A stretch of 64,000 nt of DNA from Candidatus Fraserbacteria bacterium (GTDB taxonomy: Bacteria; Bipolaricaulota; Bipolaricaulia; RBG-16-55-9), in contig JBBIOR010000006.1 of NCBI GenBank assembly GCA_037443265.1, positions 12,896 to 76,895 of the forward strand, written 5' to 3'. Every line of letters begins with the position of its first letter. Position 1 is the first letter of the stretch. Positions 1 through 64,000 of the stretch are shown one piece after another. Both the position numbers and the translations under genes were made by a program. A model generated the notes under the pieces. That model did no database searches and was not told where the DNA came from. It was given only the letters and a program-made list of their open reading frames with translations.

Positions 1-959
1 GCCATGGAGGCCTCTTTGGCCGGGTTTCCGCCGCGGGAGATCTCCCAGGCGGCTCGATACGTGAGAAGCCGGGCGGCCTCGATGTCCGTAGCCATGTCCG
101 CCAGCTTGAATTGAATGGCCTGAAAATCGGCGATGGGGCGCCCGAAGGCGTGCCGCTCCTGAGCATATTTGAAGGCCTCATCGAAGGCGCCCTGAGCGAT
201 GCCCACGGCTTGGGCGGCCACCGCCACCCGACCCCGCGCGAAGAACTGCATCAGATGATAGAAGCCCATGCCCACCTGGCCGACGACGTTCTCCTCCGGC
301 ACGTGGACGTCCTTGAGCGTGATCTCGGCCAGATCGGAAGCGCGGATGCCCATCTTCTTCTTCAATGGCTCGGCAATAAACCCCTTGCGGTCGCTCTCCA
401 CGATGAAGGCCGTGATCCCCAGATGGCGCTCGGGGGGATTGAAGTCTGTGCGCGCGAAGACGATCAGAAAATGTGCGATGGTCCCGTTCGTGATGAACGT
501 CTTGGTCCCGTTCAGCACATACTCATGGCCCTTCTTCTCCGCGCGGGTCTTCATGCCGGCGACATCCGAGCCGGCCTCGGGCTCCGTGATCGCCGAGCCC
601 ATGACCCACTCGCCCTGGGCCACGGGCACTAGATATCTTCTCTTCTGCTCTTCCGTTCCGAACTCCAAGATCATGTCGCTTCCGAAGATGCGAGCCGTGA
701 TCGCCTGGGCGATGCCCGGATCGCCGCGGGTCAGCTCCTCAATGACGATGGCTTGCGCTAAAAAATCCATCCCAGCCCCGCCGTATTCTTGAGGGATGGC
801 CGGGGCGATGAAATCGAGCTTTTTAGCCTCCTCCACGATCTCATAAGGATACTTCGCCTGCTCGTCGTACTCTTCGGCAACCGGTCGAATGACCTCTTCG
901 GCGAATTTTCTGGCGGTCTTCTTAAGCAGCTTGTGCTCCTCGCTCAGCTCAAAATCCAT
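1..959 (-). CDS. Acyl-CoA dehydrogenase (3' end runs off the window)
   Basis: Hand translation: MDFELSEEHKLLKK...IPQEYGGAG...AITEPEAGSD...LNGTKTFITNG...KMGIRAS...RHAFGRPIADFQAIQFKLADM; SD AGGAGG upstream. Not in the ORF track because it has no stop in the window. Confidence 0.95.
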   Translation of the reverse strand, partial: MDFELSEEHKLLKKTARKFAEEVIRPVAEEYDEQAKYPYEIVEEAKKLDFIAPAIPQEYGGAGMDFLAQAIVIEELTRGDPGIAQAITARIFGSDMILEFGTEEQKRRYLVPVAQGEWVMGSAITEPEAGSDVAGMKTRAEKKGHEYVLNGTKTFITNGTIAHFLIVFARTDFNPPERHLGITAFIVESDRKGFIAEPLKKKMGIRASDLAEITLKDVHVPEENVVGQVGMGFYHLMQFFARGRVAVAAQAVGIAQGAFDEAFKYAQERHAFGRPIADFQAIQFKLADMATDIEAARLLTYRAAWEISRGGNPAKEASM

Positions 960-1051
960 GGTGGCCTCCTCAAGGTGTCATTCCATCTCTCGCGCACAAC
1001 TACGCGTGCCCATTCTACCCCTTTCGGAGAGGGGGGGCAAAACACCTGCGG

Positions 1052-1080
1052 TTGACAGTCCAAATCCCCTCCGTTATAGT
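1052..1080 (+). promoter_or_regulatory. sigma70-type promoter of the miaB operon
   Basis: TTGACA-17nt-TATAGT, 12 nt before the ATG. Confidence 0.7.
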
Positions 1081-1092
1081 TGAAAAGCGGCC

Positions 1093-2439
1093 ATGCACAC
1101 AAGAAGACGAGCCTACATCCACACCTGGGGCTGCCAGATGAACGAGCACAAGAGCGAGGGGATCGCCGGGCTCCTCGCTCAGCATGGGTATGAATTGGTC
1201 GAACGCCCTGAGGATGCGGATTTGGTGATCTTCAACACCTGCATGGTGCGCGAAAAGGCCGAAGAGAAAGTCTATTCAGAAGCGGGCATAATCCGGGCCC
1301 TCAAAGAGAAGAAGCCCCATCTGCTCCTGGGCATCGGCGGCTGCATGGCCCAAGCCCTGGGCAAGAGGATCTTTGAACGAAGCCCCACGGTCGATTTCCT
1401 CTTCGGAAGCTCCAACCTCTCAGACATCCCCCGTCTCATTCAAGAATTAGAAGAGCGACGCCAAAACGGCAGACATCTCCGAGATGGGCCCGTGATGGCC
1501 ATCTCTAAGATTCCGGATCGAATCGAGGATCTACCTTTTGTGCGCCAGAGCCCCTTCCAAGCCAAAGTCACTATCACCGAGGGGTGCTCCAACTTCTGCT
1601 CCTTCTGCATCGTCCCATACACCACCGGGCTTCTCCGTAGCCGTCTTCCCGGAGATATCCTTCGGGAAGTGAGCCAACTCGCCGCGCAGGGCTATAAAGA
1701 GATTCAGCTCTTGGGCCAGAACGTCGATTCCTACGGGCGCGATCTGGACGATCCTGAGATCAACTTCGCCAACCTCCTGCGAGCCCTTACCCAGATCGAC
1801 ATCCCGCGCATTCGCTTTACCTCCTCACATCCCAAGGACATCACCCCTGCCGTGATCGACGTCTTAGCAGAAGAGAATAATATTTGCGAGCACGTGCACA
1901 TGGCTGTGCAGTCCGGAAGCGATCGAGTGCTCACAGAGATGCGCCGCGGCTACACGAAAGAGCAATTTTTAGATTTAGTACATGAGCTGAAGGCCCGCGT
2001 GCCGGGCATAAGCATCACTACGGACATCATCGTGGGCTTCCCGACGGAGACGGAAGAGGACTTCCTCGAGACGGTGGATCTGGTCAAGAAAGCCCGCTTT
2101 GGCGGAGCTTATATCTTCAAATATTCGCCCCGTCCGGGCACGATCAGCTTCTACAAGTGGCCCGATGCCATCCCGCCGGAGGAGAAGCAGCGACGCCTGG
2201 AGTATCTGCTCAGTTTGCAGAAGCACATCACGGATGAAGAGAACCGCCGTCTCCTAGGAGAGACGGTCGAGGTGCTCGTCGAAGGCCCCACTCGCCCCCA
2301 CTCAGATCGCTATTTAGGGAAGACCCGCGATAATAAGACGGTCATCTTCCCCGGCAACCCTGAGATGGTCGGGACGCTCGTGCCGGTGTTGGTAGAGGAG
2401 GCGGGCGTGGCCGGACTCTTCGGACGCGTCCTGCCATGA
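1093..2439 (+). CDS. miaB: tRNA methylthiotransferase MiaB
   Basis: TWGCQMN, NTCMVREKAE, radical SAM CSNFCSFC, C-terminal TRAM domain. Confidence 0.93.
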   Translation: MHTRRRAYIHTWGCQMNEHKSEGIAGLLAQHGYELVERPEDADLVIFNTCMVREKAEEKVYSEAGIIRALKEKKPHLLLGIGGCMAQALGKRIFERSPTVDFLFGSSNLSDIPRLIQELEERRQNGRHLRDGPVMAISKIPDRIEDLPFVRQSPFQAKVTITEGCSNFCSFCIVPYTTGLLRSRLPGDILREVSQLAAQGYKEIQLLGQNVDSYGRDLDDPEINFANLLRALTQIDIPRIRFTSSHPKDITPAVIDVLAEENNICEHVHMAVQSGSDRVLTEMRRGYTKEQFLDLVHELKARVPGISITTDIIVGFPTETEEDFLETVDLVKKARFGGAYIFKYSPRPGTISFYKWPDAIPPEEKQRRLEYLLSLQKHITDEENRRLLGETVEVLVEGPTRPHSDRYLGKTRDNKTVIFPGNPEMVGTLVPVLVEEAGVAGLFGRVLP

Positions 2440-2870
2440 AAGTCGCAGAGCTCATGACGCGGGAACTCTCAGCCGTCGAGGAGGAGACTCCCATCCGCGA
2501 TTTCGTGCGCCTTTTGTATCAGACAGGCATGTCGGGCCTGCCGGTGGTCGATGGCGCAAGAAGAGTCATCGGCTTCATCTCCGAGCGCGACGTGATCCAG
2601 GCTGCCCTCCCCAGCTATTTTGATCTCGTGCAGAGCGAATCCTTCTGGCCGGAGGTAGAGCAATTCTCGAAGAAGATGCGCGAGATCTCTCAAGATCCGG
2701 TGCGCATCTACATGGTGCGTGAGGTGGTCAAAGTGAATCAAGACGAGGATGATCTGTATGTGGCTGAGCTTTTGATTCGCAAGGGGCTGAAGCTGGTCCC
2801 CGTGGTAGACTCTGAAGGAGTGCTGATTGGGCTTGTGAGAAGAATTGATCTATTGAAGGGCATGCTATGA
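2436..2870 (+). CDS. CBS-pair domain protein
   Basis: MKVAELMT..SGLPVVD..GFISERD..VPVVD..GLVRRIDL; ATGA overlap with miaB. Confidence 0.9.
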   Translation: MKVAELMTRELSAVEEETPIRDFVRLLYQTGMSGLPVVDGARRVIGFISERDVIQAALPSYFDLVQSESFWPEVEQFSKKMREISQDPVRIYMVREVVKVNQDEDDLYVAELLIRKGLKLVPVVDSEGVLIGLVRRIDLLKGML

Positions 2871-3961
2871 TGCGGGAGATTGAGCGCAGGCCGTCTCGGG
2901 TTGTGAGCGTCGGAGGCGTGAAGATCGGCGGAGAGAGCCCCATCGTCGTGCAGTCGATGACGAACACAGACACGCGCGACGTCGAGGCCACCGTCGCTCA
3001 GATTCAGCGCTTGCAAGCAGCGGGCTGTGAGATCGTGCGGGTGGCCGTGCTCAACATGGACGCGGCCCGTTGCTTGGGTGAAATTAAAAGACAAAGCTCG
3101 ATCCCCCTGGTGGCGGATATTCACTTTGATCACCGCTTGGCCTTGGAGGCCATCCGGCAGGGCGTCGACAAAGTCCGTCTCAACCCCGGCAACATCACCA
3201 AGCCCGCGAAGATCAAGGAAGTCGTGCAGGCCGCCAAAGATGCAGGCATTCCCATCCGCGTGGGAGTCAATTCCGGCTCGCTGGCCAAAGAGATCCTCAT
3301 CAAGCACGAGGGTGCTACCCCGGAAGCCATGGTCGAAAGCGCGCTCCGCGAGATTGAGATCCTCGAATCGCTCAACTTCAGAGAGATTGTGATCTCGCTC
3401 AAATCAACAGACGTGCGGGTGATGATCGACTCCTATCGCTTGATCACAAAATACGTCGACTACCCCTTGCATCTGGGCGTGACAGAGGCCGGCTTAGGAG
3501 TGGCCGCCATCGTCAAGAGTGCTCTAGGCATCGGGACTCTTCTCGAAGAGGGCATTGGCGATACGCTCAGGGTCTCTCTCACGGGCGATCCCGTGCAGGA
3601 AGTGAAAGTCGCTTATGATATTTTAGGGGCTTTGGGGCTGCGCTGGCGCGGGGTGCAGTTCACGGCCTGTCCCACCTGCGGCCGCATCGGCATCGATCTG
3701 GAAAAGATCGTATCCGAAGCCCAAGAGCGCCTAAAGGACGTAGAAGCGCCGCTCAAGGTCTCGCTCATCGGCTGCGTAGTGAACGGCATCGGGGAAGCCG
3801 CGCATGCGCACATTGGGCTTGTGGGACAGGACAAAGCCGGCGTCCTCTACAAAGACGGAAGGCCCATAAAGCGCGTCCCGGAGGAGCAGATCGTCGAAGA
3901 GCTCGTCCGGCTGGTGCGCGAGTACGAGCGAGAACTGCTCAACCCCCAAGACAGATCATGA
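2867..3961 (+). CDS. ispG: HMBPP synthase IspG (GcpE)
   Basis: VQSMTNT, PLVADIHF, RLNPGN, RVGVNSGS, HLGVTEAG, CPTCGR, GCVVNG. Confidence 0.96.
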   Translation: MMREIERRPSRVVSVGGVKIGGESPIVVQSMTNTDTRDVEATVAQIQRLQAAGCEIVRVAVLNMDAARCLGEIKRQSSIPLVADIHFDHRLALEAIRQGVDKVRLNPGNITKPAKIKEVVQAAKDAGIPIRVGVNSGSLAKEILIKHEGATPEAMVESALREIEILESLNFREIVISLKSTDVRVMIDSYRLITKYVDYPLHLGVTEAGLGVAAIVKSALGIGTLLEEGIGDTLRVSLTGDPVQEVKVAYDILGALGLRWRGVQFTACPTCGRIGIDLEKIVSEAQERLKDVEAPLKVSLIGCVVNGIGEAAHAHIGLVGQDKAGVLYKDGRPIKRVPEEQIVEELVRLVREYERELLNPQDRS

Positions 3962-4206
3962 TTTTAACAGGACTTGGGCGCAATGTGGCCGGGATCTTCT
4001 TAATTCTAGTAGGCCTCATTCTGCTGCCCGTGCCCGTCTTATCCGGCTGGGCCCTGATCATCCCTGGGATCATCCTGCTGGATCTTCCCGGCAAGCGTCG
4101 GCTCTTCATGAGACTAGAAAAGACGCGGTTGATCTCGCAAGTTCTAGCGAAGCACCCTGCGCTTGCTCAGCTCTGGAAGCGCCTCTACGCCCAAACAGAG
4201 TCTTGA
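3958..4206 (+). CDS. Small membrane protein (PGPGW-like two-helix hairpin)
   Basis: Hydrophobic hairpin with LPVPVLSGW, basic tail; overlaps the ispG stop. Confidence 0.65.
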   Translation: MILTGLGRNVAGIFLILVGLILLPVPVLSGWALIIPGIILLDLPGKRRLFMRLEKTRLISQVLAKHPALAQLWKRLYAQTES

Positions 4207-4252
4207 CAATAGAAGCGTACGACCAGTAGAATCATGCACCATTCTGAAGATC

Positions 4253-4888
4253 ATGAGAGTCTCAGCCATTGTGCCGGCCTATAACGAAGCGGAGCGCGTC
4301 CCGGCGGTGATCTCCCCTCTGAAAGCGGCCCAGCGAGTAGATGAGATCATCGTAGTGGATGACGGCTCCACGGATGGCACGGCGGAGGTCGCCCGCTCTT
4401 TAGGGGTTCGCGTGATCCGGCTGCCCCAGAATCTGGGGAAGGCCGCTGCGCTCGACCGTGGCGTGCGAGCGGCTCGCCACGACGTCTTCTTGTTCCTCGA
4501 TGCCGATCTAGTGGGCCTGCGGGCGGAGCACGTCAATCGCCTCATCTGGCTGTATGAACAGAAGCAGTTGGACATGGTCGTGGGGGTCTTCAAAAGTGGG
4601 CGGCTGAACACGGACTTGGCCCACAGCCTCGCGCCGTATCTATCGGGCCAGCGGGTGATCAGCCGAACGCTGTGGAATCGTCTCAAGAAGTCCGGCAAAC
4701 TGGAGTTCGGCGTGGAGATGGCGCTCACCAAGCTCTCTCTCAAAGAAAACTGGAGGGAAGAGCGCGTCTTCTTAGAGGGTGTCACCCACGTGATGAAGGA
4801 GGAGAAGCGTGGCTTCTCCCAGGGGCTTCGGGAACGCCTGCTCATGTACGGGGACATCATCCGCTCCCTCTTCACCAGGGTCGGCTGA
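4253..4888 (+). CDS. Glycosyltransferase family 2
   Basis: [25 protein letters not shown]; start set to ATG 4253 downstream of TTGACA(4203)/TAGAAT(4227). Confidence 0.9.
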
Positions 4889-4908
4889 CTCCTTCAGCGT
4901 TGAATTCG

Positions 4909-6159
4909 ATGAACGGTGAACTCGAACGAGTCGATCCGGAGATCTATCAAGCCATCCAAGGGGAACTTAGGCGTCAGCAGAGCACGATCGAGCTGATCGC
5001 ATCTGAGAATTTCGTATCGCCCGCGGTGCTGGCGGCCCAAGGCTCCGTGCTCACCAACAAATACGCCGAAGGCTATCCCGGCCGGCGCTACTACGGTGGA
5101 TGTCAGCATATGGATGAAGTGGAGGAGCTGGCGCGCCAACGCCTGTGTAAGCTATTTCAGGCAGAGCATGCGAATGTGCAGCCGCATTCGGGCACCCAGG
5201 CCAACATGGCCGTCTTCTTTGCTGTACTCAAGCCCGGGGACACCATCTTAGGGATGGGGCTGGATCAGGGGGGCCATCTCTCCCACGGCCATCCGGCCAA
5301 CTTTTCAGGCCAGCTCTATCGCGTTGTGCCGTATGGCGTCGATCGGCAGACGGAACAGATCGACTATGATGAGCTTCGTCGCCTGGCCTTGAGCGCTCGG
5401 CCCAAGCTTGTCATAGCCGGCGCCAGCGCTTATCCTCGCCTCATTGATTTTGCGAAGATTCGAGAGATCTGTGATGAAATCGGAGCGTATCTTTTGGCGG
5501 ACATCGCCCACATCGCCGGACTATGCGCGGCCGGGCTCCATCCGTCGCCCCTGCCCCACGCGCATTTTGTCACGCTGACCACCCATAAGACGCTGCGGGG
5601 ACCTCGGGGCGGGGCTATTCTGTGTGGCAAAGAGCACGCCCTGCTCATCGATAAGACAGTCTTCCCTGGCCTCCAAGGCGGGCCCTTGATGCACGTGATC
5701 GCGGCCAAGGCCGTGGCCTTCAAGGAGGCCCTCCAGGAGTCCTTCCGGGCCTATCAGAGGAAGATCGTGGAGAACGCCCAAGCGCTGGCCCGCGCCCTGG
5801 CCGAGCGGGGCTTCCGGCTAGTCTCCGGAGGCACAGACACTCATCTCCTGCTGGTGGATCTTACTCCCAAGGGCGTGACGGGGGCCGAGGCCGAAAGACA
5901 CTTGGAAGAGGTGGGCATTACCGTCAACAAGAACGCGATTCCCTTCGACCCCAGAAAGCCCGCGATCGCCAGCGGGATCCGCTTGGGGACCCCGGCCGTG
6001 ACCACCCGCGGCATGGGAGAGCCGGAGATGACCCAGATCGCCGAGCTCATCGATCTCGTGCTCGAGGGGGCCAAAAGAGGCGATCCCAAGGCCAAAGAAG
6101 AAGCCCGGTATCGGGTCAAGGCTCTCTGTGAGGCCTTCTCGCTCTATGATGTGCCTTGA
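4909..6159 (+). CDS. glyA: Serine hydroxymethyltransferase
   Basis: [40 protein letters not shown]; start reassigned to ATG 4909. Confidence 0.97.
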
Positions 6160-6164
6160 AGCCC

Positions 6165-6193
6165 TTGTCAAACTCCCCTGGATGCGCTATAAT
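6165..6193 (+). promoter_or_regulatory. rho promoter
   Basis: TTGTCA-17nt-TATAAT, followed by a ~130-nt leader. Confidence 0.65.
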
Positions 6194-6329
6194 ACCCCTC
6201 GACAACCGAGGTGAAGAAACCCTTTATCCCAGCCGAATTGACAGCTCATTACTTGAGTCGCCTCCAACCCTAACGCATTATGGACTCAATTCACCCAGAG
6301 AACTAGCCCCTTGAGGAGGTAAGCGGCGG

Positions 6330-7655
6330 ATGGATATTAGCGACCTCAGGTCCCAGAGGATGGAGGATCTGAGGAAGATTGCGGAACAGTATGGCATCAA
6401 CGGCCTCTCCCAGATGAAGAAGGAGGAGCTCGTCTGGGCGATTCTGGATGCGGTCGCCCAGAAGGAGGGGTTCAGCATCAAAGACGGCGTTCTAGAGATC
6501 CTGCCGGACGGCTACGGCTTTTTGCGCGACAAGTCGTGTCTTCCGGGCAAGAACGATATCTATGTGTCTCCCTCACAGATCAAGAGATTTGGCCTCAAAG
6601 ATGGAGATATCGTGCGTGGCACGGTCCGCCCCCCTAAAGACGACGAGAAGTACTGGGCGCTGCTTAAAGTCCAGGAGATTGACTTCAAAGACCCTGAGAC
6701 CATCCGTCAGCGGACGGACTTCAGCGATCTCACCCCCTATCACCCCACAGAGCAGATCAAGCTCGAGCACGATCCTGAGGAATTTTCTACGAGAATTCTC
6801 GATCTATTTGCCCCTATCGGCAAAGGCCAGCGCGGTTTGATCGTCTCTCCGCCTAAGGCGGGCAAGACGACGCTGCTTAAAAACATAGCCCACGGGATCA
6901 TGGCCAATCATCCAGAGATCTATTTGATCGTGCTTCTGGTCGATGAGCGCCCCGAGGAAGTGACGGATATAAAACTCTCGCTCGATCAGGCTCGCCGCAA
7001 GCTCTCCCGAGAGCCGGAGCATGAGCCGGAGGTCGTCTCGGCCACCTTCGATCAGAAGCCGGAGATCCATTGCCGCATCTCCGAGCTGGTGATCGCCAAG
7101 GCCAAGCGGCTGGTGGAGCACGGCTTTCACGTGGTCATCCTGATGGACTCGATCACCCGGCTGGCCCGCGCCTATAACCTCTCGATCACCCCAAGCGGGA
7201 AACTGCTCTCCGGCGGTATGGACCCAACAGCCCTCTATAAGCCCAAGGAGTTCTTCGGCGCCGCGCGCAACATCGTCGATTTGAGCGCGGCAAGAGACGA
7301 GAATGGGCATCCGCCTAGCAAGGGAAGCCTCACCGCCATTGGCACGGCCCTCATCGACACGGGCTCCCGGCTCGATCAAGTCGTCTTTGAAGAGTTTAAG
7401 GGCACGGGCAACATGGAACTCGTCCTCGATCGCAGTCTGGCCAATCGCCGCATCTTCCCGGCCATCGATCTGGAGCAATCCGGCACGCGCAAGGAAGAGC
7501 TCCTACTGGACGCGGAGACCCGCCGCCGCGTCTGGATCTTGCGCAAGATGATCGGGGATATGAACGACAAGCAGAAGGCGCTCACTTTCATTTTGAGCGA
7601 GATGGCTAAGACCGAGAACAACAAGCAATTTCTCAACAACATGAAGAGCGAATAG
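6330..7655 (+). CDS. rho: Transcription termination factor Rho
   Basis: DGYGFLR, DIYVSPSQI, PPKAGKT, DERPEEVTD, DSITRLARAYN, EEFKGTGNME. Confidence 0.97.
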   Translation: MDISDLRSQRMEDLRKIAEQYGINGLSQMKKEELVWAILDAVAQKEGFSIKDGVLEILPDGYGFLRDKSCLPGKNDIYVSPSQIKRFGLKDGDIVRGTVRPPKDDEKYWALLKVQEIDFKDPETIRQRTDFSDLTPYHPTEQIKLEHDPEEFSTRILDLFAPIGKGQRGLIVSPPKAGKTTLLKNIAHGIMANHPEIYLIVLLVDERPEEVTDIKLSLDQARRKLSREPEHEPEVVSATFDQKPEIHCRISELVIAKAKRLVEHGFHVVILMDSITRLARAYNLSITPSGKLLSGGMDPTALYKPKEFFGAARNIVDLSAARDENGHPPSKGSLTAIGTALIDTGSRLDQVVFEEFKGTGNMELVLDRSLANRRIFPAIDLEQSGTRKEELLLDAETRRRVWILRKMIGDMNDKQKALTFILSEMAKTENNKQFLNNMKSE

Positions 7656-7662
7656 CTTTTCG

Positions 7663-8913
7663 ATGAAGCTGCTCATCACCGGCGGCCGGGAGCTTCTGGG
7701 CGAGGTCGCCGTGGAAGGCTCCAAGAACGCCGCTCTTCCCATTCTGGCAGCCACCCTGCTCACCGACGAAGATGCCCTCCTTAAGGGGATCCCTGCCCTC
7801 AAGGACGTCCAGACGGTCATCGGGATCCTGGAGCATCTGGGCAAGGGCGTCGATTGCCTCAGGGGTGGAAGCTATCGCGTTCGCTCTACGGGCCGGCTCT
7901 GTGGGATAGCCCCCCAGGCGCTGGTGCGCCGGATGCGCGCTTCTTTTCTGATATTGGGGCCGCTCTTGGCCCGCCTGGGAGAGGCGGAGGTCTCTCTGCC
8001 CGGCGGAGACGCGATCGGGCTTAGACCCGTCGATCTGCATTTAAAGGGCCTGCAGGCGATGGGAGCCGAGCTTGAGCTAAAAGACGGGATCGTCTTCGCC
8101 CGCGCCAAGCGCCTCCAGCCGGCCGAGATCCATCTCTCTTACCCCTCGGTGGGCGCCACCGAGCATCTGATGACGACGGCGGCGCTGATCAGGGGCCGCA
8201 CGGTCATCCACAACCCGGCCCAGGAGCCGGAGATTGCAGACCTGGCCCGATTCTTGATGAAGCTGGGGGCCAGAATTGGGCTGCACCGCACTCGCATCGA
8301 AGTTGAGGGCTGCCAGGAGCTTGGGGGAGCCACTCATACGGTCATCCCGGATCGCCTATGCGCCGGGACGTATCTGATCGCCACCGCTTTAGCCGGTGGA
8401 GAAGTCTTCGTCCGCTGCAACCCCTGGCATCTTAGCCCGCTTGTAGCTAAACTCAAAGAGATGGGCGTCGAGATAGGGGAGCGTCCCGAGGGCCTGTTAG
8501 TTACACGCTCGGATGGCATCGCGTATCGTCCGGTGGAGATCGAGACCCGTCCCTATCCCGGCTTTCCTACGGACATGCATCCGCCGATTATGCCCCTGTT
8601 GGCTTTGGCCTCGGGCGAGAGCCGCCTGAGGGAGACAGTCTTCGAGGATCGTTTCTCGTATGTGCCGGAGCTGCGCCGCATGGGAGCGGATCTTACGCTC
8701 TGGGGCCAGACGGTCATCGTCCGAGGGGTGAGGGAGCTTCGGGGCGCGGAGGTTTGGGCGAGGGACATCCGGGCCGGGGTGGCACTCGTCTTGGCGGGCC
8801 TGGCCGCGCGCGGCACGACTATCGTGTATGATGAGGAGGAGCACATCCCCCGAGGCTACAGCGATCTCGTGGGCGCGTTGCGCACTTTAGGGGCTGAGAT
8901 CCTGCCGCAATGA
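7663..8913 (+). CDS. murA: UDP-N-acetylglucosamine 1-carboxyvinyltransferase
   Basis: [42 protein letters not shown]. Confidence 0.95.
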
Positions 8914-10238
8914 GTCTGCTCGAAGATAGGCTGGGAAGGCGGGCTCGGGTCTACGGCCGAGAGAGAGCCATTCTAGTGGGGGTGATTCAAGGCCGTGGTC
9001 TGGCAGAGCGCGAGGTGATCGAAGAGCTCATCTCGCTCAGCCGCACGGCCGGCGTGGAGGTCCTCCACGTGATCCTCCAGCGGCGCGATCGGCCTGATCC
9101 CTCGTATTTCATCGGGGAGGGCAAGGCTGAGCAGCTGCGCGAGTTGGCCAGAGCAGCCCAAGCGGATGCGATCATCTTCAACGACTCGCTCAGCCCGGCC
9201 CAGGGAAGGAATTTAGAAGAGCTTATCGGTGTCAAGATCATCGATCGGGTACAGCTCATTTTAGATATCTTTGCGCAGCGCGCCCAGAGCAAAGAGGCCA
9301 AGCTGCAAGTGGAGCTGGCTCAATTGGAGTATTTGCTGCCTCGGCTGCGCGGCTGGGGTGAGGCCCTGGGCCAGCTGGGGGCCGGGATCGGCACCCGTGG
9401 CCCCGGTGAGACGAAGCTGGAGATGGAAAGACAGGCCATAAGAAGGCGCATCCATCGGATCAAAGAGCGCCTCAAGGAGGCGGCCGAGGAGCGCAAGCTC
9501 AGACGCAAGCAGCGGGTGCGGCGCGCTATCGCCGAAATCGCCATCTTGGGATACACCAACACCGGCAAATCGACGCTCTTAAAGGCCCTGTGCGGCACAG
9601 AGACGCTCATTGAGGACAAGCTCTTCGCCACCCTCGACCCGAAAGCCCGCCGGACTCGACTGCCCGATTCTCGCGAGGTCGTCTTCATCGACACTGTGGG
9701 CTTTATCAGAAGGCTGCCGCACCAGCTTGTGCCTGCGTTTCACTCCACTCTGGAGTCCGTAAGAGAAGCCGATCTTTTGCTGAACGTGCTGGATGCGTCC
9801 AGTCGGAGCCTCTTTGCACAGCATCAAACGATCCAGCGCGTATTAGCAGAGATCTTCGGCGATGAGCGGAGACCTCCCCTGCTCCACGTCCTCAACAAGA
9901 TCGATCAACTCTCCACGCCCGAGGACTTCAGCCGACTCGAGCAGGCCCGACGCGAGATTCAGCCCATGGTCGAGATCTCCGCCCAGCGGGGGACGAACCT
10001 CGATGTTCTGTGCGCGCGCGTGGCGGAGCTCCTCCATTCCCATCGTGAGCAGGTCCATCTGGAGATTCCCTACTCCCAGGCCGGCCTGGTCGAAAAGCTT
10101 CACGAGTGGGGCCAGATCTATCAGGAGCGCTACGAACCCGACCGGATCGTGATCGAGGCCTCCTTGGAGAGAACCTATGTCGCGGCCCTTGAGAAGGCCA
10201 GCCAAAAGAACGGCGTCAGCTTGAGCCGGCTAGCGTAA
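8910..10238 (+). CDS. hflX: GTPase HflX
   Basis: [45 protein letters not shown]. Confidence 0.95.
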
Positions 10239-11250
10239 AGAGCAGCGATTCAAAGAGGAGCTGCACGTTCGCGTTCCCTTGAAGGGCTTCCTGAGTGCCT
10301 TCCAAGGCCTCGATCGCGCAGACAATCTGAGCAAACGGAAGATCCGCGCGCTCTTCTCGAAGAGCGTTCAGGCGATCTCGGTTGAAGATCAGCTCTTCCT
10401 CGCTGCCTACTAGCGCCAGATCCCGGTACCAGCGGAGCGCCTCCTCAAAGAAGAGTTCAAGCTTATAAGCGTCCAGCCGGCTCAAAATCTGGGCCATCTC
10501 TAAAATCTCATGGGGCTTCTGAGCTCTTAGGCGTTGCAGGAACTCTAAAGTGGCCTCGCGCTGCACAATCCAGTCTTCCGTCTGGGCAAAGAGCTCTGCC
10601 AGCTGGGGGCCTGTGCATCTTCGTAGCTCCTCCTGTGCCTTCCTCTTGCGCTCCAAAAGGCCCACCGCACCCCCATCACGCTTGAGATCCAGCAGTTGAG
10701 CCAGTCGGGACGGGAAGCCCTGCACGAGGGCCAAGGCGTATTCTGCTTCTTTCTCGCTCAACCCCTGAGCTTGGAGTACCTCTCGAAGCTCCGATGGCGC
10801 CAGCGGCTTAAGTCTTATAATTTGGCAGCGGGAGAGGATCGTCGGGATCACCTTCAAACTCCGAGCCAGAAGCAAAAACATCACATACTCCGGCGGCGAT
10901 TCTAGAATTTTGAGGAGGCTGTTGGCGGCCTCTAGGCTCAAGTCTTCCGCACCGTCTATGACATAGACCTTACGATCTGCTTCCAAGGGCCGATAGCGGG
11001 CGTCCCGCTGGAGCTGGCGGATCTGATCGATGCCGATCCTCTTCTCTTCTCTCTGAACCCACTGCACATCGGGATGGTTCCCATGAAGAATCTTCGAGCA
11101 GACAGCACAGGCGCGGCACCGGCTTTCACAATAGATTCTTAGCAGAAACTCCCGGGCCACCAGCGCGGCCCCTTCGCCCACCATGAGATACGCGTGAGCC
11201 AATCGACCATCCACCAGCGCCCGTCCCCAAAGGGCTTCAAGCAGGAGCAT
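10216..11250 (-). CDS. holB: DNA polymerase III delta' subunit
   Basis: HAYL, Cys cluster [35 protein letters not shown]; start reassigned to ATG 11250. Confidence 0.85.
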
Positions 11251-11320
11251 CTCAGCTCTAGAGTAGCACGCAGTGCGTTGGGATTCCAATCCCAGGCGGA
11301 GGCAGCTATAATAAATTCTC

Positions 11321-12253
11321 ATGGGACTTCCACTTGCGGCCCTGCTCATCTCGTTTGGTGTGACGTATCTTTTGGCGTGGGGAATGGGGCGCTGGGCCGC
11401 TCGCCTCGGGCTGATCGATGCGCCCAATGGCCGAAAGCTTCACAGCCATGAGACGTCCATTGGAGGGCTGGCGGTGGTGGCGGGAAGCCTAGCCGGCTTT
11501 CTGCCCTTCGTTTCGCCCCCTTTTGTGATGTGGAGTTGGCTGGCTGGAGCTCTGTCCGTCGCGCTCTTGGGCTCCCTGGACGACCGCCGAGAGCTGAGTG
11601 CGCCAGTCAAGCTCGTCGGCCAGACGCTGGCGGCACTCCTCCTGGTGCTGGGAGGATTTATGATGTACTCGATCACTCTGCTCGATCTTGAGATCGAGCT
11701 GGGCGCGCTGGCGGTCCCCTTTACGGTCCTTTGGCTGGTGGGCATCACGAACGCATTCAATCTGATGGACGGCTTAGATGGGCTCGCCGGAGGAGCGGCT
11801 GTCATCCTGGCTGCCGCCGGCGCGATCTTGAGCATACCAACGGGAAATTCACAAATACTGGCGCTCTCGCTGGCCGTCTTGGGAGCCGCTTTGGCGTTCA
11901 CACTCTTCAATACCCATCCCGCCCGGCTGTTTTTGGGAGACGGTGGCAGTTACTTTCTCGGCTTCACCTTCGCCTTTTTGACCCTGGCGGCTGTGGCGGG
12001 GCCGGGGGGCATTCTGGAAGAGGTGCCCTTGCTGGTGCCTATCGTGCTCTTGGGCTATCCCATTGCTGACACGCTCTGGGCCATCATGCGCAGAATTTGG
12101 GCTGGGCGCTCGATCTTTTTGCCCGATCAGGAGCACCTACACCATCGCTGGCTCAAAAGAGTGGGCGATCATCGCCGGGCCGTCTGGGCTCTTTATGGCC
12201 TCTTGGTTGTGCTGGCAGCGCTGGGGCTCCTGCTGCGCTTTGTATGGGGTTAA
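11321..12253 (+). CDS. Polyprenyl-phosphate GlcNAc-1-P transferase (WecA/TagO-like, MraY family)
   Basis: RKLH, GSLDD, NAFNLMDGLDGL, FLGDGGS, HLHH; multi-TM. Confidence 0.9.
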   Translation: MGLPLAALLISFGVTYLLAWGMGRWAARLGLIDAPNGRKLHSHETSIGGLAVVAGSLAGFLPFVSPPFVMWSWLAGALSVALLGSLDDRRELSAPVKLVGQTLAALLLVLGGFMMYSITLLDLEIELGALAVPFTVLWLVGITNAFNLMDGLDGLAGGAAVILAAAGAILSIPTGNSQILALSLAVLGAALAFTLFNTHPARLFLGDGGSYFLGFTFAFLTLAAVAGPGGILEEVPLLVPIVLLGYPIADTLWAIMRRIWAGRSIFLPDQEHLHHRWLKRVGDHRRAVWALYGLLVVLAALGLLLRFVWG

Positions 12254-12957
12254 CGCCGCTGCTGCAAGAAGATCATGACGTAGTAGACCAGGTTCAGGAT
12301 CGCGACAGCGGCTGCGGCCACATACGTGAGCGCGGCCGCGTTCAGCACCTTTCCGACGGCGGCCAGCTCCGGGCCTGAGGTGACCACTCCCGTATCTTTA
12401 AGGAGGGCCATCGCCCGTCGGCTGGCGTTGAACTCCACCGGCAGCGTCACCAGCGTAAAGAGCACCGCCGCAGAGTACGCCAGAATCCCCAATAGAATCA
12501 GGATGCTGAATTTGGGGATGAGAAAGCCAGCTAGGATGAGGGGGAAGGCCAATTGGCTTCCGAATTGGGCTGCAGGCACGAGAGCCGAGCGGAGCACCAG
12601 AGGCTGGTAGCGCGCGGCATCCTGGAGCGCATGTCCGGCCTCATGGGCCGCCACGCCAATATCGGCCAGCGAGCGGCTATCAGGATGCGAGAGCCTGAGG
12701 GTCTTGTCCCGAGGGTCGTAGTGATCAGTGAGCATCCCCGGAACAGCCGCCACCCGAACGGCTCTCAGCTCGGGCTGTCTCAAGCTGAGAGCTCCATGTC
12801 CTAGAAGGCGCTCGGCCACCTGACGAGCCGTAAATCCAGACGAGCAGGTCACTTGCGCGTACCGCGCATAGGTGCTCCGAACCTTCCACTGCGCGTAGAA
12901 GGCCAAGAGCATCGCCGGTGCCAGAAGCAAGAACCACAATGGATCAAAGAAGAACAT
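12250..12957 (-). CDS. Membrane zinc metallopeptidase (YugP-like)
   Basis: LTDHYDP, AAHEAGHALQ, TLPVEFNASRRA, AAALTYVA; start MFFFDP. Confidence 0.9.
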   Translation of the reverse strand: MFFFDPLWFLLLAPAMLLAFYAQWKVRSTYARYAQVTCSSGFTARQVAERLLGHGALSLRQPELRAVRVAAVPGMLTDHYDPRDKTLRLSHPDSRSLADIGVAAHEAGHALQDAARYQPLVLRSALVPAAQFGSQLAFPLILAGFLIPKFSILILLGILAYSAAVLFTLVTLPVEFNASRRAMALLKDTGVVTSGPELAAVGKVLNAAALTYVAAAAVAILNLVYYVMIFLQQRR

Positions 12958-13073
12958 CGTTCGCTCACCTCGGCTTCGGGCACTATTATACCGGGAAGCC
13001 TCAAGGTCCACAAGACGGCTTGAAGCGCTTCTGCCTCTTCTGCTATCATGATGCGCTCTGCCACCGGGGCCTT

Positions 13074-13147
13074 TGGGGTGTGGTGCAAGGGTAGCACACC
13101 GGCCTTTGGAGCCGGGAATGGAGGTTCGAATCCTCCCGCCCCAGCCA
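13074..13147 (+). tRNA. tRNA-Gln(TTG)
   Basis: Acceptor TGGGGTG/CGCCCCA, anticodon arm CCGGC-CTTTGGA-GCCGG, GTTCGAA T-loop, encoded CCA. Confidence 0.95.
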
Positions 13148-13167
13148 GGCCAGGCTAGGGTGATCCC

Positions 13168-13857
13168 ATGGCGGCAGAAGATCTCGTGGAGTTAAAGCGC
13201 AGGCTGAAGCTGGACCTCTCAGAAGAAGAGCTCCGGCGGGCCTTTTTGCACAGCTCTTTCGTGAACGAGAATCCATGCCTGGGGCAGGAGTCAAACGAGC
13301 GGCTGGAGTTCTTGGGAGACGCAGTGTTGGATCTGGCCATCAGCGAGTATCTCTACGAGAATTACCCCTTCAGCGAGGGGGAGCTTACGAAGATCAAATC
13401 CGTTGTGGTCAGCGGATCGACTCTGGCTAAGCGGGCCAAGGCCCTGGGCCTGCCGCACCATCTCCAGTTAGGCCGAGGAGAGGAAGAATCCGGAGGTCGG
13501 CAGCGGGGCTCCATCTTAAGTGATGCCTTCGAGGCTCTTGTGGGCGTGATCTTCCTCAAGCGGGGCTATGAAGCCGCGGCCCGCTTGGTCATCCGCGAGC
13601 TTAAGGAGGAGATCGAGAAGACCGTCCGGGGCCAGCATCGCTACGACTACAAGACGCTCCTCCAGGAGGAAGCGCAACGAAGAGGACTGCGGCCGAGCTA
13701 CGCGCTGGTGGGCACGCGCGGGGCAGATCATCAAAAGGAGTTTACGGTGCAGGTGGAACTGGGCGGCCAAGTGGCCTTAGGACGCGGCCGACGGGTGAAG
13801 CAAGCCGAGCAGGCGGCCGCCCAAAAACTCTACGAACGCTTGCTCTCTAACCATTAG
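13168..13857 (+). CDS. rnc: Ribonuclease III
   Basis: NERLEFLGDAVL, DAFEALVG, dsRBD DYKTLLQE..KQAEQAAA. Confidence 0.96.
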   Translation: MAAEDLVELKRRLKLDLSEEELRRAFLHSSFVNENPCLGQESNERLEFLGDAVLDLAISEYLYENYPFSEGELTKIKSVVVSGSTLAKRAKALGLPHHLQLGRGEEESGGRQRGSILSDAFEALVGVIFLKRGYEAAARLVIRELKEEIEKTVRGQHRYDYKTLLQEEAQRRGLRPSYALVGTRGADHQKEFTVQVELGGQVALGRGRRVKQAEQAAAQKLYERLLSNH

Positions 13858-13926
13858 AGTGCTCTTTGAAATCCACCTCCGGGCCGCTTAGAATAGGCCC
13901 ATCTTAGCAGATGGGGAGGAGTCCAC

Positions 13927-14223
13927 ATGCCAAGGAAAGTCTTCATAACCCCGGAGGGTGCGAGGGTAGAGGACGAGGCCATTGAAGTGGAGCCGATTTC
14001 CATCACGGCAGAGGATGTGATCCTTTGGGAGTACGACGACCCGGACCTCTCTCTCAAGCGAGTGATCCTGGATCCTCGGGCTGTCCGGCTCTGGAAGGCG
14101 GTCCACGAGACGGATCACCAGGGTTATCCTCTGATGAGCTTCGAGCCCGGCTTTGAAGCTGAGCCCCGAGAAGAATACTACGAGGAAGCGCCCGCGGAAG
14201 AAGGAGAGGAGACAGAGAGTTAG
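13927..14223 (+). CDS. Small acidic hypothetical protein
   Basis: Own promoter TTGAAA-17-TAGAAT (13866-13894), SD GGAGGAG, Glu-rich tail. Confidence 0.75.
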   Translation: MPRKVFITPEGARVEDEAIEVEPISITAEDVILWEYDDPDLSLKRVILDPRAVRLWKAVHETDHQGYPLMSFEPGFEAEPREEYYEEAPAEEGEETES

Positions 14224-14374
14224 ACGCTGCGGTTCTGACGGCGCTCCCTGTGCCAGCCATTAAGGCTTCTCCGTGGGATTGACCCCTGAGGCATTGCTCT
14301 AAAATTATTATGTTATGACAAGCGCCGGGAGGCTTGATTTGGGAGTCTTTTGCCGCTAAGATCGAGAGGCGTCT

Positions 14375-14448
14375 GCGCCCGTAGCTCAGCTGGATAGAGC
14401 AGCGGTTTCCTAAACCGCAGGTCGGAGGTTCGAGTCCTCCCGGGCGTA
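14375..14448 (+). tRNA. tRNA-Arg(CCT)
   Basis: GCGCCCG/CGGGCGT acceptor, GCGGT-TTCCTAA-ACCGC anticodon arm; CCA not encoded. Confidence 0.95.
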
Positions 14449-14460
14449 CTTGCATCCACG

Positions 14461-15606
14461 ATGAACCCCGCACTCTGTTTCCATCTGGTCACGCTGCTTT
14501 TGGGTTTCAGCTTCTTCTCGTTCATTCTGCTCATCCCCCTCTTCGCTCAGGAGCTCGGGATGAGTTTGACCGAGACCGGACTGGTGTTGGCCATCTTCTC
14601 GGTGGCCGTCATCGCGTTTAGCCCCATCTGGGGACATCTCTCCGATCGTCTGGGGCGCCGGAAGCCCTTGCTCGTCATCGGAAGCCTGCTCTTCTTTCTG
14701 AGCAGCTTCCTGCACTTTCTCGTAAACACTTGGGCAGAGTTGATGGCTCTTCGCTTCCTCCAGGGGATGGCCTTCGCCGTAACGCCCATGCTCACCGTGC
14801 TCTTCTCGGATCATTTCGGCGCTCAGGCGGCTCGACGCTTTGGGGCGTTCAGTGCAGCCAATGCGGTGGGCTGGGGCTTGGGCAGCGTGCTCTCTGGAAT
14901 TTTGGCCGAGCTGCTGGGCATCCGCTGGGTCTTCATCCTCGTGTCGTTTCTGTCACTGGCAGGCGCAGGATTTATCCAATGGGGATTGCCGGAGAAAGCC
15001 ACTTCCGTTCATGCACCCAGCGTTCCTAGCCGTGTCCCCAGCAAGCTCTTCTATCTTTATGGCATGATCTTCGCACGCCACAGCGCGGCCATTGCGCTCT
15101 GGTCCGTCTTTCCCCTCTATCTGAAAGGGTTTGTGCAAAGCCTTTCGTGGGTTGGGATCGTCAACGGCATCAACATGCTCGTTCAGCCCCTGTTCATGCT
15201 GGCCATTGGGAAGTACGCCGAGCGCTGGGACAAGCTGCAGATCATACTCATAGGGATTGGAGGCAGCATCGCGACCTTCCTGGTGTATGCCTCAGCGGCC
15301 AGCGTCTGGCAGATCGTCGTCGGCCAGGTGATGATTGCGGCCTCCTGGTCGGCCATGTTCATCGGCATGAACCTCTATTTAATTGAGGAGGTCCCTCAGC
15401 GGAGCCGGGGCCAGGCCTTCGGCTATTTTCAGTCGGCCATCACCTCGGCCGCTGCGGTAGGCCCGCTGCTGGGAGGCTCTTTGTCAGATGCCTACGGCAT
15501 TCACGGGATGATCTTCATCGCCAGCGTGCTCATGGCGCTTAGCATTCCCTTCTTGCTGAGATTGCAGATGATCGACAGGAGATCGCAAGCGGAGCCATTT
15601 GGCTGA
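14461..15606 (+). CDS. MFS transporter
   Basis: Motif A GHLSDRLGRR, about 12 TM segments. Confidence 0.9.
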   Translation: MNPALCFHLVTLLLGFSFFSFILLIPLFAQELGMSLTETGLVLAIFSVAVIAFSPIWGHLSDRLGRRKPLLVIGSLLFFLSSFLHFLVNTWAELMALRFLQGMAFAVTPMLTVLFSDHFGAQAARRFGAFSAANAVGWGLGSVLSGILAELLGIRWVFILVSFLSLAGAGFIQWGLPEKATSVHAPSVPSRVPSKLFYLYGMIFARHSAAIALWSVFPLYLKGFVQSLSWVGIVNGINMLVQPLFMLAIGKYAERWDKLQIILIGIGGSIATFLVYASAASVWQIVVGQVMIAASWSAMFIGMNLYLIEEVPQRSRGQAFGYFQSAITSAAAVGPLLGGSLSDAYGIHGMIFIASVLMALSIPFLLRLQMIDRRSQAEPFG

Positions 15607-15633
15607 TGCACGGCCCTGGAGTAAGATGTTGAC

Positions 15634-16407
15634 ATGGATGAGCAAGCTCTGCTTGAGCGAGCTAGGGAGATCTTCGTCAAGGAGCCTCGATTGATTCAGC
15701 TCAGTCGTGTCGAGCGAGCCGTCTTCGTGGGTGATACTCACGGTGACCTGGAAGCGACCCAGCTCGTCATCGGGCGATATCTCCAGCCGGAGACGGCGCT
15801 CGTGTTTCTGGGCGATTACGTCGACCGCGGGCCGTACTCTCGCGAGAACCTCGAATTTTTATTGCAGCTTAAGCTGGAGCGGCCTGAGCGCGTCTATCTG
15901 CTCCAGGGCAATCACGAGGCGTGGCTGGAGTACCCGTTTTATCCTGCGGATTTCTGGGAGGGCCTAAGCCCTGAGCGGCAGAGGCTCTATGGGGAGGTGC
16001 TGGCCCAGCTCCCTTGGGCCGCGGCCTTGGCCAATGGAGTGCTGGCCCTGCACGGGGCGCTGCCGGCCGTGAAGGGACTGGCGGCCTTAGGCGACATCGA
16101 GTTGGGGAGCTGGGAATGGCGCAAGATCACCTGGGGGGACTGGCAGGACTCACCCGGGTATTTTCTGGGAGATTACGGAGGCCGGCCTCAGTTGGGACGC
16201 GATTATTTTGATGAACAGATGGCTCGCTTTGGGATGAGGGTGCTCATACGCTCGCATCAGCCGCATGCGCCCCAACTTCTATTCGACGATCGTTGTCTGA
16301 CGATCTTCACTTCTTGTGCCTATGGGCCTCGGGAGCGGACGGTAGCCATTGTCCCCCTGGATCGCGAGATGGGCACGGCGCGCGATCTCATTTTAGAAGG
16401 AGTCTAA
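15634..16407 (+). CDS. PPP-family Ser/Thr protein phosphatase (metallophosphoesterase)
   Basis: GDTHGD, GDYVDRG, GNHE, HG, IRSHQ, LTIFTS. Confidence 0.88.
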   Translation: MDEQALLERAREIFVKEPRLIQLSRVERAVFVGDTHGDLEATQLVIGRYLQPETALVFLGDYVDRGPYSRENLEFLLQLKLERPERVYLLQGNHEAWLEYPFYPADFWEGLSPERQRLYGEVLAQLPWAAALANGVLALHGALPAVKGLAALGDIELGSWEWRKITWGDWQDSPGYFLGDYGGRPQLGRDYFDEQMARFGMRVLIRSHQPHAPQLLFDDRCLTIFTSCAYGPRERTVAIVPLDREMGTARDLILEGV

Positions 16408-17675
16408 GGGAGCTGTCGCAATTCGGGCCTTCTCCAGAGGGCCCAGAGGGCCGCCCCCAAGCAGACGAGCGCTCCCAAAGAGACCGCCAGCGGGACGCCC
16501 GCTAGATGGGCCACCGTGCCGGCTTGCAGGTCGCCTATGGGGGATAAGCCGATGAAAGCGAGCGCGTGCAAGCTCATCACTCGCCCGCGGAAGCCCTCTT
16601 TGGCGATGGTTTGTAGAAGCGTGTTGGCGGTGGCATTCTGCAAGACGAACCCAAAGCCGACCAGCACCAGCAGGATCTCTGAGAGCACAAAGGAGCGCGC
16701 AAGCGAGAAGGCTAGAACTCCCAGCGGGAACAAGAGATTCCCTAAGGTGAAGAGCCGGCCCTTGAGCCAGTCGCTCCCCCGCGATGCCAGAAAGAGTGCA
16801 CCGCTTAGAGCCCCTAAGCCCACCGCGGCCAGCAGCGCTCCATAGCCAGTCGCGCCCACGCCCAATACATCCCGCGCGAAGGCCGGCATGAGCGTTGTGT
16901 ACGGAAGCCCGAAGAGGCTGGAGATGCCCACCAGGGCAAGCAGCGTAAGAAGGGTCGCATTGCGGCGGGCATAGCTTAAGCCCTCCTTCAGCTGGAGCCA
17001 GATAGAGCTTTCCCCCCCCTCTAAGGGGGCCTGAGAAAGACTCAACACGTCTATGCGCCAGAGGCCGATCAACACGGCCAGGAAGCTGATGCCGTTCAAG
17101 AAGAAGCATCCTGTTTCTCCCACGGTAGGCACCAGCACCCCGGCGAGCAGGGGCCCCACGATCCGCGCGCTGTTGAACACGGAGGAGTTGAGTGCGATGG
17201 CATTCATCAGATCTTCTTTGCCCACCATCTCCACGATGAACGCCTGCCGGGCTGGCGTATCGAAGGCGTTGACCAGGCCTAATAGCGCCGACAGCGCGAT
17301 GATCTGCCAGATCTGTATCGCGCCGGTGGCGGTCAACCCCGCGAGCAAGAAGGCCTGGATCATGGCCACCAGCTGAGTTAGGAGGATCAGATCTCGCTTG
17401 GGCAAGCGATCGGCCACCACCCCTCCGATCAGCGAGAAGAGCAACACAGGGAAGTAGCGGGCGAAGCCGACCAAGCCCAGATAGAAGGCCGAGTCCGTCA
17501 GGCGATAGACCAGCCAGCCCTGAGCGGCCATCTGCATCCAGGTGCCGGCCAGCGAGAAGAGCTGTCCCCACCAGAAGAGGCGGAAGTTGCGGTGCCGCAG
17601 CGCGCGGAAGGTCCCGCTGCCCCGAACAGCTGCAGCAGAATGTTCATCAGAAGCGGGAATACGTGGCGAGGCCAA
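16404..17675 (-). CDS. MFS transporter (DUF894/macrolide-efflux-like)
   Basis: RHRNFRLFWWGQ, GTWMQ, GGVVADR, AFDTPARQA, RGRVMS. Confidence 0.9.
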   Translation of the reverse strand: MASPRIPASDEHSAAAVRGSGTFRALRHRNFRLFWWGQLFSLAGTWMQMAAQGWLVYRLTDSAFYLGLVGFARYFPVLLFSLIGGVVADRLPKRDLILLTQLVAMIQAFLLAGLTATGAIQIWQIIALSALLGLVNAFDTPARQAFIVEMVGKEDLMNAIALNSSVFNSARIVGPLLAGVLVPTVGETGCFFLNGISFLAVLIGLWRIDVLSLSQAPLEGGESSIWLQLKEGLSYARRNATLLTLLALVGISSLFGLPYTTLMPAFARDVLGVGATGYGALLAAVGLGALSGALFLASRGSDWLKGRLFTLGNLLFPLGVLAFSLARSFVLSEILLVLVGFGFVLQNATANTLLQTIAKEGFRGRVMSLHALAFIGLSPIGDLQAGTVAHLAGVPLAVSLGALVCLGAALWALWRRPELRQLP

Positions 17676-17714
17676 GCGCGCCTCCTGATACGCCTAGGGA
17701 GTATAGCGACTCCC

Positions 17715-18803
17715 TCAGGCCCCGACCAACTCGGCGAGGCGCTCTTGGTGATAAGCCTCAGCCAGCGGCTCAATCAGCAGATCTAGATTTCCTTCGAGGA
17801 CGTCTTCCAAACGATGGATGGTGAGCTCAATGCGATGATCCGTGACGCGATTCTGTGGGAAGTTGTACGTGCGGATCTTTTCAGAGCGCGCAGCGCTGCC
17901 AATCTGGATTCTTCGCTCTTGGACGCGCTGCTCTTCCACTCTCGATTCTAGCAGCTCCTTAAGCTTGGCCCTCAAAAGCCTCAAGGCGCGCTCTTTGTTC
18001 TTGTGTTGAGAGCGCTCCTCCTGGCAGGCCACCGTAATTCCTGTGGGCTTATGCTTGATTCTGACGGCAGAATTCACTTTATTGACGTTCTGGCCGCCGG
18101 GGCCGCCCGCGCGGAACGCCTCGATCTCTAGATCATCATCTTTTAGCTCGATCTCAATCGCTTCCACTTCGGCCAGCACGGCCACGGTCGCCGTGGAGGT
18201 GTGGATTCGCCCGGAGGCCTCTGTGGCCGGCACGCGCTGCACGCGATGAACGCCGCTCTCGAACTTAAAGAGCCCATATGCCCCGCGGCCCAGCACGGAG
18301 AACGCGACCAGCTTGAAGCCGCCTAGGGGCGTAGGGTGCGCGTCTAGAATCTCCAAGCGGAAGCCCTTCTGTTCAGCATATTTGCGGTACATGCGAAAGA
18401 GATCGGCCGCAAAGAGAGCGGATTCTTCGCCTCCCGCGCCTGCACGAATCTCTATGATCGCGTTCTTCTCATCCCGAGGATCTTCCGGCAGGAGCGAACG
18501 CTTCAGCCCTTGGAGCAGCTCTTCATATCTCTTTCTGGTTTGCTTAAGCTCTGCTTGGATGAGCTCTTTGAGCTCTTCGCCGTGATCTTCTTTGAGCCAA
18601 GTCTCTGTCTCGGCGATCTCTCGCTCCAGCTTCTTTAGCTCCTGATAGTCGTCGGCGGCTTTCTTCAAGCGTGCGTATCGCTGAGAGAGCTCGATGTACC
18701 GCGGGCTGTTCACCAACTCGGGCCGAGCTAGCTCCGCCTCCAGCTGGCGGCATTCTTTTAAAAACTCCTCAAGTCGATGGCGAATTTGAGTCTGCATAGG
18801 CAC
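17715..18803 (-). CDS. prfA: Peptide chain release factor 1
   Basis: [14 protein letters not shown] (PxT motif), [23 protein letters not shown]. Confidence 0.96.
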
Positions 18804-18902
18804 GCCTCCATTTAAGCTTCTCCCGCTTGGGATTGCAACTTGTGCGGTTACATTGCATGGCTGTATAATTGCTGTATATATGGTGCCAGGAGGAGGATGG
18901 AC

Positions 18903-20144
18903 ATGGACCGACGGACGTTTCTTAAGGCGATGATGGGGAGCGCGGCACTTCTGCTCTGGCCGGTGCGCACAAGCTCAGGCCAAGAGCCCATCACCATAGG
19001 CCTGCAGGCCGATCTTACGGGCAGCCTGCCGGATTACGGCTACTGGCACGACAAAGTGGTGCGCGCGGCGGTAGCCAAAATCAATGGCGAGGGAGGCATC
19101 GCCGGCCGCGAAGTGCAATTGCTCGTGGAAGACACGGCGACGAGTGCTGAAATAGGGCGAGACAAGCTGATCAAGATGGAGCAAGATGGGGCTCATTTCA
19201 TCATCGGCTCACAGCACTCTGGAGTGAGCTTGGCCAGTCTCCCCCTAGCAAAAGAGCTCAAGATGATCTATTTCCCGTTGGGGGAGGCTACGGAGATCAC
19301 GGGCGAGGCCGGCAATCGCTACATCTTCCGGGCGAATCATTCCGTGAGAAGTCACGCGCAAGTCGGGCATCGCTGGGCGGTGGAGAATTTGGGCCGGCGC
19401 TGGACGATCATCGTGGCCGATTATGCCTTTGGGCGCAGCCACGCGGCGGAGTGGCCGCCCCTGCTGCAGAGTGTCGGCGCGGAGGTACTTGAAGTCATCA
19501 AGATCCCTCTAGAGACGACAGACTTTCTGCCCTTCCTGGGCCGTGTGCCTCCCAACACGGAAGTGCTCTTCCACGTCTTCCCCGGCGTGAACGCCCTCAG
19601 ATTCTTGACGGCGGCGGGTGAGCTTGGCCTGCTCGAGAAGATGAAGGCCTTTGGAGTCATCTGCACGGTAGACGGCATCAAGCTGGAGGACGTGCCCGCC
19701 ATTGAAGGCAGCTGGTATGTTTCCAATCATCCGCACCGCTTGGCCGATGTGCCCGAAAGCCTCAAAGAATTCGATGCTCAATTCCGTGAGCGGGTCGGAG
19801 CCACACCCCAGGGCACGGAAGTGGGCACTGGGCGGCCCACCACCGGCTCGCACTACTGGTACGGCTGGGAGATCGTGCATCTCATCAAGCAAGCCGTCGA
19901 AGAGACCGGCTGGCGCTCGCAACAGGATCACCCGGAGATCGTACGCTATCTCGAGGGTCTTCAGATTGAGCCCGGCTTCGCTTTCCCTCAGGGCGAAAAA
20001 TTCATCCGTGCCCAAGACCATCAAGCGTTTCATGATCATTATCTGGAGCGCTTCGAGCAGGGCGAGCTTCAGGTGACTCAGCGGATCGACAAGCAAGAGG
20101 CCGTCTACGATCCGTTGGCGGACTACACGAAGCAAGAGTTGTAG
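18903..20144 (+). CDS. LIV-family ABC substrate-binding protein, Tat signal
   Basis: MDRRTFLK twin-Arg motif after SD AGGAGG; [15 protein letters not shown]. Confidence 0.88.
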
Positions 20145-20168
20145 GCCACTAGTCCGTTTCGATAGCCG

Positions 20169-20219
20169 TTGACAGATTTATTTCAGCCCCGTATACTTTC
20201 AGACTGACCAGTCGGTTTG
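20169..20219 (+). promoter_or_regulatory. Promoter plus palindromic operator for tetR-liv operon
   Basis: TTGACA-17-TATACT, then imperfect palindrome CAGACTGACCAGTCGGTTTG (20200-20219) over the predicted start site. Confidence 0.7.
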
Positions 20220-20225
20220 GAGGCC

Positions 20226-20828
20226 ATGCGCGATAAAGAAGCCACCCGCGAGAAGATCTTAAGAGCTGCCGAGAGCGTCTTTGCCGAAAAGGGCTACTAC
20301 GCATCCCTCGTCGATGAGATCGCTCAGGCTTCTCAGACCTCCAAAGGCGCTATATATTTTCACTTCCCCAGCAAGGAGCAGCTCTTCGCGGCTCTTATGG
20401 AGCGTCTGGCGAAGGGCCTTCTGACCGAAGTGGAGGCTTCCATCAGCCAGCAGAAGGGTGCCGTCGCCAAAGTCCAAGCCGCTCTCGAGACGGTCATGAA
20501 AAATCTCATCAAGCGGCGCAGGCTCGCACAGATCTTGCTCGTTCAGAGCCTGTTCAGTCCGGCCTTTGCCCGCAAGCGTCTGGAGATCTTCGACGAGTTC
20601 GCCCAGCTCATCGAGAGATATTTGAACGAGGCCATCGAAGAAGGCTCGATTCCATCCCTGGACACAAGAGTTGTGGCCCACGCCTGGCTCGGGGCCATTC
20701 ACGAGCTGGTGGTGCGCTGGCTGTACGCCGGAGAGCCCAAGCTGGAGCGCGCCCTTCCGGCCCTCAGCCAGCTCTTTCTAAGCGGCCTTGGAGTTTCTAT
20801 AAACAAAAAATCCCGGAGGGATCTATGA
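20226..20828 (+). CDS. TetR/AcrR family regulator
   Basis: ILRAAESVFAEKGY..VDEIA..SKGAIYFHFPSKEQLF. Confidence 0.93.
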   Translation: MRDKEATREKILRAAESVFAEKGYYASLVDEIAQASQTSKGAIYFHFPSKEQLFAALMERLAKGLLTEVEASISQQKGAVAKVQAALETVMKNLIKRRRLAQILLVQSLFSPAFARKRLEIFDEFAQLIERYLNEAIEEGSIPSLDTRVVAHAWLGAIHELVVRWLYAGEPKLERALPALSQLFLSGLGVSINKKSRRDL

Positions 20829-22078
20829 AACTCACGCGTCGTGCGTTCTTGCGAAGGACAAGCCAGGGCCTGCTGGCGCTGGCTCTGGGGCCGGCTCTCT
20901 TTGGGCGTGCCCAGGCCCGAGAGATCATCATCGGCCATCAGGCTCCGCTCACTGGAGCAGTGGCCCAATTCGGCCTCTGGCACAATCGCGCCTTACGAGC
21001 CGCTATAGATCGCATCAACTCGGAAGGCGGCGTGGCCGGTCGTGCTCTCATTCTGATCACGGAGGACGAAGCCTCCAACCCGGAGACGGGCAAGGACAAG
21101 TTTAGAAAGCTCGTACTGCAAGACGGGGTGGATTTCGTGATCGGCTCTGTCTGGTCGGCGACGAATCTGGCCACGGCCCCGCTGGCCAAAGAACTCAAGA
21201 CGATCTATTTCCCTCAGGGCATCGCCACGGAGATCACGGGAGCCGCGGGCAATCGCTATATTTTTAAGAGCTATCACAGCGTGCGGGCAGCGGTGATGGC
21301 GGGCGCCAAGTGGGCCGTCGAACATCTGGGAAGACGCTGGACGATCATCGCTTCAGAGCTCGAGTTCGCGCAGTCTCAAAAGGACGACTGGACTGCCCGA
21401 CTGCAACAACTGGGCGCAGAGATCGTGGATGTTATCACTATTCCCTTCCGCCCGACGGATTTTCTGCCCTTGTTGAGCCGCATCAATCTGGAGCGGACGG
21501 AAGTTCTCTATCAGGCCTTCACGGCCGTAGACACGATTCGCTTTCTGCAGACGGCATTCGAGCTGGGCTTTCAGGAGCGCTTAAAGATCCTTGGGCTGAT
21601 CGAGGGCATTGATGTCTTGGACACCAATGATCCAGCGTTTGAGGGGACGTACTATATTACGAGCTACCCGCGCCGCGCGGAGGGGGTGCCCCAAGAGCTT
21701 GCAGAATTTGATCGATTCTATCGTCAAGCCGTGGGCATCGATGAGGAAGGCCGGTCGGCTCAGGGGGAAGTGGTCCCCATCGCAGATCTCTTCGGCAGCT
21801 GGCAGGCTCTCTCGCTCATTAAGCTGGGCATCGAGCGAAGCGGCTGGCAATCGAAGGCCGATAATCCCTCCCTCATCCAAGCGCTGGAGGGGCTCAGCTG
21901 GACGGCCGGGCCTCAGTTCCCCCAGGGCGAAGGATTTCTGCGGGCGGAAGACCATCTCGCCTTCCACAGCCATTACGTCGAACGAGTGGAGCAGGGACGA
22001 TTGAGAGTCCTGCTGCGCATCCCCAAGGAAGCCTCGCTGTACGAGCCTCTTGCGAATTACACTCAGCAAGAGTTCTGA
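20825..22078 (+). CDS. LIV-family ABC substrate-binding protein, Tat signal (paralog of 18903-20144)
   Basis: TRRAFLR; shares [38 protein letters not shown] with the upstream copy. Confidence 0.9.
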   Translation: MKLTRRAFLRRTSQGLLALALGPALFGRAQAREIIIGHQAPLTGAVAQFGLWHNRALRAAIDRINSEGGVAGRALILITEDEASNPETGKDKFRKLVLQDGVDFVIGSVWSATNLATAPLAKELKTIYFPQGIATEITGAAGNRYIFKSYHSVRAAVMAGAKWAVEHLGRRWTIIASELEFAQSQKDDWTARLQQLGAEIVDVITIPFRPTDFLPLLSRINLERTEVLYQAFTAVDTIRFLQTAFELGFQERLKILGLIEGIDVLDTNDPAFEGTYYITSYPRRAEGVPQELAEFDRFYRQAVGIDEEGRSAQGEVVPIADLFGSWQALSLIKLGIERSGWQSKADNPSLIQALEGLSWTAGPQFPQGEGFLRAEDHLAFHSHYVERVEQGRLRVLLRIPKEASLYEPLANYTQQEF

Positions 22079-22956
22079 TGGAACAAGTCCTCTTTCAGCT
22101 GCTCAATGGCTTCGTCTGGGGTTGGGCGCTGGCCCTCATCGCCCTGGGACTCAATCTCGTCTATGGGGTCTTGAGGATCATCAATGTGGCCCATGGGGCG
22201 TTCTACATGCTGGGGGCCGTGGCTGGCTGGGCGATCCTGGGGCAGCTTAGGGCCATCAGCGATCTTTATCTTTTGAATTTCGCACTCGCGCTCCTTGTGG
22301 CACCCCTGCTCGTGGGGCTTTTGGGCATGCTCTTGGAGTGGACGATCCTGCGCCCCAGGGAAGACAAGCCGGTGCTCACGATCATTGCCACCTTCGCGCT
22401 CCTTTTGATCTTGCAGCAGGGGGTGCAGCTGCTCCTGCCCGGCGCTCAGCGGGTGGTGCCTCCCATTGCCGGAGGCATGGAGATCTTCGGCCTGCGCTAT
22501 CCTATTTATCGACTGGTGCTCGCCGGGTTGTCCATGGGGTTCATGCTCGTCTTGTGGCTCCTTCTCTACAAGACGCGCTTTGGGATGTGGGCCCGCGCCG
22601 TGCACCAAGACCGTGAGCTCGCTCTGGCGATAGGCCTACCCGTCCCGTGGATCTATGGGCTCGTGTTTGGGTTGGGGGTGGCGCTCGCAGCTGCGGCGGG
22701 GGTGCTTACAGCACCGATCGTGCCTGTCGAAGCCTCGATGGGCATGATCATTTTGATTGAGGCCTTCATGGTCGTGATCGTCGGAGGATTAGGAAATCTG
22801 CCGGGCGCGATCATCGCGGCCCTCCTCTTCCGGCTGGCCGAAGGATTTTTCACGGTCTGGATGGAGCCGATCACCGCCCGCGCGCTGGCCCTTCTATTCA
22901 TGGGAGCTCTGCTGTTCTTAAAACCTCAAGGACTCTTCGGCACTCATGAAGATTGA
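22078..22956 (+). CDS. livH: Branched-chain amino acid ABC permease LivH-like
   Basis: ALGLNLVYGVLRIINVAHG, VIVGGLGN. Confidence 0.88.
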   Translation: MEQVLFQLLNGFVWGWALALIALGLNLVYGVLRIINVAHGAFYMLGAVAGWAILGQLRAISDLYLLNFALALLVAPLLVGLLGMLLEWTILRPREDKPVLTIIATFALLLILQQGVQLLLPGAQRVVPPIAGGMEIFGLRYPIYRLVLAGLSMGFMLVLWLLLYKTRFGMWARAVHQDRELALAIGLPVPWIYGLVFGLGVALAAAAGVLTAPIVPVEASMGMIILIEAFMVVIVGGLGNLPGAIIAALLFRLAEGFFTVWMEPITARALALLFMGALLFLKPQGLFGTHED

Positions 22957-23908
22957 GATGCGCAAGCTCTTTGCTTTTGGCTTGATATTAGCACTGTTGG
23001 CCGCAGCCCCATGGCTGCTTGGCCCCTTCCCGTTGGGCATCTTGATGAAGATTCTCATCTGGGGGCTTTTTGCGATGAGTTTCGATCTGATCTTTGGGTA
23101 CACGGGGCTGCTCAGCTTGGGACACTCGGTGTATTTCGGCTTGGGGGCCTATGGCGCAGCTCTTATGATTCTTCATGGGCAGCCTGGAATTGCCGCGCCC
23201 CTCGCCACAGGCCTTCTTTTGGGAGCGGCTGTGGCGGCGTTGATTGGCCTACTGGCCGTGCGCACCGGAAGCCACGGCTTCATCATCGTCACGGCGGTGA
23301 CGTCGCTGCTCTTCTATCTTCTGGCCCAGAGCCGCAGGGATCTTACGGGCGGCGACGACGGCCTGACGTTGAGTCCGCTGCCTCTTAAGCTGGCAGGCTG
23401 GTCCGCAGGCTGCGCCGATCCCGGTCCGGCGTACCTTCTGGTACTGGGAGTCGTGGGCATCTCGTTTCTACTCTTGTACATCTTGGTGCGCACGCCGCTG
23501 GGTCTGGCGCTGCGCTGCGTGCGAGAGAACGAGCCACGCGCCCAGGCACTGGGCTACGATACGATCCGGCTGAAATGGCTCGCGTTTGCCCTTTCGGGAG
23601 GAGGAGCCGCGATGGCGGGAGCGCTCTATGCCCTGACGAATTGCCACATCTCCACGGGGCTCTTCCACTGGCTCGTCTCGGCCGATGCGCTCATCTGGAC
23701 GCTCTTCGGCGGCACGGGCACTCTAATAGGGCCACTCCTGGGCACCGGGGTCTTCTTCGCCTTGCGTGAGGGACTGAGCGGCGTCTGGCAGACGGGGTAT
23801 CCCATCTTAGTGGGCCTGGCGCTCCTTTTGATGGCGCGCTTCTTCCCTCGTGGGCTGCTGGGCCTCGTGAGCGAGCTGGGGCGGTTCAGCCGTCGCTGGG
23901 TGCGATGA
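22946..23908 (+). CDS. livM: Branched-chain amino acid ABC permease LivM-like
   Basis: GYTGLLSLGHS, TGGDDG, RENEPRAQALGY, GGTGTLIGP. Confidence 0.88.
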   Translation: MKIEMRKLFAFGLILALLAAAPWLLGPFPLGILMKILIWGLFAMSFDLIFGYTGLLSLGHSVYFGLGAYGAALMILHGQPGIAAPLATGLLLGAAVAALIGLLAVRTGSHGFIIVTAVTSLLFYLLAQSRRDLTGGDDGLTLSPLPLKLAGWSAGCADPGPAYLLVLGVVGISFLLLYILVRTPLGLALRCVRENEPRAQALGYDTIRLKWLAFALSGGGAAMAGALYALTNCHISTGLFHWLVSADALIWTLFGGTGTLIGPLLGTGVFFALREGLSGVWQTGYPILVGLALLLMARFFPRGLLGLVSELGRFSRRWVR

Positions 23909-24609
23909 TGTCAGAGATCTTGCGGGCCAGGGGCCTCGTCAAGCGCTTCGACAGCGTAAGAGCTGTCGATGGCGTCGATCTTGCGCTCTTCTCTGGAGAG
24001 ATTCGCGCGTTGATCGGCCCCAATGGGGCCGGGAAGACCACGCTCATCAGCCTGCTGGCCGGCCAGCTCCGTCCCGATGCGGGTTCGATTGCGTTTGCGA
24101 GCCAAGACGTGACCCGCTGGCCAGCCCATCGGCGCGCGCAGCTGGGCTTAGCGCGCACGTTCCAGATTGCGGCGCTCTTCCCATCGCTGACCGTGCGCGA
24201 GCACCTGGAGGCCGCCCTCCAAGCGAGCCCCTCTCACCGCCCTCCAGAGACATCTGAGGTCCTCAAGCTCTGTCACTTGAAAGACAAGCAAGATGCGCGT
24301 GCCGGTGAGCTCTCGCACGGAGATCAACGGCTTCTGGAGCTTGCCATGGCTCTTGTTCAGCACCCCAAGCTCCTCTTGCTCGATGAACCCGCGGCCGGCC
24401 TAAGCTCCACTGAGTCAGAGATGTTGATCCAGTTGCTCTCCGGCCTGAGAGGCCCGGCCGTTCTCATTGTGGAGCACGACATGCAGGTCGTCTTCCGGCT
24501 GGCCGAGCGAATCACTGTCATGCACCGCGGTCGGATCTTGGCCGAAGGCTCTCCCCCAGAGATCGAGCGTGACCCGCAGGTGCAGGAAGTCTATCTCGGA
24601 GGCTCGTGA
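23905..24609 (+). CDS. livG: ABC ATPase LivG-like
   Basis: GPNGAGKT, ARTFQ, LSHG, LLDEPAAG, VEHD. Confidence 0.9.
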   Translation: MMSEILRARGLVKRFDSVRAVDGVDLALFSGEIRALIGPNGAGKTTLISLLAGQLRPDAGSIAFASQDVTRWPAHRRAQLGLARTFQIAALFPSLTVREHLEAALQASPSHRPPETSEVLKLCHLKDKQDARAGELSHGDQRLLELAMALVQHPKLLLLDEPAAGLSSTESEMLIQLLSGLRGPAVLIVEHDMQVVFRLAERITVMHRGRILAEGSPPEIERDPQVQEVYLGGS

Positions 24610-25295
24610 TGCTGGAGCTTCTAGATATTCGGGCAGGCTACGGGACAGGCGTCGTGCTCCAAGGAGTCTCATTGCGCGTAGGAGCCGGGGAAGTCGTTGG
24701 CCTGCTGGGGCGAAACGGCGCGGGCAAGACGACGACGCTCAAGAGCATCTTGGGGCTGGTGCGCCTCCAATCGGGCTCGGTGCGCTTTTTGAATCAAGAG
24801 ATCTCCCAGCGGCCCGCGCACCAGATCCCCAGGCTGGGCATCGGCTACGTCCCCCAGGGTCGCCGAGTCTTTCCACAGCTTACCGTCGCAGAGAATCTGC
24901 TGATCGCATGGAGAGAGGCGCGCATCGATCGCTCACAGCTGGAGCAAATTTTACAGTCGTTCCCTCAGCTAAAGGATCGTCTCGCTCAGCGGGCAGGGAC
25001 TCTTTCAGGGGGAGAGCAGCAGATGCTGGCGATCGCACGAGCGCTTCTTATGCAGCCCAAGCTCGTCTTGCTCGACGAACCCACGGAAGGACTCATGCCC
25101 GCGCTCGTTCGCGAAGTCGAGCGTCTTTTGCGCGCACTGAGAGAGAATCGAATGGGTGTGCTCTTAGCTGAGCAACGCATGGACATGGCTCTGCGACTCT
25201 GCGATCGAGTCTATGTGTTGGAGAAAGGGAAGATCGTTTGGGAAGGGGCTCCCGGCGAGGGCCTTCAAAAATATTTGGGGATCCAGCGAGAATAG
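24606..25295 (+). CDS. livF: ABC ATPase LivF-like
   Basis: GRNGAGKT, LSGGEQQMLAIAR, LDEPTEGL. Confidence 0.9.
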   Translation: MMLELLDIRAGYGTGVVLQGVSLRVGAGEVVGLLGRNGAGKTTTLKSILGLVRLQSGSVRFLNQEISQRPAHQIPRLGIGYVPQGRRVFPQLTVAENLLIAWREARIDRSQLEQILQSFPQLKDRLAQRAGTLSGGEQQMLAIARALLMQPKLVLLDEPTEGLMPALVREVERLLRALRENRMGVLLAEQRMDMALRLCDRVYVLEKGKIVWEGAPGEGLQKYLGIQRE

Positions 25296-25304
25296 TGCCT
25301 TTCT

Positions 25305-26363
25305 TCAAAGGCCCAGAGCCTTCCGGGCTTCACGCACAAAGGCCACGGTGAGCTTGACGGTATTCTCAAAGTCATCGAGCCTCATCAAGCTGAACGGGGA
25401 GTGAATATAACGGCAGGGCACGGAGACCACGCCCGAGAGCACTCCTCCCTTGGTCTGTTGAATCGCCCCGGCATCTGTGCTGCCGTAGGGCGGAATCTTG
25501 TACTGGTACGGAATGCCTTCGGCTTCCGCGATCTCTGTCAAGGCGCGGATGAGCTTGGGATTGACGATCAGGGATTGATCGGCCACAGTGATGGCCGGGC
25601 CGTATCCCAAGCGACTGGGCTGACGCGCGCTGGGAATGCCCGGCACATCGGCTCCTACGGTCCCTTCCAGGGCGAGCGCAATGTCGGGTTCAATCTGATA
25701 CGCCGCGGTGCGCGCGCCCCTAAGTCCCACCTCTTCACAGGCGGCGAAGTTGGCTACCAGCGTGACCTCCGGCCTCTCTTTCCTCAGAGCTTTAAGAGTC
25801 TGAATGAGCACCGCACACCCCACGCGATCATCCAGCGCCTTCCCCATCACAAATCTCTCGTTGAGCCGCTCGAACGGATACGAGATCACCGCCGGGGACC
25901 CGATGCGAATCCCCATCTCTTCTACTTCTTGAGCTGAGGATGCGCCCACATCGACGAAGAGGTCCTCAAGCTTAAAGGGCTTTTCGCGCTCTTCGGGCTT
26001 GGTGATATGCGGCGGAGGTGTCCCGATGATCCCCTTGACCTTGCGCCCCCTCTGCGTGAGGATCGTCACGGCGTGTGAGGGGATGATGCGTACATCCCAG
26101 CTGCCCAGGGTCGTCAACCGCAGAAAGCCGCCCTCCTCAATGTAGCTCACCAGGAAGCCGATCTCATCCATGTGGGCATCGAGCATCAGCTTGACAGAGC
26201 TCTTCCCCTGGCGGACGGCGATCACATTGCCTAAGGCATCGATCTTGTACTCGTCGACGTATGGCTCAATGAGTTGGCGAATGCGCTGGCGGACTTCGTC
26301 CTCGAAGCCGGCTACCCCAAAGGCGTTCGATAGGACCTCTAAAAGCTCCCTGGAGTCTCTCAT
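25305..26363 (-). CDS. M42 family aminopeptidase
   Basis: DAHMDEIG, KALDDRVG, EEVGLRGA, STDA, RYIHS; start reassigned to MRDSRE. Confidence 0.92.
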   Translation of the reverse strand: MRDSRELLEVLSNAFGVAGFEDEVRQRIRQLIEPYVDEYKIDALGNVIAVRQGKSSVKLMLDAHMDEIGFLVSYIEEGGFLRLTTLGSWDVRIIPSHAVTILTQRGRKVKGIIGTPPPHITKPEEREKPFKLEDLFVDVGASSAQEVEEMGIRIGSPAVISYPFERLNERFVMGKALDDRVGCAVLIQTLKALRKERPEVTLVANFAACEEVGLRGARTAAYQIEPDIALALEGTVGADVPGIPSARQPSRLGYGPAITVADQSLIVNPKLIRALTEIAEAEGIPYQYKIPPYGSTDAGAIQQTKGGVLSGVVSVPCRYIHSPFSLMRLDDFENTVKLTVAFVREARKALGL

Positions 26364-26469
26364 AGGCGTTTCTCCTCTTGGGTGATGGCAGATGGCCGCA
26401 TTATAGACGAAAAGCGATGCCTTGCCCATCGAGGGGAGATCGACTATAATCGCGGCAAAGGAACTCATC

Positions 26470-27660
26470 ATGGGTCGAAGGCTGTTTACGTCAGAGTCGG
26501 TGACGGAGGGCCACCCGGACAAGATGGCCGATCGCATCTCCGATGTCATCTTGGACGCCATTCTCACAGAGGATCCCCAGGCGCGGGTCGCCTGTGAGAC
26601 ATTCGTGACGACGGGGCTGGTGATGATCGCGGGCGAGATCACCACACACTCCCGCGTAGATTACGCTTCCCTGGCCCGCCAGGCCATCCAGGAGATCGGC
26701 TACACCCGCCCCGAGTACGGCTTCTCTTACGATCAATGCGCCGTCTTAGTGGCCGTCCACGAGCAATCTCCAGACATCGCGCAGGCAGTGATCAAAGGAG
26801 CATCTCCAGACCCCTATGAGAGCCTGGGAGCCGGGGATCAGGGGATCATGTACGGCTATGCCTGCACAGAGACGGAGGTACTCATGCCACTGCCCATCAC
26901 GCTGGCTCATGGGCTGGTGAAGCGACTCGGCCAGGTCCGCAAGGAGGGCATTCTCGAGTATCTTAGGCCCGATGGGAAATCGCAGGTCACGGTGGAATAC
27001 GAGGACCATCGTCCGCTGCGCGCCCATACGGTAGTGCTTTCTGCCCAGCACGATCCCGAAGTCCCCCTGGGGCACTTGAAGGACGATCTGATCAAGCACG
27101 TGATTCGTCCTGTCTTAGGCGCGTGGCTGGATGGAAAGACAGAGATTCTCATCAATCCTTCGGGACGCTTTGTCATCGGCGGGCCACCAGGGGACACGGG
27201 CATGACCGGCCGGAAGATCGAAGTCGACACGTACGGAGGCTACGGCAGTCACGGAGGTGGGGCCTTCTCCGGCAAGGATCCTACGAAAGTCGACCGCTCC
27301 GGCTCATACATGGCGCGCTACGTGGCCGTCAATATCGTAGCCGCAGAGCTCGCCCAGGAATGCGAAGTTCAAGTGGCCTATGCGATTGGGCGTGCGCGAC
27401 CCCTGGCTATCACGATCGATACCTTCGGCACGAGTGTCATTCCCGATGGAGAGATCCAGAAACTCGTCGAGGAACATTTTGACTTCCGACCGGCGGCCAT
27501 CATCGAGCACTTGCAACTTAGAAGGCCGATCTACACACCGCTCTCGGCCTATGGGCACTTCGGGCGCCCTGAGCTTGGGCTCCCTTGGGAGCGACGGGAC
27601 AGGGCTGAAGCCCTGCGGGAGGCCGCCGGTCTTCGGCCTCTAGAGCAGAGACAACGCTAG
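26470..27660 (+). CDS. metK: S-adenosylmethionine synthetase
   Basis: [42 protein letters not shown]. Confidence 0.97.
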
Positions 27661-27737
27661 CTTAAGTGACGCGCGTTTGTTGTGGATCTCATCTTGTGGT
27701 GGTATTCGAGTAGGAAGGCTATAATCAGAAGGCCATC

Positions 27738-27810
27738 GTCCCCATCGTCTAGAGGCCTAGGACGCCGGGCTTTCAATCCGGCAACACGGGTTCGAATCCC
27801 GTTGGGGACG
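27738..27810 (+). tRNA. tRNA-Glu(TTC)
   Basis: GTCCCCA/TGGGGAC acceptor, CCGGG-CTTTCAA-TCCGG anticodon arm. Confidence 0.95.
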
Positions 27811-27824
27811 CCCATTGCGCTACC

Positions 27825-28994
27825 ATGAACCCAAAGCGAGTCTCTGCCGAACATGCCTCCCTCCTAGCGCAATATCGCCCGCAGTTCCCCATCTTACAGC
27901 AGAAAATCTATCTGAACACCTGTTCGCTGGGAGCACTCTCCAAAAGATCTATCCAGGCCATCCAGGAGTTTCTCAATCTGTGGAACGAGTGGGGAGCCTC
28001 CGCTTGGTATGAGATCTGGCTGAAAGAATTAAAAAAGCTGCGTGCCCGCTTCGCCCAGCTCATCGGGGCTAAACCCGAAGAGATCGCCCTTTCCCCCAGC
28101 GTGTCCACGGCCCTCAGCTCGATCGCCTCGGCCCTCGATCATCACGAGCGCCCCAAGATCATCACCACCGAGCTGGATTTCCCCACCGTCGCCTATCAGT
28201 GGCTGGTGAAGCGCTCTCAGGGCGTGTGCGTAGAATTCCTGACCAGTCAGGACAAGATCCATGTGCCTCTTGAATCTTATCAAAAGAGCATCGATGAGAA
28301 GACGGCGTTGGTGGCCACATCGCGGGTCTTCTTCACCAGCGGCTATCTCCAAGATATCAGAAGCATCACGGAGCTGGCCCATGCGAAAGGAGCGCTCATG
28401 CTGGTGGATGATTATCAGGGCACGGGTCAGGTGCCCATCGATGTCAAAGAACTGGGCATAGATTTTCTGGTCACCGGCAGCCTGAAGTGGCTCCTGGGCG
28501 GGCCAGGCATAGCGTTCTTATACGTTCGTGAGGATCTGCTCTCAAAGCTGCGACCTACGATCACGGGCTGGTTCGCCGCGCGGGATCAATTCTCTTTCAA
28601 TCCCAAAGAGTTTGAGTTTCGGGGCGAAGCGACGCGCTTTGAGCTGGGGACGCCCGCCTTGGCAGCGGTGTACGCAGCCAGAGCGGGCTTGGAGCTCGTG
28701 CACGAGATTGGATCCCAAAGGCTTAGGGAGCGCACGAGCTTTCTGACGACACATCTCATTGAGGCAGCGCATGAGCGGGGTCTCGGGCCCCGAGTCGCCA
28801 AGCGCGAGGAGGAGCGAGCAGGAATTGTGATGCTGCCTGCGGACGATCCAGCCCGCGTGGTCAAAGAGCTGGCGAAGCGCAACTTCATCATCGACTATCG
28901 CCCAGGAGCCTTACGCATCTCGCCCTACTTTTACAATACGCCGGAGGAGAACGAGGCCATTTTGAACGAGATCGAAAAGATCATCCGGGCGTGA
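27825..28994 (+). CDS. Class V PLP enzyme (kynureninase/cysteine desulfurase-like)
   Basis: YLNTCSLG, DFPT, DDYQ, GSLKWLLGGPG, GWF, RFELGTP, RISPYFYN. Confidence 0.85.
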   Translation: MNPKRVSAEHASLLAQYRPQFPILQQKIYLNTCSLGALSKRSIQAIQEFLNLWNEWGASAWYEIWLKELKKLRARFAQLIGAKPEEIALSPSVSTALSSIASALDHHERPKIITTELDFPTVAYQWLVKRSQGVCVEFLTSQDKIHVPLESYQKSIDEKTALVATSRVFFTSGYLQDIRSITELAHAKGALMLVDDYQGTGQVPIDVKELGIDFLVTGSLKWLLGGPGIAFLYVREDLLSKLRPTITGWFAARDQFSFNPKEFEFRGEATRFELGTPALAAVYAARAGLELVHEIGSQRLRERTSFLTTHLIEAAHERGLGPRVAKREEERAGIVMLPADDPARVVKELAKRNFIIDYRPGALRISPYFYNTPEENEAILNEIEKIIRA

Positions 28995-29123
28995 AGGGAA
29001 AAGCTGCCGGCCCCGCGCCGAATCCAGCCAGGAACGAGCTTCGCCCAGCTGTGTGTAATCCCCATCATAGTTGAGCACTTGTGGGGCCCTTTAAGATGAG
29101 CCTCAAGGAGGTTGGCCCCATTT

Positions 29124-29378
29124 ATGGAAATCGCACAAGCTCGACTGACGGGTACGGTGCAGGAGTGGAACCAAGTCTGCGATGGGATCCACACGCTCGA
29201 CTGTCTCCATCAGGTGGCCCAACTGCTGGCCGACGACCTGCTGCAGATCCTCAGGCGCAACAAAGATCTGAAGGCCCATCTGCTCGACGAAGGCACCCGC
29301 CTGACGCTCGCCCTCAGCCTCCATGTGGAAGAGGGCCAATCCGATGGCCTGGTGCGAGAGTGGCCTTCGACTTCTTGA
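29124..29378 (+). CDS. Small hypothetical protein (84 aa)
   Basis: SD AAGGAGG at 29105-29111; helical, Leu-rich; family not recognised. Confidence 0.6.
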   Translation: MEIAQARLTGTVQEWNQVCDGIHTLDCLHQVAQLLADDLLQILRRNKDLKAHLLDEGTRLTLALSLHVEEGQSDGLVREWPSTS

Positions 29379-29430
29379 AAGCAGAAGAGCTTGGCCAGCT
29401 GCGTGCTTTGTCCTTTCGGGGCTGCTGAGC

Positions 29431-29464
29431 AAAAAGCTGGGGTCAGGAGGTGAGGAACCCCAGC
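29431..29464 (-). terminator. Intrinsic terminator-like hairpin
   Basis: GCTGGGGT-loop-ACCCCAGC followed by TTTTT on the minus strand. Confidence 0.6.
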
Positions 29465-29629
29465 AAAACTCTGGCAACCTCGAAGGCCCCCTCTTTGGGC
29501 CAAGCTCTTCCACCAAAAGGAGGTTGGGTTTCGCTCTCATCCCCCTCTACGATGATGAGAGCCATTAAGAGAGATTGGGTTTGCGTCCCTCCACCCGCTT
29601 GGTTGAGCCTCCTCACCGCTCCTCTCACC
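29431..29629 (-). ncRNA. Putative structured small RNA, 6S RNA-like rod
   Basis: Promoter TTGACT-18-(TGC)TAATGT at 29665-29636; 5' and 3' ends pair; long G-U-rich apical stem; ends in hairpin plus U5. Confidence 0.5.
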
Positions 29630-29707
29630 GAGCTTACATTAGCATAGAAGAGGCAGGAAAGTCAATGCCTCCCCAGGGAGCAGGCTGGGGAAATTCGTCA
29701 CCTGGGG

Positions 29708-29780
29708 TGGGCCCGGCAGGACTCGAACCTGCGACCTTCGGCTTAAAAGGCCGCTGCTCTACCAACTGAGCTACGGGCCC
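29708..29780 (-). tRNA. tRNA-Lys(TTT)
   Basis: Reverse complement GGGCCCGTAGCTCAGTTGGTAGAGCAGCGGCCTTTTAAGCCG...GTTCGAGTCCTGCCGGGCCCA. Confidence 0.95.
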
Positions 29781-29817
29781 CTAGACTCTTTCAGCTTAAC
29801 GCACCCCAATTAAGACT

Positions 29818-30201
29818 TCAATGCCCGGAACCCCGCCCGTTATTCTTCGCGTAGAGGATCGCGGCCAAGATTCCTACACCATCGATGGCCACATCCCGTG
29901 GAGTCCCGACTCGCCCCTCCACAGACTGTTGATGATATTCATCGCTGATCGCATAGCTTAGGGCGAGAGATGCACTCCAGATCAGCACATGACAGAAGGC
30001 GAGCCGGTGGGCCGATAGAGCCCGCCCCAAAAGATACGTCAAGACGGCATATTCCGCGATGTGTGCCATCTTGCGTAGGATGAAATCCCAGACCCAGGGC
30101 AGCCCCGATCCCAGCGACGGGATCGAGGAGAAATAAAAGATCAGCCCGGCCCACAGCAAGACGGGAAGCCAGTAGAGCACAATAAGCCGCACGCGCTTCA
30201 C
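29818..30201 (-). CDS. VanZ family membrane protein
   Basis: LIFYFSS, RKMAHIAEYAVL, YAISDEYHQ..V.GR, DVAID; probable GTG start. Confidence 0.88.
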   Translation of the reverse strand: MKRVRLIVLYWLPVLLWAGLIFYFSSIPSLGSGLPWVWDFILRKMAHIAEYAVLTYLLGRALSAHRLAFCHVLIWSASLALSYAISDEYHQQSVEGRVGTPRDVAIDGVGILAAILYAKNNGRGSGH

Positions 30202-30293
30202 TCCCAAGATGGTACTTGTCGAGTCAGCCACCTGCCACCCTGGACATCCTTCCGGGTTGACGCACCGAGGGGAATCGACTAAGCTGGCCGTGT

Positions 30294-31919
30294 ATGGGTT
30301 GCGGGGTTGTGGGGGTTCTTCCCATCCAGAACGTAGAGACGCGTGAGGCTCTCATCTTGGCCATCGAGCTTCTGGAAGACTGCCGAAACCGCGGGGAAGA
30401 CGGCACGGGACTTCTGCTTTACGGCCGAGGCCTCTTCCCTCAGCTCTTTCATCTCGAAAAGTGGTTCGGCTCGGCCTATCAGATTCCCCAGCACCTCTAC
30501 GAGCTGAATCTCTCTCATCATCCTGAGGTGCTTCTGGGACATACCCGCTATGCGACCCGCGGGGTCATCTCCGAAGAGAACATCCATCCCGTCTGGGCCA
30601 GCTTTGCTAACCCCGAGGGCGAGATCCACCTCTTTCTGGTCATGAACGGGGAGATCTCATTTACGGAGCGCTGGATTAAGCAAGCGCAGGCTCAGGGTAT
30701 CAACCTGCATGGCTCGACGACAGACACGGCCGGCTGCGCGGGCCAGATCCTCAAGCTCTATCTGGCTCAGCGCCATCTGCCGGCCGCTCTCACGGAGTTC
30801 TATAAGCAGGCTTTCCCGTTCGGGGGCTTCACGGTCTTGGGATTGCTCATCGACGACGAAGAGGGCTTCTTTTTCTATCTGAGAGACGGGATGCGCCCGC
30901 TCCACTCTGCGCAATCTGAGAGATTTTCGCTCTTCGTCTCCGAGACGAAGCCGCTCACCCGCTTGGGATTTCGCTATGAGGAGATCGAAGTCATCCCTGC
31001 CGGCTCTGTGGGCATCTACTCGCTGGGGGAGAGGCGCTGGGAGCGGCTCGATATGAATAAGATTTTGAAGGGCCGGGCCAGCCGCGGCGAGTGCTCCTTC
31101 GAGTACGCGTATTTTCAGGAGCCCAACTCGATCATGCACGGGGTGAGCATGGATCAGCTCCGCACGGAATTTGGCAAGGCTGCCTGCCGGGAGCATCCGC
31201 CTCCGGATAAAAAAAATCCCGTGATCGTGACACCCATTCCCAAATCGGGGATTAGCGCGGCCTATGGCTATGCCGAGCAGGCCCTCCGAGATGACCGGGA
31301 CGTGCGCTTAGGCGCGATCGTACTCCGCCGGGGGGGCAGCGAGACCCGCTCGTTTTTGGGCGAAGGCCGCTCGGAGATCGTAAGGCGCCTTAAGAAGAAA
31401 TTCGAGATCAACACGCAGGAGGCCAAAGGCGCTGTTGTGATCAACGTAGATGACAGCATCGTGCGCGGCAACGTCTCCGCGTGGATCGCGCAGCAGGAGC
31501 GCGCGGCGGGCGCGCGGGAGGTGCGCTTTATTTCTGCCTGGCCGCCCATCATCGGGCCGTGCTATGCGGGGATTGCCATCGACGTGGGCCAACCTCTGGC
31601 GGGAATCGTGGCTGAACTGGAGCCCCTGCAGCTGGCAGAGGACCACAGACCCCTGGAAGAGAAGCTCAAGGAGGGCTATGAGCATGAAGAATTTGGAAGG
31701 GTTCACTTTGATGACGCGGGCTACGTCAGCCCCAAGGCCGTGACGGATATTCTGAAGAAGCTCGTCCCGGGGGATTTCTGCACCGGTTGCTTCTCCGGGC
31801 TGTACAACTACATTCACCCTCTCAATATTCTGGGCAAGCCCTATCGCTATGCGAAGTGGCTGGATGAGTTTATTAAGCTCAACGGGGTGGAGATGCCGGA
31901 GGAGGGCGATCCCTCCTGA
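30294..31919 (+). CDS. purF: Amidophosphoribosyltransferase-like protein (divergent PurF, Fe-S type)
   Basis: N-terminal CG, RG, GHTRYAT, NG, CSFEYAYF, VDDSIVRG, PCYAGI, CTGCF. Confidence 0.75.
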   Translation: MGCGVVGVLPIQNVETREALILAIELLEDCRNRGEDGTGLLLYGRGLFPQLFHLEKWFGSAYQIPQHLYELNLSHHPEVLLGHTRYATRGVISEENIHPVWASFANPEGEIHLFLVMNGEISFTERWIKQAQAQGINLHGSTTDTAGCAGQILKLYLAQRHLPAALTEFYKQAFPFGGFTVLGLLIDDEEGFFFYLRDGMRPLHSAQSERFSLFVSETKPLTRLGFRYEEIEVIPAGSVGIYSLGERRWERLDMNKILKGRASRGECSFEYAYFQEPNSIMHGVSMDQLRTEFGKAACREHPPPDKKNPVIVTPIPKSGISAAYGYAEQALRDDRDVRLGAIVLRRGGSETRSFLGEGRSEIVRRLKKKFEINTQEAKGAVVINVDDSIVRGNVSAWIAQQERAAGAREVRFISAWPPIIGPCYAGIAIDVGQPLAGIVAELEPLQLAEDHRPLEEKLKEGYEHEEFGRVHFDDAGYVSPKAVTDILKKLVPGDFCTGCFSGLYNYIHPLNILGKPYRYAKWLDEFIKLNGVEMPEEGDPS

Positions 31920-31954
31920 GGGGCCAGCTAGACCTCCTCAAAACGCTGGAAGTC

Positions 31955-32395
31955 GTGCTCATAGCGACCCTGCTCTTTGGGGCTTGGGGGGCCGAGGAGG
32001 CAGGGGCCTTCGTTCGGGTGGGAGCGGGCCTAGCCGTTGTAGGTGACAGCTTTGCGCCTCTGGGGCGCGTGGTGGTGGATGTGCTCCCTCTTTGGTTCAT
32101 CACCCTCTCAGTCGATGCGGAGTATTGGCTCTTCTCCGCGAGTAGCCATCAGCTGTTGCCGTTCATGGCGCTGAGCCTGCCGCTCATCTTTCCAGTGACT
32201 CTTGGAGCGGCTCCGATTGTGACTCTCTCCTCTCAAGGCGTGGGCGTCGTGCCGGCGACCCTGGCGATCAAGGGGGGATTGGGCCTGTTCGTGGGGCCTT
32301 TTGGGGTCTTTGGGGAGATGCTCGTCATCGTGTCGGCTCCGCAGTCTTTTGTGGACGGGATCTTCTTCGCGGCCGGGGTGACCGTGGGTCTTTAG
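31955..32395 (+). CDS. Exported hydrophobic protein, probable small beta-barrel
   Basis: Signal-like N-terminus, repeated beta-strand-like segments, ends FFAAGVTVGL; true start may lie slightly upstream. Confidence 0.6.
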   Translation: MLIATLLFGAWGAEEAGAFVRVGAGLAVVGDSFAPLGRVVVDVLPLWFITLSVDAEYWLFSASSHQLLPFMALSLPLIFPVTLGAAPIVTLSSQGVGVVPATLAIKGGLGLFVGPFGVFGEMLVIVSAPQSFVDGIFFAAGVTVGL

Positions 32396-32397
32396 CT

Positions 32398-35052
32398 TCA
32401 CTGCTTTGAGCAGGTGGAGCAGCGGTCTACGATCTCTGTCATGATCTCACGGTACATGCGCTGCAAGAAGGCGTGGCGGTCCTCGAATTTAATGAGATCG
32501 CTTCGGCCCTGCATCACGATGTGGAACGCGAAGGGACTGGGATGCGGGACGATTCTCCCCGCGATCTCAATCTCGCCTCGGCGGATCTCATCGAGGATCT
32601 GCTCCGCGTGTATTACGTCCATGGCGTCTTCCATCACTTCCCGATAGGCCTCCCATAAGATGGGGAAACGATCATCCAGCGCTTCGACGGCACTTTGCAA
32701 GAGCAGGGCCTTCATCTGCTGGCTGCCCACGGATTTCCTGTGGCCCTTGTAGTTTTTCAGGATCATCAAGGCCCGCGTGGCACAGTGCCGAAACCGCCGC
32801 TTGAGGATCTCGGTGTGGCCGAGCGCGTCTTTGAGCACGGAGCGCAGATCCCGCTCTCTTAGGAGATCGAAGGCGGCCATCACCCGCACGCTCCCCTCAT
32901 AGGCCAAATAGAACCCATGATCCGTGATGCCCACCTCGACGTCTTTGTCTTCGCGGCGCGCAATCAGCCAGGCGAGCGCTCGACTCAAGGCGTCATTGAC
33001 CCTGCGTCCGAAGAGCGTGTGGAAGATCACCCAAGTTTTAACGGGGCTCTTCCAGCGTTCGGGAAGGAGCTCTTCTTGATAATATTCGATCAAGATCTTG
33101 TGCCGGTGGGGGATCTCGGCGTAGCGGTGCTGCTCGGCGAAATAGCGATAGAGCGATTCCACCCCACGTTCGTCCAGATATAAATGGGCTCGAAGGAAGG
33201 CCTTGATCTCCTCGGGGGGGCGGCCTTCCTCGAACATCTGGGCCACCCTGAGGCGGAATTCTTGAATGTCGAGGGCCAGGTCGAAGCTGAGCGGAAGCAT
33301 CTCGGAAAACCACGAAGGCACCGTGGGGCTCTTCCCATAGGCCGGGTCCACTTGGGCCGTCATGCCCCGCGAGTATTTGAATTTATAGGTATCTCCGCCC
33401 AGAACGAAAACATCTCCCTTGCGCAGCATCTCCAAGAAAGACTCTTCGATGCTGCCGATCCGTCGCTCACCGGACTTTACGGTCACGTACGACTCGTCCG
33501 GGATCGTGCCCACATTGGTGAGATAGAGCACGCGTGCCAGCCGCCCGCGCTTCCCGATCAGGCCCTGGTTGCGGTCATAGTAGATCTTGGCATAGACGCG
33601 CCGATCTTCGAGCGAAGCGTACTCTCCGGCGAGATATTCGAGAACCCGCTCGAAGTCTTGGCGTGAGAGATCGCGATAGCTATAGCTGCGGGTGACGAGC
33701 TCATAGAGATCCTCGACGCCTCTGGGGCCGTCGAGCAAGATCCCAAAGATCTGCTGCGCCAGCACATCTAAACAGTTCTGCGGGATGTGGATCTGGTCGA
33801 GTCTGCGTTCCACGGCGCTTCTTAGCATCACGGCGCACTCCACAAGATCATCGCGATCCGTGACGACGATTCGGCCCTTGATCGTGTCGTGGAGCTTGTG
33901 GCCGCTTCGGCCCACGCGCTGGAGGGCCCGCGTCACGCTCTTGGGAGAGCCTAAAAGAATCACGAGATCGACGTAGCCGATGTCAATCCCAAGCTCCAGG
34001 GAAGTAGAGGAGACCACGACCCGCAGGTCGCCGCTCTTTAAGCGATTCTCGATCTCCCATCTCAGCTCTTTGGAGAGGGAGCCGTGATGGGCCCCAATGA
34101 ATTCAGAAAGCTTAGGGTAACGCTCTTTTAAGAAGTGCACCACGCGCTCCGTGCCTGAGCGCGTATTGGTGAAGATGAGCGTGGTGCGATGCTCGTCGAT
34201 TAGGCGGGCCAGAAGCCCATAGAGATTGCCGTGCAATTCCTCCGTCGAACAGTGGATGAAGTCTTCGACGGGGCTGAGCACTGTAAGATCGAGTCTCTTA
34301 TCGAAGCGGGCGTCCACGATCCAGCAGTCGCGCCAGGGGTCTTCGCTGGGGGCGACCTCCGCTAGGCATTGCCCGTATCTGCGTCCGACGAGAAATCTGG
34401 CGACTTCTTCTAGGGGACTGATGGTGGCCGAAAGCCCTATGCGCGTAAATTCTGTAAGCTCGCTGAGCCGCTCCAGCGAGAGCGTAAGGTGCGCCCCGCG
34501 CTTGTTCTCCGCGAGCGCATGGACTTCATCGACGATCACCCAGCGGACGTTCCGAAAGTGTTGGGAGAACTCCCTTGAAGAGAGGGAGATGGCGAGCGAT
34601 TCGGGCGTTGTGATCAAGATATGCGGGGCCTGAAGGAGCATCCGTTGCTTGTGGCTTGTGGGTGTATCACCAGTGCGCACAGCGACGCGAATGCCCAGTG
34701 CGCGTCCGGCGATCCGAGTGATTCCCTCCAGCGGTTCATTCAGATTCTTCTCGATGTCGTTGCCCAAGGCCTTGAGCGGCGAGATGTACACGCCATAGAT
34801 GCGATTCTCCAGCTCATCTCGTTCGGCCAGGGAGATGAGTTCGCTCAGGATCGTCAAGAGGGCGCTCAACGTCTTGCCTGAGCCCGTGGGGGCTGAGATC
34901 AAGCAGTTCCTCCCCTGATGAATCAGAGGGATGGCATAGCACTGAGGAGGGCTGAAGCGTTCAAAGCGCTGCCGAAACCAAGCACGCACCCACGGGTGCA
35001 GGAGCGGATACAGCTCTTGGTCTTCATAGGCCACCGTCTGAAAGCGGATCAT
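32398..35052 (-). CDS. lhr: Lhr-family ATP-dependent helicase
   Basis: APTGSGKT, SPLKAL.ND, TTPESL, DEVH, KRG, GLSAT, HHGSLS, SLELGIDIG, QRVGRSGH. Confidence 0.92.
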   Translation of the reverse strand: MIRFQTVAYEDQELYPLLHPWVRAWFRQRFERFSPPQCYAIPLIHQGRNCLISAPTGSGKTLSALLTILSELISLAERDELENRIYGVYISPLKALGNDIEKNLNEPLEGITRIAGRALGIRVAVRTGDTPTSHKQRMLLQAPHILITTPESLAISLSSREFSQHFRNVRWVIVDEVHALAENKRGAHLTLSLERLSELTEFTRIGLSATISPLEEVARFLVGRRYGQCLAEVAPSEDPWRDCWIVDARFDKRLDLTVLSPVEDFIHCSTEELHGNLYGLLARLIDEHRTTLIFTNTRSGTERVVHFLKERYPKLSEFIGAHHGSLSKELRWEIENRLKSGDLRVVVSSTSLELGIDIGYVDLVILLGSPKSVTRALQRVGRSGHKLHDTIKGRIVVTDRDDLVECAVMLRSAVERRLDQIHIPQNCLDVLAQQIFGILLDGPRGVEDLYELVTRSYSYRDLSRQDFERVLEYLAGEYASLEDRRVYAKIYYDRNQGLIGKRGRLARVLYLTNVGTIPDESYVTVKSGERRIGSIEESFLEMLRKGDVFVLGGDTYKFKYSRGMTAQVDPAYGKSPTVPSWFSEMLPLSFDLALDIQEFRLRVAQMFEEGRPPEEIKAFLRAHLYLDERGVESLYRYFAEQHRYAEIPHRHKILIEYYQEELLPERWKSPVKTWVIFHTLFGRRVNDALSRALAWLIARREDKDVEVGITDHGFYLAYEGSVRVMAAFDLLRERDLRSVLKDALGHTEILKRRFRHCATRALMILKNYKGHRKSVGSQQMKALLLQSAVEALDDRFPILWEAYREVMEDAMDVIHAEQILDEIRRGEIEIAGRIVPHPSPFAFHIVMQGRSDLIKFEDRHAFLQRMYREIMTEIVDRCSTCSKQ

Positions 35053-35414
35053 GGCCAGCGCAGGATCTTCAGCCCCACGCGCGCGGTGCCCTTTTCGATC
35101 ATCCCCAGCTCCTGCGCCGCGGCATACGAGAGATCGATGATCCGCCCGGGGATAAAGGGCCCTCGATCATTGATGCGCACAATGACGCTGCGACCCGTCT
35201 CCAGATCGACCACTTTAACGATCGTGCCCAAGGGCAGCGTCTTATGGGCTGCCGTCAGCGCGTTCATGTCGTAGATCTCTCCGCTGGAGGTTCTTTTGCC
35301 ATGGAAGCCTGGGCCATACCAGGAGGCGATCCCGACTTGGTCATAGCTTAGATGCTGTGCCAGCCCCAGCAGGAGGAGGAGCACAGCGGCACTGATAATT
35401 AAAACTTCGCGCAT
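35049..35414 (-). CDS. rlpA: RlpA-like double-psi beta-barrel protein
   Basis: GIASWYG, TAAHKTLP, VRINDRGPF, IIDLSYAAA. Confidence 0.92.
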   Translation of the reverse strand: MREVLIISAAVLLLLLGLAQHLSYDQVGIASWYGPGFHGKRTSSGEIYDMNALTAAHKTLPLGTIVKVVDLETGRSVIVRINDRGPFIPGRIIDLSYAAAQELGMIEKGTARVGLKILRWP

Positions 35415-35506
35415 CTTGGATCTCTTAGGAGCAACGCCTCAAGGCGTGCTCAGCGATTGTAGTGCGGGGCATAAAGAGGTGCAACCATTCCATCGGGTGC
35501 GGGATT

Positions 35507-35962
35507 TTAAAATAGGCTCACGATGCGGTCGAGCAAGACGTGCAAGATGTTGGGAAGGTAGAGCCCGGCTCCCAGGGTGAGCCACGCCCGCTCGGTGAGC
35601 CAAAGGGGAGTCCCTTGAGGCAGCGCGAACCCCAAAGCGCCCAGCCCCACGAGCACCAACGCGAAGACCAGCCCCAAATACGCCAGACGAGTCAGAGGCC
35701 CCAGGATCAAGCTGTGGCTTAGGCCGCGATGCTTGAAGATTTTATAATAAAAAATCCAGAGGAAGCCTAAGAGTCCCCAGCGCCGTCGGGAGCTGTTGTG
35801 CCGAAGATCCAAATCTGGGCTGAGCAGCAGGCTGGCCAAGAGATAGGCTCCGGCAAATAGAAGAAGCTCCGGCCAGCTGGGCTTAAAGAGATAGTAGAAG
35901 CCGGCCACGAAGAACGGCCCCAGGAACAACTCAACCGCGGCATGCGTCTTCCCCGAAGGCAT
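35507..35962 (-). CDS. DUF2227-like metal-binding membrane protein
   Basis: MPSGKTH, LSPDLD, HRGLSH, LHVLLD. Confidence 0.85.
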   Translation of the reverse strand: MPSGKTHAAVELFLGPFFVAGFYYLFKPSWPELLLFAGAYLLASLLLSPDLDLRHNSSRRRWGLLGFLWIFYYKIFKHRGLSHSLILGPLTRLAYLGLVFALVLVGLGALGFALPQGTPLWLTERAWLTLGAGLYLPNILHVLLDRIVSLF

Positions 35963-36032
35963 ACTGGCAATGGGAAAGATAACGGAATAAGATCATAGGG
36001 CCTAGGGCATCGGTCACCTCCATCGGCGACCC

Positions 36033-36089
36033 TTGACGCCCTAGGCGGCATCCGCTACAATCTTAGCAATCAACTCTTGTGAGTGCTAA
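36033..36089 (+). promoter_or_regulatory. groESL promoter with CIRCE (HrcA operator)
   Basis: TTGACG-17-TACAAT, then TTAGCAATC-N9-GAGTGCTAA (36063-36089), one mismatch to the CIRCE consensus. Confidence 0.9.
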
Positions 36090-36129
36090 ATAACTCCAGA
36101 TTTCTGAATGGACCGCGAAAGGAGGAGGG

Positions 36130-36411
36130 ATGGCTAGGAAGCTCAAGCTGCGACCCCTGGGCAGCCGGGTGCTCGTCCGGGAGGTCAAAGAGGAAGAGAA
36201 AGGGGGGATCGTCCTCCCGGAAGATGTCGAGACCGATCGGGACTATCTGAAGGCTGAGGTGGTCGAGATCGGGACCGAATCGGAGAAGATTCAAGTCAAG
36301 AAGGGCGATCGGGTGCTTCTGGACGGCTTCTCCGGCAAGAAGCTGGAGATCGACGGAGAAGAATATCTGATCGTCAAATCCAGCGACATTCTCGCGGTGG
36401 TTGAATCGTAA
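36130..36411 (+). CDS. groES: Co-chaperonin GroES
   Basis: LRPLGSRVLV, GGIVLP, VKKGDRVL, DILAVV. Confidence 0.93.
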   Translation: MARKLKLRPLGSRVLVREVKEEEKGGIVLPEDVETDRDYLKAEVVEIGTESEKIQVKKGDRVLLDGFSGKKLEIDGEEYLIVKSSDILAVVES

Positions 36412-36432
36412 AGAGAACGGAGGAGGAGGAGT

Positions 36433-38055
36433 ATGCCCAAGAAGTACAAGGAAGTCATCTTCGATGATGAAGCACGGGAGAGGCTGAAGAAGGGGATCGA
36501 GCGGCTGACGAACGCGGTGCGCATCACGCTGGGTCCGCGCGGCCGCTACGTCATCCTCGCCAAGGAGTTCGGGGCTCCCAAGGTCGTCGACGACGGGGTC
36601 ACCATCGCCGAGGAGCAGGAATATCTCGACGAATTTGAGAACATGGGGGCCCAGCTGCTCAAGCAAGTCGCCAAGGAGACGGAGGACGTAGCCGGGGATG
36701 GCACGACCACGGCCACCATCTTGGCCCACGCGCTCATCACCGAGGGGATGAAGAACATCACCGCGGGGGCCAACCCGATTCAGCTCAAGCGCGGCCTGGA
36801 GAAGGCCGTCGAAGTCGTAGTCGAGGAGCTCACCAAGGCGAGCAAGGAACTCAAGACCAAAGAAGAGATGGCCCGCGTGGCCACAAACTCCGCCCACGAC
36901 GAGGAGATCGGCAGGATCATCGCTGACACCATGGATAAAGTGGGCAAAAACGGGGTCATCACCGTGGAAGAGTCGGACACGATCGAGACCTACTATGAGA
37001 TGGTCGAGGGGATGCAATTTGACCGCGGGTACCTGAGCCCCTACTTCATCACCAACGCGGAGAAGATGGAGGCCGAACTCAAGGAGCCCTACATCCTCAT
37101 CACAGACCAGGAGCTCAAGAAGGCCCGCGATCTGGTGCCCGTCCTGGAGAAGGTGGCCCAGACGGGTAAGCCCCTGCTGGTCATCGCCGAGGACGTCGAG
37201 GGCGAGGCACTCACCACTCTGGTGATCAACAAACTCCGCGGGACTCTTCAGAGCGTGGCGGTGAAAGCCCCGGGCTTTGGGGATCGCCGCAAGGCCATGC
37301 TCCAAGACATCGCCATCCTCACCGGTGGCCAAGTCATCGCCGAGGACGCGGGCATGAAGGTCGAGAACGCCACCCTCGATATGCTCGGACGAGCGGAGAA
37401 AGTGATCGTCACCGACGACGACACCACCATCATCGGAGGCAAGGGCAGCAAGAAGGAGATTGAGGGCCGCATCGAGCAGATCAAGAAGCAGATGGAGAAC
37501 ACCGACTCCGACTACGACCGGGAGAAGCTGCAAGAGCGGATGGCCAAGCTCGCCGGTGGGGTGGCGGTCATTAAAGTGGGCGCACCGACGGAAGCGGAGC
37601 TGGAGGAGAAGAAGCACCGCATGGAGGACGCCTTGGAGGCCACGAAGGCTGCCGTCGATGAAGGGATCCTCCCTGGTGGGGAGGTGGCGCTACTCAATGC
37701 CGCCAAGGCGCTGGAGAAGCTCAAGCTAGACGACGATCAACAGATTGGCGTCCGGCTGCTCAAGAAGGCGCTGGAGGCCCCCCTCAAGCAGCTGGCGGAG
37801 AACGCCGGATACGAGGGCAACATCGTCGTCGAGAAGGTCAAGACGCTGGAGAAGGGCATGGGCTTTGACGTGGTCACGGAGCAGTATGTCGACATGATGA
37901 AGGCGGGGATCATCGATCCGACGAAGGTCCTCAAATCTGCCGTGCTCAATGCCGTAAGCGTCGCCGGGATGATCCTCACCAGCGGCGCGTGTGTGGCCAT
38001 CAAGGAGATCGGCGAGGACAAGCAGATGACTCCGCCGACTCCCGACATGTACTAA
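36433..38055 (+). CDS. groEL: Chaperonin GroEL
   Basis: [41 protein letters not shown]. Confidence 0.97.
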
Positions 38056-38079
38056 CGCCTCACCTGAGGGTGTGAAGCT

Positions 38080-38116
38080 TCCCTCTGCGACGCTATAATC
38101 CAGCGTCGCAGAGGGA
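38080..38116 (+). terminator. Perfect 15-bp inverted repeat after groEL
   Basis: TCCCTCTGCGACGCT-ataatcc-AGCGTCGCAGAGGGA, followed by TTCTT. Confidence 0.75.
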
Positions 38117-38125
38117 TTCTTAATT

Positions 38126-38992
38126 ATGGGCAGACCCGTCGTAGGCTTGGCCCTAGGAGGCGGAGGAGCCCGAGGGTATGCTCACTTGGGCGTCATTCGA
38201 GTCTTAGAAAGACACCAGATTCCCATGGACGTCATCGCCGGGACGAGCATGGGGGCGGTCATCGGCGGGGCCTACGCCTGCGGCGTGGATCTGACGAAGC
38301 TGGAGCAGATTCTAAAGACGCTCGACCTGAATCGCTTGCTGCGCCTCCCGCGCAACTCCGTTCGCGGTATCCTGGGCAACACCGCCTCGGAATATCTTTT
38401 TAAGCGAAGGGATTGGCGCCAGCAGGATCTCGCGGGCACTCGGGCGCTCATCGAGTTTTTTCACGTCTTCACGCGCGGGCAGAGCTTTGCGGAGCTGAAG
38501 AGGCGCTTTGCGGTCGTGGCGGTGGACATCGACACCGGCGAGCAGGTCATCCTACAAGAGGGGCCGGTGGCGCGGGCGGTGGCTGCGGGGGTCACCATCC
38601 CCGGCCTCCACTACCCTGTGCGCTATCAAGATCGCTTTCTCATCGATGGGGGACTGGTCAATCGGGTGCCGGCCGATGTGGCCTTCTCCATGGGGGCAGA
38701 GGTCGTCATCGCCGTCGATGTCAGCACTGCGCTGGAGAAGCCGGAGGCTCTGACCAGCGTGGAGGTGCTCCTGCAAGCTGAGAGCATCCTCCTGCGGGAG
38801 ATGACCCGGCTGAGGCTCGAGCTGCTTCGGCAGCGCGTCGGCTCCCGGCTCTTCATCTTAGAGCCCCCGGTCCAGCGCGTGAAGACCCTCGCGCTTGAGG
38901 AGCTCGAGCCCCCCATTCGCGCGGGTGAAGAGGAGACCCAGCGCCGCATCGAAGAGATTCAAGCGCTCATCGCGCGCTACACCTCCTCCTGA
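38126..38992 (+). CDS. Patatin-like phospholipase
   Basis: GGGGARG, GTSMG, DGG. Confidence 0.92.
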   Translation: MGRPVVGLALGGGGARGYAHLGVIRVLERHQIPMDVIAGTSMGAVIGGAYACGVDLTKLEQILKTLDLNRLLRLPRNSVRGILGNTASEYLFKRRDWRQQDLAGTRALIEFFHVFTRGQSFAELKRRFAVVAVDIDTGEQVILQEGPVARAVAAGVTIPGLHYPVRYQDRFLIDGGLVNRVPADVAFSMGAEVVIAVDVSTALEKPEALTSVEVLLQAESILLREMTRLRLELLRQRVGSRLFILEPPVQRVKTLALEELEPPIRAGEEETQRRIEEIQALIARYTSS

Positions 38993-38995
38993 GGA

Positions 38996-39634
38996 CTAGG
39001 GCTTCTTGCGCGAGTTTTCCGCCTTAGGGGTCCCGTTAATCGGGTTGCCGTCTTTGTCCTTGCCGTTGCGAGACTTCCCATCGTTAGAGGCCCAGTTGTC
39101 ATCCGCATCGGCCCTCTCCGCGTTCACGCGCTCCATGCTGGCGTAGGGCACATCGCCTTGGGCATCTGTTCCGGCGGGCCATTCGCCTCCGTTGCCGTTG
39201 GCGGTGTCGATAATTCTGCCCTGGGCGTCCTTGAGCACGAGCGTCTCACCGGTGTTCTGGAGCGCTCCGGTGTAGATCAGATCTGCCGCCATGTCGCTGA
39301 TGGTCTCATCGTCGGAGCGCTCCAGAAGATAGAACCCGCGGCCGGGGATGAGCGTGCGCCGGACCTCTTTCGTGTTCTCTTGGGCGGACCCAAAGTGGAT
39401 GATGATCTGATTCTCTCCCTCGCCCCAGCTGAGGGTCCATCCCCTAAGATCGATGTCGCGGCCGGTGTTGTTGCGCAGCTCGATCCACTCGTCGGCCGAG
39501 CTGGCAGCCGTGCCCATCCAGGCGATCTCGTTGATGGCCACCTCCGGACTTGGGGCCTGAGCCGTCCCCTGCCCGGGAGACCAGATCGCCAGTAAACCGA
39601 ATAGCAACGCGGCGATGAGGAGCTGGATCGCCAT
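38996..39634 (-). CDS. Secreted lamin-tail-domain protein
   Basis: Signal peptide, INEIAW, EWIELRN, DLRGWTL, L.N.GE, S.ER, GTP; SD AAGGAG. Confidence 0.85.
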   Translation of the reverse strand: MAIQLLIAALLFGLLAIWSPGQGTAQAPSPEVAINEIAWMGTAASSADEWIELRNNTGRDIDLRGWTLSWGEGENQIIIHFGSAQENTKEVRRTLIPGRGFYLLERSDDETISDMAADLIYTGALQNTGETLVLKDAQGRIIDTANGNGGEWPAGTDAQGDVPYASMERVNAERADADDNWASNDGKSRNGKDKDGNPINGTPKAENSRKKP

Positions 39635-39675
39635 GTTGACCACTCCTTTGTGAATTATATTTTCTGTGTGTCTAT

Positions 39676-39704
39676 ATTATATATGCTAACACATAGGAAG
39701 TCAA
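39676..39704 (-). promoter_or_regulatory. Promoter of the lamin-tail gene
   Basis: TTGACT-17-TATAAT on the minus strand in an AT-rich patch. Confidence 0.7.
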
Positions 39705-39789
39705 GTATGGCTGTATATATAATTCCTCTGGACGCACCCTCGGGGAGGGCGTATACGGCTCGATGAGCCCTTTCCAGCGCGTGATCGCC

Positions 39790-39818
39790 TTGACAGTCCT
39801 TGGGAGCCTTCCTATAAT
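39790..39818 (+). promoter_or_regulatory. topA promoter
   Basis: Perfect TTGACA-17-TATAAT. Confidence 0.8.
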
Positions 39819-39876
39819 GTCCGGGCATTGAAGAGATCTTGCTCTTGAATTCAAGGCTCTGAGGGGAGGTCCACGC

Positions 39877-42195
39877 ATGAGCAAGCTGGTCATCGTCGAA
39901 TCCCCCACCAAGGCGCGCACCATCGAGCGCTACCTGGGAAAGGGCTTCAAAGTCTTGAGCTCTATGGGCCACGTGCGGGATCTGCCTGAGAAGGAGCTGG
40001 CCGTGGACATCGAGCGCGATTTTGAGCCCAAACTCATCGTCACGAACAAGAAAGCCGTCTCCCAGCTCAGAAAAGCCCTCGAGGGCGCCGAGGTCGTCTA
40101 TCTTGCGACAGACAACGACCGCGAGGGGGAGGCCATCGCGTACGATCTTTACGAGGTGCTCGACCACAACCGCCAGAAGAAATATCTGCGAGTGGTCTTC
40201 AATGAGATCACCCAGCGCGTGATCTTAGAAGCCATCGAGCACCCCACGGATATTGATCTCAAGAAGGTCGAAGCCCAGCGGGCCCGAAGGATTCTCGATC
40301 GGCTCGTGGGATATCTCATCAGCCCCTTGCTCTCAAAGACCCTCTCCGGCAGCCAGTATGAAGGGCTCTCCGCCGGGCGCGTCCAGAGCGTGGCTCTTAG
40401 GCTCATCTGCGACCGCGAACGGGAGATTCAAGCCTTTATTCCAGAAGAGTACTGGACGATCGATGCCCAGCTTATGGATGGCAGAGAATTCTTAGCCCAT
40501 CTGGAGCGCTACCAGGGTAAGAAGCCTCAGATTCCCAATCAAGCCGAGGCTGCGCGCATCCACCAAGAACTTAAGCGACTGGCGCAGGCTCCCGGCTTCA
40601 TCGTGCAGGGCATCAAAGAAGAAGAATCTCATCGGAGTCCGCCGCCGCCGTTCATCACGAGCACCCTGCAGCAGGCGGCCTCTTCGCTGCTGCGCTTCTC
40701 GCCGCAGAAGACGATGCAGCTGGCCCAGCAGCTCTATGAGGGCGTCCCGCTGGAAGAGGGCCAAGAGGGCCTCATCACGTACATGCGCACAGACTCGCTG
40801 CGCGTCTCTGACATAGCCCGCAAGGAGCTCAGGGCGTTCATCCTCGCTGCCTTCGGCCACAAGTATCTCTCACCCCAGGAGCGGCTGTTCAAGAACAAGA
40901 AGGCCGCCCAAGATGCGCATGAGGCCATCCGCCCCACGGACGTAAAGCGAACGCCCGAGTCGATCAAGCCATTCTTAACCCAAGATCAATACAAGCTCTA
41001 CAAGCTCATCTGGGAGCGTTTCGTGGCCACCCAGATGGCCGAGGCCCTCTATCACAAGCGAGCAGCCAGCATCTCGGCCAGCGATTATCTGTTCATGGCC
41101 AGAGGGAGCAAGCTCGTCTTCGACGGCTTTCTAAAGATCTGGAGGCTGCCGCCCATGAAAGACGAGGGCGTGGAGATCCCTGATCTTGCGGAGGGCGAGC
41201 GTCTCACGCTCATGGGCATTCTGGCAGAGCAGCACTTCACCGAGCCGCCCAAGCGCTACAGCGAGGCCTCTCTGGTGAAGGCGCTCGAAGAGAAGGGCAT
41301 CGGACGCCCCAGCACGTATGCCACCATCGTCTCCACCATCCAGGAGCGCGGCTATGTCCAAAAAGAGAAGGGTGGAATCCTGCGGCCTACGCTTTTGGGC
41401 TTCATCGCTACAGATTTCTTGAAAGACTTCTTCCCCTTGACGGTCGAGGAGGGCTTTACGGCCCACATGGAAGAGGAGCTGGATAAGATCAGCAGCGGTG
41501 AACTCACCCGCGTCCAGGTGCTCCGAGAGTTCTACGAGCCCTTGTCCAAAAGGCTCGAGCACGTCCAACGCGAGCTCAGCCAAGACCGCCTGAGCTTTCG
41601 CATCCTGACGGACGTGAGTTGTCCGAGCTGCGGCGCGCCCATGGAAGTGCGCTTCTGGAAGGGCAAGTCCTTCCTGGGCTGCTCACGCTATCCCGACTGC
41701 AAGCAGACGATCGATTTCCCCGAGAACGTCGAGTACCTCTACCAGGGCAAGCGCGTGCTCATCCAAGAGCAACTCAAAACCCATGAGCAAAAGAAAGAGA
41801 TGACGGCTAAAGCGGCGGGACGGACCTGTCCCAACTGCGGCGCGCCCATGGAACTGAGAGATGGAAGATTCGGGCGCTTCTACGGCTGCTCACGCTATCC
41901 CGACTGCAAGACGACCGAGCCCATCTCCACGGGAGTCCCTTGCCCGCTCTGCGGACGCGATATGGTCGAGCGCTACTCTCGCAAGAAGCAGAAGGCCTTC
42001 TATGGCTGCCAGGGCTATCCGGAGTGCACATTCACCGTCAATGAACGTCCGGTCAAGCTCTGCCCGGCGTGCGAGGAGGGCGTACTGGTCCGGCGCGGGG
42101 ACGGAGAAGAAGTGCTCAGCTGTAGCAACAAGAAGTGCGGCCATCGCGAGGTCGTCGAGCCTTCTGTCGCTGCCTCCTCCACAGAAGAGGAGTGA
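39877..42195 (+). CDS. topA: DNA topoisomerase I with C-terminal Zn ribbons
   Basis: IVESPTKA, ATDNDREGE, SAGRVQS, LITYMRTD, AHEAIRPT, GIGRPSTY; multiple C4 ribbons. Confidence 0.97.
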   Translation: MSKLVIVESPTKARTIERYLGKGFKVLSSMGHVRDLPEKELAVDIERDFEPKLIVTNKKAVSQLRKALEGAEVVYLATDNDREGEAIAYDLYEVLDHNRQKKYLRVVFNEITQRVILEAIEHPTDIDLKKVEAQRARRILDRLVGYLISPLLSKTLSGSQYEGLSAGRVQSVALRLICDREREIQAFIPEEYWTIDAQLMDGREFLAHLERYQGKKPQIPNQAEAARIHQELKRLAQAPGFIVQGIKEEESHRSPPPPFITSTLQQAASSLLRFSPQKTMQLAQQLYEGVPLEEGQEGLITYMRTDSLRVSDIARKELRAFILAAFGHKYLSPQERLFKNKKAAQDAHEAIRPTDVKRTPESIKPFLTQDQYKLYKLIWERFVATQMAEALYHKRAASISASDYLFMARGSKLVFDGFLKIWRLPPMKDEGVEIPDLAEGERLTLMGILAEQHFTEPPKRYSEASLVKALEEKGIGRPSTYATIVSTIQERGYVQKEKGGILRPTLLGFIATDFLKDFFPLTVEEGFTAHMEEELDKISSGELTRVQVLREFYEPLSKRLEHVQRELSQDRLSFRILTDVSCPSCGAPMEVRFWKGKSFLGCSRYPDCKQTIDFPENVEYLYQGKRVLIQEQLKTHEQKKEMTAKAAGRTCPNCGAPMELRDGRFGRFYGCSRYPDCKTTEPISTGVPCPLCGRDMVERYSRKKQKAFYGCQGYPECTFTVNERPVKLCPACEEGVLVRRGDGEEVLSCSNKKCGHREVVEPSVAASSTEEE

Positions 42196-42197
42196 AC

Positions 42198-42596
42198 ATG
42201 CACCCCCAAGATTTCACTTATGTGATCGAGTCAAAGCGCGGGGTTCGCGAGGCGGTGGTCTCCGTCTGGAAGGCCGCCATGGCCGCGGGCTGGACGGTCG
42301 TAGGCGACTACGATCTGACGGGCCTGCTCACCATGGGAGACGGCTCGGTCGAGATCAAGAGCCTCGATATTTGTCGTCCTGAGCTGGCCCGGCCCTTTGT
42401 GCAAGAAGAGATGCTCACGGCGCTCTGCATGCCCTGCAACGTGTTGATCTATTCTGAAGGCCGCAGGACGAAGCTGGCGGCGATGCGCCCGAGCGTCGTG
42501 ATGCCCAAGCTCTTTGCAGAGGCTGCTCAATCGATCGGCGACGTGCTTAAGCGCGTGGATCAGGAGCTTCAGAGGATCCTGGAGGCGGCCAAGTGA
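42198..42596 (+). CDS. DUF302-like protein
   Basis: LDICRP..A..LCMPC.VLIY..G.TK.AAMRP; start ATG 42198. Confidence 0.75.
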   Translation: MHPQDFTYVIESKRGVREAVVSVWKAAMAAGWTVVGDYDLTGLLTMGDGSVEIKSLDICRPELARPFVQEEMLTALCMPCNVLIYSEGRRTKLAAMRPSVVMPKLFAEAAQSIGDVLKRVDQELQRILEAAK

Positions 42597-42603
42597 GCGA
42601 GCC

Positions 42604-43398
42604 ATGAGGGATTCCAAAAGCCGGATCTCTGATCAAGCCCAGAAAGAGCAAGTACGGAAGATCTTTACCGAGAAGGCCGACTCCTATGCGGCCCATAAGC
42701 CCCTGCTCGATCAAATCTCTTATGAGTGGATGCTCAAGCTCAGTCGGGTGGGGCCGAGGGATCGCGTTCTGGATGTAGCCACAGGGCCGGGGTTTATCGC
42801 GCTGCTCTTGGCCGAGCGCGCCCGCTATGTGATCGGCTTAGATCTCACGCGGGCTCTGCTTAGGCGGGCCGAGGCGCTTAAGCGCGCGCGTGGTCTTAGC
42901 AACATGGGCTTCCTCGAGGGAGATGTAGAATCTCTGCCGTTTCCTGCGGGGGCTTTTGATCTGGTGGCTTGCCATAAAGCCTTTCATCACTTCCCCAGGC
43001 CACAGCGGGTTCTTAAGGAGATCCATCGCGTGCTCAAGGAGGGCGGTCGGCTGGTGCTAGGCGATACGCTCTCTTCAGAAGATCCCCAGAAGAGCCGATG
43101 GCACAATCGTCTGGAGAGAATGAGAGATTCTTCGCACGTCAAAATGTACCCGCTTACGGAGCTTCGGGCGATGATCGAGCAGGCGGACTTTCAGATCGAG
43201 GACGTGGCGGAGTTCGAAGACGAGCGGGACTTCGAGACGTGGATGAAGACGATCTCTCCTCCGCCCGCGGTAAGGGAAGAGATCCGGCGGGTCCTGCTCG
43301 AGAGCCTCCCCGAGGATCGCACGGGTCAGAAGGTGCGCCTCGTAGAGGGGAGACTCTACTACACGAGGCACTCGGCCGTGATTGCGGCCGTGAAGTAA
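42604..43398 (+). CDS. Class I SAM-dependent methyltransferase (UbiE-like fold)
   Basis: VLDVATGPG, GDVESLPF, FDLV, AFHHF, RVLKEGG. Confidence 0.88.
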   Translation: MRDSKSRISDQAQKEQVRKIFTEKADSYAAHKPLLDQISYEWMLKLSRVGPRDRVLDVATGPGFIALLLAERARYVIGLDLTRALLRRAEALKRARGLSNMGFLEGDVESLPFPAGAFDLVACHKAFHHFPRPQRVLKEIHRVLKEGGRLVLGDTLSSEDPQKSRWHNRLERMRDSSHVKMYPLTELRAMIEQADFQIEDVAEFEDERDFETWMKTISPPPAVREEIRRVLLESLPEDRTGQKVRLVEGRLYYTRHSAVIAAVK

Positions 43399-43402
43399 AA
43401 GT

Positions 43403-43807
43403 TCACTGAGCCGCCTGGTCGATGATCGCCTTCACTTCCTGGTCAATTTGCTTGGCTGGCTCGCCGAGCTTCGAGGCCGCCTCGCGGAAGATCTGAGGCA
43501 AGATGGCGCTCGGGCGCATGGCGGCGATCTTCGTCTTGCCCTTGTCTGTGTAGATGAGCACGCTGCAGGGCATGCAGAGTGCCGTCAAGCGCTCGGTTAT
43601 CATGAAGCGATTCGCATGGGCGGGGGCACAGATGTCAAGCGATTTGACCTGCTCTGTCTGCGGGAATCCCTTGGCGGCGAGGATCTCGGAAAAATCATAG
43701 TCGCCCAGGATGCCCCACTTAGCGGCCTCCGCAGCACGTCTTACGGCGATCACCGCGTCCTGAAAGCCCTTCGACGTCTCTTGGATGTAAATGAAGTCGG
43801 CCGTCAT
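43403..43807 (-). CDS. DUF302-like protein (paralog of 42198-42596)
   Basis: GDYD, KSLDICAP, LTALCMPC, TKIAAMRPS. Confidence 0.78.
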   Translation of the reverse strand: MTADFIYIQETSKGFQDAVIAVRRAAEAAKWGILGDYDFSEILAAKGFPQTEQVKSLDICAPAHANRFMITERLTALCMPCSVLIYTDKGKTKIAAMRPSAILPQIFREAASKLGEPAKQIDQEVKAIIDQAAQ

Positions 43808-43909
43808 AGCTCTCCCTCCTCAGAGATGATGTGGCTATATTATGGCAAGCTGGGGGAGAATCATCTAGCCCCTTGAAAGGTCGTGGCAGGAGTGTTAGAT
43901 TGACAGTGG

Positions 43910-43996
43910 GCCGGGGTGGCGAAACGGGTACACGCGGCAGACTTAAAATCTGCTGGGCTCTTAGGGCCCTTGCGGGTTCGAGTCCCGCCCCCGGCA
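43910..43996 (+). tRNA. tRNA-Leu(TAA)
   Basis: GCCGGGG/CCCCGGC acceptor, GCAGA-CTTAAAA-TCTGC, long variable arm. Confidence 0.95.
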
Positions 43997-44082
43997 CAAG
44001 AGCTTTTTCGAGGGTGTTTTCGGAATGCCCTCAGAGGCCCGCACGGGAGTTAATATGCGCAGACATGGGAATGGGAGGGTCG

Positions 44083-45264
44083 ATGAACAGAGCTCAATTC
44101 AGCCGGAGGGAATTTCTTAAGCGCACAGGTGCCATGATGTTCTCCCTCTATCTGGCCCGAAGCCTGGGATCTTCCAGGGCTTTGGCACGGACTGCAGAGG
44201 ACATGCCCATCGACCTTGTGGAGGCCGTGACCCAAGAGGACGGCAAGCTGAACGTCTTCAACTGGTCGCTCTACATCGCGGAAGACCCTGTGACGGAGGA
44301 GGAGTTTGGGGTCGATCTCAGGGACGCCACGCCGACCATCGCAAGATTCGAAGAGGAGTTCGGTATTCGAGTCACGTATGACACCTTTGAGAGCCAAGAG
44401 GAGATGCTGGCCAAGGTCCGCCCCGGAGCCAGCGGCTACGACGTGGTCGTCGTCACGAACTACTACGTGCCCCAGATGGTGGGCCTGAAGCTCCTTAGGC
44501 CCCTCAAGAGGGAGTGGCTGACGAATTGGCAGAACCTTGCGGCGCGCTTCCAAGGGCCGCCTTTCGGTCCCAATCCCGACTATGCCGTGCCCTACCTGTG
44601 GGGTGTGACCGGCTATGCCTACAACGAGAAGAGGGTCCGAGGCAACCCCAGGCTCGGCAGCTGGGAGCTCTTGTTTAAGGGCCGAGAGTACCGCGGCCGG
44701 ATCACGATGCTCGACAGCCTCTTCATCGACGGGATCAACGCGGCCTTGAAGCTTCTGGGGTATTCTTTAAACGAGACGAGTCGGGAGGCGCTGCTGGCGG
44801 CCGGGGATCTGCTCTTTGCGCAGAAGCCTCTCATTCGCGCCTACCTGGCCGGTCCGGTGCGCGATCTTTTGGCGGCCGAAGAGGTCTGGCTCGCTCAGCT
44901 CTGGAGTGGGGATACGCTGGCCGCCCAGCAGCAGAACCCAGCTGTCCAGTTCCAGCTTCCCAAAGAAGGCTCTGACGTCTGGGTGGACAGCATGACGATC
45001 CTGGCGGAATCCAGGCGTCCGGCCACCGCACACCTCTGGATGAATTACATCTTAAGGGCCCACGTCCATGCCGGGATCGCCACCTGGGTGGCCTTCGCCA
45101 CTCCCAACGAAGCCGCCCTGCGATTCATCCCCGAGCAGCAGCGCACCAGCTCGATCATCTATCCTACTGAGGCAGAACTCAAGAATTTCGAGCTGTTCGT
45201 GCTCCCCCAGGGCGAGGCTCTGGAGATCCGCCAGCGAATCGCGGATGAGCTCCTAAGCGGCTGA
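44083..45264 (+). CDS. potD: Polyamine ABC substrate-binding protein (PotD/PotF-like), Tat signal
   Basis: SRREFLK; LNVFNWSLYI, YDVVV, PYLWG, WSGD, PKEG..W.D. Confidence 0.87.
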   Translation: MNRAQFSRREFLKRTGAMMFSLYLARSLGSSRALARTAEDMPIDLVEAVTQEDGKLNVFNWSLYIAEDPVTEEEFGVDLRDATPTIARFEEEFGIRVTYDTFESQEEMLAKVRPGASGYDVVVVTNYYVPQMVGLKLLRPLKREWLTNWQNLAARFQGPPFGPNPDYAVPYLWGVTGYAYNEKRVRGNPRLGSWELLFKGREYRGRITMLDSLFIDGINAALKLLGYSLNETSREALLAAGDLLFAQKPLIRAYLAGPVRDLLAAEEVWLAQLWSGDTLAAQQQNPAVQFQLPKEGSDVWVDSMTILAESRRPATAHLWMNYILRAHVHAGIATWVAFATPNEAALRFIPEQQRTSSIIYPTEAELKNFELFVLPQGEALEIRQRIADELLSG

Positions 45265-46196
45265 TGAGTGCTTTCCGGCGCAGTCTTCTGCGCTCCCTCT
45301 GGAGGCATCCTAACGCCAGGACGGTAGTCACCCTAAGCCCGGTCGTCTTCTGGCTCGCCCTCTTCGTAGTGGCTCCCATGCTCATCGTGCTCTACTACAG
45401 CTTGCTCACCGGTGGCCCCTATGGCGCACTCCTTCCCCATCTTACTCTGGAGAACTATCAAAAGCTCTTCGTCACAGAGAATCTCCGCACGGGAGAGCTT
45501 GAGCCTAACTGGCTCTACTTGACCGTCTTCGCTCGCTCATTGGGGCTGGCACTGCTCACCACGGCCATCTGCCTGCTGGTGGGATACCCGGTGGCCTACT
45601 GGATCGCCCTCTACGGCGGAAGATTTAAGGGCCTCTGGATCGGGCTCTTCGTGCTGCCATTCTGGACGAGCTATCTGGTGCGCATCTTTGCGTGGATGTT
45701 CTTGCTGCGCGATCCCTCTGGGTTCATCAACCAACTCCTCTTGCGGACGGGGCTCATCCAGGAGCCCATACAGCTTCTATACAACCCGACCGGGGTGCTC
45801 ATCGGCATGGTCTACACGTATCTGCCCTTTGCGGTCATTCCGCTCTATGCCTCGTTGGAACGTCTGGATCGCTCTGTGTTGGAGGTGGCCTTCGATCTGG
45901 GGGCCCGGCCGTGGCAGCGGCTCTGGCGGGTGACGCTGCCTCTCAGCCGCGGTGGCATCTTGAGCGCCTCCGTGCTGGTCTTCGTCCCGTCTGTGGGCGA
46001 ATATCTCATTCCCGATCTTATGGGGGGAGCCAAAGTGAACCTGATCGGCAACGTGGTGGCCGATAAGTTCCTGCGGGATCAGAACTGGGCCTTCGGCTCG
46101 GCTATGGCCATGGGGCTGATGGGGATCGTGATGGCCCTCTTGCTCCTCTACTTTAAGCTCAGCCGGAGCGCACAGGTCTTCGAGAGGCAACGATGA
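45264..46196 (+). CDS. potB: Polyamine ABC permease
   Basis: LPFWTSYLVR, VYTYLPF, EVAFDLGA. Confidence 0.87.
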   Translation: MSAFRRSLLRSLWRHPNARTVVTLSPVVFWLALFVVAPMLIVLYYSLLTGGPYGALLPHLTLENYQKLFVTENLRTGELEPNWLYLTVFARSLGLALLTTAICLLVGYPVAYWIALYGGRFKGLWIGLFVLPFWTSYLVRIFAWMFLLRDPSGFINQLLLRTGLIQEPIQLLYNPTGVLIGMVYTYLPFAVIPLYASLERLDRSVLEVAFDLGARPWQRLWRVTLPLSRGGILSASVLVFVPSVGEYLIPDLMGGAKVNLIGNVVADKFLRDQNWAFGSAMAMGLMGIVMALLLLYFKLSRSAQVFERQR

Positions 46197-47035
46197 GCCG
46201 AGGGGTAAGCGGGCGTAGCCTCTTTGCGATGGCACTTCCCCTGCTTATTTTGCTCGTATATCTCTTCATCTATGCTCCTCTTTTCATTTTAATGCTCTTC
46301 TCGTTCAACTCCGCGGGGAATCTCGCCTGGTGGCAGGGGTTTTCGCTCCAGTGGTATGAGCAGCTCCTGGGCTACGATCAGCTCTGGAAGGCGCTCAAGA
46401 TCAGCCTGATGGTCACCGGCACGACCGTGCTCATCTCCACGGCTCTAGGCACACTCACGGCCTACGCCCTCTATCGCTGGAGGTTCTGGGGTAAGCGGCT
46501 CTTCGAGAGCGTGCTCTATCTGCCCTTGTACATCCCTGAGGTGGTGCTGGGGATTTCGCTTCTGGTCTTCTTCATCTTCTTGAGGATCCCCAGGGGGCTA
46601 CTCACGATGATCTTAGCCCATGTGGCGTTTACCACCCCTCTGGTGGTGCTAGTGGTGCTGGCCCGGATGCAGCGGATCGACTGGGCGCTGGAAGAAGCCG
46701 CCATGGATCTGGGGGCCGATGAGCTTGTGACACTTAGCAAAGTGACGCTCCCTCTGCTCTGGCCGGGGATTCTGGCCGCAGCGCTTCTGGCCTTCCCTTG
46801 GTCGTTCAATGACTTTGTGATCACCTACTTTGTTACCAGTCCCGGCAATGCTCCGCTGCCGGTGTTGACGTATAATCTGATTTTGGGAGCCCGAAGGAGC
46901 GGGGCCATGGGGATGATCAACGCCTTGGGCACGCTCATGACGGTGGTGACGCTGCTTTTGCCCCTGCTGGCTCTTTTGCTGGTGCGCCTGAGGCGCTTCT
47001 CGCTGCCCGGCTTCCGCTTCCCAAGGAGGAGGTAG
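46193..47035 (+). CDS. potC: Polyamine ABC permease
   Basis: FSFN, GFSLQWY, PEVVLG, LEEAAMDLGA. Confidence 0.87.
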   Translation: MSRGVSGRSLFAMALPLLILLVYLFIYAPLFILMLFSFNSAGNLAWWQGFSLQWYEQLLGYDQLWKALKISLMVTGTTVLISTALGTLTAYALYRWRFWGKRLFESVLYLPLYIPEVVLGISLLVFFIFLRIPRGLLTMILAHVAFTTPLVVLVVLARMQRIDWALEEAAMDLGADELVTLSKVTLPLLWPGILAAALLAFPWSFNDFVITYFVTSPGNAPLPVLTYNLILGARRSGAMGMINALGTLMTVVTLLLPLLALLLVRLRRFSLPGFRFPRRR

Positions 47036-48124
47036 ATGGACACTCCCAGCGTGGAGCTTCGCGCGGTGACCAAGCGCTTTGGCAGCGTTGTAGCCGTCGA
47101 TCATGTGAGTCTCGCCATCGCCAAGGGGGAGTTCTTCTCGTTTCTGGGGCCGAGCGGCTGCGGCAAGACCACCCTGCTTCGCACGATCGCAGGCTTAGAG
47201 ACGCCCGATTCCGGCGATATCCACATCCATGGGGAGCGGGTGAACGATCTTCCCCCCTATGAGCGCAACGTCTCCACCGTCTTTCAACGCCTGGCTCTCT
47301 TTCCCCATCTCACGGTGGGAGAGAACATCGCGTTTGGACTTAAGATTCAGGGTCAACCTCGTGACACGATCCAGAGAAGAGTGAGGGAGATCCTAGAGCT
47401 GGTGCGCCTGCCAGGTTTAGAACAACGCTATCCTGATCAGCTCTCGGGCGGGCAGCAACAGCGGGTGGCGCTCGCCCGTTCGCTGGTGCTTGAGCCGGAG
47501 GTGCTCCTGCTCGATGAGCCGCTGGCGGCTTTAGATAGAAAGCTCCGGCTGGAGATGCAAATGGAGCTCCGCCGGATTCAGCGAGCAGTGGGCATCACCT
47601 TCATCTACGTCACGCATGATCAGAAGGAAGCGCTCAGCCTGTCGGATCGCATGGCCATCATGAAAGAGGGTCGAATCGTACAGGTGGGCACGCCCCAGCA
47701 GATCTACGAGCACCCCCGGACGGCCTTCGTGGCGGATTTTATGGGGGCTTCCAATCTCTTCTCCGGCGAGCTGATCGAGCAGTGGGGGCAGCTTTGTCTT
47801 CATACGAAGAGCGGCTTGATCATTCGCGTTCTCCCTGCGCCAGAGGGCTCATCTTCCAACGGGGCACAGCTTCTGGCGCTCCGCCCGGAGATGATCGAGA
47901 TCCGTCGCCTGGACGAGGGCTTCCCATCTGAGAACTGCTTCGTGGGCCGAGTCCTGCAGAAGGTGTATTCAGGAGAGATCCTAGAGTTTGAGGTGCTCCT
48001 CAATGGGACGGAGCGCCTCAGGGTGCACTCTCCCAGTCGCTCGCCTGCAGCTCAGATCCACGTGGGCGAAGAGGTCCTCGTGGCTTGGGATCCCGAGGCG
48101 GGGTCTCTACTTAGCGCAGAGTGA
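47036..48124 (+). CDS. potA: Polyamine ABC ATPase
   Basis: GPSGCGKT, LSGGQQQR, LLDEPL, VTHDQ, TOBE-like tail. Confidence 0.9.
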   Translation: MDTPSVELRAVTKRFGSVVAVDHVSLAIAKGEFFSFLGPSGCGKTTLLRTIAGLETPDSGDIHIHGERVNDLPPYERNVSTVFQRLALFPHLTVGENIAFGLKIQGQPRDTIQRRVREILELVRLPGLEQRYPDQLSGGQQQRVALARSLVLEPEVLLLDEPLAALDRKLRLEMQMELRRIQRAVGITFIYVTHDQKEALSLSDRMAIMKEGRIVQVGTPQQIYEHPRTAFVADFMGASNLFSGELIEQWGQLCLHTKSGLIIRVLPAPEGSSSNGAQLLALRPEMIEIRRLDEGFPSENCFVGRVLQKVYSGEILEFEVLLNGTERLRVHSPSRSPAAQIHVGEEVLVAWDPEAGSLLSAE

Positions 48125-48126
48125 GC

Positions 48127-50220
48127 TTAGCGCAGCACGACGAGCTTGCGCACGGGGCTACGCCACTCCTCTCCCGAGAGGCCCTTCACCGTGACCACAT
48201 AGAGATAGACGCCGTTGGCCAGCGGTCGGCCCTCTCCCTCTAAGGCTCGCCACTGGAGTCTCGTCCCCACGGCAGAAGCGGCAAAGCGCTTCTTTCCCCC
48301 GAGGTCGAACCCCTCAACTTGTACGGAGGCGATGCCTGAGCCGGTCACGGAGAGCTGCCAGAGTCCTTGGCCCAAGGGGCTTAGGCGCAGATCTCGCACG
48401 AGTAGGGCAGCGGCAGAGCCCGACGGCCGCCGAGGCTCTCCCACCAGGCCGGCGGCCTCGAAAGTCAGGGCCAGCTCTGCGATCCTGGTCACATCGGCTG
48501 CATTGAGTGTGCTGCAGTCGGGGATCTCATCAGTAGGGGCTTTAGGCTCAGCTACATCAGCCACGCGCTTCTGCTCGTCGCTTAGCCCGCTGATGGGCTC
48601 CGGCGGCACCTTCAGGCAGGGCAGGATGGCGTTAGCCAACATCAGGGCGTCCCGGATCGTGGGGATGCCGTCCAAAAGATCCACGTCCCCCGGCGTAAGC
48701 AGGATCACGCTGCCGGAGACGACTACGACTTGAGTGGTAATGTCCGTGCCGCCGGCGTCTTCAATGAGATCGACCTGGAGGGCGAGGATGCTGCGCTGGC
48801 CCGGCTGGCTTCTTGCTGTCTTAGAGATTATGAGCTGGGCTACGGCTTCGGGCTGGCGGCTGCCAGCCTTGGCCGAAGGGCTTTGAGCTGGGTCGACGAA
48901 GAGAGTGAAGTTGAGCCGCCCGGCGCGGTTGTCTATGCGAACACTGCTTGTCTGATACGGAGGTTCCGGCACCAGCTCTTCAATGCGAATCACCTGGGGA
49001 TCGAAGAGCACGGAGACTGTCTGGACTTCGAGGCGTCCTAGGCCGACGTTGGGAAAGCCCACAACTTCCAGGGGCACGCGGCTTCGGATCCCTGAGATTT
49101 GCATGTCGGGGATTCGGAGCACCCCGCTTCCGATCATGACCGTCTGGGGCATCTGGATGGCCGGGGCCACGCTGGGATGGATGGCCGTGCCCAGAGGCTC
49201 CTCAACGAGGAAGGTAATTCTCAGATGGATGGTGCGGCCGCGCATGGCCGTAGGGCTTGCCGTGGCCTTGATCTCAAATTTCTGGCAGGTGTCATCCTGA
49301 ACGGGTACGCTCATGCTCCACGAGAAGCCTGCTCCTCCGCGATCAAAATTGGGGCTCGGTAGGCCACTGGAGGTCAGAGGAGAGCTCCCTCCCGCCAAGA
49401 ACAGCGCAAAGTCACTGATATCAGCGGATCGGGCGCTGCCCAGCGGGCCCTGGACCAGGATCAGCGCCGTCAGGCGCAGTTCATGCCCATTGGCATCCTG
49501 GTCGCAGATCTCGAAGCTGGCTACTGTGCCTTGACTGTTAGTGCGGATGGGCTCTGGGGTGAAGTCAAGCGCTCTCAGGCGATTGATGCCCCCGTTGAAC
49601 ACCAGATCCGGGGTGCCATCCGTGATGGCATTTAAAAAATTCGTCGGAGCCGGAGGGCTGCCTATGTCCTCTGTAAACCCAAGGGTCACTTGGAGCTGTA
49701 GGGTGTGGTTCTGCGCCTTGCTCTGAAGATCATTGGTGCCCTTGGTGCGCACGGCGATCCGAAAGATCTTCGCTTGGTCGTCTGGGATCAAGATGGTCAA
49801 GGGGGAGAAGCTAGCTCGAAATGAGATATTGGGGTTCGGGCCGGCGACCGGGGCTGCCGGGCCGGCGACGGCGTTGTTCCCCTCATCGAGGACCATGACT
49901 TGGGCGATCTCATCATGAGTGGCCGAGCCGAGATTGTCGATGATGAAGCCGGTGATCGTGACATCGCCGAGATCATCGGCTAGGGGATCGACATCTTTGA
50001 CTTCAAATGCAAATACAACAGCCCCATCTCCCAAGCTGGTGGGACTCATCGTCATCGGCGTATTTGCTCCCGGCTCCAAGATCTGGCTGGGGAGCGGAAT
50101 CTCCAAGAGCTGCACTTGCCCGTATCCGGCTACGGAAGAGAGAGGGCCGATCATAACCCCCAAAAGAATCCAGAGAGAATGCCAGGGCTTTACCGCAAGG
50201 CCGTCTGATCTGAGCCTCAT
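48127..50220 (-). CDS. Large secreted beta-rich surface protein with cohesin-like, dockerin-like and T9SS/FlgD-like C-terminal domains
   Basis: Start reassigned to ATG 50220 because the longer ORF crosses tRNA-fMet; signal peptide; GDVD..DG..TIRDA; ends LANGVYLYVVTV..VRKLVVLR. Confidence 0.75.
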   Translation of the reverse strand: MRLRSDGLAVKPWHSLWILLGVMIGPLSSVAGYGQVQLLEIPLPSQILEPGANTPMTMSPTSLGDGAVVFAFEVKDVDPLADDLGDVTITGFIIDNLGSATHDEIAQVMVLDEGNNAVAGPAAPVAGPNPNISFRASFSPLTILIPDDQAKIFRIAVRTKGTNDLQSKAQNHTLQLQVTLGFTEDIGSPPAPTNFLNAITDGTPDLVFNGGINRLRALDFTPEPIRTNSQGTVASFEICDQDANGHELRLTALILVQGPLGSARSADISDFALFLAGGSSPLTSSGLPSPNFDRGGAGFSWSMSVPVQDDTCQKFEIKATASPTAMRGRTIHLRITFLVEEPLGTAIHPSVAPAIQMPQTVMIGSGVLRIPDMQISGIRSRVPLEVVGFPNVGLGRLEVQTVSVLFDPQVIRIEELVPEPPYQTSSVRIDNRAGRLNFTLFVDPAQSPSAKAGSRQPEAVAQLIISKTARSQPGQRSILALQVDLIEDAGGTDITTQVVVVSGSVILLTPGDVDLLDGIPTIRDALMLANAILPCLKVPPEPISGLSDEQKRVADVAEPKAPTDEIPDCSTLNAADVTRIAELALTFEAAGLVGEPRRPSGSAAALLVRDLRLSPLGQGLWQLSVTGSGIASVQVEGFDLGGKKRFAASAVGTRLQWRALEGEGRPLANGVYLYVVTVKGLSGEEWRSPVRKLVVLR

Positions 50221-50276
50221 AAGCACAAACTCCAGTTGCAGTCTTCTTCCGTTGCTGATATAATACGCCCTGAACG

Positions 50277-50352
50277 TGCGGGGTGGAGCAACAGGAAGCT
50301 CGTCGGGCTCATAACCCGGAGGTTGCCGGTTCGAATCCGGCCCCCGCAACCA
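50277..50352 (+). tRNA. Initiator tRNA-fMet(CAT)
   Basis: CAT anticodon with GGG/CCC anticodon stem, A11-U24-type D stem, encoded CCA; promoter TTGCAG-17-TATAAT upstream. Confidence 0.93.
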
Positions 50353-50365
50353 CCCCTCTCTATCA

Positions 50366-50767
50366 TCAGCGGAGCCGGCGGAGCTTGACCCGCTCACCGC
50401 CAGCCAGCTCAAAGAGCAACTCCTCGTAAGAGACGAAGAGGGCCTTCCAGAGCGTCTCCCCCAGCGAGAGCCCCAGGGAAGGCTCCCTCCACTCAAACCT
50501 GAGAGTCTCTCCATTCTTGATCTCATACTTGCCCACGAGCCATGCTTCTTCTAAGTCGGAGACGAGGAGGTTGACCACCCCGTCCGCTTGGAACTCGTAG
50601 ATCAGCCCTGTGACCCCTAAGCTGCTGGAGAGTGCCTCCCAACGTCCGAGGAGGACCTGCGCGCTCAGATCCGGCCGACGCAGTTCGCCCGCCCCCAGGC
50701 ATCCCGTCAGCAAGCTCCCTAGAGCCAGAATTGCTCCCCAGGTCAACCCGCTTCTTCTACTCATCAT
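50366..50767 (-). CDS. Small lipoprotein (lipocalin-like beta fold)
   Basis: Lipobox LLTGC; LLGRW, YEF..DG, GKYEI. Confidence 0.75.
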   Translation of the reverse strand: MMSRRSGLTWGAILALGSLLTGCLGAGELRRPDLSAQVLLGRWEALSSSLGVTGLIYEFQADGVVNLLVSDLEEAWLVGKYEIKNGETLRFEWREPSLGLSLGETLWKALFVSYEELLFELAGGERVKLRRLR

Positions 50768-50906
50768 GGGTCCACAGCCCCTCTACTGTTAGACAGGGTA
50801 GGCCCATAAGCTCTCCTCTCCCATAACCGCTGACCATGGCCCGGGGGAAGTCGGTCCCAAGGAGTTTGACGAGAACCCTCCTTTCAGGTAAGCTCTTTGC
50901 GCCCGA

Positions 50907-50981
50907 GGCGGCGTAGCTCATCGGGTCTAGAGCGTCCGTCTCATAAGCGGAAGGTAGTGGGTTCGAGTCCCACCGCCGCCA
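50907..50981 (+). tRNA. tRNA(CAT), probably elongator Met
   Basis: GGCGGCG/CGCCGCC acceptor, TCCGT-CTCATAA-GCGGA; Ile2 not fully excluded. Confidence 0.9.
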
Positions 50982-50987
50982 CCCTAA

Positions 50988-51060
50988 GGGGACGTAGCTC
51001 AGTTGGGAGAGCGCCGCGTTCGCAACGCGGAGGTCGCCGGTTCGAATCCGGTCGTCTCCA
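50988..51060 (+). tRNA. tRNA-Ala(CGC)
   Basis: GGGGACG/CGTCTCC with G3-U70, CCGCG-TTCGCAA-CGCGG. Confidence 0.95.
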
Positions 51061-51066
51061 CCCGCT

Positions 51067-51261
51067 TTAATCTCCACAGCCCTCCTGATAGCCGCAGGAG
51101 CAGATCTTGTGGCAACCTACGATCCGCTCAAACGGCTCTCCACAGTGGGGACAGCGATTGGGATCCGCGCGCAGTAATCTTTCCCACTCTTCCAGGCTCA
51201 TGACCGGCGTAACGCCCTTTGAGGGCCGCTTCTTGGGCAGCGTGCGCTTCCGCGGCTTCAT
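51067..51261 (-). CDS. Small Cys-rich zinc-ribbon protein (64 aa)
   Basis: Basic N-terminus, then CPHCG..GCHKICSCGYQEGCGD; TATAAT 9 nt upstream of the ATG. Confidence 0.7.
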   Translation of the reverse strand: MKPRKRTLPKKRPSKGVTPVMSLEEWERLLRADPNRCPHCGEPFERIVGCHKICSCGYQEGCGD

Positions 51262-51332
51262 GCCATCAATATTATAGATCAAGGACGGGACAATTTGCCC
51301 ATGCCTTCGCCACAGGATTAGAATGGACCAAC

Positions 51333-51761
51333 ATGCAGCCAGAGGAGTTCGTCGATCTATTTCGTAAATACCTCAAGAGCCGAGGGCTCCACATCACTCA
51401 GACGCGCGAGCGCATCGCCTGGGAAGCCTTCCAAATCCCAGGTCATTTCGATGTCCCCACCCTCTGGGCGAAGTTCCAAGGGGGCCAGATCGCCCCGGCC
51501 ACCATCTATCGTACTCTGGAGCTCCTCTCCCAAGCGGGCCTCGTGCGAAAACTGCTCTTCCATGAGCGAGCCTGCTATGAGGCCAGCCTGGGCCGCCCGC
51601 ATCACGAGCACTTGATCTGCACCCGCTGCGGACAGGTCCTCGAGTTCAGCGATGGAGCACTGGAACAGCGTCTCGCAGAGATCGTCGAAGCCCACCAGTT
51701 TAGGCCTCAGAGCCATCAGGTGATCGTCTCCGGGCTCTGCTCTTCTTGCCAGAAGCCCTAA
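51333..51761 (+). CDS. fur: Fur-family metalloregulator
   Basis: GLHITQTR, H, ATIYRTLELL, HHEHLICTRCG, GLCSSC; metal specificity unknown. Confidence 0.9.
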   Translation: MQPEEFVDLFRKYLKSRGLHITQTRERIAWEAFQIPGHFDVPTLWAKFQGGQIAPATIYRTLELLSQAGLVRKLLFHERACYEASLGRPHHEHLICTRCGQVLEFSDGALEQRLAEIVEAHQFRPQSHQVIVSGLCSSCQKP

Positions 51762-51854
51762 ACAAGCCGTCCGGCCTGGGGAAGCCGGCGGCTTGTGGCT
51801 GGGTGTGTACCTGTAAGGAGGTGGTTCTCCTGCAGCCCCTAAGGAGGTCTCTAA

Positions 51855-51953
51855 ATGTCTAGCAAGCATCCCGATCATAACGGACGCTCGGTGGAAAGAG
51901 AATGGAAGCCAGGTGAAAATTGGGTGGAAATGTGCTGGCTAGAATTGCACTGA
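51855..51953 (+). CDS. Candidate 32-aa peptide MSSKHPDHNGRSVEREWKPGENWVEMCWLELH
   Basis: Perfect SD TAAGGAGGT 6 nt before the ATG; below the ORF-track cutoff. Confidence 0.3.
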   Translation: MSSKHPDHNGRSVEREWKPGENWVEMCWLELH

Positions 51954-53240
51954 GAATCCTAGCACCCAGCCCCGCCGGTTGTGGAAGCTTACGCTCAAAA
52001 GATTCGACCCCACAGGCACAGCCACTCCAGCGAACGCCGTAAGATAGCTCACGGTCTCACGGTAGCCGTTGGGCAAGATCTCCACTAGAGGAGCCAGGGC
52101 ACTTATGATGATGACACCGCCGGGCGCGGCGATGTGAACCCGCTCTTGGACGGCGATCCCACCCCCCAGCTGCAGATAGAACGCGCCCATAGCCGGCAGC
52201 GAGAGCTTCACATACGCTTCCGTTTCAGGGCCTTGGTTGTAGATCCGCTCGCTGGGAAATCTCTCCTGGCGGCCGATGTCATAGTAGGGGGGCACGTCGT
52301 CTTGGGTGAAGGAGATCGAGCCTCCTAGGCTCAGGCCAGCCGGGAAGCCCAGCTCCAAGCCCGCGCTGAAGAGGCCAGCAGCATTCAAGCCGGCGTTCAG
52401 GCCCAGCGCGAGCGCCGAGAGGCCCACTTCTTCTCCCCCTGTGGGAGGGCTAGAAGGAAAGAGCGAAGGCCGCGCCGGCTCCAGCAAGACGCTCAGCTCG
52501 CTGCGGGCCCGATTCGCCAGAGTGACGGTCTTCGACCAACGCTGATAGCCGCTTTTGATGATCTCGATGCGCACGCGTCCGGGGGCTACCTCTAGCTCCA
52601 GGGGGCTGACCCCGCGCAGCTCTCCATTGACATAGACTTGGGCTCCCTGGGGTTCTGAGATGATTTTCAGATGCGCCACGGCCGGAGCGATTAAAAATTG
52701 AGTCCAGTCCGCAGCCCACTCGTCGGGCTCCACGGTGATCTCGATCAGCTTCTGGATTTGAGCTCTGAGCGCCTTGGGATCATCGCTGAGCTGTGGGAAA
52801 GGGTTCTCATCTTGGGCCACGAGCTCCGGGAGCGCGAGAGGCTTGAGCAGCGCAATCGCCTGCAGGAGCTCAACGCCGAGTGGCTCTGTCACGACCCAGC
52901 TATAGGTGGGTCTATCGGGCAGCGTATGCCGGCCCGCCTTCAAGAAATTATCCCATGAGAAGCCGTTGGGGAAGAGCAGCGTCGCTTGCCCTTCCGGGTT
53001 GATGTCATAGACGTACACATACGCATCTCGGCTAAGTTCTAGTTGAATTTTGAGGGCTTCCTTCGGGCTATAGACTTGGCGATCTGTTTTGATCTTAATA
53101 GAAAAGGCGCTCTCAGGCGGGGAGACGAGGATCCCCTCTGGAGCGGCCTTTTCGTCCTCGGCGGAGATCTTTACGCTGCCAGCCAGCAAGATCAAGCTCA
53201 TCAGCCCATATAACATAAGACGCTTGGGCATCATCCTCAC
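51939..53240 (-). CDS. Exported DUF4384 + PEGA protein with probable C-terminal beta-barrel
   Basis: Signal peptide; DAYVYVYDINPEG..LLFPN (DUF4384); ISEPQGAQVYVNGELRG.SP (PEGA); ends GWVLGFSVQF. Confidence 0.8.
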   Translation of the reverse strand: MRMMPKRLMLYGLMSLILLAGSVKISAEDEKAAPEGILVSPPESAFSIKIKTDRQVYSPKEALKIQLELSRDAYVYVYDINPEGQATLLFPNGFSWDNFLKAGRHTLPDRPTYSWVVTEPLGVELLQAIALLKPLALPELVAQDENPFPQLSDDPKALRAQIQKLIEITVEPDEWAADWTQFLIAPAVAHLKIISEPQGAQVYVNGELRGVSPLELEVAPGRVRIEIIKSGYQRWSKTVTLANRARSELSVLLEPARPSLFPSSPPTGGEEVGLSALALGLNAGLNAAGLFSAGLELGFPAGLSLGGSISFTQDDVPPYYDIGRQERFPSERIYNQGPETEAYVKLSLPAMGAFYLQLGGGIAVQERVHIAAPGGVIIISALAPLVEILPNGYRETVSYLTAFAGVAVPVGSNLLSVSFHNRRGWVLGFSVQF

Positions 53241-53267
53241 CTCACCTCACCTGCTCAGCGTTCCCCC

Positions 53268-54494
53268 TCATAGCGGGATGACAAGATCTTTGGGAGACGG
53301 AGTCATACTATGAAATTCTCCGTCTTCATCGCAGTAGTATGTGTCTTCGATGCGGATGCCGAAGCCGCGCTCCGGATAATAGAGCCCCGGCTCAATGGTG
53401 AAGACCATGCCGGGCCGAAGGGGCGTCTGGCACCGGCCGAAGGTGGGGAAATAGGGCTCCTCGTGGAGCTCGAGCCCGACGCCGTGGCCCAGGCTGTGCA
53501 CGTAGCCTTCTTGGGCTTTGGGATCGCTCTTTAGGGTGCGATGGCCCCGCTTCTCGAAGAACTCACAGGCCAGGTGCTGATAGCGCTGGGTGATCTCTCC
53601 GGCTTTCAAGGCGCCCAGTACCGTCTCGAAGCACTCCAGCACATCGCGATAGGCCCGCTCAATCTCAGCCGGGGCGTATCCCAGGCAGAAGGTGCGGGTC
53701 ATGTCGTGGCAGTAGCCGCCGGGCTCTTGGGGAAAGAGATCGAAGACGATCGTCCGGCCCAGCGGGATGAGATCTTTGGGATTGCCCCTTGAATGCGGCA
53801 CGCCCGCATCCCGTCCGACGGCGAAGATGCACTCCCCTCTTGACTCCAAGCCGCGACGCGCCAGCTCTAAGCGGATGAACTCCTTCACGTTCGCCACCGT
53901 CAGCGGCCGTCCGTCTTCTCGGATCAGAGTGTCTTTCTCTACCCGATGGGACTTCAGAAATTCGACGACGGCCTCGAAGAGGTCACACGTCTGCTCTCCC
54001 ACGCGCCGAAGCCTTTCGATTTCAACGGTGTCTTTCGTCTCCCGCGCGACTCCAAAGATATCTCGATCGTACTCGCCTAGGATCTCGACGCCGGGGACTT
54101 TTACGCTCAGTGCCCGCAAGAACTCGTAATAAGCGCTAATAGGCCCGGTGCCGTAGAAGGCCACCCGGCCCTCTATGTTGAGGTCTTCAAAGATCCGTCG
54201 ATAGAGCTCCACGCGGGCCTCTAAATGATCGGGAAACTCTTCGAGGATCTCGTGAAGGGGCCAGCGGTCGAAGTTGATCAACTCCAGTCCTGTAGCCTCT
54301 GCTGAGGCGCGCTCCATCGAGCGATAGAGGAGCTTGGCCCGCTCGCCCCGCTTTAGGATCACCGTCCCTACGAGGTGCTCCCCATTCACCAGATAAGCAA
54401 ACGTCGGATTGGCTCTGTAGGTCCCGTCCGGCCCTTCCACGATGGCCACGTCAATTCTGCGCTCGTGCATCAATCGCTCAATATCGCTCTTCAT
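53268..54494 (-). CDS. M24 (Xaa-Pro) peptidase
   Basis: PH, D, DMTRT, HSLGHGVGL, TIEPGLY, RIED. Confidence 0.9.
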   Translation of the reverse strand: MKSDIERLMHERRIDVAIVEGPDGTYRANPTFAYLVNGEHLVGTVILKRGERAKLLYRSMERASAEATGLELINFDRWPLHEILEEFPDHLEARVELYRRIFEDLNIEGRVAFYGTGPISAYYEFLRALSVKVPGVEILGEYDRDIFGVARETKDTVEIERLRRVGEQTCDLFEAVVEFLKSHRVEKDTLIREDGRPLTVANVKEFIRLELARRGLESRGECIFAVGRDAGVPHSRGNPKDLIPLGRTIVFDLFPQEPGGYCHDMTRTFCLGYAPAEIERAYRDVLECFETVLGALKAGEITQRYQHLACEFFEKRGHRTLKSDPKAQEGYVHSLGHGVGLELHEEPYFPTFGRCQTPLRPGMVFTIEPGLYYPERGFGIRIEDTYYCDEDGEFHSMTPSPKDLVIPL

Positions 54495-55654
54495 GGGGAG
54501 CGCTCCTCGATCGGGATGTAGCGCTGCTCTTGGGGGCCGCGGTAATCCTCCTTGGGACGGATCAGGACGTTGTGGCCGTACTGCTCCAGCACATGGGCTG
54601 CCCAGCCGCTCACGCGAGCCATGGCAAAGATGGGCGTAAAGAGCTCCTTGGGGATGCCCAGCATGTGATATATCACAGCCGAATAGAAGTCCACGTTGGG
54701 GTAGACGCCCTTGGGGCCCAGGAGCTCCGTACCCACCTGCTCCACCGCGCGCGCGATGTCATAGAGTGGATGGTGACCGCGGACCTCGGCCAACCCTTCA
54801 ATGAGGGCTTGCAAGATGATGGCCCGTGGATCTTTCGTCTTGTACACTCGATGCCCCATGCCCCAGACCCTCTCCTTGCGCGCCAGCACCCCTTCAATAT
54901 AGGGACGGACGTTCTGAGTGGAGCCGATGGCCTGAAGCATCTCGATCACTTGGGTATTGGCTCCCCCATGGAGCGGCCCCTTGAGGGTCCCGATAGCTGA
55001 AGTGATGGCCGAATAGAGATCAGAGAGCGTGGAAGCCGTCACCCGCGCGGCAAAGGTGGAAGCGTTAAAGCCGTGATCGGCATGCAGGATCAAGCAGACA
55101 TCGAAGGTGCGCGCGCTCGTCTCATCAGGCTCTTTCCCCGAGAGCATGAAGAGAAAATTCGCGGCGTGGCTGAGCCCTTCCTGGGGCGCAAGGGGCTTCA
55201 AATCCCGCCGCAGTCGGTCATGGGCGGCCAAGATCGTAGGCATCTTGGCGATGAGCTTGAGGGCTTTGCGCCGGTTAGCTTCTTCTTCTTCTTTGGGTTT
55301 GGGTTTGGGGTCGTCGGCCTGAGGATCGAAGAGGGCGATGGCGGAGACCATCGTGCGCAGAACATCCATGGGCGCGGCACTCGCCGGGAGAGCCTGAAGG
55401 ATCTTCAGTTCTGCGGGGGAGAGGGCCCGCTGGGCCTTCAAGTCTTGAGAGAAACGATCGAGCTCCTCACGGGTAGGGAGCTCCCCATAGAGCAACAGAA
55501 AAGCCGTCTCCTCGTACGTGGAGTGCCGAGCTAAATCGCCAATATCATAGCCACGATAGCGAAGAACGCCGCGCTGGCCATCGATGAAGCAGATCGTGGA
55601 CTCAGCGATGACGACGCCCTTCAGACCCTCATGTAGTTCTGTTGGTTTGGCCAT
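54491..55654 (-). CDS. Citrate/2-methylcitrate synthase
   Basis: LRYRGY, HADHGFNAST, GPLHGGAN, GMGHRVYK.KDPR, PNVDFYS. Confidence 0.93.
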   Translation of the reverse strand: MAKPTELHEGLKGVVIAESTICFIDGQRGVLRYRGYDIGDLARHSTYEETAFLLLYGELPTREELDRFSQDLKAQRALSPAELKILQALPASAAPMDVLRTMVSAIALFDPQADDPKPKPKEEEEANRRKALKLIAKMPTILAAHDRLRRDLKPLAPQEGLSHAANFLFMLSGKEPDETSARTFDVCLILHADHGFNASTFAARVTASTLSDLYSAITSAIGTLKGPLHGGANTQVIEMLQAIGSTQNVRPYIEGVLARKERVWGMGHRVYKTKDPRAIILQALIEGLAEVRGHHPLYDIARAVEQVGTELLGPKGVYPNVDFYSAVIYHMLGIPKELFTPIFAMARVSGWAAHVLEQYGHNVLIRPKEDYRGPQEQRYIPIEERSP

Positions 55655-55666
55655 GAACTTACTCCT

Positions 55667-57340
55667 TCATTCCCGTTGATCTTTTAAGCGCGGCATGTGA
55701 ATTCCCTGCTCTTTGGCCACGCGGATGGCCTCTGGGTAGCCCGCGTCCGCGTGGCGCACGACTCCTAAGCCCGGATCGACGGTCAAAACCCTCTCTAAAC
55801 GCCTGGCGGCCTCTTTTGTGCCGTCGGCCACGATGACCATTCCCGCGTGAATGGATTTCCCGATGCCCACGCCGCCGCCGTGATGGACCGAGACCCACGT
55901 GGCCCCGCAGACGGCATTGAGCAGCGCGTTCAAGATGGGCCAGTCAGCGATGGGATCGCTGCCGTCTCTCATGCCTTCGGTCTCGCGATAGGGCGAGGCC
56001 ACGGAGCCGGCATCCAAGTGATCGCGCCCGATCACGATGGGGGCCTTAAGCGCCCCGCAGCGCACCAGTTCATTGAAATGGAGCCCGGCTTGGGCTCTCT
56101 CCCCATAGCCCAGCCAGCAGATGCGCGCCGGAAGCCCCTGGAATGTGACGCGCTTCTGGGCTTGGGTGATCCAGCGCCTAAGCGCTTCATCTTTCGGGAA
56201 GAGCTCTAAAATGGCTCGATCGGTGCGATAGAGGTCTTCGGGATCTCCCGAGAGGGCCACCCAGCGGAAGGGGCCTTTGCCGTGACAGAACATCGGGCGA
56301 ATATACGCCGGCACAAAGCCGGGGAAGGCACCAAGAGCGCCTGCCAGTCCGCCCTTCTCGGCTTGGCCGCGAATATTATTCCCGTAATCAAACACAACAG
56401 CGCCCATCTCTTTAAGAGCGATCATCGCCTGCACGTGGCGCACCATCGATGCGAAAGATCTTTCGATGTAGCACTCCGGGTCGCGCTCGCGCAATTGGAG
56501 GGCTTCTTCATAGGAGAGCCCGGCAGGGACGTAGCCGTTCAGCTCATCATGAGCAGATGTTTGATCTGTGACGACATCTGGGACGATGCCACGCCGGACA
56601 AACTCGGGATAGATGTCCGCCGCGTTGCCCAGCAGCCCGATCGAAAGCGCTTGGCCCTTCTTCTTGGCCTCGTCTGCCCATTTTAGTGCTTCCTCGAGAT
56701 CGTCGGTGGACGTATCGAGATATTTCGTCTTGAGGCGGCGCTCGATCTTTTGAGGATTGATCTCCACGATGAGGCCCACGCCCTCGTTCATGGTGATGGC
56801 CAGGGGCTGTGCTCCGCCCATCTCGCCCAGCCCGGCCGAAAGCACGAGCCTCCCCTTCAGTGTCCCTGCGAAGTGCTGGCGGGCCAGCTCGGCCAGCGTC
56901 TCGTATGTCCCTTGTAGAATCCCCTGTGTTCCAATATAGATCCAGCTGCCGGCGGTCATCTGGCCGAACATGATCAAGCCCTTGCGCTCGAGTTCTCTGA
57001 ATTTCTCCCAGGTGGCCCAGTGGGGGACGAGCAAAGAGTTGGCGATCAACACTCTGGGGGCATCTTCGTGGGTCGTAAAGACGGCCACGGGCTTGCCGGA
57101 TTGAACGAGAAGGGTCTCGTCGTTTGCGAGAGTCTTGAGGGTTTCTACGATGGCGTAGAAGTCTTCCCAGCTTCTGGCGGCCTTGCCCGTGCCGCCGTAG
57201 ACGATGAGATTGGCCGGATCTCCAGCGACTTCCGGGTCGAGGTTGTTCATGAGCATCCTAAGGGCTGCTTCCTGAAGCCAGCTTTTGCATTGGATCTTCG
57301 GCCCGCGCGGGGCGCGCACCTCCTGCTCGATCTTGAGCAT
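55667..57340 (-). CDS. hutU: Urocanate hydratase
   Basis: [45 protein letters not shown]; start chosen by SD spacing. Confidence 0.96.
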
Positions 57341-57382
57341 AGTCATCCCCTCGGTGGCTTCTATGGCCACCAGATTATAGAT

Positions 57383-57856
57383 TTAGCGACGCCAGCGATT
57401 CAACTCGTAGATGGCAATCCCAAAGGCCACCGCCACATTGAGCGACTCCTTCTGGCCGTACATGGGGATATGAACGATCTGATCTGCCCGAGAGAGCAGA
57501 GCCTGCGAAAGTCCTTCTAATTCATTGCCCAAGAGCAGAGCCAGGGGAAATTGAGGGCGAAAGCGAAAGAGATCCACGCTGGGACACTCAATGTTGTTCT
57601 CCAGGGCGACGATCTGCACGCCCCAGCTCCTAAGCCGTTCGAGCAGCTTCCACGTCTGCGCCTGATGCTCCCAGGGCACAGTCTCTTCTGCCCCTAGGGC
57701 CACCTTGCTTATCTCTTTACGGGGTGGATGGCCCGTATAGCCACAGAGATAGAGCTTGGTGACAGAAGCCGCATCAGCCGTACGAAATATGGCGCCCACG
57801 TTGTGCAGACTGCGGATGTTATGACAGATGACGTACAACTCTTGGGCAAACATCAT
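57383..57856 (-). CDS. SPOUT (TrmH/SpoU-family) RNA methyltransferase
   Basis: NVGAIFRTADA, GNELEG, IPMYG.KESLNVAVA. Confidence 0.9.
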   Translation of the reverse strand: MMFAQELYVICHNIRSLHNVGAIFRTADAASVTKLYLCGYTGHPPRKEISKVALGAEETVPWEHQAQTWKLLERLRSWGVQIVALENNIECPSVDLFRFRPQFPLALLLGNELEGLSQALLSRADQIVHIPMYGQKESLNVAVAFGIAIYELNRWRR

Positions 57857-57937
57857 GGATCATGATAGCGCTTCGCCTGGCAAGCACAAGGACATTGCAG
57901 CCGACTGAGAGTTCCGGCTATACTGCGGGCGTCTCCC

Positions 57938-59419
57938 ATGATTCAGCTCGATGGAAGACATCTTACGCTTGAGGCGGCGGAGCGGATCGTCTTAGCAGGC
58001 GAGTCAGTCGAGGCCGCTCCAGAGGCCCTGCAGGCCGTGGAGGCCTCCGCCCGACTCGTCGGGAAGATCCTCCAAGCGGGGCGCAGGGCCTATGGCCTGA
58101 ACACCGGCTTCGGCAAACTGAGCACCCAGACGATCACGCGAGATCAGTTGAGAGAGCTTCAAGTCAATCTCTTGCGCAGTCACGCCTGCGCCGTGGGCGA
58201 GCCTCTTCCGGATGAGATAAGCCGGGCGGCCCTGCTGTTTCGCTTAAACTCACTGCTCTGTGGCCATTCGGGCGTGCGCCCCATCGTGATCGAATATCTT
58301 CTAAAATTCTTGAATCATCGGGTTTATCCCGTCATTCCCGGCAAAGGCTCTGTGGGCTCTAGCGGAGATCTCGCGCCTCTGGCCCATCTGGCCCTTCTGC
58401 TCATCGGCGAAGGCCAAGCCCGTCTGGACGGCCGGACTCTTTCGGGCGCTCAAGCGCTCAAGCGACTGGGGTTGGAGCCCCTGGAGTTGGCTCCCAAGGA
58501 GGGGCTGGCGCTCATCAACGGGACGCAAGTCTCGCTGGCCACAGGCTTCATCGCGTATCTTAAGGCGCGCAATCTTTTGGAGCACGCCCAGCTCATCGCC
58601 TGCTTAGCCATAGAAGCGGCGGGCGGGCGCACAGAGCCCTTAGAAGGGCGGGTGCAGGCCTGCCATCCCCATCCGGGCCAGAGAGGGGTGGCCGAGCAGA
58701 TGCGCTCCTATCTTTCGGGCAGCCGCCTGGTGAATCGCTCCACGGACGTGCAAGATCCCTACACGCTCCGCTGCATCCCTCAAGTGCTAGGTGCCTGCAG
58801 CGAAGCGCTGGATTTTGTGAGGACGAAGATTGAGATCGAGATGAACTCCTCAACAGACAACCCCCTCCTCTTCCCGGAGACGGAAGAGGTGCTCTCCGGA
58901 GGGAATTTTCACGGGGAAATACTCTCTTTGGCCTGCGAGATTCTGGGCCTGGCGTTGGCCCAGATGGGAAATTTTTCGGAGCGGCGCACGGCGCTCTTGC
59001 TCGAACTTCCCCATCTGCCGCCGTTCTTGACAGAGCAGAGCGGCCTGCGCTCCGGTTTGATGATTGCTCAATATACGGCCGCGGCCCTCGTCTCAGAGAA
59101 TAAGATTCTGGCCCATCCGGCCGTGGTCGATTCCATCCCGACCTCAGGCGGCAAAGAAGACTATAATAGCCTCGCCAGCCTCTCCGCCTGGAAAGCCTTT
59201 CAGATGGCAGAGAACGTCGAATATATTCTGGCCATTGAGCTGCTTACAGCCGCTCAGGCTCTCTTCTTCTGCGAGATCTCTCAAATGGCACCGGCTACCC
59301 GCAAAGTCTATGAGAATCTGCGCGCCCACATCCCCCCCTTGACGGAGGATCGCCCCTTATATCAAGATATAGAGCGGACACGAAAATGGATCCAAAGAGG
59401 AGAGTTGCTCCGTGTTTAA
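57938..59419 (+). CDS. hutH: Histidine ammonia-lyase
   Basis: YGLNTGFG, RSHA, SGDLAPL, KEGLALING, QDPYTLRC, DNP, SGGNFHG. Confidence 0.92.
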   Translation: MIQLDGRHLTLEAAERIVLAGESVEAAPEALQAVEASARLVGKILQAGRRAYGLNTGFGKLSTQTITRDQLRELQVNLLRSHACAVGEPLPDEISRAALLFRLNSLLCGHSGVRPIVIEYLLKFLNHRVYPVIPGKGSVGSSGDLAPLAHLALLLIGEGQARLDGRTLSGAQALKRLGLEPLELAPKEGLALINGTQVSLATGFIAYLKARNLLEHAQLIACLAIEAAGGRTEPLEGRVQACHPHPGQRGVAEQMRSYLSGSRLVNRSTDVQDPYTLRCIPQVLGACSEALDFVRTKIEIEMNSSTDNPLLFPETEEVLSGGNFHGEILSLACEILGLALAQMGNFSERRTALLLELPHLPPFLTEQSGLRSGLMIAQYTAAALVSENKILAHPAVVDSIPTSGGKEDYNSLASLSAWKAFQMAENVEYILAIELLTAAQALFFCEISQMAPATRKVYENLRAHIPPLTEDRPLYQDIERTRKWIQRGELLRV

Positions 59420-60302
59420 GTCGGGTTTTGTGGGGGTACTGGGCCAGGCGAACGTCGGGAAATCCACGTTCATCAACGCGATTCTGGGCAAGAAGCTCCT
59501 GATCGTCTCCGAGAAGCGCCAATCCACGCGCAACCGCATCCGCTGCATCTACAGCGATCCCGAAGCCCAGATCGTCTTTCTGGACACCCCTGGGCTGCAC
59601 AAGCCCGTGGATCGCCTGAGCCGCTTCCTGCTCAAGCAGGCCTTTGGAGCCCTCCCAGGACTCGATTTAATTCTCTATATGATTGAGCCATGGATCGAGA
59701 TCCCAGAGTACGATCAGAAGATCTTCGAGGAGATGGAAAAACTTTCGACTCCAAAAATCTTGCTCATCAACAAGATCGATAAGGCCCGAGGCAACGAAGT
59801 GGAAGAGACCCGCGCTCAGTACGCCCAGACGGGACTCTTTGCGGAGATCATCCCCATCTCCTGTAAGGAGGGGATCCATCTGGGCAAGACGATCCAGACG
59901 ATCAAAACATATCTGCCGGAAGGCCCCAAATATTTCCCTGATGAGATCACGGTGGATCGGCCGGAGGAGTTTCTCATCGCGGAGTTCATCCGCGAGAAGG
60001 TCTATCAGCTGACGCGCCAGGAGATCCCCTATGCTGTATTTGTGGAAGTCTGCGAGATCCGCGAGCGCGAAGACGTTCCGCTGATCGAAGTATATGCCAA
60101 TATTTATGTGGCGCGGCCCTCTCAGAAGGGAATCTTGATTGGTGAGCAGGGCTCGATGATCCGAGAGATCGGGCGGCTGGCCCGTCAGGACATCGAAGCG
60201 CTCTTGGGGAGCCGGGTGTATTTAGATCTGCAAGTCAAAGTGCGCCCGGGGTGGAACGAGGACGAAGAAAAGATTGCGCGGATCTTGGGGAAAGAGGGCT
60301 GA
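59412..60302 (+). CDS. era: GTPase Era
   Basis: FKSGFV, NVGKST, DTPG, NKID, EIPY, KH domain QKGILIG. Confidence 0.95.
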   Translation: MFKSGFVGVLGQANVGKSTFINAILGKKLLIVSEKRQSTRNRIRCIYSDPEAQIVFLDTPGLHKPVDRLSRFLLKQAFGALPGLDLILYMIEPWIEIPEYDQKIFEEMEKLSTPKILLINKIDKARGNEVEETRAQYAQTGLFAEIIPISCKEGIHLGKTIQTIKTYLPEGPKYFPDEITVDRPEEFLIAEFIREKVYQLTRQEIPYAVFVEVCEIREREDVPLIEVYANIYVARPSQKGILIGEQGSMIREIGRLARQDIEALLGSRVYLDLQVKVRPGWNEDEEKIARILGKEG

Positions 60303-62875
60303 TGGAGAAGCCGATCGAGATGGGGAGAATTCAGCAGATCTACGAGAAGGTCCTATTACTGGGGGGCGAGCCGCGCGCGATCCTTGACCAGATCGTCTGC
60401 GGGCTGGCGGACTTCCTACAAGCCAAGATCGCCATCATCGAAAAGCTCGAGCAGGACAAGATCCAAGTGATCTCCATGTATCTCGACGGGAAGATCTTCC
60501 ATGAGGGCGAGTTCCTCTTGAGGGGCACGCCGTGCGAGCACGTCAAGCAAGAGAAGAGATCCTGCCATTTCCACCGCGCCTATGAGCAGTTCCCCCAGGA
60601 TCCGTTCTTGCAGGAGCATCGCATCTCTTTTTATGTGGGCGTGCCCATCTTCGATCACGCCGGCGAAGTGATCGGCATCGTCAACGCCATGGATCCTAAG
60701 GCGCGGGAGCTTCCGGAGGAGGAGCTGCAAGTGATCCGGCTTCTGGGACAGCGGGCGGCCCTGGAGCTGGGAAGCCTCCTCCTAGAGCAGGAGAGCCGCA
60801 GGCTACGGGAGAAGCTCCTCGAGATCGGCCGGGAGATCCTTCAACAAAGAGAGGTGGATGCCATCTTGAGGCAAGTCGCCTCGGCGATCCGCGAGCATTC
60901 TCCCTTCAAGCTGGTGGCGATCTCCCTCTTCGAGCGGCCCATCGATCCTCATCGCGGGGAGCAAGAGCGGATTGCTCAGGTGGTCACAGCCGGCCTCAGC
61001 CTGGAGGAGGAAGCCAAATTGAAAGCCTTAGCGCTCTCGGGGCAGCCCATCCCAAGCCACCAGATCTTACAGAAGGGCCGGCCCATCGGAGGCGGCTATT
61101 ATGTCACGCCCGAGCTCCTCCCGGAGCTCGTCCCCAAGGGGGTCAAGGGCCGGGTCGGGCGGGAGGGCGCCGGGGTCTGGGGGCCGTATGATGATCTCTA
61201 TTTCTTCTTACGCCAAGGGGAGCAGCTGATCGGGCGCATCTCGCTGGGCGATCCCGTCCACGGCCAGGTCCCTACGCCCAGGGAGCTTGAGCCCCTGGAG
61301 CTCTTTGTCAATTTGGCCACCCTCGCCCTCGAGAAGGCTCGCTTCACCCAAGAGCTCCAGCACTTCCAAAGGCGCCTCCAGGGCATCTATCGCCTGAGCG
61401 AGCAACTCGCCCGTTTGGAAGACTTCGCTACGCTCATCCAGCAGGCCGTGGAAGTCATCCGCCAGAACTTTGAGTTCGATCACGTGGTGCTCTTCTTAAA
61501 GGAGGGCGAGGAGCTGGTGCTCAAGAGCTTCCATACGCGCCTGCCCCTGGAGGAGTTTCGGCTTAAGAGCTTTCAGAGGCTGAGGTTGGATCAAGGGATC
61601 TGCGGCTGGGTGGCCCGAGAGAAGCAGCCGGCTCGGGTGGGAGATGTCCTCCAAGACCCACGTTACGTGATGGGCCATCCGCAGATCCGCTCTGAGCTGG
61701 CTGTTCCCATCCTGCTGGAGGAGGAGCCCTTGGGGGTTCTCAACATTGAGAGTTTAAAGCCGAACGCCTTCACGCCGGAGGATGTGGAGCTTCTGCAAGC
61801 AGTGGCCCGGCAGCTGGCCGTGGCCATCGGGAGTCTCCGCCGCCGCCAGGAGCTTAAAGAGCTACTGCACGAGCGCGAGCGGGTCAATCGCTTTCTTAAG
61901 GCCCTCAATCAGGGCAAGAGCCTGGAGGAGATGCTGAGGCTGATCATCCAGCAGGGGATTGAGCTTCTGGCTCCCAAAGCCAATGCGGGAAGCTTCCTGC
62001 TGTGGGATGAGCCCAAGAAGTGCTTTGAGTTCCAAGCAGCAATCAATCGGGATCTGGGGGCTCTGAAGTCGATCACTTTTACGCTCGATCAGATAAGAAA
62101 GATTGCCCGCATGCGGGCTCCTTACATCTTCACCCGGTCCCAGCAGTTGAGCCATCCTGAGCTTGGTCGCATCGTGCGCGAGACGGGCCAGTGGCCGCCG
62201 GGCTCGACCATTTGCGTCCCCATTGGCGCAGGGGAGAAGCTGATCGCGGTGCTCAACATCAATAATCTGGAGGAGGAGGGGGTCTTCACACCGGAAGATG
62301 CCCAGAAGTTGGTGGCCCTAGTACCAGAGATCGAGCTGGCGCTCGCCCGCGCTCAGGATCAAGAACGCCTCAAAGAGCTGGCCATCCGCGACCCACTCAC
62401 CGGCGCGTACAATCGCCATTATTTTACGGAGTTCATCGGCAAAGAGCAGGAGCGGGCCAAGCGCTATGGCTATCCCATCTCCTTGGTGATGATCGACATG
62501 GACGATTTCTATGAGATCAACGATCGCTTTGGCCATGCCACAGGCGACCGCGTCTTGCAGGAGATCGCCCAGCTCATTATGAACAACGTACGGGCTCCGG
62601 ATGTGGTCGTGCGCTACGGCGGCGACGAATTTCTCATCGTCATGCCCCAGACGGCTCAAAAAGAGGCTGAAGAGGCGATGGAGCGCCTGCGCCAGAGGCT
62701 CGAGATTTGGGATGTCGGTCTTAAGGGCCGCAAGCTCTCCATGAGCTTTGGAGTAGCGAGTTGGTCCCCTCAGAGCACCGAACATCTTGAGCAAGTCTTA
62801 GAGAAGGCTGATCAGTTCATGTACCGGAGGCGCCGTATAGTGCGGGGGGGGGGAGGAAGAAGCGCTAAGCGTTGA
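60302..62875 (+). CDS. Multi-GAF diguanylate cyclase
   Basis: About four GAF-like domains; DPLTGAYNR, INDRFGH..GD, RYGGDEF; start ATG 60302. Confidence 0.92.
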   Translation: MEKPIEMGRIQQIYEKVLLLGGEPRAILDQIVCGLADFLQAKIAIIEKLEQDKIQVISMYLDGKIFHEGEFLLRGTPCEHVKQEKRSCHFHRAYEQFPQDPFLQEHRISFYVGVPIFDHAGEVIGIVNAMDPKARELPEEELQVIRLLGQRAALELGSLLLEQESRRLREKLLEIGREILQQREVDAILRQVASAIREHSPFKLVAISLFERPIDPHRGEQERIAQVVTAGLSLEEEAKLKALALSGQPIPSHQILQKGRPIGGGYYVTPELLPELVPKGVKGRVGREGAGVWGPYDDLYFFLRQGEQLIGRISLGDPVHGQVPTPRELEPLELFVNLATLALEKARFTQELQHFQRRLQGIYRLSEQLARLEDFATLIQQAVEVIRQNFEFDHVVLFLKEGEELVLKSFHTRLPLEEFRLKSFQRLRLDQGICGWVAREKQPARVGDVLQDPRYVMGHPQIRSELAVPILLEEEPLGVLNIESLKPNAFTPEDVELLQAVARQLAVAIGSLRRRQELKELLHERERVNRFLKALNQGKSLEEMLRLIIQQGIELLAPKANAGSFLLWDEPKKCFEFQAAINRDLGALKSITFTLDQIRKIARMRAPYIFTRSQQLSHPELGRIVRETGQWPPGSTICVPIGAGEKLIAVLNINNLEEEGVFTPEDAQKLVALVPEIELALARAQDQERLKELAIRDPLTGAYNRHYFTEFIGKEQERAKRYGYPISLVMIDMDDFYEINDRFGHATGDRVLQEIAQLIMNNVRAPDVVVRYGGDEFLIVMPQTAQKEAEEAMERLRQRLEIWDVGLKGRKLSMSFGVASWSPQSTEHLEQVLEKADQFMYRRRRIVRGGGGRSAKR

Positions 62876-63744
62876 ACAGCGTGGAAATCCGCCCGGTTGA
62901 GACCCTAGAGGATATCCACGAGTGCGAAAGGCTCCAGAAGCTCGTCTGGGGCTTTGAGGATCTGAGCGTCGTGCCCCATCATTTAATCATCACGACCCTC
63001 AAAGCGGGCGGTTTGCTCTTGGGGGCGTTCGAGGGCCAGCACATGATCGGCTTCGTTTACGGCTTTCCGGGCTTTATAATAGAAGAGAAGCAGCTTAAGC
63101 TGAAGCACTGTTCGCTCATGGCAGCCGTCTTGCCCGAGCATCGCTTCCGCGGCGTGGGCTATCAGCTCAAGCTCAAACAGAGGGAATGCGTGCTTTCCCA
63201 AGGGCTGGATCTCATCACCTGGACCTTTGATCCCTTGCAGGGCGCGAACGCCCATTTTAATTTCACAAAGCTCGGCGTGATCTGCTGTCAGTATGAACCC
63301 AATCTCTATGGGGACATTCGGGATGAGCTCAATCGCGGGCTACCCACGGATCGTTTTTCCGTCGAATGGTGGATTCGTAGTCCCAGGGTGACGGCACGAG
63401 TAGAGCGCCTGGAGAAGCCTCATTTCAGCAGAGAGCTTCCCCTGGTCAATCGCACAGCCATCAACCGGCGGGGGCTCTTAGGCAACCTCGAGTATGATCT
63501 TGAGCGGAAAGAGGCACGCCTCCTGGTGGAGGTCCCGCGGGATATACGAGCCCTCAAAGAAGCCGATCTAGATCTGGCACTCCGCTGGCGGCTGGAGACC
63601 CGCAAGATCTTCGCGCATTATTTCAAGCGGGGCTATATCGCCAGCGAGTTTTTCTCTTCCGCCCTCGAGCCACAGCCCAGGAGCTATTATCTGCTGGAGA
63701 AGCTCCCTAAAGACGAGCTTTTGGAGAGGGAGCGCTTCTTATGA
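62872..63744 (+). CDS. GNAT acyltransferase (putative D-amino acid N-succinyltransferase)
   Basis: GVGYQLKLKQRE, WTFDPL..NA.FN..KLG, TDRF; directly upstream of an OSBS/NSAR gene. Confidence 0.82.
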   Translation: MNSVEIRPVETLEDIHECERLQKLVWGFEDLSVVPHHLIITTLKAGGLLLGAFEGQHMIGFVYGFPGFIIEEKQLKLKHCSLMAAVLPEHRFRGVGYQLKLKQRECVLSQGLDLITWTFDPLQGANAHFNFTKLGVICCQYEPNLYGDIRDELNRGLPTDRFSVEWWIRSPRVTARVERLEKPHFSRELPLVNRTAINRRGLLGNLEYDLERKEARLLVEVPRDIRALKEADLDLALRWRLETRKIFAHYFKRGYIASEFFSSALEPQPRSYYLLEKLPKDELLERERFL

Positions 63745-64000
63745 GAGTTGAACGGGTGGAGCTCAGGCTCATCGAGATGGAGTTGAAAGAGCCCTTCGAG
63801 ACGAGCTTTGGGCGGGAGGAGAAGCGCCCAGCCATCATCGTCTCCGCGATGGGCGATGGGCTGGTAGGCTATGGCGAATGCGTGGCTGGCTCCGGCCCGT
63901 GGTACTCCTACGAGACTGTCAAGACCGCTTGGCACGTGCTGAGCGATTTTCTCATCCCGGGGGTGCTCCATCAAAAATTCTCTTATCCCGAAGAGCTTCG
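63741..64000 (+). CDS. menC: o-succinylbenzoate synthase / N-succinylamino acid racemase (5' part only)
   Basis: Hand translation: MRVERVELRLIEMELKEPFETSFG...GYGECVA...PWYSYETV.TAWHVL.DFLIP. Confidence 0.85.
   Translation, partial: MRVERVELRLIEMELKEPFETSFGREEKRPAIIVSAMGDGLVGYGECVAGSGPWYSYETVKTAWHVLSDFLIPGVLHQKFSYPEEL

Follow-up and report, generated by a model that had tools for sequence, protein, structure and literature searches.

In the csRNAs of Streptococcus, which are independent genes present as several sibling copies per genome, unpaired segments contain anti-SD and anti-AUG sequences, and the SD complement is proposed or shown to block translation initiation (PMC3091779). The Alpha-r14/NfeR1 sRNAs of the Rhizobiales are multi-copy and display the anti-SD motif CCUCCUCCC in three hairpin loops, the motif being ultraconserved and the stems variable (PMC10746234). 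The RNA described below shares with both of these groups its multiple copies and its unpaired SD complement; it was encountered on the minus strand of a Candidatus Fraserbacteria contig, within the window analysed (the whole stretch of 64,000 nucleotides, to which all coordinates refer). Other described RNAs bear on its identity. The 6S RNA, a long rod whose 5' and 3' ends form the closing stem and which has a large central bubble, binds sigma-70-type holoenzyme, templates pRNA and is encoded by one, sometimes two, genes per genome; the intrinsic terminator module of Hfq-binding sRNAs consists of a U-rich stretch, a GC hairpin and a U tail; and the ENE, found in viral and lncRNA elements and to our knowledge not known in bacteria, holds an A tract in a triple helix by means of a U-rich internal loop. 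Small RNAs may also be riboswitch-controlled, as exemplified by the B12 riboswitch with EutX/Rli55. For the uncultured lineages to which this genome is related, we know of no reported RNA regulator.

The locus lies, as the first-pass annotation of this DNA had stated, behind a tRNA-Lys(UUU) gene (29706-29780, minus strand), which is the upstream neighbour outside the RNA both here and in the genomes designated G006, G001 and G005. These three genomes and that of the window (G000) supplied the orthologous loci compared; the locus is 74-76% identical in G001 and G006 and is recognisable in G005. The putative promoter first proposed from the window alone proved to be conserved in the three other genomes, though a consensus promoter scan did not call it (TAATGT matches 3 of the 6 consensus positions). 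The -35 hexamer TTGACT (29660-29665, minus strand) is invariant in the four orthologous loci and is followed, after an 18-nt spacer, by the extended -10, TGC plus TAATGT (29636-29644; hexamer 29641-29636), which is replaced by TGC plus TAAATT at 17-nt spacing in G006 and G001; together the two elements are near-invariant across the four genomes. By eye, -10-like elements also precede other copies of the RNA. On the far side of the locus a convergent 88-aa ORF occupies 29112-29378 (plus strand), and the 3' strand of helix P1 starts 5 nt past its stop codon.

The predicted transcript spans 29372-29629 (minus strand, about 250 nt), its 5' end being placed from the -10 element and its 3' end from the P1 3' strand and the U-rich CUCUUCUGCUUUC; UUUU occurs within 70 nt 3' of the core in only 20 of 98 copies of the family. 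The first-pass annotation had ended the RNA at 29431, and within those bounds the fold is about that of shuffled sequence (29431-29635, minus strand, z -0.84, 43 of 200 shuffles as good; plus strand, z -1.28). The RNA is predicted to extend to about 29380 because the 3' strands of the covarying helices P3 and P1 fall downstream of 29431, at 29430-29420 and 29396-29380. The comparison with shuffles, negative over the original interval, is positive with the corrected bounds: the fold of 29372-29629 (minus strand) has -108.5 kcal/mol (z -2.37) and includes the conserved P1 and P3 helices, and the 3' domain alone has z -3.06, with 0 of 200 shuffles as good. The rod earlier drawn between the 5' and 3' arms, AGGAGcgGUGAGGAG with UUCCUCACCUCCU, is found in the minimum free energy structure of 29431-29635, but it competes with the covarying hairpin P4 and was not found by eye in the three orthologs; conservation lends no support to the two-state model in which that rod alternated with a terminator. 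What the sequence comparison does support is the proposal that the minus strand encodes a structured, non-coding RNA which has a putative promoter of its own and bears anti-SD-like motifs, and the region from about 29629 to 29380 is predicted to be an independently transcribed small RNA of this kind.

The conserved core reads CAGRG-UUUU-(P4)-UUUUU-(G/C)CYCAG and is closed by the covarying helices P3 and P1 (all coordinates that follow are on the minus strand). P1 is a 17-bp helix between GGUGGAAGAGCUUGGCC (29498-29514) and GGCCAAGCUCUUCUGCU (29380-29396), and its pairing is kept by wholly different sequences in the paralogs (GAAGAGCUUGGCC/GGCCAAGCUCUUC, GGCGACCCC/GGGGUCGCC, AAAGAGCCAUAUC/GAUAUGGCUCUUU and GUCCGCGGUGCCCUCUGC/GCGGAGGACACCGCGGAC). 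In P3a, GGUUGC (29474-29479) pairs with GCAGCC (29425-29420), with compensatory changes in 5 of the 6 pairs; a CA bulge (29473-29472) opposite a bulged A (29426) leads to P3b, formed by GAG(U) (29471-29468) and GCUC (29430-29427), whose middle pair alternates between G-C (64) and A-U (11). The 5' U run, UUUU (29468-29465), and U5 (29435-29431) then form the largest conserved internal loop, in place of the unpaired central bubble described at first. Above this loop stands the P4 hairpin, GCUGGGGUU/GACCCCAGC with an 11-nt loop (29436-29464); all 6 modelled pairs covary, and 4 compensatory pairs are found among the four orthologs. Written with its flanking nucleotides, the hairpin is GCUGGGGU(U)/(G)ACCCCAGC with the loop CCUCACCUCCU, and as a GC-rich hairpin with a direct U run it has the form of an intrinsic terminator at 29464-29431, missed by the terminator scan because the loop limit of that scan was 8 nt. 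The hairpin, the U5 and the anti-SD-like loop attributed to a terminator are all there; by comparison among relatives they make up an internal hairpin within the conserved core. Every member of the family is modelled with the same rod-like scaffold, namely the long-range P1, P3 with its CA/A bulge, the U4/U5 loop and the GC-rich P4.

Covariation across relatives, proposed at the outset as a check, is strong. Compensatory changes occur in 8 of 11 predicted core pairs among 33 core sequences, and in the alignment of 100 matches double changes occur in 13 of 15 core pairs. Core cells in the latter alignment (100 matches, 75 distinct), which was fitted to the model and so favours the structure, are paired in 95.0% of cases versus 75.1% in shuffles and 33-60% in slid controls; 0 of 500 shuffles reached the observed level. 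G.U accounts for 81 of 1069 cells, and these would be A.C mismatches on the opposite strand. All 33 core sequences have the same C, G, G and U4 in the 5' core strand (C9, G11, G13 and U14-U17), the same 3' U run, and the same C, A and G in the 3' strand; for the U runs and their flanks this invariance is independent in the 33-sequence set only, because the pattern by which the 83 loci of the metagenome scan were picked already prescribes those U runs together with GCC/GG flanks.

The 3' end of 16S rRNA in this genome is GGAUCACCUCCUUUCU, with the tail CACCUCCUUUCU, and the resemblance of the P4 loop and of a second run to this anti-SD, noted at first for the one locus, turned out to be a hallmark of the family. 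CCUCC, which matches the 16S tail, is enriched 4.6-fold on the RNA strand (9.4 per kb versus 2.06 genome-wide), and GGAGG is found at 1.97 per kb. At least one CCUCC is present in 95 of 96 copies and at least two in 79 of 96, usually 2-3 per RNA; members carry one to five, whether in the P4 loop, immediately 5' to P1, within additional hairpin loops or on a 3' tail, with a family-wide upstream peak 60-80 nt 5' of the core. The motif reaches past CCUCC to (C)ACCUCCUU, as in the 16S tail. Of 100 copies, 54 have CCUCC in the predicted P4 apical loop and 69 have CCUC there. In the copy within the window this loop contains the second motif (CCUCC at 29450-29446, within UCACCUCCU, which is identical to the 16S tail); CCUCACCUCCU is a predicted unpaired sequence complementary to the SD, whose seed the paralogs share. 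The first motif, B1 (AACCUCCUUUU, 29515-29525), includes ACCUCCUUU, also identical to the 16S 3' tail, and is masked in this copy by P0, the helix between the SD-like GAGAGGAG (29619-29626) and CUCCUUUU (29522-29515) by which the 5' domain is closed. This SD-like:CCUCC closing helix was predicted independently in each of the four orthologs; it is without covariation because both strands are invariant. The 5' domain also holds a hairpin, GCUCUCAUC/GAUGAGAGC (29533-29562), which recurs in G006, G001 and G005 with altered stems and loops, and two copies of AAACCCAA (29582-29575 and 29531-29524), a duplication that had been recorded in the first reading along with the second anti-SD-like run.

The locus is very probably a member of a real, structured, multi-copy RNA family. 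In this genome the core model (R2, which replaced R1, a model that included a lineage-specific hairpin and gave many weak matches) finds 8 copies at 50-71 bits and one at 29 bits, with no others up to E = 1. It matches 34 of 34 other genomes of the order (E ≤ 1e-3, 1-9 per genome), 0 of 44 and 0 of 47 genomes of two sister families, 34 of 151 genomes in a phylum sample at E ≤ 1e-5, and 0 viral contigs. A Pseudomonas locus from the contig scan (L034) was without the family signature and was taken as a chance match. Judged from these matches, the family occurs only in a single order of Bipolaricaulota-type bacteria, the relatives of which carry the label Candidatus Fraserbacteria or Acetothermia, and in a few lineages adjoining it; more than 100 distinct representatives were collected, and carrier genomes measure 0.9-4.1 Mb. 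Paralogs range from about 100 to about 250 nt, those of one genome share little outside roughly 40 conserved core positions, their surroundings differ, and no protein gene conserved among them adjoins the RNA. One copy of this genome (C16) corresponds to copies in two others (G004 and G008), with compensatory changes in an extra hairpin. The family is apparently undescribed: a limited literature search, which may have passed over a prior description, found no ncRNA described for Fraserbacteria and no sRNA or 6S RNA for Bipolaricaulota or Acetothermia.

Some paralogs are linked to a riboswitch. An RF03167 (c-di-GMP-I-GGC) aptamer of 76.4 bits precedes the C3 copy by 139 nt on the same strand, and coordinates show this order, RF03167 and then the RNA, at 11 places in 10 genomes. 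The first feature beyond the riboswitch-linked RNA in G006 is a tRNA-Glu gene and no ORF.

Searches with Rfam 15 assigned the RNA to no known family: the minus strand of the locus at E ≤ 10 matched tRNA and no other family, csRNA included, the whole window at gathering thresholds matched tRNAs only, and seven paralog loci at E ≤ 1 gave just RF03167 and two lncRNA rows at chance level. SRP RNA and tmRNA were each found elsewhere in the genome, and the locus is therefore neither. YrlA/Y RNA was set aside as well (TROVE, PF05731, 0 matches at E ≤ 1; ARAGORN silent on three copies with a T-arm-like hairpin).

The first-pass annotation had favoured a divergent 6S RNA, which would bind RNA polymerase holoenzyme. 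The size of this copy (about 200-250 nt), its loop-interrupted helices and its own putative promoter with an extended -10 do recall 6S RNA, and the class offers no recognised 6S RNA, since RF00013 (membership threshold 46.4 bits) finds none anywhere in this genome and, at E ≤ 1, none in 121 genomes of the class. The locus itself has no RF00013 match at E ≤ 10, although the silence of this model says little either way because it matches only 5 of 14 control genomes. Against 6S stand the 8 strong paralogs per genome, of about 100 to about 250 nt, the lack of a large, open-promoter-like central bubble, and the 5' and 3' ends, which have no common closing stem (P0 closes the 5' domain on itself and P1 the 3' domain), and we consider this identity extremely unlikely. 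An equally slim chance is given to a repetitive or mobile DNA element, a MITE- or REP-like palindrome without RNA function, as might be suggested by multiple copies, nested inverted repeats and a mostly intergenic position between convergent ORFs. Copies within one genome diverge beyond the roughly 40 core positions, positional orthologs are kept across genera (behind tRNA-Lys in three genera, and the C16 copy in G004 and G008 with its compensatory changes), the compensatory changes with G.U and the CCUCC enrichment favour one strand only, and viral contigs gave 0 matches, all of which argues against such an element. That the locus encodes a small protein is scarcely credible. The statement that there was no convincing ORF must be qualified to the extent that a 61-aa ORF exists (29628-29443, minus strand), its frame running open through 57-65 codons in G000, G006 and G001, all three of which contain TQPPFGGRAWP, and holds in that it is not conserved as a protein: in G005 the conserved blocks fall in a different frame (a 1-nt indel shifts GCCAGAGUUUU) and only 44 codons are open, the conserved blocks are invariant at all codon positions, there is no Pfam match and, by eye, no start codon suitably spaced from an SD, and other paralogs share the RNA core and not the ORF.

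As to function, we give about an even chance to the reading that these are sibling regulatory sRNAs of a new family acting by anti-SD base-pairing. Because the RNA displays copies of the sequence with which the ribosome docks on mRNA, it probably blocks translation start sites: the exposed anti-SD loop would base-pair with the GGAGG SD region of mRNAs and 30S binding would be blocked, the would-be targets being SD-bearing mRNAs (e.g., AAGGAGGUG sites). In this copy the exposed loop would be CCUCACCUCCU of P4, with the second motif masked by the SD-like 5' segment in P0, and separate paralogs would be expressed under separate signals, one group behind the c-di-GMP-I-GGC riboswitch. Against anti-SD pairing, one of the two motifs of this copy is paired (P0) and 46 of 100 P4 loops are without CCUCC. 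A 15-nt complement search with the P4 loop in this genome gave 21 near-matches, 3 of them before an ORF start by a crude test and none convincing, with no extended match at a plausible start site. The invariant single-stranded U runs, the CA/A bulge and a G.A closing pair are unexplained by base-pairing and point to a protein or tertiary partner; sequence-specific loop invariance is typical of such contacts. The RNA may accordingly be a protein-binding scaffold or decoy, in which the U4/U5 loop, CA/A bulge and G.A pair are the site of a dedicated protein and the 16S-tail copies titrate a 16S 3'-end factor (nuclease, maturation factor or ribosomal protein) or load mRNAs onto the protein, with no free base-pairing. 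The loop nucleotides invariant in 33 of 33 sequences and the extension of the motif beyond CCUCC to (C)ACCUCCUU, equal to the 16S tail, speak for this reading, which we nevertheless hold to be unlikely, since no candidate partner and no conserved adjoining protein gene were found; Hfq (PF17209) is in 8 of 151 genomes of the class, in only 4 of 34 other genomes of the order and not in this genome, where LSM (PF01423) and TROVE (PF05731) were not found either (88% complete). A further suggestion, decidedly improbable by our estimate, is a new RNP or RNA clamp in place of an ordinary base-pairing sRNA, in which the invariant facing U runs, flanked by G-C pairs, and the 16S-tail copies at set distances would capture A-rich/GGAGG initiation regions or a 16S-3'-end factor and the paralogs would serve as a signal-gated global brake on translation initiation; were it true, about eight paralogs would brake initiation in bacteria with small genomes, one of them gated by a c-di-GMP-type riboswitch. 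Very unlikely, in our judgement, is a cis-acting 3'-end or terminator module, in which P4 and U5 terminate transcription and mark the ends of transcription units, or, as a variant, an RNA of two forms, a short one with the 5' strands of P1 and P3 free and a read-through one with the rod closed. P4 with U5 does resemble an intrinsic terminator, and efficient termination there would preclude P3 and P1; the GC hairpin is followed by U5 in every copy, convergent ORFs (mechanical ORF calls) lie 23-170 nt from 6 of the 8 copies in this genome, some copies begin within about 50-100 nt of an upstream co-directional ORF, and one paralog occupies the place behind a riboswitch aptamer at which an expression platform is expected. 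The P3 and P1 3' strands past U5 covary with their 5' strands, however, which argues that the read-through RNA is under selection; the promoter is conserved here, -10-like elements precede other copies, and strand-specific enrichment of CCUCC has no role in termination.

Anti-SD base-pairing by sibling sRNAs is thus the explanation that we carry forward. With or without it, there is a well-supported RNA family with strong covariation and without an Rfam model in every searched genome of one order, and its comparison corrects the tempting misreading of a hairpin plus U5 as the end of a gene. The combination of a fixed scaffold with anti-SD copies suggests a general means of throttling translation initiation among organisms most of which lack Hfq. 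Should the c-di-GMP link be borne out, second-messenger signalling would connect directly to a regulatory RNA, and an orphan-like riboswitch variant would gain a testable output.

Set beside the known systems, the RNA has features of several. A csRNA, as found in Bacillota, consists of two simple stem-loops in about 90-150 nt, has the anti-AUG beside the anti-SD and is expressed from a CiaR promoter; the RNA here has a long-range helix, the U4/U5 loop and the CA/A bulge, and its motif lies mostly in a hairpin loop. It differs from Alpha-r14 in its phylum, in the invariant loop nucleotides of its scaffold and its fixed P1/P3/U-loop/P4 architecture, and in a motif that copies the 16S tail (ACCUCCUU) and not CCUCCUCCC. 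The arrangement UUUU, GC hairpin, A/C and UUUUU is the same as in the Hfq-binding module, but here the sequence after U5 pairs back before U4 and covaries, and Hfq was not found in this genome or in most carriers. Facing U runs between a lower stem (three G-C/R-Y pairs) and a GC-rich upper hairpin also recall the ENE, in resemblance only; an ENE-like clamp acting in cis was rejected, no A tract being conserved (A5 upstream in 10 of 98 copies and downstream in 8 of 98). From 6S RNA, the locus is set apart by its many copies and the lack of a model match, a central bubble and a single closing stem. As in riboswitch-controlled sRNAs, the RF03167-linked paralogs have an aptamer followed by a non-coding RNA instead of an ORF, the differences being that the aptamer is of the c-di-GMP-I-GGC class and that it accompanies other paralogs and not the copy in the window.

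On the minus strand, tRNA-Lys(UUU) (29780-29706) is followed by a terminator-like hairpin, CCCCAG..CUGGGG (29693-29668), and then by the promoter of the candidate sRNA, consisting of TTGACT (-35; 29665-29660), 18 nt, and the extended -10 TGC-TAATGT (29644-29636). A purine-rich 5' stretch lies 3' of the promoter; motif 1 (AACCUCCUUUU) is found at 29525-29515, and the hairpin GCUGGGGUU/GACCCCAGC, with loop CCUCACCUCCU and then U5, at 29464-29431 (P4). Reading of 29665-29431 (minus strand) confirmed the promoter elements, the CCUCC-bearing run and the hairpin with U5 noted in the first-pass annotation. Over the transcript interval given there, folding was no better than in shuffled sequence (minus strand, z -0.84, with 43/200 shuffles equally good; plus strand, z -1.28), and the suggested Rfam check of the locus gave no match at gathering thresholds and only tRNA on the minus strand at E<=10. 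When 41 related genomes were searched by BLAST, the region past the tRNA was matched only in G006 (76% identity) and G001 (74%); the ortholog in G005 was added through motif inspection, giving four genomes for comparison, and tRNA-Lys is retained as the neighbour of this copy across three genera. The promoter was nearly invariant in all four, yet was not called by a consensus promoter scan. The 3' half of the locus is strongly conserved, and the conservation runs on beyond U5, where the first-pass annotation had ended the locus: GCUCAGCAGCCC directly follows U5, and about 25 nt beyond lies GGCCAAGCUCUUC, the exact complement, in the four genomes, of GAAGAGCUUGGCC upstream of the hairpin.

The region had been described as without a convincing ORF. 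A 61-aa ORF does span it, yet the evidence says that it is no gene: its conserved blocks are invariant at every codon position, a 1-nt indel in G005 shifts GCCAGAGUUUU into another frame, G005 keeps only 44 codons open, and Pfam gave no match. On the plus strand, an 88-aa ORF (29112-29378) converges on the RNA; its protein is conserved among the orthologous loci (..KDLKAHLL..LSLH.., judged by eye from nucleotide alignments) and had no match in a Pfam search. Its stop codon is 5 nt from the 3' strand of the long-range helix P1, so that the 3' ends of RNA and ORF probably overlap. By mechanical ORF calls a convergent ORF faces 6 of the 8 copies in this genome, and the neighbourhoods of the paralogs differ.

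The window locus is one member of a wider family. Divergent relatives throughout the order were reached with an initial covariance model (R1), and the core that these have in common, (P3a)-CAGRG-UUUU-[GC hairpin P4]-UUUUU-(G/C)CYCAG-(P3a'), also occurs at seven further places in the window's own genome. The core model R2, built from 33 sequences, found 8 copies there at 50-71 bits and one weak one, with no others up to E=1. The weak ninth copy (G000:C10:48001-48052, minus strand; 29.2 bits) has flanks able to form a P1 near-identical to that of the window locus (CGAAGAGCUUGGCCU/AGGCCAAGCUCCUCG), and could represent a paralog that is in decay or has diverged. At E<=1e-3, R2 matched 54/151 genomes of the class sample, including each of the order's other 34 genomes (1-9 matches each), and none in two sister families (0/44 and 0/47). 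At E<=1e-5 in the phylum sample, 34/151 genomes were matched, distributed over families f1 (8/8), f5 (15/16), f3 (4/4), f2 (1/1), f4 (3/3), f6 (1/1) and f11 (1/4), with no matches in f9 (0/43), f8 (0/55) or f10 (0/14). By a pattern scan of species-representative genomes, two of the relatives are MAGs labelled Candidatus Fraserbacteria and one is labelled Candidatus Acetothermia; a match in Pseudomonas was rejected as it did not carry the family signature. The pattern scan of metagenomes gave 83 loci, and that of viral contigs none.

P1 joins upstream and downstream 13-mers whose sequence differs wholly between copies while the pairing is kept (GAAGAGCUUGGCC/GGCCAAGCUCUUC; GAGAGGGCUUGG/CCAAGUCCCUCU; GGCGACCCC/GGGGUCGCC; AAAGAGCCAUAUC/GAUAUGGCUCUUU). 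In the core, compensatory changes were seen at 8/11 predicted pairs in a 33-sequence MAFFT alignment. R2 was then applied to 100 loci (L035-L071 and L104-L166; L167 onward left out), with 100 matches in 75 distinct rows; in this alignment, which is fitted to the model itself, 95.0% of cells were paired vs 75.1% in shuffles (0/500 reaching the observed value), sliding the partners as a control left 33-60% paired, and both sides had changed at 13/15 pairs (200 cells). G.U pairs filled 81/1069 cells and would be mismatches on the opposite strand. That the U4/U5 loop, the CA/A bulge and the closing G.A pair are invariant is read from the 33-sequence set only, because the U runs with their flanks were already specified in the pattern by which the metagenome loci were picked. 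The predicted MFE structure of the window's copy (29372-29629) holds P1 (17 bp), P3a, P3b and P4, while its 5' part folds as a domain of its own, closed by the helix P0 (GAGAGGAG with CUCCUUUU); z was -2.37 for the full span and -3.06 for the 3' domain, and an equivalent SD-like:CCUCC closing helix was predicted independently in 4/4 orthologs. In three copies (L068, i.e., G000:C9:8250-8350, minus strand; L055; L064) a T-arm-like hairpin (GGGGUUCGAGUCCCC or GCGGUUCGAAUCCGU) lies between the P3 and P1 3' strands, giving a cloverleaf-like four-way junction; ARAGORN called neither tRNA nor tmRNA on them.

One paralog is linked to a riboswitch. A c-di-GMP-I-GGC aptamer (RF03167, 76.4 bits; G000:C3:13678-13762, plus strand, outside the window; L067 179-263) lies 139 nt upstream of the C3 paralog on the same strand, and same-strand tandems occur in at least 11 places in at least 10 genomes of four families, as counted from the coordinates of RF03167 vs R1/R2 matches, with three tandems inspected. 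In the G006 tandem the RNA is followed by tRNA-Glu, with no ORF as the next feature. RF03167 is abundant in the order (33/35 genomes at E<=0.001; 6 in the window's genome, up to 17 in G001) and was matched in 0/14 control genomes. In one genus of f5 (L042, L044, L047, L049, L057) the best-scoring paralog is always behind the same kind of gene, the C-terminus of which, we presume, resembles IMP dehydrogenase; in these paralogs a tail rich in C and U, CCCCUCCCUCCUAC, is followed by a strong terminator hairpin as a distinct element.

The first-pass annotation found a locus that is real and interesting; its boundaries and its reading as a divergent 6S RNA are not supported. RF00013 detected no 6S RNA in the window's genome or in 121 sampled genomes of the class, and matches only 5/14 control genomes, so that its silence is no evidence for or against a 6S role; such a role is disfavoured by the number of copies, their range of sizes and the architecture of the loops. 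SRP RNA and tmRNA are both located elsewhere in this genome, and an ENE-like cis clamp was rejected for want of a conserved A tract. No Rfam model matched the window locus or the paralog loci, and the literature search returned nothing on RNAs of these lineages. We rate the family as sibling anti-SD sRNAs with a new, unusually constrained scaffold.

The 16S rRNA of this genome ends in GGAUCACCUCCUUUCU, with which the P4 loop of the window's copy has UCACCUCCU in common, and motif 1 ACCUCCUUU. Counted over the core with 130 nt of upstream and 90 nt of downstream flank, 96 copies contain 244 CCUCC vs 51 GGAGG (9.4 vs 1.97 per kb; genome average for CCUCC, 2.06 per kb), an enrichment specific to the RNA strand, with at least one CCUCC in 95/96 and at least two in 79/96; the upstream peak is 60-80 nt before the core, immediately 5' of P1. 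The predicted P4 apical loop holds CCUCC in 54/100 copies and CCUC in 69/100. If the copies are transcribed and the motifs accessible, as we infer, CCUCC loops left exposed would base-pair with the GGAGG of mRNA ribosome-binding sites, and this pairing would block translation initiation. Against this, a crude target search returned no specific target, and nearly half of the P4 loops are without CCUCC (e.g., ACCCCC, ACCAGGCCC). Base-pairing does not account for the invariance of the U loops and the bulge, which points to some further partner. Hfq was matched in 8/151 class genomes but not in the window's genome, where searches for LSM and TROVE also found nothing. Some transcripts may end at the U5 behind P4; UUUU occurs within 70 nt downstream of the core in only 20/98 copies. 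On balance action of the family through anti-SD base-pairing is our preferred reading, to which we give an even chance; it is drawn by analogy with the csRNAs (PMC3091779) and with alpha-r14/NfeR1 (PMC10746234).
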